Origin: a virus
Taxonomy: Duplodnaviria; Caudoviricetes
Virus record (IMG/VR): IMGVR_UViG_3300049172_000013
Coordinates: 1-25,805 of that record
Length of the DNA: 25,805 nucleotides
Reading direction: 5' to 3' (one strand)
In this document: piece by piece, positions 1 to 25,805 of the stretch
Layout of the letters: the number at the start of each line of letters is the position of its first letter
How positions within the stretch are numbered: the stretch's first letter is position 1
Notes under the pieces: generated by a model
The model's input: only the letters and a program-made list of their open reading frames with translations
What the model was told of the DNA's origin: nothing
Databases searched by the model: none
Made by a program: the position numbers and the translations under genes

Positions 1-519
1 CTGCCGGACAGCACCGGCACGCAGCGGCGGGCGATCGACTACGACACCAAACCCGCAAACGACAACACGCCCACAGCCGAGCGCGTCCAACACGGCCGGG
101 ACAATTTCGAGCGTCTGCTAGTCCGTGGCCAGATTGACGAGGACAAGGAAGTTGCCGCGACGCTGTATGCGGCAGGTCTGCGCTACGAGACCGAGCACGG
201 CCTAGCCTACGCCAGCGGCTACAGCTCGCCCGACTATGCCAAGCCCGTCGTTGATGGCTCTGGTGGCACAGTGACGCCGATTACCGAGCGGGCGGAGGTG
301 GCTAGGGGCAGAATACGCGAGGCCCGCAAGGCAATGGGAGAGCACGCCGACGTGGTCGATGCCGTCGTAATCCACGGCATGACGCTCGAGGCTGCTGGTC
401 GGAGGTATTGCGGTTACCGAAGCGCCAAGATGGCGAGCGCCGCGGCGTCCGTGCATCTCAACAGCGGATTGCGTGTGCTTGCTGTCCTCTATGGAGTGGC
501 TGTTCGGAGGGCGGCATGA
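1..519 (+). CDS. 5'-truncated DUF6456-like phage protein, putative late transcription regulator
   Basis: Frame 1 is open from base 1 to TGA 517-519 (LPDSTGTQRRAIDYDTKPANDN...YAAGLRY...VDGSGG...VVIHGMTLEAAGRRYCG...LNSGLRVLAVLYG); helical HTH-like C-terminus; lies upstream of late genes. The ORF track start at 271 is internal. Confidence 0.65.
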   Translation: MPDSTGTQRRAIDYDTKPANDNTPTAERVQHGRDNFERLLVRGQIDEDKEVAATLYAAGLRYETEHGLAYASGYSSPDYAKPVVDGSGGTVTPITERAEVARGRIREARKAMGEHADVVDAVVIHGMTLEAAGRRYCGYRSAKMASAAASVHLNSGLRVLAVLYGVAVRRAA

Positions 520-1091
520 TGCTTAGCTATCTCATCGATATTTTCTGCGGTCGCCCCTACGAGCCTGTGAAATCCATCGAGTCTGCGCCACCAGCCAAGA
601 AAGCCCCACCGGCGCGCAAAAAAGATTACTGGGAGGACAGGTGCGATTGGACGCCGGAGAGGACGGCGAACAAAGCGGCGTATGAAGCCGAATCGGACAG
701 GTTGATTGCGGAAGCATATTCGCAAGACAAAGCTGCAGCGTTGGTTGAGCGCGTCAATGTTGACGTAGAGCAGACGCCGTCTGGATCTTTCCTGCATGGA
801 GTCAGGCTGGAACACATTGTGCGTGTGACGGAAGATTGTCAGATGGCACATGATTATTTTCGATATCGGACGCAGCACTATGATGCCACATATTGGGATT
901 GTCCCATAAAGCCCCACGTAGGCGTGCCTTTCGGCACGATACAGCTTCATCTCGTGTCCGGCGAAAAGATCGATGTGGCGCGATCGACCTACTACGGCGC
1001 GGAAACCGTGCGGCTAGCTTACGAGCGGGCGCTAAAGACTGGTGAAGGCCAGACAAGTGCGCCGGCGCTGGTTGTGGACCTGGCCACATGA
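516..1091 (+). CDS. hypothetical phage protein (191 aa)
   Basis: GGAGG RBS at 506-510; ATG 516 overlaps upstream stop (ATGA); MMLSYLIDIFCGRPYEP... Confidence 0.75.
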   Translation: MMLSYLIDIFCGRPYEPVKSIESAPPAKKAPPARKKDYWEDRCDWTPERTANKAAYEAESDRLIAEAYSQDKAAALVERVNVDVEQTPSGSFLHGVRLEHIVRVTEDCQMAHDYFRYRTQHYDATYWDCPIKPHVGVPFGTIQLHLVSGEKIDVARSTYYGAETVRLAYERALKTGEGQTSAPALVVDLAT

Positions 1092-1264
1092 TCCCGCCCC
1101 ACTACTTCGAACGGTTCAGCGCCAACAAGGCGCTAGGGCGCCGGTTCCGCCGGCGCTACCTGGGCAGGTTTCTCTGCGCAACCACGACGTGGGTTGATGG
1201 CGGCCCGAACAAGACAGAATGGTTTTTTGTGAAGACTAGCTTTGTGACTTTCGGGAGGGATTGA
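1088..1264 (+). CDS. small basic hypothetical protein (58 aa), absent from the ORF track
   Basis: MIPPHYFERFSANKALGRRFRRRYLGRFLCATTTWVDGGPNKTEWFFVKTSFVTFGRD; ATGA overlap at 5' end and TGATG overlap at 3' end fill the gap exactly. Confidence 0.65.
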   Translation: MIPPHYFERFSANKALGRRFRRRYLGRFLCATTTWVDGGPNKTEWFFVKTSFVTFGRD

Positions 1265-1512
1265 TGATCTGCAATAATCCATACGACGAGATTAACGACC
1301 TGAAAGAAGCGCATTCGGCAGAGTTGGCTGAGTTGCATGATTGGCAACTCGAAATCATGCGGGACATGCTTCGCCGTTACGACACACTGCGCAATGCGGC
1401 GCTTGAAGTGCTGAAGCATCGGGTTGGAGATATGCCGACCTCCGGACATCTCCGCGACGCAGACGCCAGCAGAACTGCGCTGAAGATTTTGGCGAAGGCA
1501 GTGGAGAATTGA
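1264..1512 (+). CDS. hypothetical helical phage protein
   Basis: GGGAGG RBS upstream; TGATG coupling; MICNNPYDEINDLKEAHSAEL... Confidence 0.7.
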   Translation: MICNNPYDEINDLKEAHSAELAELHDWQLEIMRDMLRRYDTLRNAALEVLKHRVGDMPTSGHLRDADASRTALKILAKAVEN

Positions 1513-1748
1513 TGATGGACATTAAAAACGCACCGTTTTTCGTAAAGGCTTCGATTTACGCCGGTGGTCTATTCGGGATTATCGTATCGGTCTTGGCCGT
1601 ATTTGGCGCTATATTCGCAGCGGTAATCTATTTCGTGGTGAGCATCCTGCAACTGCCAAGCGCTATTCAGCCCCCGGCCACAATGGCTATTTTCTTGTTC
1701 GTCGTATGCTTGATCGCCGCCGTTGTTGCTGCCTTGGAGGACGAATAA
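1512..1748 (+). CDS. small membrane protein with two hydrophobic segments
   Basis: GGAG RBS, TGATG coupling; two long hydrophobic stretches and acidic C-terminus (LEDE). Confidence 0.7.
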   Translation: MMDIKNAPFFVKASIYAGGLFGIIVSVLAVFGAIFAAVIYFVVSILQLPSAIQPPATMAIFLFVVCLIAAVVAALEDE

Positions 1749-1750
1749 TC

Positions 1751-1770
1751 CCACGGTGCACCACGGTACA
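1751..1770. repeat. tandem 10-bp direct repeat CCACGGTGCA/CCACGGTACA
   Basis: Seen directly, one mismatch; immediately upstream of an AT-rich TATAACTTAAATAA tract. Confidence 0.75.
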
Positions 1771-1800
1771 CCTCATAGCGTATAACTTAAATAACAGTTC
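1751..1800 (+). promoter_or_regulatory. candidate late promoter
   Basis: Repeat plus TATAAC -10-like hexamer at 1781-1786, just upstream of the structured RNA region; no consensus -35. Confidence 0.35.
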
Positions 1801-2265
1801 GAGATGTGCCTAGCACACCTCCACTCACTTCGGGACAAACCGCCGCCGGGATACGGGCAACGCCCTCCGCTAGCAGGCCGCGCGTTCCGAATACCCAAGG
1901 CGAAGCAGGCAGGCGCAGGCGGCATTTGTCCGCGCCGCACGGGTCGCAACCGCGCAGCCTTCCTTCGCCCTTCCATTCCGAACCGCGCTTTGCTCCTTTC
2001 GCGCGCTTCGGAACAAGCGGCGGGTTTGAGCGCCTGGCTGGTGGCCAGAGTCCTTTGGGACAGCTCCCCGCCGCTATAGAATTCGTTGCGGTAGCCATTC
2101 CGCCTAGATACCTGACGGGTCGGCAATGCTTCGGCAACCGGGATCGTCTCGGCCCCCACCTTGGTTTTATGGCCTTGGATGGTTGCGCCACGCCGCCGCG
2201 GGACAAAACAGCGCTATCGGCTCGGGTTGATCGCCGGGTACGTGCTGACAAATCCGCGGGGCAAC
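1801..2265 (+). ncRNA. series of structured RNA domains of unknown family upstream of the tRNA
   Basis: Consecutive closing helices: 1829-36/1884-91, 1899-1905/1963-69, 1976-82/2007-13, 2016-24/2067-75, 2088-2101/2177-88, 2192-2203/2253-62; no credible protein in this interval. Confidence 0.55.
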
Positions 2266-2270
2266 AATTC

Positions 2271-2344
2271 GCCCCTATAGTTTAACGGCAGAACACCTGT
2301 TTTGTACTCAGGTGGTCAGGGTTCAATTCCTTGTCGGGGCTCCA
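2271..2344 (+). tRNA. tRNA-Thr (anticodon TGT)
   Basis: Cloverleaf: acceptor GCCCCTA/TCGGGGC, D arm GTTT-AACGGCA-GAAC, anticodon arm CCTGT-TTTGTAC-TCAGG, T arm CAGGG-TTCAATT-CCTTG, encoded CCA at 2342-2344. Confidence 0.9.
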
Positions 2345-2349
2345 ATGTC

Positions 2350-2466
2350 GGGTTTGTACCAACCGTGCCCTGCATGGCCGCGCTCCCGAGTAACGTCCGC
2401 CGCAGACGTGCGAGCACAGGCGTTGCGTAAAAAGGTGGGTTGGTGACAGCCGGAAAGACGGCTCCA
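2350..2466 (+). ncRNA. C4-antisense-like structured RNA
   Basis: Long irregular hairpin (ACCAACC 2358-64 / GGTTGGT 2438-44; ACGTC/GACGT apex) followed by GTGACA-GCCG-GAAAGA-CGGC-TCCA, a motif I recall from phage C4-family RNAs; not verified. Confidence 0.45.
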
Positions 2467-2473
2467 AGTTTGC

Positions 2474-2527
2474 GTGCAATATAACACACATTCAGCCGAT
2501 TTACTTGAAATGTGTTCTATATTGCAC
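2474..2527. repeat. AT-rich imperfect inverted repeat
   Basis: GTGCAATATA (2474-83) / TATATTGCAC (2518-27) and inner ACACATT (2486-92) / AATGTGT (2509-15). Confidence 0.75.
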
Positions 2528-2552
2528 ATTCACCACCGCCCAAGGAGCGCCC

Positions 2553-2750
2553 ATGAACAACGTTCGCCTGATTAGGGACAACCACGGTGCGCTCCATATC
2601 GCAGTAGGCGACCACTATGCAGTTGGCGCTAGGGTGTCCAGCATCGCTACTATCGAAGGCGATCTGTCGGCCGTAGTCATCATCCCCATGAAGAACATCA
2701 CGGTCGAGGAGCAGTCGACTGTGGTGCCGTTTGTGCGTCGGGATGCGTGA
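2553..2750 (+). CDS. hypothetical phage protein (65 aa)
   Basis: AAGGAG RBS before ATG 2553; MNNVRLIRDNHGALHIAVG... Confidence 0.75.
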   Translation: MNNVRLIRDNHGALHIAVGDHYAVGARVSSIATIEGDLSAVVIIPMKNITVEEQSTVVPFVRRDA

Positions 2751-3045
2751 TGACCGCACAGTAGACACCAGGCCATGGCGTAAATGGTATGGCACGGCAC
2801 GGTGGCACAGGCTGCGTGAGTTACAGTTGGCTCAGCAGCCTCTATGTCAAATGTGCATACAGTATGAAGACGTAACCGTCGCCGATACAGTCGACCATGT
2901 GAAGCCCCATAAGGGTGACGTGCTGCTGTTCTGGGATGCAGACAATCTGCAAAGTCTATGCGCCGCGTGTCATAATAAAGACAAGCAGCGCATTGAACGG
3001 GGCGGTGACGCAACGCGCGTCGGACTCGATGGCTATCGGTCCTGA
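2743..3045 (+). CDS. terminase-associated HNH endonuclease (HK97 gp74-like)
   Basis: WYGTARW...QPLCQMC...VDHVKPHKGD...FWDADNLQSLCAACHN; directly upstream of TerS. Confidence 0.92.
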   Translation: MRDDRTVDTRPWRKWYGTARWHRLRELQLAQQPLCQMCIQYEDVTVADTVDHVKPHKGDVLLFWDADNLQSLCAACHNKDKQRIERGGDATRVGLDGYRS

Positions 3046-3054
3046 TTGTGCACC

Positions 3055-3178
3055 GCACAATGATTGCGCAACTTTATTGCGTGAAACATTCTCATTTGTT
3101 GCGTGAAACATCGAGTCGGCGCAAGATTGTTGCCTACCCCCCCTATCGATGTCTGGGGCCTCCAGGCCCCGCACCGGC
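3055..3178. promoter_or_regulatory. putative cos / packaging initiation region
   Basis: Between HNH and TerS; two TTGCGTGAAACAT repeats (3077-89, 3099-3111) inside an imperfect inverted repeat, then a C7 run and GGGGCC-TCCA-GGCCCC hairpin (3155-70). Confidence 0.55.
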
Positions 3179-3215
3179 GTCCAAGCTCAATGTTAGCGCT
3201 AATACAGGTTTTCCT

Positions 3216-3680
3216 ATGAGTAAGCGCAAGGCCAGAATCGACAGCGCGGCCGAGGCCGTGCGCGTCATGGCCAAGGCGACAACTGATATTGCCCCTCCGG
3301 CAAATGTCCCGCTCGACGCGGAAGACCTGCCGTTTTTTCGCAGCGTGATCGCTGAATACGCCCGGTCGGAATGGTCGGCGCATCAGCTCGAGCTTGCCGC
3401 GATGCTGGCGCGTACGATGGCGGACCTGACCACAGAGCAGAAGCTGCTGCGGGACGAGGGCGGTGTTGCCAAGACGGACAAGGGCACGCCGGTGGCCAAC
3501 CCTCGCAAGTCGATCGTGCAAATGCACGCCAGTTCGATCTTGTCGTTTCGCCGGTCTCTGTCGCTCCACGCGCGTGCGCAAGCGGGCGAGGCCAGGGACG
3601 TTGCTAAGCGTCGGGATGGCGCCAGGGCGATTGAGGCGGACAACCCGTTAGAGGACGACTTGCTGGCCCGGCCAGATTAG
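3216..3680 (+). CDS. terS: terminase small subunit (P27-like family)
   Basis: MSKRKARIDS...LRDEGGVAKTDKGTPVANP...LSL; position; start chosen at ATG 3216 rather than the track's 3048. Confidence 0.88.
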   Translation: MSKRKARIDSAAEAVRVMAKATTDIAPPANVPLDAEDLPFFRSVIAEYARSEWSAHQLELAAMLARTMADLTTEQKLLRDEGGVAKTDKGTPVANPRKSIVQMHASSILSFRRSLSLHARAQAGEARDVAKRRDGARAIEADNPLEDDLLARPD

Positions 3681-3694
3681 GAAGCGGTGGCGGT

Positions 3695-4318
3695 ATGACT
3701 AAGGGCGTGAACCCCGGCACTGGTCGGGGCTGCAGGTTCAAGGACCGCTCCGGAACAAGAAACGGTCGTTTAGTTTTTGTGAGGTCGCTCGGAGAGGACG
3801 TCCACCGTCATCATGTGTGGGAGGCCGTATGCGACTGCGGCAACGTAACAACCACGGCGACGCCCAACAAAACGCTTTCGTGCGGATGTCTGCAAAAAGA
3901 AACCGCCGCGAAAGTCCAGCGGGGCAAGGCTTTGCCGGAAGATGAGCGCAAGCGCCGCGCCGATGCAAACAGGATAGTGCAGCGTCGCCGGCGCAAGACA
4001 GACCCGGTCTTGGCAATGCAGGCCAGGCTGAGTCGGCTGCATAGATTTGCACTGATGCGCGTTGGAGCCGTTAAAAATTCTCCGACGCTTAAAAAGCTTG
4101 GCTATACGGCGACTGAATTCGCCGACCACATTGAGCGGCAATTCAGTGGCGGAATCGGCTGGCATAATATGGATCGGTGGCAAATAGACCACATAGTCCC
4201 GGTAAGCACAGCCAAAGACGAAGCTGACGTCGTTGCCCTCAATCAGTTATCAAACTTGAGGCCGATGTGGGCACTATCAAACAATCAAAAGAAAAACCAG
4301 AGGGTAAGCCTTCTGTAA
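3695..4318 (+). CDS. free-standing HNH homing-endonuclease-like protein
   Basis: N-terminal GRLVFV...W..VCDCGN...SCGC zinc motif and C-terminal WQIDHIVPVS...NLRPMWALSNNQKKN HNH motif. Confidence 0.8.
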   Translation: MTKGVNPGTGRGCRFKDRSGTRNGRLVFVRSLGEDVHRHHVWEAVCDCGNVTTTATPNKTLSCGCLQKETAAKVQRGKALPEDERKRRADANRIVQRRRRKTDPVLAMQARLSRLHRFALMRVGAVKNSPTLKKLGYTATEFADHIERQFSGGIGWHNMDRWQIDHIVPVSTAKDEADVVALNQLSNLRPMWALSNNQKKNQRVSLL

Positions 4319-4323
4319 AGACC

Positions 4324-5871
4324 ATGACCAGAGGCGAGCGAGTTATCGCCTTTATCCACCGATTCTGCAGGGTGCCAGAGGGAAATCTGCTTGGCAAGCC
4401 CGTTCAATTACTGGAATTCCAGCGCAAGTTCATCCTAGAAGTTTACGACAACCCGGCCGGCACGTCCCGCGCCTACCTGTCGATCGCGAGGAAGAACGGC
4501 AAAACTGGTTTGATTGCCTGCCTGCTGCTGGCGCATATCGTCGGGCCGGAGGCTTACCAGAACGGCCGGATCGTGTCGGGTGCCAGGTCACGCAAGCAGG
4601 CAGCCGAAGTTTTCAATTACGCCTCTAAAATGGTGATGATGTCGCCGGAGCTTACGAAGCTCGCGCGCATTATCCCGTCGGCCAAAACGATTATCGGCTA
4701 CGCAAAGAACGTCGAGTACCAAGCCATCTCGGCCGAGGCCAAAGGGGCGCACGGCGGCTCGCCAATCCTCGCCATCCTGGACGAGGCTGGGCAGATCAAG
4801 GGGCCAAACGACGACTTTGTCGAAGCTATTGAGACGTCGCAGGGTGCCTATGAAGGCAAGGCCATGCTGTTCGTCATCTCGACGCAGGCGGCGACCGACA
4901 ACGATTTGTTTTCGCGCTGGATAGACGACGCCGAGACGTCGAAGGATCCTCGCATTGTCAGCCACGTTTATTCAGCTCCGCCCGATTGTGACCTTCTAGA
5001 CCGTTCCGCCTGGGCTGCGGCTAACCCGGCGCTCGGGATTTTCAGGGCGCTAAAGGACGTTGAGGACTTCGCGAATATAGCGGCGCGTATGCCGACGTCG
5101 GAGGCCAGCTTTCGCTGGCTGTTCTTAAACCAGCGCATTGACGCGTCGGCGCCGTTCGTTGCTCCTGGCGCTTGGAAGGCTTGCGACGCCCCTGTGCTCG
5201 AGAGTTTCGAGGGGCTGCCGGTATTTGGCGGGCTCGATCTTTCGGAAGTTTCCGACCTTACGTCGCTCGTGCTTATGGCACCGAAGGACGGCGTCTGGCA
5301 CGTCAAGCCGACGTTCTGGCTGCCCGGCGACAGCCTGCGCGAAAGAGCGCGGGCTGACCGCGTTCCTTACGATATCTGGCACGACCAGCAGCTTCTGGAA
5401 AAAACACCAGGCCCAACGGTTGAATACGAGTACATCGCCGAGCACCTGCGCGGCTTGTTCGACACGCTAGACATTCGCAAGATTGCGTTTGACCGTTGGA
5501 ATTGGCGGCACCTTCGCCCCTGGCTCTTGAAGGTCGGCTTTAGCGACGACCAACTTGAAGGCGACAATGCCGTATTCTCAGAGTTCGGGCAGGGCTTTCA
5601 GTCCATGTCGCCGGCGCTGCGGGATTTGGAAAGCCTAATCCTGAACAAGAAGCTTGCCCACGGCGGGCAACCCGTCCTGACCATGTGCATGATGAATGCG
5701 ACGGTCAAAAAAGACCCGACTGGCAATCGCAAGTTGGACAAGCAGAAGTCACGCGGGCGAATTGATGGCGCCGTGGCCCTCGCCATGGCTGCAAGTTGCG
5801 CTGGCACGTATGAGCATCCCGCAGAAACAACTTCCTTCTGGCAAGTCTTAGACCCTGCCGGCTCCTACTAA
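4324..5871 (+). CDS. terL: terminase large subunit
   Basis: Walker A IARKNGKT, Walker B AILDE, ISTQ coupling motif, nuclease GLDLS..DLT and KSRGRIDGAVA; likely start MTRGERVIAFI at 4324. Confidence 0.96.
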   Translation: MTRGERVIAFIHRFCRVPEGNLLGKPVQLLEFQRKFILEVYDNPAGTSRAYLSIARKNGKTGLIACLLLAHIVGPEAYQNGRIVSGARSRKQAAEVFNYASKMVMMSPELTKLARIIPSAKTIIGYAKNVEYQAISAEAKGAHGGSPILAILDEAGQIKGPNDDFVEAIETSQGAYEGKAMLFVISTQAATDNDLFSRWIDDAETSKDPRIVSHVYSAPPDCDLLDRSAWAAANPALGIFRALKDVEDFANIAARMPTSEASFRWLFLNQRIDASAPFVAPGAWKACDAPVLESFEGLPVFGGLDLSEVSDLTSLVLMAPKDGVWHVKPTFWLPGDSLRERARADRVPYDIWHDQQLLEKTPGPTVEYEYIAEHLRGLFDTLDIRKIAFDRWNWRHLRPWLLKVGFSDDQLEGDNAVFSEFGQGFQSMSPALRDLESLILNKKLAHGGQPVLTMCMMNATVKKDPTGNRKLDKQKSRGRIDGAVALAMAASCAGTYEHPAETTSFWQVLDPAGSY

Positions 5872-5887
5872 ACAAAAAGGCGGCCTT

Positions 5888-7126
5888 ATGGGCATCTGGT
5901 CAAGGTTGACCGGCCGTAAGGCCGAGCAAAAATCTGTTGGATTTTCGCAGCAGTGGAACGATTATTTCGCATTGACTGCGCCGAAGTCTGGCGTTGCGGT
6001 GAACTGGCAGTCTGCGCTAGAGGTTTCTGTCGTCTACGCCTGCATTCGGGCCATTGCGAACGGCGTTGCGCAGGTTCCGCTGCGGGTTATGAAGGAACTT
6101 CCGAACGGGAAGGGATGGGAGCCGGCGCCGGAGCACTCGCTTTATAAGGTTTTGAACCGAAAGCCCAACCGTTGGCAGACGTCTTTCGCCATGCGAGAGA
6201 CTATGATTCTGCATCTTTGCCTAACTGGTGACGCTTTTTTCTACAAGAACATTGTACGAAATCAGGTAAAAGAGCTAATCCCCATTGAGCCGGGATGCGT
6301 TTCGTATAGGCGCAACCCGGATTATTCTATTACATACACGGTTTCTTCACCGGACGGCACGACGCAGGACTTCCCGCAGGAGCTTATCTGGCACATCCGC
6401 GGCCCGTCGTTCGATACGTGGCGCGGGCTGGATCCGGTTCGGCTGGCCCGCGAGACGATTGGCCTGACGATCGCCACTGAGAACACGCAGGCAGAGCTTC
6501 ACGCCAACGGCATGCAGATGTCGGGCACGTACTCGACGACCAACAAACTCGGCCCGGAAGATTACAAGCAGATTCAGAATTGGATCGCAGCGCAGACAGG
6601 TGGCGCTAACCGGCACAAGCCATTTGTCATCGACTCCGGCTTTACTTGGACGCCGCAGGCCATGTCCGGCGTAGACGCACAGCACCTCGAGACGCGTAAG
6701 TTTCAGGTCGAGCAGATTTGCCATGCGATCGGGGTGTTTCCTCCGATGATCGGGCACGCGGGCCAGGCAATGACGTTCGCCAGCGCCGAGCAAGTCTTTC
6801 AGGCGCACGTCGTTCATACGCTTTCGCCTTGGTATGAGAGAATCGAACAGTCGATCAGCAACGATTTGCTGGATGGGCCGGAAGACGAAGAGTATTTCGC
6901 CAAATTCAACTACAATGCCCTACAAAAGGGCGCCTTCAAGGACCGTTTCGAAGGCTACGCCAAGGCGCTCGGCAGCGGCGGGTCGCCCGCCTGGATGACG
7001 CAGAACGAAATCCGCGCGCTCGAGGACATGAACCCCAAGGAAGGCGGCGACGAGCTGCCCAAGCCGACGAACGCGGTGCCGTCAAGCGGCGCTGCTCCGG
7101 CCGAGGACACAAATAATGAAGATTGA
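5888..7126 (+). CDS. HK97-family portal protein
   Basis: VYACIRAIANGVAQVPL, KPNRWQT, DAQHLETRKFQVEQIC, MTQNEIRALED. Confidence 0.96.
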   Translation: MGIWSRLTGRKAEQKSVGFSQQWNDYFALTAPKSGVAVNWQSALEVSVVYACIRAIANGVAQVPLRVMKELPNGKGWEPAPEHSLYKVLNRKPNRWQTSFAMRETMILHLCLTGDAFFYKNIVRNQVKELIPIEPGCVSYRRNPDYSITYTVSSPDGTTQDFPQELIWHIRGPSFDTWRGLDPVRLARETIGLTIATENTQAELHANGMQMSGTYSTTNKLGPEDYKQIQNWIAAQTGGANRHKPFVIDSGFTWTPQAMSGVDAQHLETRKFQVEQICHAIGVFPPMIGHAGQAMTFASAEQVFQAHVVHTLSPWYERIEQSISNDLLDGPEDEEYFAKFNYNALQKGAFKDRFEGYAKALGSGGSPAWMTQNEIRALEDMNPKEGGDELPKPTNAVPSSGAAPAEDTNNED

Positions 7127-7829
7127 ACGTCTTAGCTTCGGCTTGAACGAGGTCAAGGTTGAGCCTTCCGACGATGGGGAGATGAAATTCTCCGGGTACG
7201 GCGCCGTTTTTGGCAATGTTGACAGTTACGGCGACGTTATCGCCAAGGGCGCGTTTGCTGATACGCTTACCAAGTCAAAGTCTAGCGGAATTTGGCCGGC
7301 GATGCTTTCGCAGCACGGCGGCATGTTTGGCGAGGACTCGACGCCCATCGGTATTTACACCGAAATGCGCGAGGACGACGTTGGGCTGTGGGTGGAGGGC
7401 AAGCTTGCCGACACCGAACGGGGCCGCGAAGCATACGCGCTGCTAAAAATGCAGCCGCGGCCTGCCTATAACGGTCTGTCTATCGGCTTTCGCGCCAAGG
7501 AATGGGCAGTTCGTACCCAGCCCGAAGAGCCGCGCCGCACGCTTAAGGCCGTGGACCTGCTGGAGGTGTCGTTGGTAACGTTTCCGGCCAACTCCAAGGC
7601 GCGTGTTACGAGCGTAAAATCAGAGTTTAACCCCCGCGAAGCTGAAGATAGCCTGCGTGACGCAGGTTTGTCGCGGGCCGACAGCGTTAAAGCTGTCGCG
7701 GTCTTCAAGTCTCTACTGCATTGTGACGATGCAGAGCCGGATTCAGAGCCTCGGGATGAGGTTGCTGCGGCCGAACTGCGCTCTCTCGCTGAGCGCATCC
7801 GTAAACTAGCCGCGCCTCGCGCCGGCTGA
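7116..7829 (+). CDS. HK97-family prohead protease
   Basis: FSGYGAVFGNVDSYGD, MLSQH, GLSIGF, LLEVSLVTFPAN. Confidence 0.96.
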   Translation: MKIERLSFGLNEVKVEPSDDGEMKFSGYGAVFGNVDSYGDVIAKGAFADTLTKSKSSGIWPAMLSQHGGMFGEDSTPIGIYTEMREDDVGLWVEGKLADTERGREAYALLKMQPRPAYNGLSIGFRAKEWAVRTQPEEPRRTLKAVDLLEVSLVTFPANSKARVTSVKSEFNPREAEDSLRDAGLSRADSVKAVAVFKSLLHCDDAEPDSEPRDEVAAAELRSLAERIRKLAAPRAG

Positions 7830-7854
7830 TTATTTCATCCCGTTAGGAACTATT

Positions 7855-9153
7855 ATGACTGAAAAGACCGCTGTTGAGCAGGTCATGACCGCCTTTGAGG
7901 AATTCAAGGCGACCAATGACGCTGCGCTGGCCGAAATCAAGAAGAATGGCGTTGCTGACCCGGTCCTGACCGAGAAGCTCGCCAAGGTTGAAGCCTCGCT
8001 TGTTAAATTCGAGGACGCCAACCAGAAGGCGACTGCCGCCGCCCTTGAGGCCAAGGACGCCCTGGCCAAGGAAAAGGGTCATATCGACGAACTCGAGACC
8101 AAGCTTAACCGCCTGTCGCTCGCTGGTGCGTCGGATCCCGCGCAGCGCAAGGAAGAGCTTAAGTCCAAGGTCAATACCTGGGCTCGGGCCGTTGTTGGCG
8201 CCGCCACCGTTGGCATTCCGAACCTGACTGCCGAGCAGCAGAAGGCTCTTGCCGACGTCGCCGCGGAATACAAGGCGCTGTCTGTCGGCAACGACACGAC
8301 TGGTGGCTATCTCGCCCCGATGGAGTACGTCCGCGAGATCATCAAGGGCGTTACCGACGTCTCCCCGGCGCGCGCGCTTGCTCGCGTTCGCCAGACGGCG
8401 TCCAAGGCCATCATGATCCCGAAGCGCACCGGCCAGTTCGCCGCGCAGTGGGTTGCTGAGCAGGGCACCAAGGCGGAGACCGACGGCCTACGCTACGGCA
8501 TGTGGGAGATTCCCACCCATGAGCTATTTGCGCTGATCGATATTTCGAACCAGAACCTCGAAGACTCGGCCTTCAATCTTGAGTCTGAGATTTCGTTCGA
8601 GGCTACCGAGCAGTTTGCGGTTGCGGAGGGCGCTGCGTTCGTTTCGGGCAACGGCGTCGGCAAGCCCGAGGGCTTCCTCGCTGCGTCGGGTGTTCTCGGC
8701 AATAACTCCGGCACCGCGGCCACGATCGCTGACGCTGATGGCCAGGCCAACGGCCTTCTGACCCTGAAGTACGATCTCAAGACCGCGTATGCTCGCAATG
8801 CCACTTGGGCGCTGAACCGCACCACGCTCGGTTCGGTTAGGAAGCTCAAGGACGGCCAGAAAAACTATATCTGGATGCCGGGTATCAACGGCCAGCCGAA
8901 TACGATTGACGGCGACCCCTACGTTGAGGTTCCGGATATGCCGTCGGAGGCCGCTGGCACCACGCCGGTCGCTTACGGCGACTTCAAGCGCGCCTATACG
9001 CTGGTTGACCGCATTTCCATGGAGATGTTGCGCGATCCCTACACTCAGGCCACTTCGGGCAACATTCGGTTCATCTTCCGCCGCCGCCTTGGCGGTCAGG
9101 TTGTTCTGGCCGAGGCTATCCGCAAGCTTACCTGCGCAGTCATCACCCCGTAG
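7855..9153 (+). CDS. HK97-fold major capsid protein with N-terminal coiled-coil scaffold (delta) domain
   Basis: GGYLAP, WVAE, AFVSGNGVGKPEGFL, YGDFKRAY, RLGGQV; AGGA RBS. Confidence 0.96.
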   Translation: MTEKTAVEQVMTAFEEFKATNDAALAEIKKNGVADPVLTEKLAKVEASLVKFEDANQKATAAALEAKDALAKEKGHIDELETKLNRLSLAGASDPAQRKEELKSKVNTWARAVVGAATVGIPNLTAEQQKALADVAAEYKALSVGNDTTGGYLAPMEYVREIIKGVTDVSPARALARVRQTASKAIMIPKRTGQFAAQWVAEQGTKAETDGLRYGMWEIPTHELFALIDISNQNLEDSAFNLESEISFEATEQFAVAEGAAFVSGNGVGKPEGFLAASGVLGNNSGTAATIADADGQANGLLTLKYDLKTAYARNATWALNRTTLGSVRKLKDGQKNYIWMPGINGQPNTIDGDPYVEVPDMPSEAAGTTPVAYGDFKRAYTLVDRISMEMLRDPYTQATSGNIRFIFRRRLGGQVVLAEAIRKLTCAVITP

Positions 9154-9160
9154 TCCTGGC

Positions 9161-9186
9161 TAGGGGCGCTTCGGCGCCCCTATTTC
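9161..9186 (+). terminator. intrinsic terminator-like hairpin after the capsid gene
   Basis: TAGGGGCGC-TTCG-GCGCCCCTA followed by TTTCCTTC (weak U tract). Confidence 0.7.
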
Positions 9187-9212
9187 CTTCATAACTCATA
9201 GGAGAAAGCCAG

Positions 9213-9602
9213 ATGGCTTCGAAAGACCTTTATTCCAACATTGGCGTTTCGGTTACGGTTGTTCCAGCCGTTCTGACCGCTACCACCACGGGCACTGGCG
9301 TCGATCTCGCCGGCTTTGAGTCCGCCGCAGTGGTTATCAACACCGGCGCGATCGCGGGCGCGGGCGTGTTCAACGTGACTCTTGAGGAGTCCGATGCGTC
9401 AGGCTCCGGTTACGCTGCCGTTCCGGCCGCGAAGATCCAGGGCACGCTGCCGACACCGCTGGCGGCGTCTACCGCCTATAAGATCGGCTATCTTGGCGCG
9501 AAGCGGTACGTTCGCCCTGTCCTGACGCTGGCCTCCGGCACGTCGATTGTTGCCGGCGCCGTTGTCGTCAAGGGCAACGCTCGCGACAAGCCCGTCGCCT
9601 AA
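9213..9602 (+). CDS. putative capsid decoration / minor head protein
   Basis: AGGAG RBS; small Ala/Gly/Thr/Val-rich beta-type protein directly after the capsid gene. Confidence 0.6.
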   Translation: MASKDLYSNIGVSVTVVPAVLTATTTGTGVDLAGFESAAVVINTGAIAGAGVFNVTLEESDASGSGYAAVPAAKIQGTLPTPLAASTAYKIGYLGAKRYVRPVLTLASGTSIVAGAVVVKGNARDKPVA

Positions 9603-9817
9603 TGCATAAGGTTGTGAAGCCGTTCCCTTGTTCGTGGGACGGCTTCACGCTCATTGACCTGAGTGTTGGCGATGAGCGTGACTTCGGGTCGATGGCTGCT
9701 GGCCTAGTTGAGGCCGGTTACATCAGCGAAATACACACAATTACAGAGGCCGTGATCGACTTGGCGCCTGATGAGAAGCCAGATGTCGCGAAGCGCCCCT
9801 ACAAAAAGCGGGATTAG
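9602..9817 (+). CDS. small hypothetical head-region protein
   Basis: TAATG coupling; LVEAGYI motif and basic tail typical of small post-capsid ORFs. Confidence 0.7.
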   Translation: MHKVVKPFPCSWDGFTLIDLSVGDERDFGSMAAGLVEAGYISEIHTITEAVIDLAPDEKPDVAKRPYKKRD

Positions 9818-9819
9818 AG

Positions 9820-10380
9820 ATGACGCTTCGCCCATTGGATGATGCGACGGAAGTCGTCACGCTAGTGGACGCGAAGCGCCACCTCAAAGTAGATTTCGAC
9901 GAAGATAACGAATATATTACCTCTCTAATTCAAGCCGCATCCGTTTGGATTAACACTTGGCTGGGGCTATCCCTGGGCTCGCGTCAGTGGAGTTTGACGC
10001 TAGACAAGTTTCCGGAATCGCGGCTGTATTTGCCGGTTCCGGCGCTCTCGTCGGTTGAGTCCGTTGAATATACGGACGTTGACGGCGTGTCTCAGTCCTA
10101 CGCTGCCTTTCGGGTATTTGGTTTAGACGCAAAAGACCCTGGCTACATTTTACCGGCGGTGGGCGACCCTTGGCCGTTGATTAGCACAGAGCCGGAGTCG
10201 GTTATCGTAGAATTCACAGCCGGCGCGGCTGAAATTCCTGCGAGCATCCGCCATGCCGTCTTGTTGCTGGTGGGAGGTTGGTATTGGAACCGCGAATCCG
10301 TTTCTGACAAGCCGGTGGGCGCCGTGCCGTTTGGCGTCGACGCTCTGCTGTTGCCTCACCGCAATTGGAGCACCGGCTGA
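9820..10380 (+). CDS. head-tail connector (HK97 gp6-like)
   Basis: VTLVDAKRHLKVD...IRHAVLLLVGGWYWNRE...VDALL. Confidence 0.92.
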   Translation: MTLRPLDDATEVVTLVDAKRHLKVDFDEDNEYITSLIQAASVWINTWLGLSLGSRQWSLTLDKFPESRLYLPVPALSSVESVEYTDVDGVSQSYAAFRVFGLDAKDPGYILPAVGDPWPLISTEPESVIVEFTAGAAEIPASIRHAVLLLVGGWYWNRESVSDKPVGAVPFGVDALLLPHRNWSTG

Positions 10381-10733
10381 TGCTACCCGCTGGCAAACGC
10401 AACAACCGCGCGCGGTTTGAACGCCGTGTGCCCGGCGCTGATGACGGTTATGGCAACACGCTTCCCGATGAGTGGACGCCGCTAACGACCGTATGGGCCG
10501 GATTTCGGCCCAAGTTTGGGCGCGAGCAACTGGCGGCGGGGCGGCTCGAGAGCACGCTTCAAGGAACGCTTACCGTGCTGCGTTCCGCCAGCACCGCGGG
10601 CGTGACGGCGGCCGATCGCGTCGTGTTTGCGTCGGGGCCGTATGCGGGCAAGGTCTGCAACATCCGTTCGATTATCCCGACGCCTGACAATTCTGAATTT
10701 GAAATGCTGCTGGAGGAAGGCGTCGCGACCTAG
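10380..10733 (+). CDS. head closure / head-tail adaptor (SPP1 gp16-like)
   Basis: AGKRNNRARFERR...DDGYGN...W...VWA; TGATG coupling at 10380. Confidence 0.88.
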   Translation: MLPAGKRNNRARFERRVPGADDGYGNTLPDEWTPLTTVWAGFRPKFGREQLAAGRLESTLQGTLTVLRSASTAGVTAADRVVFASGPYAGKVCNIRSIIPTPDNSEFEMLLEEGVAT

Positions 10734-10773
10734 CGCGCCTGCCCGTACACGCACCCGCAACGAAAGCTCCTAA

Positions 10774-11271
10774 ATGGCCCTCGAAACTGTTATCTCGGCC
10801 TCCGTTAAGGCGGTCGAAACCAACCCGCTTGACCTTGCTACGGCCAATGCGGCCGTGTCGCTGGTTGTGTCCACGGCGCTTGCCAATGGCACGGGCGCCA
10901 ACCAGGCGTCTAAGATTTTCAGCGACACGCGCTCCATTGCGCTTTCCGCGAACGAAGACCTTGATCTGGCGGGCTCGCTTACGTCGAATTTCGGCGCAAC
11001 GCTCACGTTCGCCACAGTCAAGGCGATCTTGATCCGCGCCAAGGCCACGAACACCAACAACGTCGTTGTCGGGCCTGCCGCCGTGACTGGCTTCCTTGGC
11101 CCGTTCGCCGACGCTGCAGACCGCGTCGCGATCAAGCCAGGCGGCACGTTCCTTGTGACTGCACCCGGCGTCGGCTGGACGGTTGGCGCCGGATCCGCGG
11201 ACCTGTTCAACGTCGCCAACAGCGGCGCGGGCTCGGCTGTCGAGTACGACGTCGTTATTGTCGGCACGTAA
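10774..11271 (+). CDS. putative virion structural protein of unknown function
   Basis: 165 aa, Ala/Gly/Thr/Val-rich beta-type sequence within the neck module. Confidence 0.7.
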   Translation: MALETVISASVKAVETNPLDLATANAAVSLVVSTALANGTGANQASKIFSDTRSIALSANEDLDLAGSLTSNFGATLTFATVKAILIRAKATNTNNVVVGPAAVTGFLGPFADAADRVAIKPGGTFLVTAPGVGWTVGAGSADLFNVANSGAGSAVEYDVVIVGT

Positions 11272-11282
11272 CGGCGCACGTC

Positions 11283-11516
11283 ATGCCCGTCGTAACCTTC
11301 ACAGCCGATTTCGACTTTTATCCGCCGCAGCTTAATGGCCGGTGGATGCGAGCCTACAAGCAGGGCATGACGGCGCTGGTAACAACGCCCTGCGCCGCGG
11401 CGGCCATAGCTGCTGGCAAGGCAGCGATTGCGAGAGACAATGGCGAAGGTAACGGGCAGGGAATCGCTGCTGGCCAAAATGGCGCGCATGCCTCCGGCGG
11501 TGCGCTCGGCAATTAA
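11283..11516 (+). CDS. small hypothetical neck-region protein
   Basis: MPVVTFTADFDFYP...AYKQG...CAAAAIAAGKA; 3' end overlaps the next gene. Confidence 0.6.
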   Translation: MPVVTFTADFDFYPPQLNGRWMRAYKQGMTALVTTPCAAAAIAAGKAAIARDNGEGNGQGIAAGQNGAHASGGALGN

Positions 11517-11907
11517 GCAGGCTCTCGCGCAAGGTGCGGACGAAGTCACGGCCGACATGAAGCGACTCGCGCCCACGAAGACGGGCGCGCTGCGGGACTC
11601 CATCAAGCAGACGTGGGGCGGCGGCCGGGTGCGGTACTCGAGCCTCGGAGGCAATGCCGCGGATGCCGGAGACCCGGACCTTAGTGTGCGGATTAGCGCA
11701 GGTAACAGCGCGGTTCGTTACGCCCATCTCGTGGAATTTGGTAGCGCACCGCATCTAAACGGCGGCCTTTTCGAAGGCACGCAGCACCCGGGCACGGCAG
11801 CGCAGCCATTCTTCTTCCCCGCCTTTCGAGCAGGCCGCAGGCGCGTTCGCTCCCGCATGTCCCGCGCCGCCAGCAAGGCGCTTAAGCAGGCCGCCGGCGG
11901 CGGCTAA
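11440..11907 (+). CDS. HK97 gp10-family tail completion / morphogenesis protein
   Basis: APTKTGALRDSI, YAHLVEFG, AQPFFFPA. Confidence 0.92.
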   Translation: MAKVTGRESLLAKMARMPPAVRSAIKQALAQGADEVTADMKRLAPTKTGALRDSIKQTWGGGRVRYSSLGGNAADAGDPDLSVRISAGNSAVRYAHLVEFGSAPHLNGGLFEGTQHPGTAAQPFFFPAFRAGRRRVRSRMSRAASKALKQAAGGG

Positions 11908-11927
11908 CACCGCACGGGCACCATCGC

Positions 11928-12332
11928 ATGTCAGACGCATCTCTACCGCTACAGGCCGCCGTTGTGGCCGCGCTGAAGGCGTCCCTGCCGCTTGCCGCGC
12001 TGGTTGGAACTAAGATCTACGATCGCGTCCCTGACGCCACTGCAGCGCCCTACGTCAAGCTGTCCGGCTGGCAGGAAATCAACGACGACACGGATTGCTC
12101 CGATTCGTCGGAAGTATTCTTCGACGTGCAGTGCTACTCAACCGCGGTAGGACGCCCGCAGGTCGCCAACATCGCGAGCGCAGTCAAGGCGGCGCTGAAT
12201 AAACTAGAGCCTTCTGTTACGGGCTTCTCGGGCACACAAATACTTCACCGATCCACCCTCTATTTTTACGAAGCGGACGGCACCACAGAGCGCGCCGTCG
12301 TGAACTTTCACGCGCTGATCGACAGCAACTAA
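11928..12332 (+). CDS. tail terminator protein (DUF3168-like)
   Basis: LQAAVVAAL...KIYDRVP...PYV; position before the tube gene. Confidence 0.88.
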   Translation: MSDASLPLQAAVVAALKASLPLAALVGTKIYDRVPDATAAPYVKLSGWQEINDDTDCSDSSEVFFDVQCYSTAVGRPQVANIASAVKAALNKLEPSVTGFSGTQILHRSTLYFYEADGTTERAVVNFHALIDSN

Positions 12333-12369
12333 CCGCGGCCCGGCCGTATCTCACCCTTGCATGACGCAC

Positions 12370-12391
12370 CGCCCAAAGAGGGCGTTTTTTT
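12370..12391 (+). terminator. intrinsic terminator-like hairpin before the tail tube gene
   Basis: CGCCC-AAAGA-GGGCG followed by T7. Confidence 0.6.
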
Positions 12392-12404
12392 ATGGGAAAT
12401 TACC

Positions 12405-12848
12405 ATGGCCCAGGCCGAAACCTTCCGCTTTTCTGGACTTCGTGTGCTGCTCGGCGACGGCGAAACTGTCGAGACGTTCGCCACCCCGTGCGGCTTCACC
12501 GAGCGCTCCATTTCGTTCTCAAAGGAGCTTGGCGAGTCTAACGTTCCTGATTGTGACAACGAGGACGGTGCCTCGTGGATTGAGCGCGACGTCGTGTCCA
12601 AGTCCGCGACCATCTCCGGCACGGGCATGCTTGACGCAGGCGCCCTTGCTACGTGGCAGGACTTTTGGGACACCGACGCCAGCCGCAACGCCCGCGTTGA
12701 ACTGTGGCGCAACAACGTGAAGACGGGCCATTGGGCCGGCGCCTTCCACATGGAAGCGTTTGAGAACACCGGCACCAAGGGCGAGCGCGTTGCCATTCAG
12801 GTCACGATGCAGAGCGACGGCGCCGTGAATTGGGTTGCCGGGGCGTAA
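12405..12848 (+). CDS. major tail tube protein
   Basis: LLGDGETVETFATPCGF...VPDC...W...SATISGTG...SDG; start ATG 12405. Confidence 0.9.
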   Translation: MAQAETFRFSGLRVLLGDGETVETFATPCGFTERSISFSKELGESNVPDCDNEDGASWIERDVVSKSATISGTGMLDAGALATWQDFWDTDASRNARVELWRNNVKTGHWAGAFHMEAFENTGTKGERVAIQVTMQSDGAVNWVAGA

Positions 12849-13285
12849 TGTCTGGCGCTGAAAATCGCAACGGCGTCGTCGAGTTCGATTTCGGCGACGC
12901 GCCGCACAGGTTCCGCCTGGCGCTCGGAGAACTCGAGGAGCTGCAGGAGAAGACGGGCGTCGGCCCGTTTCGTTTGCTCAATAAGCTCATCGGCGACGAA
13001 TGGAGCACGCATGACGTGCGCGAGACGCTGCGGCTAGGGCTCGTTGGCGGCGGCATGAAGCCCACTGACGCGCTTACGCTTATCAGGCGCTACGTCGACA
13101 AGCGGCCGGACTGGATCGCCAACGCGATGGCCGCCAAGGTTGTCATAATGGCCGCTATTACCGGCGCGCCGGAAGAGCAGCCGGGAAAAAGCGCCGCGCC
13201 GGAGGCCGAGAAGGAGGCGTCGAACTTCCAGACGGACGCCTTGCCTTCGGCGAATTCTACGGAGCCGCCGGCGCAGTCGGAATAG
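12848..13285 (+). CDS. tail assembly chaperone (gpG analogue, GTA-gp10-like)
   Basis: FRLALGELEELQEKTGVGP, DVRETLRLGLVGGG; between tube and tape measure genes. Confidence 0.88.
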   Translation: MSGAENRNGVVEFDFGDAPHRFRLALGELEELQEKTGVGPFRLLNKLIGDEWSTHDVRETLRLGLVGGGMKPTDALTLIRRYVDKRPDWIANAMAAKVVIMAAITGAPEEQPGKSAAPEAEKEASNFQTDALPSANSTEPPAQSE

Positions 13286-13431
13286 CCATCAGCGATATGC
13301 GCAGCATGACGTGGTGGCAATTCAACGAGACGGTCGACGGCTGGACGAACGCCAATAGTCCGAACAAGGACGAGGGGCTGTCCGAGATTGAAGAGCGGGG
13401 GCTGGCGGCTATTCTAGACGCCCCGATTTAG
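13183..13431 (+). CDS. -1 frameshift extension of the tail chaperone (gpGT analogue)
   Basis: Slippery G GGA AAA at 13183-89; -1 frame reads KRRAGG...FGEFYGAAGAVG...MRSMTWWQF...GWTNAN...DAPI to TAG 13429-31. Confidence 0.8.
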   Translation, partial: GKKRRAGGREGGVELPDGRLAFGEFYGAAGAVGIAISDMRSMTWWQFNETVDGWTNANSPNKDEGLSEIEERGLAAILDAPI

Positions 13432-13733
13432 TCGATAGCTTCGGCCACATAGCATTTGGCGGACGCAATACCACTCTCCCGAACGGCAGATGCCTTACCG
13501 TATCTAGCCGTTTGGGGGTGTAGGTTCTGAACGTGAGCGGTAATAACGTCCAATGCACGTCCGCCAGCGTCTAGAAATGCGCACTCAACAAAAACAGACT
13601 TGAACGAGTCTGTGCTGTCGTTGTTGAGCTTGAATACAGCGCTGACGATACCTCTGTCCCGCTCAACGCTCTGCATCTCAACATCAATATTTAATGTCGC
13701 GGCGCTCGCTGCGGCCAATATGATTTTAAGCAC
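13428..13733 (-). CDS. small exported moron protein (FxLYD-like Ig fold)
   Basis: GTG start with GGAG RBS; short signal-like N-terminus MLKIILAAASAA; N...VECAFLDAGGRAL...NL motif; two Cys. Confidence 0.65.
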   Translation of the reverse strand: MLKIILAAASAATLNIDVEMQSVERDRGIVSAVFKLNNDSTDSFKSVFVECAFLDAGGRALDVITAHVQNLHPQTARYGKASAVRESGIASAKCYVAEAID

Positions 13734-13749
13734 GTAAGGCGCTCCACAA

Positions 13750-15927
13750 ATGGTCACTGAAGTCGAGCGTATGTCGGTCGTTTTCGAGGCCAGTGTCAAG
13801 AGGTTTGAGAATACAATCAATAGGCAGAATTCTCAATTCAAAAAGACAATGAAGGAAATCGAACAGAGCGCTTCCAAAATGGAAGCTTCTGTTGCCAATT
13901 CTTTTGCTGGCCTCGGCAAGCGCATGGGCGCTGCTTTTGCAGGCATCTCGGCCGGCGTCATTCTTAACGATCTGCGCAAGACCGCAGACGAATACACCCG
14001 CATTATGAATTCGCTGAGCGTGGCTGGCGTCAGCAACGCCAACATGTCCAGCACGTTCGATCAGCTATTTGCTTCGGCGCAGCGCAACGCCGTCCCGCTG
14101 GAGACGTTGGCGCAGCTATACGGCCGCGTCAGCCAAGCGCAAAGCACGCTGAAGGCGTCATCTGCCGAGATTATGCAGGTTACGGACATCGTGGCGCAGT
14201 CGCTGCGCGTGTCCGGCCAGAGCGCGGAATCGGCTCAGGGCGCGCTGCTTCAGCTCGCACAAGCATTCAGCAACGGCAAGGTCCAGGCAGAGGAATACAA
14301 CTCCCTGCTTGACGGCGCGTATCCTCTCCTGCAGGCGGCGGCGGCGGGATTGAAGGAAACTGGCGGCGATGTCGCTAAGCTCACCGCCCTCGTCAAGGAC
14401 GGCAAGGTTTCATCGGAGGCGTTCTTCCGCGCTATTCAGGCGGGAGCCCCGCTGCTTCAGGACAAGCTGGCTGGGGCCACGCTTACGTCCGCGCAGGCGA
14501 TGACGCAGCTCCAAAACGAGCTAATAAAGGCGGTCGGCGAGTTCGACAAAGCGACGGGTGCGTCCGCAGCACTGGCCGGTGGGATTAATAGTCTGGCTGG
14601 CAGCATTGCCGGCATTGGGCAGGCGGCTACGAATGCCGTTCTCGGCGTGCAGGCGCTCGTCAACAAGGTCGGCGAACTCGCCAAGGCAAACGCGGGCGCG
14701 CAGCGGGCGCAGGCTCTAACCTACCAGGAAGAGCGCGCCCAGCGTACAGCAGCGGCCCGCGAGATGGCGCTGGGCAACTCCGGCGGACGAGCTGCTGTTG
14801 CGAGCGAGCGCGCTACGGCGGATGCGGCGGCAACGGCGGCGCTCCGCAAGGCTACAGCAGACTTTCGCGCGTCCGAAATCGACTTCGCCAATAAGCAGGT
14901 AACGGCCCCGCTGCCGCCGAGCCGTCCGGGTGGCGTTGCCGGCGGCGGCATCAAACCTGTTTCCCTCGCGGACTTCGCGGTCCCTGGCGGGGATGACAAG
15001 GCCGCCGGCGCGGCGTCCAAGGAGAAACTGGACTCCTACGAAAAGGAGCTTGTCGCTATCGGCAAGCGGACTGCAGCGCTCAATTTGGAGGCGGAAAGTG
15101 TCGGCAAATCGACGTTTGAGCGCGCCAAGGCCGTAGCCGCGCTGGATCTCGAGACCGCGGCGAAGAAGGCCAACATTCCGGTCACGGAGGAGATGCGCCG
15201 TAAGATTGACGAGGCGTCGACAGGCTACGCCAACGCTAAGGTTCGCGTTGAGGAAGTCACCAAGGCGCTAGAAGCCGCCCAAGACGCTCAAAAGTTCTTC
15301 GGCGATGCTGCCGCTGATGCTCTGGAAGACATCATCATCAACGGCGAAAAGGCCGAGGACGTTGTCAAGAACCTGGCCAAAAGCCTAGCCAAAGCGGCGC
15401 TACAGGCGGCGCTGATGGGCTCCGGCCCGCTGGCTGGCATCTTTGGCACGGGCGGCACGGGCGGCAATGCGGGCGGCATTTTTGGCATGCTCGGGGGGCT
15501 GTTCAAGCCGACCGTAGCGGCTGCCAGCGGCGGCTACATCTCCGGACCCGGCTCCGGTCGGTCTGACTCAATCCCTGCGCGTCTGTCCAATGGCGAATAC
15601 GTAGTCAACGCGGCGGCCACGAAGAAGAACCGGGCGCTGCTTGAAGCCATCAACTCCGGCCAGGGGCTCGCGCTCGCCTCCGGCGGCTACGTCGGCCCGC
15701 CCTCCATTCCCCGCGGCATTCGCGGGGGCGGTGGCCCGGCCAAAATCATCGTCAACAACACCGTGTCCGATCAGGTGCAGGCAACGCCGCAGCAGTCTCC
15801 GAACGGCGACCTGACGGTGATGATTAGCGCCATCGAGGCGCGCATTGCGGACAACGTCGTCCGCGGGCAGGGCGCGCTCGCGCCGGCGCTTAGCGCCAGG
15901 CAAACCGGCCGGCACCTTCGGGGGTAA
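13750..15927 (+). CDS. tape measure protein
   Basis: 725 aa Ala-rich helical; N-terminal ALLQLAQA...AEEYNSLL domain; C-terminal ASGGYISGPGSGRSDSIPARLSNGEYV. Confidence 0.94.
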   Translation: MVTEVERMSVVFEASVKRFENTINRQNSQFKKTMKEIEQSASKMEASVANSFAGLGKRMGAAFAGISAGVILNDLRKTADEYTRIMNSLSVAGVSNANMSSTFDQLFASAQRNAVPLETLAQLYGRVSQAQSTLKASSAEIMQVTDIVAQSLRVSGQSAESAQGALLQLAQAFSNGKVQAEEYNSLLDGAYPLLQAAAAGLKETGGDVAKLTALVKDGKVSSEAFFRAIQAGAPLLQDKLAGATLTSAQAMTQLQNELIKAVGEFDKATGASAALAGGINSLAGSIAGIGQAATNAVLGVQALVNKVGELAKANAGAQRAQALTYQEERAQRTAAAREMALGNSGGRAAVASERATADAAATAALRKATADFRASEIDFANKQVTAPLPPSRPGGVAGGGIKPVSLADFAVPGGDDKAAGAASKEKLDSYEKELVAIGKRTAALNLEAESVGKSTFERAKAVAALDLETAAKKANIPVTEEMRRKIDEASTGYANAKVRVEEVTKALEAAQDAQKFFGDAAADALEDIIINGEKAEDVVKNLAKSLAKAALQAALMGSGPLAGIFGTGGTGGNAGGIFGMLGGLFKPTVAAASGGYISGPGSGRSDSIPARLSNGEYVVNAAATKKNRALLEAINSGQGLALASGGYVGPPSIPRGIRGGGGPAKIIVNNTVSDQVQATPQQSPNGDLTVMISAIEARIADNVVRGQGALAPALSARQTGRHLRG

Positions 15928-15931
15928 GAAC

Positions 15932-16309
15932 ATGACAGTTGCAGTTTGGCCGTCACTGGTGCCGTTCGCGTCGCCGGTCGACGGCGTCGCGCCGCAGCAG
16001 TCCTATGTTGCGCCGCTGATTAGTGAGACGTCGGGCGGGCCGCCGATTATGCGGCCACGCCCGGGTCCGCGCGCTACGGAATATCCCTGGCAGAGCAAGT
16101 TGCTGACGCTTCCCGAGTGGGAGGCATTTGAACAGTTTGCGCGAACAACGCTCAGGCAGGGAACTCTCCCGTTCTCGATGCCTATTTGGCGGCCGAATGG
16201 CTGCTATTTAGAGCGTATTTGCCAGATCAAAGACGGCAATTGGCAATCTGATTTCTCTCGCGCGCCCAAGGTGCGTGTGTCCTTTACTTTAGTCGTTTAC
16301 AATTGGTGA
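15932..16309 (+). CDS. distal tail protein (Dit / gpM position)
   Basis: MTVAVWPS..., follows tape measure; start ATG 15932. Confidence 0.7.
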   Translation: MTVAVWPSLVPFASPVDGVAPQQSYVAPLISETSGGPPIMRPRPGPRATEYPWQSKLLTLPEWEAFEQFARTTLRQGTLPFSMPIWRPNGCYLERICQIKDGNWQSDFSRAPKVRVSFTLVVYNW

Positions 16310-16312
16310 TGA

Positions 16313-16825
16313 ATGGCGCTTTCAACAGCTTTGGAGGAAGCCTACGCGGCAGTTGACGTGTCGGGCGATGTCTACGACACGATCGAAATCGACCACCCGA
16401 CCTTCGGCGCGCCGCTGCGGTTTGTCCGGGGCCGGCGCATCCTCGGCGTTTACGAGACGGTCAATCTGCCTACGGCTGGCAACCCGTCCACGCCGTTTAC
16501 GGTGGTGGATTTTAGCTTCACGCGCCCGGGGCACGAAGAGGGCGGCGTCACCAAGGCGAAGATCACGATCGACAACGTCTCGCAGATTTTGCAGGGCGTT
16601 CTGCGCGAGTCGATCTCGTCCGATCAGGCGTTCCGCGTGATTTATCGCGCTTACTCCACGAACGACGTCAATAACCCGGAAGTCTATAGCGGACTCCGCA
16701 TGGGCTCGGTGTCGGTGTCTGCTTTGTCCGCGACGGGTGACCTTTATTACGAGGAGGTCGAAATGCAGGCGTTCCCCAAACTGACCTACAGCCTCGACGA
16801 CTATCCGGCGCTCTATGGCCAGTGA
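16313..16825 (+). CDS. tail tip protein (DUF1833 / gpL-like)
   Basis: ALEEAYA, TIEIDHP, KITIDNVS, YPALY. Confidence 0.8.
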   Translation: MALSTALEEAYAAVDVSGDVYDTIEIDHPTFGAPLRFVRGRRILGVYETVNLPTAGNPSTPFTVVDFSFTRPGHEEGGVTKAKITIDNVSQILQGVLRESISSDQAFRVIYRAYSTNDVNNPEVYSGLRMGSVSVSALSATGDLYYEEVEMQAFPKLTYSLDDYPALYGQ

Positions 16826-17237
16826 GGTCTCTGCCGTAAACGCCGCCACCTTCGCCAACAGCGTCATAGGCGAGCCCTACAGCAAGACAGGACTGCATTG
16901 CTGGGAGCTGGTGCGCAGGACGCAGGCCGCGGTGTTCGGCCGCGTTTTGCCGGCCATCCTAGAGGCGCCAAGCAACCGCCTTGCGCTGGCCCGCCTCATG
17001 GCCCGGCGCCACGACTATGCCGGCTGGGCGCCCGCCCAAGCCCAGCACGGCGCAGTCGTCTTCATGACGCGACGCGGCCATGGCCCGTCACGCGCTGCCA
17101 TCCACGCCGGCACCTACCTCGCGCTTGATGGTGGCGGGGTTCTGCACACGGACGATCCGCACGGCGTCGTTTTTGAGACGCTGGCCGAATTGAGCGCCCG
17201 CAACTGGGCTGACCTGAGTTTTTACGTCCCCACATGA
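16815..17237 (+). CDS. NlpC/P60-family tail protein (gpK position)
   Basis: IGEPY...GLHCWELV, IHAGTY, VLHT: Cys/His/His catalytic pattern. Confidence 0.85.
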   Translation: MASEVSAVNAATFANSVIGEPYSKTGLHCWELVRRTQAAVFGRVLPAILEAPSNRLALARLMARRHDYAGWAPAQAQHGAVVFMTRRGHGPSRAAIHAGTYLALDGGGVLHTDDPHGVVFETLAELSARNWADLSFYVPT

Positions 17238-20200
17238 CCCAAATTCATTTCAGGCGCTGCGACGGCGAGTCTGCTGGCTCGCCGATCGAACTCCCGCGCG
17301 CGCGTCGCAGGCTGTCGACGCTTGTCCGCCGTCACGCGGATTCCTCGCGGCCGTTCGTCGTGAGCGTGCACCGCAAGACGCATCCTCTTGCCGTCACGGA
17401 CTTTAGCGTTCGGCTGCGCAAGGACTGGCGCAACACCACGCTCGGCCCGCACGACACCATCATCATTGTCTACCTGCCGCGCGGCGGTGCCAGCGCAGGC
17501 GGTGGCGGCGGTGGTTCAGGCAAGGGCCTGGCCATTGGCATGATCGTGGCGACTGTCGCGCTTGCGGCGCTCGGCCAGTTCTGGGCGATCGGCGCCATCA
17601 ACGGCGCAATGGGCCTCGCTGCCACCAGCGCGGTCGGCTCAACCATCTGGGCGGCCGGCACGGCTGCACTGCTCGCCGGCAGCGCCTATCTGCTGTCGAA
17701 GGCCACGCAGGCCAAGGCCAACACGACGGACGACCGCCCGGTTTACGGCGTCTCCGGCGGCGGCAACCAGCCACGCACGGGCGACCGTATTCCCGTGTTG
17801 TACGGCCGCTGCTGGAATACACCCGACCTTAGCCAGCCGGATTATACCGTCTACGATGGCGAGGATCAGGTGCTTTACAAGCGCCTGACGCTTGGCTGCG
17901 GCAAGTATGCGGTCAAGTCCGTGCGCGTGTCCGGTGTGACCATGTGGACGGATGACGGTGGTTTGACGCCGCCGTTTGTATCCGCCGGCATTGAGGTAAT
18001 CCAGCCGGGGGCGACGTCGTCGCTTGTGCCGGGCCAGGTCGCCAGCGTTCAGGCTGTCGGCAGCAACGAACTCCCGCGCGCGACTGACTTCCCCGCACAT
18101 GCCGGGCCGTTTGATTTCGGGTCCGGAGCCCCGCTGCAGACGCGTATTCAGATCGATTTTTCGCTGCCGCAGGGCTGCTATGCAGTTCCGGACGGCGGCA
18201 AGTTCGAAGGTAAGCAGTTCCCCGCCAATTGGGGCGTGCACTTCCAATACGCGCCCTGTGACATCGACGGCACGCCCACCGGCGCGTGGGCAACGCTTTA
18301 CCAAGAGACTGCATACGTCCTCTCGACGCGCGCGATGCGGTTTACGCGCTTCGTTGACCTGCCTCTCGGCCGCTACACGTTCAGGGCGCAGAATACAGGC
18401 GACGCAGAGTCTCTACCCAACCCGGCGGGGTTCAACGCCCTCGCAACCAATACTGTCATTTGGGAGGGGCTTCGGGCTCATATTCCACAGGCAGCCGTTC
18501 GCCCGGGCGTGACGGAACTGGCGCTGCGTATTCGCTCTGGCCAGTCGCTTGGCGTCACGTCCTACGGCGAGGTCGAAGTTGAGACCAGCCGCATTCTCCC
18601 GATATGGGACGGTGGTGCGTGGACGGATGGGGAAACCGACAAGGCCGTATGGGCTATGGCCGATATCCTGCGGGATCAGCGCCATGGCGCAGGCATTGCC
18701 GATAGCGCAATCGATCTCGCCAGGCTCCTGCACTACTACGGCACGCTGACGGATTATGACTCGTTCAGCGGCGTTATCCGCGGCCCGATCTCTGTCTACG
18801 AGGCGCTGACGACGGTTCTCGGCACCATGCGCGCTTCGCCGCTGCGGCTGGGAAACTCATGGACGCTGGTTCGCGACGAGCCACGAAGCGTGCGCAAGCA
18901 CGTCATCTCGCGCCGCCAGATCATGAAAGACTCCGAAGGGCAGACCTTCAACCTTGATCTGTCGGACGGCTCCGCAGACGTCATTGTCGAATGGCTGGCT
19001 GAAGGCGATCCGCGCAGGCTTCGGTCGCATCGCGTCACCTTCGGGACGCAGACCAGCACGCCGCGGCGCATGATGGCTACGGGCGTCACGGACGCGGCGC
19101 ACGCCATCCATATCGCGACCTGGGCGGCGGCTACGGCTTACTACCGCCGCGAGCGCCGCAGCGTCACGACTGAGTTGGCCGGGCGGCTTTTGCTGCCGAA
19201 CGACAAGGCGATGATTGACGCCTGGTACTTCGACGCTACGGAAGCCGTTGGCGCTCTGTCTCGAGACGGATTGCGGCTTACGATCGATTGCGCGGACGAG
19301 GCGCTGACGCTTCCAGCTGCGCCCTACGCCATTCTGCGCGCGCGCGACGGTAAGGAGTGGGGGCCGGTCGGCGTTTCGCTGGTCGGCGATACCCTGACGC
19401 TTGATACCGCGGACGTGGCGCAGGCAGAGTCGCTGTCCGGTCTGACGCTGGCGCAAGTGCTCAATACGGCCACTCAAGCCTCAACGTCAGTCGTCATCGG
19501 CACGTTGGCCGAAGCGCAGGACGCATGGCTGATCCGGTCGGTTCAGTTCAGCGGCGACAGCAACGTCAATATTGAGGCCGTCTTTGACGCGCCACAGGTT
19601 TGGTCCGCGCTGGCCGAGTCGATCATCGCCCCGCCGCCCCCGCCTTCCTCTGGGTTGGAAAACGAGGCGTCGGTAACTGTCCCGTATATCCGGGCAACGG
19701 CCGTCCAGCGCAACGCTGCGATGTTCGTGGACTGGACGTGTGGACGCGCTCGCGATGCCGCCACCTATGTCGTGCGCATTAGCTACGACGACTGGGCGAC
19801 TTCGGAGGAAATACACCGGGGCGCGGCGTCGTCCGGATCGTATCCGCTTCGCGAGTTCTTGGGCACGATCCGCATTCGCGCCAAGGGGATATCGTCGAGC
19901 GGGTTTGTTAGCCCGGAGGTGGAGACCGCGTTTAGCTGCGCGCCTGCGCTCATCGACGCTGGCAACGCCATCCATGGCTCGTTGGCAATCGAGGCGTTCA
20001 CAGACGCGATCGAGCCGGTTGGGCTGGTCGACGGCTTGCCTGATCCGTTCGGCTATACGCGGCCGAGCGTGGTCCTGAATATTCAGGACCAGAAGATGTA
20101 CCGCCTAGAAGACGGCAACTGGGTGCCGGTCGTCAACGCGCTGGATCTAGTTGGCGAAATCACGGAAACGCAGATTGCGGATGACGCAATCAGCACGCCA

Positions 20201-20533
20201 AAGCTGCAGGCTAACGCTGTTACGGCGGACCAGATTGCCGCCAACGCGGTCGTTGCGGGCAAGATCGCGGCGAACGCCGTCACGGCGGGCGTTATCCAGG
20301 CAGGCGCGGTATCTGCCGACAAGATCAACGTTACCAAAATCGACGCTATCAGCGCCGACCTTGGCGACATCACAGCAGGCTCGCTCAACATCAACGGCCG
20401 CTTTCTGGTCGCAGCCAACGGCACAGTGACGATCAGTAATGCGTCTACCGGCGCTCGTCTCGTTATCACAAACAGCCTTCTGCAAGTTTATGACGCCAGC
20501 AACGTGCTGCGCGTTCGTTTGGGTATCTGGTAA
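17234..20533 (+). CDS. central tail tip / host-specificity protein (gpJ-like) with fused gpI-like N-terminus
   Basis: 1099 aa; GDRIPVLYG, AVWAMADIL, FN3-like segment, decapeptide repeats, C-terminal LRVRLGIW. Confidence 0.9.
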   Translation: MTQIHFRRCDGESAGSPIELPRARRRLSTLVRRHADSSRPFVVSVHRKTHPLAVTDFSVRLRKDWRNTTLGPHDTIIIVYLPRGGASAGGGGGGSGKGLAIGMIVATVALAALGQFWAIGAINGAMGLAATSAVGSTIWAAGTAALLAGSAYLLSKATQAKANTTDDRPVYGVSGGGNQPRTGDRIPVLYGRCWNTPDLSQPDYTVYDGEDQVLYKRLTLGCGKYAVKSVRVSGVTMWTDDGGLTPPFVSAGIEVIQPGATSSLVPGQVASVQAVGSNELPRATDFPAHAGPFDFGSGAPLQTRIQIDFSLPQGCYAVPDGGKFEGKQFPANWGVHFQYAPCDIDGTPTGAWATLYQETAYVLSTRAMRFTRFVDLPLGRYTFRAQNTGDAESLPNPAGFNALATNTVIWEGLRAHIPQAAVRPGVTELALRIRSGQSLGVTSYGEVEVETSRILPIWDGGAWTDGETDKAVWAMADILRDQRHGAGIADSAIDLARLLHYYGTLTDYDSFSGVIRGPISVYEALTTVLGTMRASPLRLGNSWTLVRDEPRSVRKHVISRRQIMKDSEGQTFNLDLSDGSADVIVEWLAEGDPRRLRSHRVTFGTQTSTPRRMMATGVTDAAHAIHIATWAAATAYYRRERRSVTTELAGRLLLPNDKAMIDAWYFDATEAVGALSRDGLRLTIDCADEALTLPAAPYAILRARDGKEWGPVGVSLVGDTLTLDTADVAQAESLSGLTLAQVLNTATQASTSVVIGTLAEAQDAWLIRSVQFSGDSNVNIEAVFDAPQVWSALAESIIAPPPPPSSGLENEASVTVPYIRATAVQRNAAMFVDWTCGRARDAATYVVRISYDDWATSEEIHRGAASSGSYPLREFLGTIRIRAKGISSSGFVSPEVETAFSCAPALIDAGNAIHGSLAIEAFTDAIEPVGLVDGLPDPFGYTRPSVVLNIQDQKMYRLEDGNWVPVVNALDLVGEITETQIADDAISTPKLQANAVTADQIAANAVVAGKIAANAVTAGVIQAGAVSADKINVTKIDAISADLGDITAGSLNINGRFLVAANGTVTISNASTGARLVITNSLLQVYDASNVLRVRLGIW
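20160..20326 (+). repeat. 10-aa protein repeats in the tip protein
   Basis: ADDAISTPKL QANAVTADQI AANAVVAGKI AANAVTAGVI QAGAVSADKI. Confidence 0.8.
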
Positions 20534-20836
20534 ATGCCGCAGGGACTCCAAGTATTCGACCAGTTCGGCAATCTTAAGGTCGACTTGGGAGACCGCATTT
20601 TGCGGTTCCTCGGCGAGATCGTCGTCGGCCCGGGCCCTGTTTCGGGGTCTGTGGTGAATGACGGCCTTCTTACAGGCACGCCGTTTCAGATCGTACAGAT
20701 GATGTCGAACGACGGCATAGCCTACTGGCCCGGCGAGGGGCTTATCGCCTGCTCGGTCTCGTTCTCCGGCAACACGATGTTCTACTCGATGAACTCCGGC
20801 CAGCCGACGCAGCGTATCCAGTTCGGGGCATATTGA
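20534..20836 (+). CDS. tail tip accessory protein
   Basis: MPQGLQVFDQFG...IQFGAY; abuts the gpJ stop. Confidence 0.8.
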   Translation: MPQGLQVFDQFGNLKVDLGDRILRFLGEIVVGPGPVSGSVVNDGLLTGTPFQIVQMMSNDGIAYWPGEGLIACSVSFSGNTMFYSMNSGQPTQRIQFGAY

Positions 20837-21525
20837 TGGTAGCCGGTCTAGCAATTGTGAACGACTACGGCACCACGCAGGTCGACGAGACTTGGCGGAA
20901 CATGGGCTTCCGGCAGAAGATGCCAGTCAATATCGACGTCCCCACGACATCACCTCCGATACCGGCGGGCTATGGCGGGCAACCTTATCAGCTAGTGGTG
21001 TCGGGGACGGCCTCTTTGCTGATCGCGTGCAAGGCGACCGTCCTACTTCCGGTCATGCTGCACTCCTATTACGACGGGGCGAACTGGACGTTCAACTGGC
21101 TCTTCTGCAACGAATTCGGGGGCGTCCACGGTAACGAAACGGTCGAATTCTACGTGTTCGACGTGCTACCGTCCGGCGGCTTCTCGAATGTCGGGCTTGA
21201 GGTCTTCAACACGCTCGGGCAGCGCGTCTTCCACAGCGACATGGAGCCGATGAGGGTCGGCTATGGCGGCGCTGGCGTGCAGCCCTGCAATACCGGGTTC
21301 AGCGGGGCCGGCGGACGGGTCTATGCGCCGCTGATCATGCTCAACCCGATTTACGGCGTCAATATGGGGGGCGTGACTGGATTCCGCCTCCACGCCCATA
21401 GCTTGCGCGCCAGCGGGTCCAGCATCGTGTCCAAGAGCAACGTCCCGCTCGGCGCGTTCGGCGCCTCGGGCGCCTACGATAATTCGGGGCTCTACGCCGC
21501 GATCGACGTGACAGGGCTTTCCTAG
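20836..21525 (+). CDS. tail tip accessory / receptor-binding-associated protein
   Basis: AGLAIVND...EFYVFD...VGLEVFN..GQRVFHSD...IDVTGL; TGATG coupling. Confidence 0.75.
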   Translation: MVAGLAIVNDYGTTQVDETWRNMGFRQKMPVNIDVPTTSPPIPAGYGGQPYQLVVSGTASLLIACKATVLLPVMLHSYYDGANWTFNWLFCNEFGGVHGNETVEFYVFDVLPSGGFSNVGLEVFNTLGQRVFHSDMEPMRVGYGGAGVQPCNTGFSGAGGRVYAPLIMLNPIYGVNMGGVTGFRLHAHSLRASGSSIVSKSNVPLGAFGASGAYDNSGLYAAIDVTGLS

Positions 21526-21560
21526 CCCGCCGCAGCCGCCTTCCAGCTTCGCCCAATTCA

Positions 21561-21583
21561 GCCGCCTTCGGGCGGCATTTTTT
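21561..21583 (+). terminator. intrinsic terminator before the tail fibre gene
   Basis: GCCGCC-TTCG-GGCGGC-ATTTTTT. Confidence 0.75.
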
Positions 21584-21594
21584 ATGGATTCACC

Positions 21595-23367
21595 ATGACC
21601 AATACGATTGCGGTCTTCCAGATATCGACGGAAGAAGACCTGCGCTTTCAACTTGATTTTACGGGCTTGAACCTGACCGGCCGCACGCTCAAGGTCAATG
21701 TTCGTGAGCGTTCGTCGAATACGCTAAAGGTCGCGCTGGTCGCGCCGACCTACATGACGCTGGTAGGCGCTGGCAACCTGACGGTCTTTTATCCTAAAGC
21801 GTCTATGGCGAGTTGGGCGGTTGGGGAATATGAGGCCGACGTAGTCGACGAGACGGGTGGTTCCTTCACCCGCATTATGGCGGTGCGCTTCGTCTACAAC
21901 CAGCCCGGGCGGTTGGTCTATGGCGTTCGGGGCAATCAGGCCACGGTCAACTGGGGCGGCAACCAGGCTGTCGTGACTGCGATTGGTGGCGTTGGCCCCC
22001 CGGGGCCTGTGAACGTGTTGACAATCGGCACGGTCGAGACGCTCGACACGGGCGAGCCGGCGACTGCCGAAATCACGGGAGACGCGCCGGTTCAGGAGCT
22101 TAACCTTGGGCTGCCGCGCGGCAACACAGGGGCCGCCGCAACAATCGCTGTTGGCGACGTCACCACTGGCGCGCCAGGCAGCTCCGCCAGCGTAACCAAT
22201 AGCGGCACGTCCGGTGCCGCCGTGTTCGATTTCATCATTCCCCGCGGCGACGTCGGCGACCAAGGCATTCAGGGCCAAAAGGGCTGGTCTCCCGAGCTTG
22301 CCGCCGTTGTCGACGGCGCGCGACGCGTGCATCAGGTCGTCGATTGGGCAGGCGGCGAAGGCACGAAACCGGCGGTTGGCGATTACGTTGGCGCTACGGG
22401 TCTGGTGCCCGATATCGCTGACGCTGTCGACATTCGCGGCGCTCCTGGGGCGTCTGTTGGGCCGGGGAGTATCGGCACGCCGGAGCTGGCCGACGGCGCT
22501 GTCACGTTCGCCAAGGTCGCCTCAGCCGCTATCGCGAATCAGGCTGCCAATGAGGCCGGCGCATCGGGCGTTCTGCTAACAACGCCGCTGGGCGTCGCTC
22601 AACACGTTGACGCGCGCATCGGCATTGCTGACGGCGATATCGTCGTAGTTCAGACAGGCGGAAAGCTGCCGGCTCTCGACGGATCCGATCTAACCGGCGT
22701 GAGCCCGGACGGCGCGATCCTCTGGACGGGTGCGCAGACGCTTACCGATCCGCAGAAGCTGCAGGCGCGGCAGAATGCGGGAATCAGCCCTGACGGTGAT
22801 GTTCTCGCCGTAGCGGCCTCGGCGGCCGCACAGCGGACGCATCTCGGGCAGAAATGGGTCACGGTCTATGATCAGACCGTTGCCGGCTCTGCGGTCGCTG
22901 CGATCGATATTCCTCTGACGGGTGGATACACGCTCTACCGATTGACTGCGGATATTGTGCCAAACTCAGCCGTCTCTGATTTTTCGACGCTTTTCCGCAT
23001 CAGCAAGGATGGCGGCGCGACTTATTTGGCGGGAGCGTCCGACTACCTGTATTGGGGCGGTGTCGACAGCGGCGTCTATAGCGGCATCGCTCAGTCGCTC
23101 AACTCGTTTGGCTATCTCGGCTGGCTGATGGATACGGGCCTCGTCGCTGTCGGCGGGAACGTCGTCGTCGGAATCAGGCAGGGCTCAGCGGGCAAGCGAT
23201 TTACGACGCTTTCGCGTTCAACCACCTTCGACGGAATTAACGGCTGCCTCGCGAGTTTCGGCTGCCTCGCTGCCGCAACCGGAGCGGCAACGCATCTGCG
23301 CATTTTCACGAGTGTAGGCGGTAACGCCTACGATGTTGGAACGCGCATCATCGTGGAGGGGGGCTAA
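21595..23367 (+). CDS. tail fibre / receptor-binding protein
   Basis: N-terminal anchoring (BppU-like) beta domain, short G-X-Y collagen-like segments, AQTLTDPQKLQARQN motif, C-terminal beta domain. Confidence 0.8.
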   Translation: MTNTIAVFQISTEEDLRFQLDFTGLNLTGRTLKVNVRERSSNTLKVALVAPTYMTLVGAGNLTVFYPKASMASWAVGEYEADVVDETGGSFTRIMAVRFVYNQPGRLVYGVRGNQATVNWGGNQAVVTAIGGVGPPGPVNVLTIGTVETLDTGEPATAEITGDAPVQELNLGLPRGNTGAAATIAVGDVTTGAPGSSASVTNSGTSGAAVFDFIIPRGDVGDQGIQGQKGWSPELAAVVDGARRVHQVVDWAGGEGTKPAVGDYVGATGLVPDIADAVDIRGAPGASVGPGSIGTPELADGAVTFAKVASAAIANQAANEAGASGVLLTTPLGVAQHVDARIGIADGDIVVVQTGGKLPALDGSDLTGVSPDGAILWTGAQTLTDPQKLQARQNAGISPDGDVLAVAASAAAQRTHLGQKWVTVYDQTVAGSAVAAIDIPLTGGYTLYRLTADIVPNSAVSDFSTLFRISKDGGATYLAGASDYLYWGGVDSGVYSGIAQSLNSFGYLGWLMDTGLVAVGGNVVVGIRQGSAGKRFTTLSRSTTFDGINGCLASFGCLAAATGAATHLRIFTSVGGNAYDVGTRIIVEGG

Positions 23368-23732
23368 TGCCTATCGTGTGGCGTGACGGCGAGGCCGTCG
23401 ATATCTCTGACGAGGAGTTTGGGCCGATACCTGTTCTTCCAAATCCCGCGCCCGCCGCAATCTCTGATCGGCAGTTCGCACAAGGCTTGGCGGCTGCTGG
23501 GATGATCAGCGAGGCGGAGGCGGAGGAGTGGGTTGGGCCCGGTATCGTGCCGGCGGTGCTGCTCGCCCTCGTCGAGGGCCTCCCTGATGGCGGGCGTTTC
23601 GCGGCGCGGATGCTGCTGCGTGGCGCTACCAGTTTCGAGCGGTCTCATCCGCTGACCAATGTGCTCGCCGCAGCCTATGGTTGGACGGCAGAGCAGACCG
23701 ATCAGTTCTGGCGCGAGTGCGCTTTGCTGTAA
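23367..23732 (+). CDS. putative tail fibre assembly protein
   Basis: TAATG coupling; ISDRQFAQGL...ATSFERSHPL...EQTDQFW pattern typical of post-fibre ORFs. Confidence 0.7.
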   Translation: MPIVWRDGEAVDISDEEFGPIPVLPNPAPAAISDRQFAQGLAAAGMISEAEAEEWVGPGIVPAVLLALVEGLPDGGRFAARMLLRGATSFERSHPLTNVLAAAYGWTAEQTDQFWRECALL

Positions 23733-23787
23733 CAGCTCATCGGAGCATATCGGGCGGGATCAGAACGAGCATCATCAGTACCGCCAT

Positions 23788-23883
23788 GCAGCTTCGACGG
23801 TTTACATGAACGGCTCTCCTGCTGGCCGCAATTTCGGCGGCGTAGCGGCCTCGGTTCTCAAACTGACCGAGATCAAGGCTTGA
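23788..23883 (+). pseudogene. relict 3' end of another tail fibre gene
   Basis: AASTVYMNGSPAGRNFGGVAASVLKLTEIKA* resembles fibre C-termini; no credible start or RBS. Confidence 0.5.
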
Positions 23884-23920
23884 CGGATGTCCATCTTAGC
23901 CCCGGCATTTGCCGTACAAC

Positions 23921-24811
23921 TCACCCGCCTGTCTCGTTCCGCAAAGCCTTCCCCGCCAGGGCGCGAATATACGGGTAGTGGCTCCCGGCTATGGCGCGCA
24001 AGGTGTCGAACTTTGCTTGAGGGCTCAGATGTGAGCGCAAATACAAGGCATGTGTCTGCGCGCTGTAGCGAAGAAAGCCCGCGAGCATGGATCGAGATGT
24101 CGCCTTCGCGCTCGAATTGAGGCCGTTGTAGATCAGCGTCGCGGAGGGGGTGAACCGCAGTCCGCCTGCGAGAAACGCACCGTGCAGGAAGACGCCCTCG
24201 TTGTAGTAGGCGATTTTGGGATCGAAGGCGCGGCTTGGTTCGAGGCTTCTAAGGAAGTCGGTTCTGTAGAGGCCATAGAAAACGTGCCCCCCGCCGAATT
24301 TGCACCAGGCGCGCAGATAGTCCTCGTCGGTTCGGCAACCGGAAAAGTGGACCGACATGATCTTTCGCGACCATGACTGCCGGCCTTCGTCGAAGAAGGC
24401 ATCCACGTCAGGGAATGCCATCTTGGCGGTCGGATCGTCTGTGAACGTTTCGACGAGGGAGGTGATGTAACCGGCCTCGCCTAAAGCATCATCGTCGCCC
24501 AGCCACATGAAATAGTCTGTATCGGCGGCATCCAGCAACGACAGGAAGTTAGCGTTGGCCCCGATGTTTTCCGGGTGTCGGACGTATGAGACGCGGTGGT
24601 CTCGCGAGGCGAATTTGTCGACAACTTCCTTCGTCGCGTGGTCGCTCGCGTTGTCGCTCACCACGATTTTCAGTGACGCATAGTCTTGAGACGTGGCGCT
24701 TTCTAGCGCGGTGCGCAGCGTATCCGGCCGGTTGAACGTGGGGATACCGATCGTCACAGATGGCGGCGCTGAAGCCTTGGCGTGCTCTTTCGCTATCCAC
24801 ATGAGGTTCAT
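23921..24811 (-). CDS. family 2 glycosyltransferase
   Basis: VTIGIPTFNRP, VVSDNASD, NIGANANF, YFMWLGDDD; AGGAG RBS. Confidence 0.93.
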   Translation of the reverse strand: MNLMWIAKEHAKASAPPSVTIGIPTFNRPDTLRTALESATSQDYASLKIVVSDNASDHATKEVVDKFASRDHRVSYVRHPENIGANANFLSLLDAADTDYFMWLGDDDALGEAGYITSLVETFTDDPTAKMAFPDVDAFFDEGRQSWSRKIMSVHFSGCRTDEDYLRAWCKFGGGHVFYGLYRTDFLRSLEPSRAFDPKIAYYNEGVFLHGAFLAGGLRFTPSATLIYNGLNSSAKATSRSMLAGFLRYSAQTHALYLRSHLSPQAKFDTLRAIAGSHYPYIRALAGKALRNETGG

Positions 24812-24860
24812 CGGGTCAGGCTCCTGAGCTGGCTGGATCGCCGGGCGCGGAAAATAGCCT

Positions 24861-25766
24861 TCAGGCCGTAAGCCGGGCGTCTTTGGCTTTCTTTATCCGG
24901 ACCCAGTGCGCGCAATCCTGGCAAGGTTTGCTGTTGACCTCATTGCGGATGTGCCGCTCTCGTTCAGCCTGAACCTCGTCGTTCCAAATATCGCTCAGCG
25001 ACTTTTGGTGGACGGTCGGGAGACCTGACTGAAGCTTGTAGTCGAAGCAGCAGTAGATCGGGCTCCCGCGGTCGCTGATCGACAGCACGTTCCAAAGGAA
25101 ATGACATCCCATAGGAGGTTCTGCGGCCTCAGCTTGTGGGGCTTCTGGCGCGGGGTTAAACCCGAACTCAGGGGGGATATCCATCTGGCCTACCCAATTA
25201 TCCAACTGGATCACTTGGCATTCGTCAGCAACACCCGCCCACATCTCTTTGAACGTGCTGATCTCAGACCGCGTCAGGTCGCTTTCGATGCAGTGGATCT
25301 GCAGTTGGCAGGACGCTCGCAATTCAGTGCGTAGATCATTGAATTTCCGGACGTTGGCAACAACCTTGTCGAAATCCGCGCCGATGCGGATGCGTTCATA
25401 GGTTTCCTTGCTCGCCCCGTCGAAAGATATCTTCATCATGTCAATGCCCGCCTCGAGGAGGGCTTTGGCCTTAGCCTCGTTTAGCAACGTGCCGTTCGTC
25501 GTCATGGCGACGTAGTGTCCGCGCGCCTTCGCGATCTGCACAAACTGGACGAGATTCTTGTTGATCATCGGCTCGCCCATCATCGTCAGACCGATGACGC
25601 GCGGCTTGTCAGATATCTGCTCGATAATACGTTCGAATGTCGCCAGCGGCATGGCTCCCGCTGGCCGGCCGTCCATGTGCGTCTTGTGCGTCGGAACGGG
25701 GCACATCGGGCAACGAAGATTGCACGCCATGGCGGTTTCGATCTGAACGGTATCAGGAAGTTCCAC
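24861..25766 (-). CDS. radical SAM protein with C-terminal SPASM/twitch domain (possibly 5'-truncated)
   Basis: CNLRCPMC, GEP, TTNGTLL, ISFDG; C-terminal CHFLW...CCFD...CQDC; frame stays open to the window edge upstream of GTG 25766. Confidence 0.92.
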   Translation of the reverse strand: MELPDTVQIETAMACNLRCPMCPVPTHKTHMDGRPAGAMPLATFERIIEQISDKPRVIGLTMMGEPMINKNLVQFVQIAKARGHYVAMTTNGTLLNEAKAKALLEAGIDMMKISFDGASKETYERIRIGADFDKVVANVRKFNDLRTELRASCQLQIHCIESDLTRSEISTFKEMWAGVADECQVIQLDNWVGQMDIPPEFGFNPAPEAPQAEAAEPPMGCHFLWNVLSISDRGSPIYCCFDYKLQSGLPTVHQKSLSDIWNDEVQAERERHIRNEVNSKPCQDCAHWVRIKKAKDARLTA

Positions 25767-25805
25767 GGCGCTCTCTTCTGATGGTGTCGCCGGCTGCCCA
25801 GCCGG

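Follow-up and report, generated by a model that had tools for sequence, protein, structure and literature searches.

Introduction

The tRNA arrays of phages are commonly taken to serve codon supply. Small RNAs also get cut from tRNA transcripts, an example being the 3′ external spacer of the E. coli glyW-cysT-leuZ transcript. Late-gene antitermination systems of phages include the lambda pR′-tR′ leader (6S RNA) with Q, the HK022 put RNA and N/boxB, and Stx phages carry tRNA genes at the equivalent place upstream of their late genes.

The closest described counterparts of the RNA considered here belong to bacterial hosts. Two family papers (PMC4615179, PMC3927594) describe small RNAs with CCUCCUCCC loops, from hosts in the same bacterial orders, as anti-Shine-Dalgarno (anti-SD) RNAs, and the first gives the cuckoo/ar14 architecture as two to four adjacent hairpins with CCUCCUCCC in each loop (PMC4615179). 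Neither paper uses the words phage or prophage.

Here, we analyze positions 1801-2466 of a 25,805-nt stretch of viral DNA, which we call the window. An initial annotation had described this interval as seven or eight structured units, A to G with an embedded tRNA, and had interpreted them either as a cassette of processed tRNA-like RNAs or as one large RNA; its observation is partly confirmed and its interpretation partly supported. Three RNA elements hold up, namely a tRNA-Thr, a two-hairpin motif spanning 1976-2075 and a separate short hairpin (Table 1), and the rest (units A, E and G, probably also B) is GC-rich spacer that shows no conservation and may be left over from tRNA genes. Sequence comparison with related loci, including covariation, indicates that at least one structured RNA other than a tRNA is embedded in the tRNA arrays of the relatives.

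Results

The interval is non-coding and belongs to a temperate phage of Hyphomicrobiales type, where it lies ahead of the packaging genes HNH-terS-TerL; after the first HNH gene come terS, another HNH-like ORF and TerL. The protein encoded upstream has a weak DUF6456 match. Second-codon-position GC is 0.62-0.68 in the four long ORFs inside 1773-2285 vs 0.35-0.49 in ten flanking genes, and searches of these ORFs against Pfam and PHROG gave no match in either. For these two reasons a protein-coding reading was dropped, bearing out the earlier view that the roughly 670 nt hold no credible protein, and the placement of the region at the head of the packaging and late genes as non-coding + strand RNA is likewise supported. 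The GC content of the interval (0.60-0.66) is higher than that of the flanking genes. Taken as one piece, the 666 nt fold no better than shuffled sequence (z −0.61 on the + strand, with 5/20 shuffles equally good, and z −0.96 on the − strand). DNA homology searches with 1750-2550 gave no match in the phage database, in 47 HNH-related loci or in 80 metagenome loci. Among 401 Hyphomicrobiales genomes they gave only two matches of about 35 nt (1896-1931 and 2405-2443), each in one genome and with an E value of 5e-5 or weaker, the counterpart of 2405-2443 lying in unrelated sequence; in 30 TerL-related and 80 terS-related loci, matches fell only at the tRNA, the small ORF and a 35-nt piece. Apart from those two short genome matches, none of these collections holds a homologue of units A, B or E or of the greater part of G. 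TerL identity with the closest relative found is no higher than 86%.

The units differ in stability. Each was compared with 200 dinucleotide shuffles, and because the unit boundaries had been set by eye around stems, the per-unit z-scores are optimistic. Units B, C, D and F beat their shuffles (z −1.95, −3.43, −3.71 and −2.60), and their stems are present in the minimum-energy fold; B is borderline, with 7/200 shuffles equally stable. Units A, E and G do not depart from chance (z +0.30, −0.08 and −0.10). The stable stemmed units of the initial annotation are therefore upheld by fold and shuffles for C, D and F, narrowly for B, and not for A, E, G or the interval as a whole. The arrangement of seven or eight back-to-back units gives way to a different one, in which C and D are a single element and A, E and G are without stability or homologues.

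Table 1. Features in and around the interval, in window coordinates.
Feature	Position	Strand	Remarks
Direct repeat CCACGG-N4-CCACGG	1751-1766	+	Just past the last upstream ORF; equivalent at L049 3643-3658
Unit B, 77-nt Y-shaped fold	1899-1975	+	Closed by GGCGAAG/CUUCGCC; 3′ end CUUCCA
Motif 5′ flank, pyrimidine-rich CUUCCA	1970-1975	+	YUUCCC(A) or a tRNA 3′ end in most relatives
Conserved motif, hairpin 1 (unit C)	1976-2013	+	z −3.43; helix 1 of alignment A6
Conserved motif, hairpin 2 (unit D)	2016-2075	+	z −3.71; helices 2-3 of A6
Unit E	2088-2190	+	z −0.08; unsupported as structured RNA
Unit F core, hairpin CG-GCUCGG-[GUUGAUCG]-CCGGGU-A-CG	2218-2242	+	Bulged A; recurs in four related loci
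tRNA-Thr (anticodon UGU), encoded CCA	2271-2344	+	ARAGORN; Rfam RF00005, 55.8 bits, E 6e-11
Part of unit G with a homologue, including hairpin AGCCG-GAAAGA-CGGCU	2431-2465	+	86% identity over 35 nt to L049 4862-4896
AT-rich imperfect palindrome	2474-2527		z −4.5 on +, −4.8 on −
First downstream genes: 65-aa ORF; HNH endonuclease	2553-2750; 2731-3045	+	PHROG and Pfam matches

Units C and D form one conserved RNA motif of two hairpins on the + strand. Hairpin 1 consists of the stems UUCCGAA/UUCGGAA and CGCGC/GCGCG and the loop UUUGCUCCUUUC, which contains CUCC; hairpin 2 has a closing stem AGCGGCGGG/CCCGCCGCU, an inner GAGC/GCUC helix and two variable apical hairpins, and fits the family pattern of a GC-rich closing stem GCGGCNGG.../...CCNGCCGC with an inner GAG/CUC. 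Since a MAFFT alignment of the window with its closest relative, L049, was out of register over C-D, covariance models were used, and the pair counts come from alignments fitted to the structure of the covariance model. Compensatory changes occur at 26/28 modelled pairs of the whole motif, including 12/12 pairs of helix 1 (88.9% of cells paired) and 11/13 pairs of helices 2-3 in A6. Paired cells make up 90.4% in the motif vs 68.4% in shuffles, and the covariation score is 0.400, vs 0.111 for shuffled sequences (0/500 reach 0.400) and 0.03-0.05 for slid partners. A structure-blind analysis of 22 sequences with MAFFT and RNAalifold recovered hairpin 2 only, with 10 of its pairs, 5 of them showing compensatory changes. 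The idea that the structure exists at the RNA level on the + strand stands for the relatives, where 95 G-U cells are found vs 12 A-C cells, and not for the window itself, in which the energies of B, C and D do not favour that strand; the strand evidence comes from the relatives only.

The most constant part of the motif is the loop of hairpin 1, which contains CUCC in 66/66 distinct sequences and usually reads CCUCCUC, an anti-SD-like sequence. In 69/73 single-sequence folds, CUCC stays unpaired within a hairpin loop; in the remaining four an earlier CUCC had been scored, and the loop stretch is unpaired there too. Within hairpin 2, a conserved GGUUGAG/CUCCC helix occurs in two circularly permuted forms. 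A U-tract (at least 5 T in 8 nt) follows hairpin 2 in 59/72 distinct relatives, giving it a terminator-like shape that is common in the family and not universal: the window, L105, L052 and L057 have the structure but no such tract. In the window, hairpin 2 is followed by TATAGAATTC, with 3 T in the best 8-nt stretch, and with its loop also unlike the usual one, the window's copy is a divergent family member. Immediately 5′ of the motif, CCA is found in 25/58 distinct flanks; where a tRNA abuts, its 3′ end reads ...GCAACCA.

The distribution of the motif was followed with three models, R1 from the window's sequence alone, a second model, R2, and R3 from 81 relatives with the window left out. 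R1 found look-alikes in 4/78 other loci and in 14/80 loci, all 18 on the + strand and upstream of HNH/terS. R2 placed 13 of the latter 14 identically; the R1 match in L110 (3746-3834) was not confirmed, R2 putting the motif at 2900-2978. R2 matched 64/80 terS-related viral loci, 9 of the 16 misses having less than 110 nt upstream of terS, and 21/79 loci from other sources, with one match per locus and 85/85 on the + strand. R3 scored window 1976-2075 at 64.2 bits (E 4e-9), the runner-up place in the window reaching 15.5 bits. The hairpin 2 pattern by itself picked out 24 viral contigs, every one of which carries the complete motif, and among metagenome loci chosen by TerL the motif is present in 15/80, always on the + strand. 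Five whole host genomes gave three matches, all within known prophages. R2 gave no match at E ≤0.01 when run on 150 additional genomes sampled from the order, a weak search because only 29 candidates were scored per genome. The motif is thus single-copy and prophage-specific, and 73 distinct sequences of the family were assembled; its carriers include prophages of Rhizobium, Agrobacterium, Mesorhizobium, Shinella, Bosea and Devosia genomes. Wherever loci could be oriented by a neighbouring gene, every match is on the late-gene strand, in or beside tRNA arrays, and always between an upstream regulatory-looking gene and HNH-terS; in the window it lies 196 nt ahead of the tRNA-Thr and about 650 nt ahead of HNH. 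No Rfam family matches it, ar14 included, and we found no published description in the literature searched, a coverage that leaves out most subscription journals.

The annotated tRNA-Thr is confirmed (Table 1) and resembles the tRNA-Thr of L074, L156 and L142; its exact 29-nt pattern had no match in viral contigs. At this position, 18/30 TerL-related genome loci carry one to six tRNAs, all on the + strand, array size ranging from 0 to 6. In 25/85 loci the 3′ end of a tRNA-Met lies 1 nt ahead of the motif, and a tRNA begins 11-15 nt after it in 10/85, the motif-to-tRNA spacing among relatives extending from 11 to about 1300 nt. In many relatives the tRNA-Met fused to the motif is initiator-type (C1 opposite A72). 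Within the window, neither Rfam RF00005 nor ARAGORN at 80% of its threshold found a further cloverleaf in units A, B, E, F or G, and comparison with 69 tRNAs from related loci gave no resemblance above shuffles; lowering ARAGORN to 60% added seven calls, four of them on the − strand, which are noise.

Among the other units, B occupies the slot in which 25/85 relatives have their tRNA-Met, and may be either a lineage-specific structure or a decayed tRNA. The AATTCG reported ahead of E and the tRNA is present at 2080-2085 and 2266-2271. Unit E begins 13 nt past the motif, behind GAATTC and within the tRNA offset of the 10 relatives mentioned above, and we speculate that it is decayed tRNA DNA. 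The hairpin of unit F recurs in L049 (twice), L096, L100 and L102, always on the + strand, with a GG/CC core, a covarying outer stem, the loop GUUGAUCG and the bulged A; the second L049 copy has the loop GUUAGUCG and no bulged A. In 1.38 Mb of related loci, the broader pattern GTT[AG][AG]TCG with a closing stem of ≥4 bp has 10 occurrences on the + strand and one on the −. Covariation in related loci, a test on which the annotation had made its units depend, is present for C plus D and for the outer stem of this hairpin, and A and E have no homologues to compare. In unit G, 2431-2465 is the sole part with a homologue, and its L049 counterpart lies 11 nt ahead of a block to which the small ORF, together with its ribosome-binding site, aligns. 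DNA alignment with L049 picks up again at 2542, and the palindrome at 2474-2527, which is inserted with respect to L049 and unique within the window, is a candidate operator or RNA hairpin. The CCACGG repeat occurs once in the window, and L049 has its equivalent at the same relative place. Since 37/100 shuffles contain at least one match at ≤2 mismatches, the repeat is not significant alone; it is a candidate binding site or promoter element of the RNA-bearing transcript. It was rejected as a general upstream signal, being present in the window and L049 only, and a promoter scan of 1750-1800 found no sigma-70 site.

Discussion

We propose, at a probability of about one half, that the motif is a small regulatory RNA of the phage, derived from a tRNA transcript, that masks ribosome-binding sites. 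It would be transcribed together with the tRNAs, and since a tRNA-Met so often ends 1 nt before it, tRNA processing would free its 5′ end; the 3′ end may be freed by termination or by RNase P cleavage of the next tRNA. The freed RNA would act in trans, as the host anti-SD cuckoo small RNAs do, its CUCC loop pairing with Shine-Dalgarno sequences and blocking translation initiation. In the window copy, which has no U-tract, transcription would therefore pass hairpin 2 and read through into the tRNA-Thr and late genes. When the loop was scanned for duplexes across the whole window, no site of extended complementarity emerged; the best non-self duplex (−15.3 kcal/mol) and its like are ordinary GGAG-type sites, so no specific target is predicted. 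The small-RNA model leaves the two permuted forms of the GGUUGAG/CUCCC helix unexplained. We also consider, as a long shot, that the motif mimics the 3′ tail of 16S rRNA and forms with the initiator tRNA-Met a two-part "translation-initiation takeover" cassette, in which the RNA would cover the Shine-Dalgarno sites of messages from the host or from rival phages, the phage would provide its own initiator tRNA, and the GGUUGAG/CUCCC helix, an internal pair of SD-like and anti-SD-like strands, would hold the RNA latent until processing.

The constant position and orientation of the motif just ahead of the late genes are fitted equally well by a cis-acting leader. Hairpin 2 would then terminate a short leader transcript ahead of the late operon, in analogy to lambda pR′-tR′, and hairpin 1 would be recognized by an antiterminator protein or by RNA polymerase, like boxB or put RNA, so that read-through into the tRNAs and packaging genes is regulated. 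Such a leader would account for a single-copy element on the late-gene strand between a regulatory-looking gene and HNH-terS, for the intrinsic-terminator shape in most distinct sequences, and for an invariant loop on covarying stems, which is the signature of a protein-binding hairpin; the CCACGG repeat, a possible regulator site common to the window and L049 some 225-250 nt upstream, and the weak DUF6456 match of the upstream protein point the same way. We nevertheless regard it as rather unlikely. The tRNAs flank the motif so closely on both sides that a "terminator" would split the tRNA array in two, four members including the window's keep the structure without a U-tract, and the exact identity of the loop with the anti-SD sequence would be coincidence.

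A different question is what the rest of the interval represents. It could be the remnant of a longer tRNA array, in which B and E are mutated tRNA pseudogenes and the tRNA-Thr and the C+D motif alone are still under selection, a reading that is compatible with the small-RNA proposal and not its opponent. The length of B, its CCA end and its tRNA-Met slot suggest this, as do the start of E behind GAATTC at 13 nt past the motif, exactly as for the tRNA-Met of L112 and L114, the variable number of tRNAs in the arrays of relatives, and the GC content in excess of the flanking genes. We hold it as a tentative possibility, since neither unit has significant similarity to any of the 69 tRNAs, relaxed thresholds give no cloverleaf, and a hand alignment of E with tRNA-Met is statistically unsupported. 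The cassette of seven or eight processed tRNA-like RNAs (A to G) that would serve as antisense regulators, decoys or antitoxins, as the initial annotation had it, draws on the same tRNA arrays, on the CCA ends of B, E and the tRNA, on the AATTCG copies, on the stability of B and F, and on the fact that one non-tRNA RNA is real; it is very unlikely given that A, E, G and the whole region fold as chance predicts, that only 2271-2344 is tRNA-like by Rfam, by ARAGORN at 80% and by the tRNA comparison, and that no counterpart of A, B, E or most of G turned up in the loci searched. The other original reading, a single large ornate RNA of GOLLD/ROOL type across the whole interval, is close to refuted. 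A long GC-rich non-coding phage stretch beside a tRNA and the gaps of 700-1700 nt at this place in relatives are what it would lead one to expect, but the whole region is no more stable than shuffles, only about 75-100 nt are conserved, the distance from the motif to the tRNA is highly variable, and Rfam gave no hit other than tRNA (E ≤10 in the window and L049, E ≤5 in seven relatives).

In a whole group of Rhizobiales prophages, a covarying RNA that is not a tRNA is thus a constant passenger of the tRNA array. Its invariant loop is the anti-SD sequence, also used by the hosts in the regulators cuckoo, CcsR and NfeR1. Should it act in trans, the temperate phages that infect plant-associated bacteria would plug into, or imitate, the post-transcriptional network of their hosts, and the physiology of lysogens could be affected. 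The motif makes a clean family missing from Rfam, and several of the host strains are cultivable.

GOLLD and ROOL are phage-borne and often lie beside tRNAs, as here; they measure 500-800 nt, vs about 75-100 nt for the conserved part of this element, and neither their models nor those of other large phage RNAs in Rfam match the window or L049 at E ≤10 or seven relatives at E ≤5. Like the lambda pR′-tR′ leader, the motif sits just upstream of late and packaging genes and comprises a conserved-loop hairpin followed by a terminator-shaped one; unlike that leader, it resides in tRNA arrays, and several members including the window's have no U-tract. As with small RNAs cut from tRNA transcripts, it abuts a tRNA 3′ end (1 nt, 25/85) and often precedes a tRNA, lying 11-15 nt before the next one, so tRNA-processing enzymes would define its ends; different from the glyW-cysT-leuZ spacer sponge, it forms two hairpins that are conserved and covary, one of them with an anti-SD loop, and its processing is predicted.

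The ar14 model (gathering score 58.8 bits) has no match in the window at E ≤1, and ar14 is absent from the Rfam scan at E ≤10 in 1400-3000 and at E ≤5 in seven relatives. The likeness to the cuckoo/alpha-r14 RNAs (Rfam ar14, RF02344; CcsR1-4, NfeR1) lies in design. Those RNAs belong to Rhizobiales and Rhodobacterales, the same host clade, and share with the phage motif highly variable, covarying stems, a conserved C/U-rich anti-SD loop CCUCCUC(CC) and a terminator-like hairpin at the end; they too are thought to occlude ribosome-binding sites (PMC4615179, PMC3927594). The phage motif has one loop-bearing hairpin vs two to four, and its loop is CCUCCUC(U/C), or UUUGCUCCUUUC in the window, vs CCUCCUCCC. 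Unlike cuckoo/ar14, it has a hairpin 2 with the conserved GGUUGAG/CUCCC helix, of which the window's copy keeps the CUCCC inside the helix, and it is carried by prophages and tightly joined to tRNA genes.

Coding potential and folding of the interval

The four long ORFs of 1773-2285 have a second-position GC of 0.62-0.68, versus 0.35-0.49 in ten flanking genes, and none has a Pfam or PHROGs match; a protein-coding reading was rejected on these two grounds, and the interval 1801-2466 is non-coding, in agreement with the initial annotation, which had seen no credible protein there. The embedded tRNA-Thr that it reported is also confirmed, as the only tRNA found in the interval by ARAGORN and Rfam. 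The proposed array of eight back-to-back units (A-G and the tRNA) does not stand: units A, E and G fold at chance (Table), the whole 666 nt are not unusually stable relative to shuffles (z -0.61 on the + strand, with 5 of 20 shuffles equally stable, and -0.96 on the - strand), and the interval consists mostly of unconserved spacer. The per-unit z-scores are themselves flattering because unit borders were chosen around stems, and fold energies are so similar on both strands that the window by itself does not indicate the strand.

Beyond the tRNA and the small ORF, primary-sequence searches (phage database, 401 Hyphomicrobiales genomes, HNH-, TerL- and terS-related loci and metagenome loci) returned almost nothing for the interval, except a 35-nt piece of unit G that the window shares with a Bosea prophage (L049), its closest relative. 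Rfam covariance models gave no credible family besides tRNA at E up to 10 for the interval and L049, or at E up to 5 for seven relatives; the few other rows for the window and L049 lie far under gathering scores, and none overlaps the C+D motif (hairpins 1 and 2, units C and D) on the + strand.

Features of the window in and around the interval (z for units, folding energy against 200 dinucleotide shuffles each)
Feature	Position	Strand	Remarks
Upstream ORF	1-519		weak DUF6456 match, 24.2 bits (cut-off 26.3)
Small membrane-protein ORF	1509-1748		upstream neighbour of interval
CCACGG-N4-CCACGG	1751-1766		direct repeat
Unit A	1829-1891		z +0.30
Unit B	1899-1975		z -1.95
Unit C (hairpin 1)	1976-2013	+	z -3.43
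Unit D (hairpin 2)	2016-2075	+	z -3.71
GAATTC or CAATTC	2080-2085, 2266-2271
Unit E	2088-2190		z -0.08
Unit F	2192-2262		z -2.60
Unit F core hairpin	2218-2242	+	loop GUUGAUCG, GG/CC core, covarying outer stem, bulged A
tRNA-Thr(UGU)	2271-2344	+	ARAGORN and Rfam
Unit G	2350-2466		z -0.10
35-nt piece	2431-2465		within unit G
AT-rich imperfect palindrome	2474-2527		outside interval; arms ~22 nt; folded as 2470-2533, z -4.5 and -4.8, far below shuffles
Small ORF	2553-2750		downstream module
HNH	2731-3045		downstream module
Gap	3046-3215		~170 nt
terS			downstream module
Second HNH-like ORF	3695-4318		HNH_4; PHROG endonuclease VII
TerL			downstream module

A conserved RNA structure

By eye, L049 shows sequences resembling C, D and F, ordered as in the window, with different stem sequences. 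A covariance model made from window 1976-2075 as a single sequence found 4 look-alikes among 78 other loci and 14 among 80 terS-related viral loci, all 18 on the + strand and upstream of HNH/terS. A second model, built from 14 of these look-alikes, confirmed 13 of the 14 terS-set matches at the same coordinates; the match in L110 was not so confirmed and was rejected. This model placed the motif in 64 of the 80 terS-related loci (9 of the 16 without a match have <110 nt upstream of terS) and in 21 of 79 other sources, the window among them, with a single match per locus and 85/85 on the + strand. A third model, from 81 relatives with the window left out, was applied unfiltered to both strands of the entire window; it scored 1976-2075 at 64.2 bits (E 4e-9) and no other place above 15.5 bits, so the window's membership of the family is not circular.

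All 24 viral contigs matching a pattern for hairpin 2 only carry the full motif (6 were already in other locus sets, by contig name), 15 of them with tRNAs on its strand. Among 80 metagenome loci selected by TerL, 15 carry it, each on the + strand and each with TerL identity of at least 71%; five whole host genomes gave three matches in total, all inside prophages already found. The motif is specific to these prophages, with 73 distinct sequences overall, some contigs recurring across sets (e.g., L050 and L103).

In the 85-row alignment (A6; 66 distinct rows), which was fitted to the covariance model and is hence biased toward structure, paired cells amount to 90.4%, versus 68.4% in shuffles, compensatory changes occur at 26 of 28 pairs, and the covariation score is 0.400, versus 0.111 in shuffles (observed value reached by 0/500) and 0.03-0.05 with slid partners. 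Because this fitting favours structure, two independent checks were run. Of the single-sequence folds of the 73 distinct sequences, 69 leave the loop CUCC unpaired within a hairpin loop; for the remaining 4 an earlier CUCC was the one tested, and the printed folds also leave the loop stretch unpaired. Structure-blind MAFFT alignment of 22 diverse members followed by RNAalifold recovered 10 hairpin 2 pairs, 5 with compensatory changes, and did not recover hairpin 1, the stems of which MAFFT misaligns. The motif alignment contains 95 G-U cells against 12 A-C cells, so the structure belongs to the + strand RNA and not to DNA palindromes; the strand evidence, which the initial annotation had sought in G-U pairs of the stems, comes from the relatives. 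Units C and D together form one conserved RNA structure, read from the + strand, with CUCC as the invariant part of its hairpin 1 loop.

In the family, a pyrimidine-rich 5' flank (YUUCCC(A); CUUCCA in the window) precedes hairpin 1, whose 10-12 bp stem is variable and whose loop always contains CUCC, usually CCUCCUC. A linker, usually CGUG, leads to hairpin 2, in which GCGGCNGG/CCNGCCGC forms the stem and GGUUGAG and CUCCC form an inner helix. Most members have the shape of a terminator, with at least 5 T in the 8 nt after the hairpin 2 stem in 59 of 72 distinct sequences. The inner helix is found in two circular permutations within the same closing stem (GGUUGAG...CUCCC versus UCCC...GGUUGAG, e.g., L142 versus L078 in A6), so that what is conserved seems to be the bulged helix as such or each of its strands on its own. 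The window copy is a divergent member: its hairpin 1 loop is UUUGCUCCUUUC, it carries GGUUUGAG and two additional apical hairpins, and it has no U-tract (TATAGAATTC there). L049 has a second CUCCUCCC stretch (4810-4817), directly after tRNA-Trp and downstream of its main motif.

tRNAs and the remaining units

The motif is set in prophage tRNA arrays. At least one tRNA lies within the scanned stretch in 56 of 85 motif loci; the 3' end of a tRNA-Met(CAU) falls 1 nt before the motif in 25, and in 10 a tRNA begins 11-15 nt downstream of it. CCA directly precedes the motif in 25 of 58 distinct flanks and is frequent even in members without a tRNA. Bacterial initiator tRNAs are marked by C1 opposite A72 and by three G-C pairs in the anticodon stem. 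The motif-abutting tRNA-Met (L142 2761-2837, L136, L167, L078, L146, L130) has a C opposite A atop the acceptor stem and the 3' end ...GCAACCA, and is initiator-like in this respect, with an incomplete anticodon-stem G-C run. GAATTC or CAATTC recurs directly before tRNA 5' ends, and also after hairpin 2 in members without a U-tract (L112, L114, L049, L111), possibly as a conserved leader of pre-tRNAs.

The suggestion that further units are tRNA-like was not borne out. Unit B (77 nt, CCA at its end) occupies the tRNA-Met slot of relatives and shows no tRNA-likeness by Rfam, relaxed ARAGORN or comparison with 69 related tRNAs; unit E begins behind GAATTC, 13 nt downstream of the motif, in the same way as tRNA-Met in L112 and L114, and has no significant similarity to tRNAs of related loci. 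Units A and G have no support besides the 35-nt piece, and the searched genome and metagenome loci yielded no relatives close enough for a covariation test of A, B, E or G. The unit F core hairpin recurs in L049 (twice), L096, L100 and L102, always on the + strand; the second L049 copy differs in its loop, GUUAGUCG, and in lacking a clear bulged A. A wider pattern, GTT[AG][AG]TCG with a closing stem of 4 bp or more, has 10 matches on the + strand and one on the - strand in 1.38 Mb of related loci.

Genomic setting

The TerL of this 25.8-kb viral contig is 70-86% identical to prophage TerLs in Bosea, Rhizobium, Neorhizobium, Mesorhizobium, Shinella, Devosia and Agrobacterium genomes. One to six + strand tRNAs lie directly upstream of HNH in 18 of 30 TerL-related genome loci, and most of the 30 have a non-coding-looking gap of 700-1700 nt at the same place. 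The upstream ORF has a counterpart at L049 2340-3395; in most relatives its position is taken by an ORF that encodes 300-430 aa and has no Pfam match. The CCACGG repeat, directly 3' of the last upstream ORF, is found only in the window and L049 (3643-3658), a pair that also shares the upstream protein at 65% identity, and is a possible regulator site. The palindrome sits between the 35-nt piece and the small ORF's ribosome-binding site and occurs only once in the window. L049 lacks it and has 11 nt between the two flanking sequences; an operator and a hairpin for RNA processing are its possible roles. The second HNH-like ORF, between terS and TerL and overlapping the TerL start, looks like a mobile insertion because only some relatives have it (L073, L054, L074). 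The gap at 3046-3215 separates HNH from the part of terS matching PHROG 5601 and, by analogy with HNH-dependent cos phages, may hold a cos site.

Discussion

The initial annotation was partly right: one real, uncatalogued structured RNA adjoins the tRNA, in place of an array of eight units. We give roughly even odds (about 0.5) to a reading by analogy with host small RNAs, in which the C+D RNA would be co-transcribed with the tRNAs, freed by tRNA processing and termination, and predicted to pair with Shine-Dalgarno (SD) regions through its loop, as host anti-SD small RNAs do. A scan of the window yielded no specific target of the loop. The main rival, which we consider unlikely, is a cis-acting leader in which a terminator and a protein-binding hairpin would gate read-through into the tRNAs and late genes.

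We found no published account of such an RNA in prophages or linked to tRNAs, and the C+D motif is a structured RNA not catalogued in Rfam. The cuckoo family (ar14, RF02344) is defined by 2-4 hairpins with CCUCCUCCC, described as anti-SD, in each loop, and neither of the papers describing it uses the words phage or prophage (PMC4615179, PMC3927594). The ar14 model has no match in the window, and the phage motif lies outside the family both by this model and by its hairpin and loop composition; it would nevertheless work like one cuckoo module joined to a terminator.
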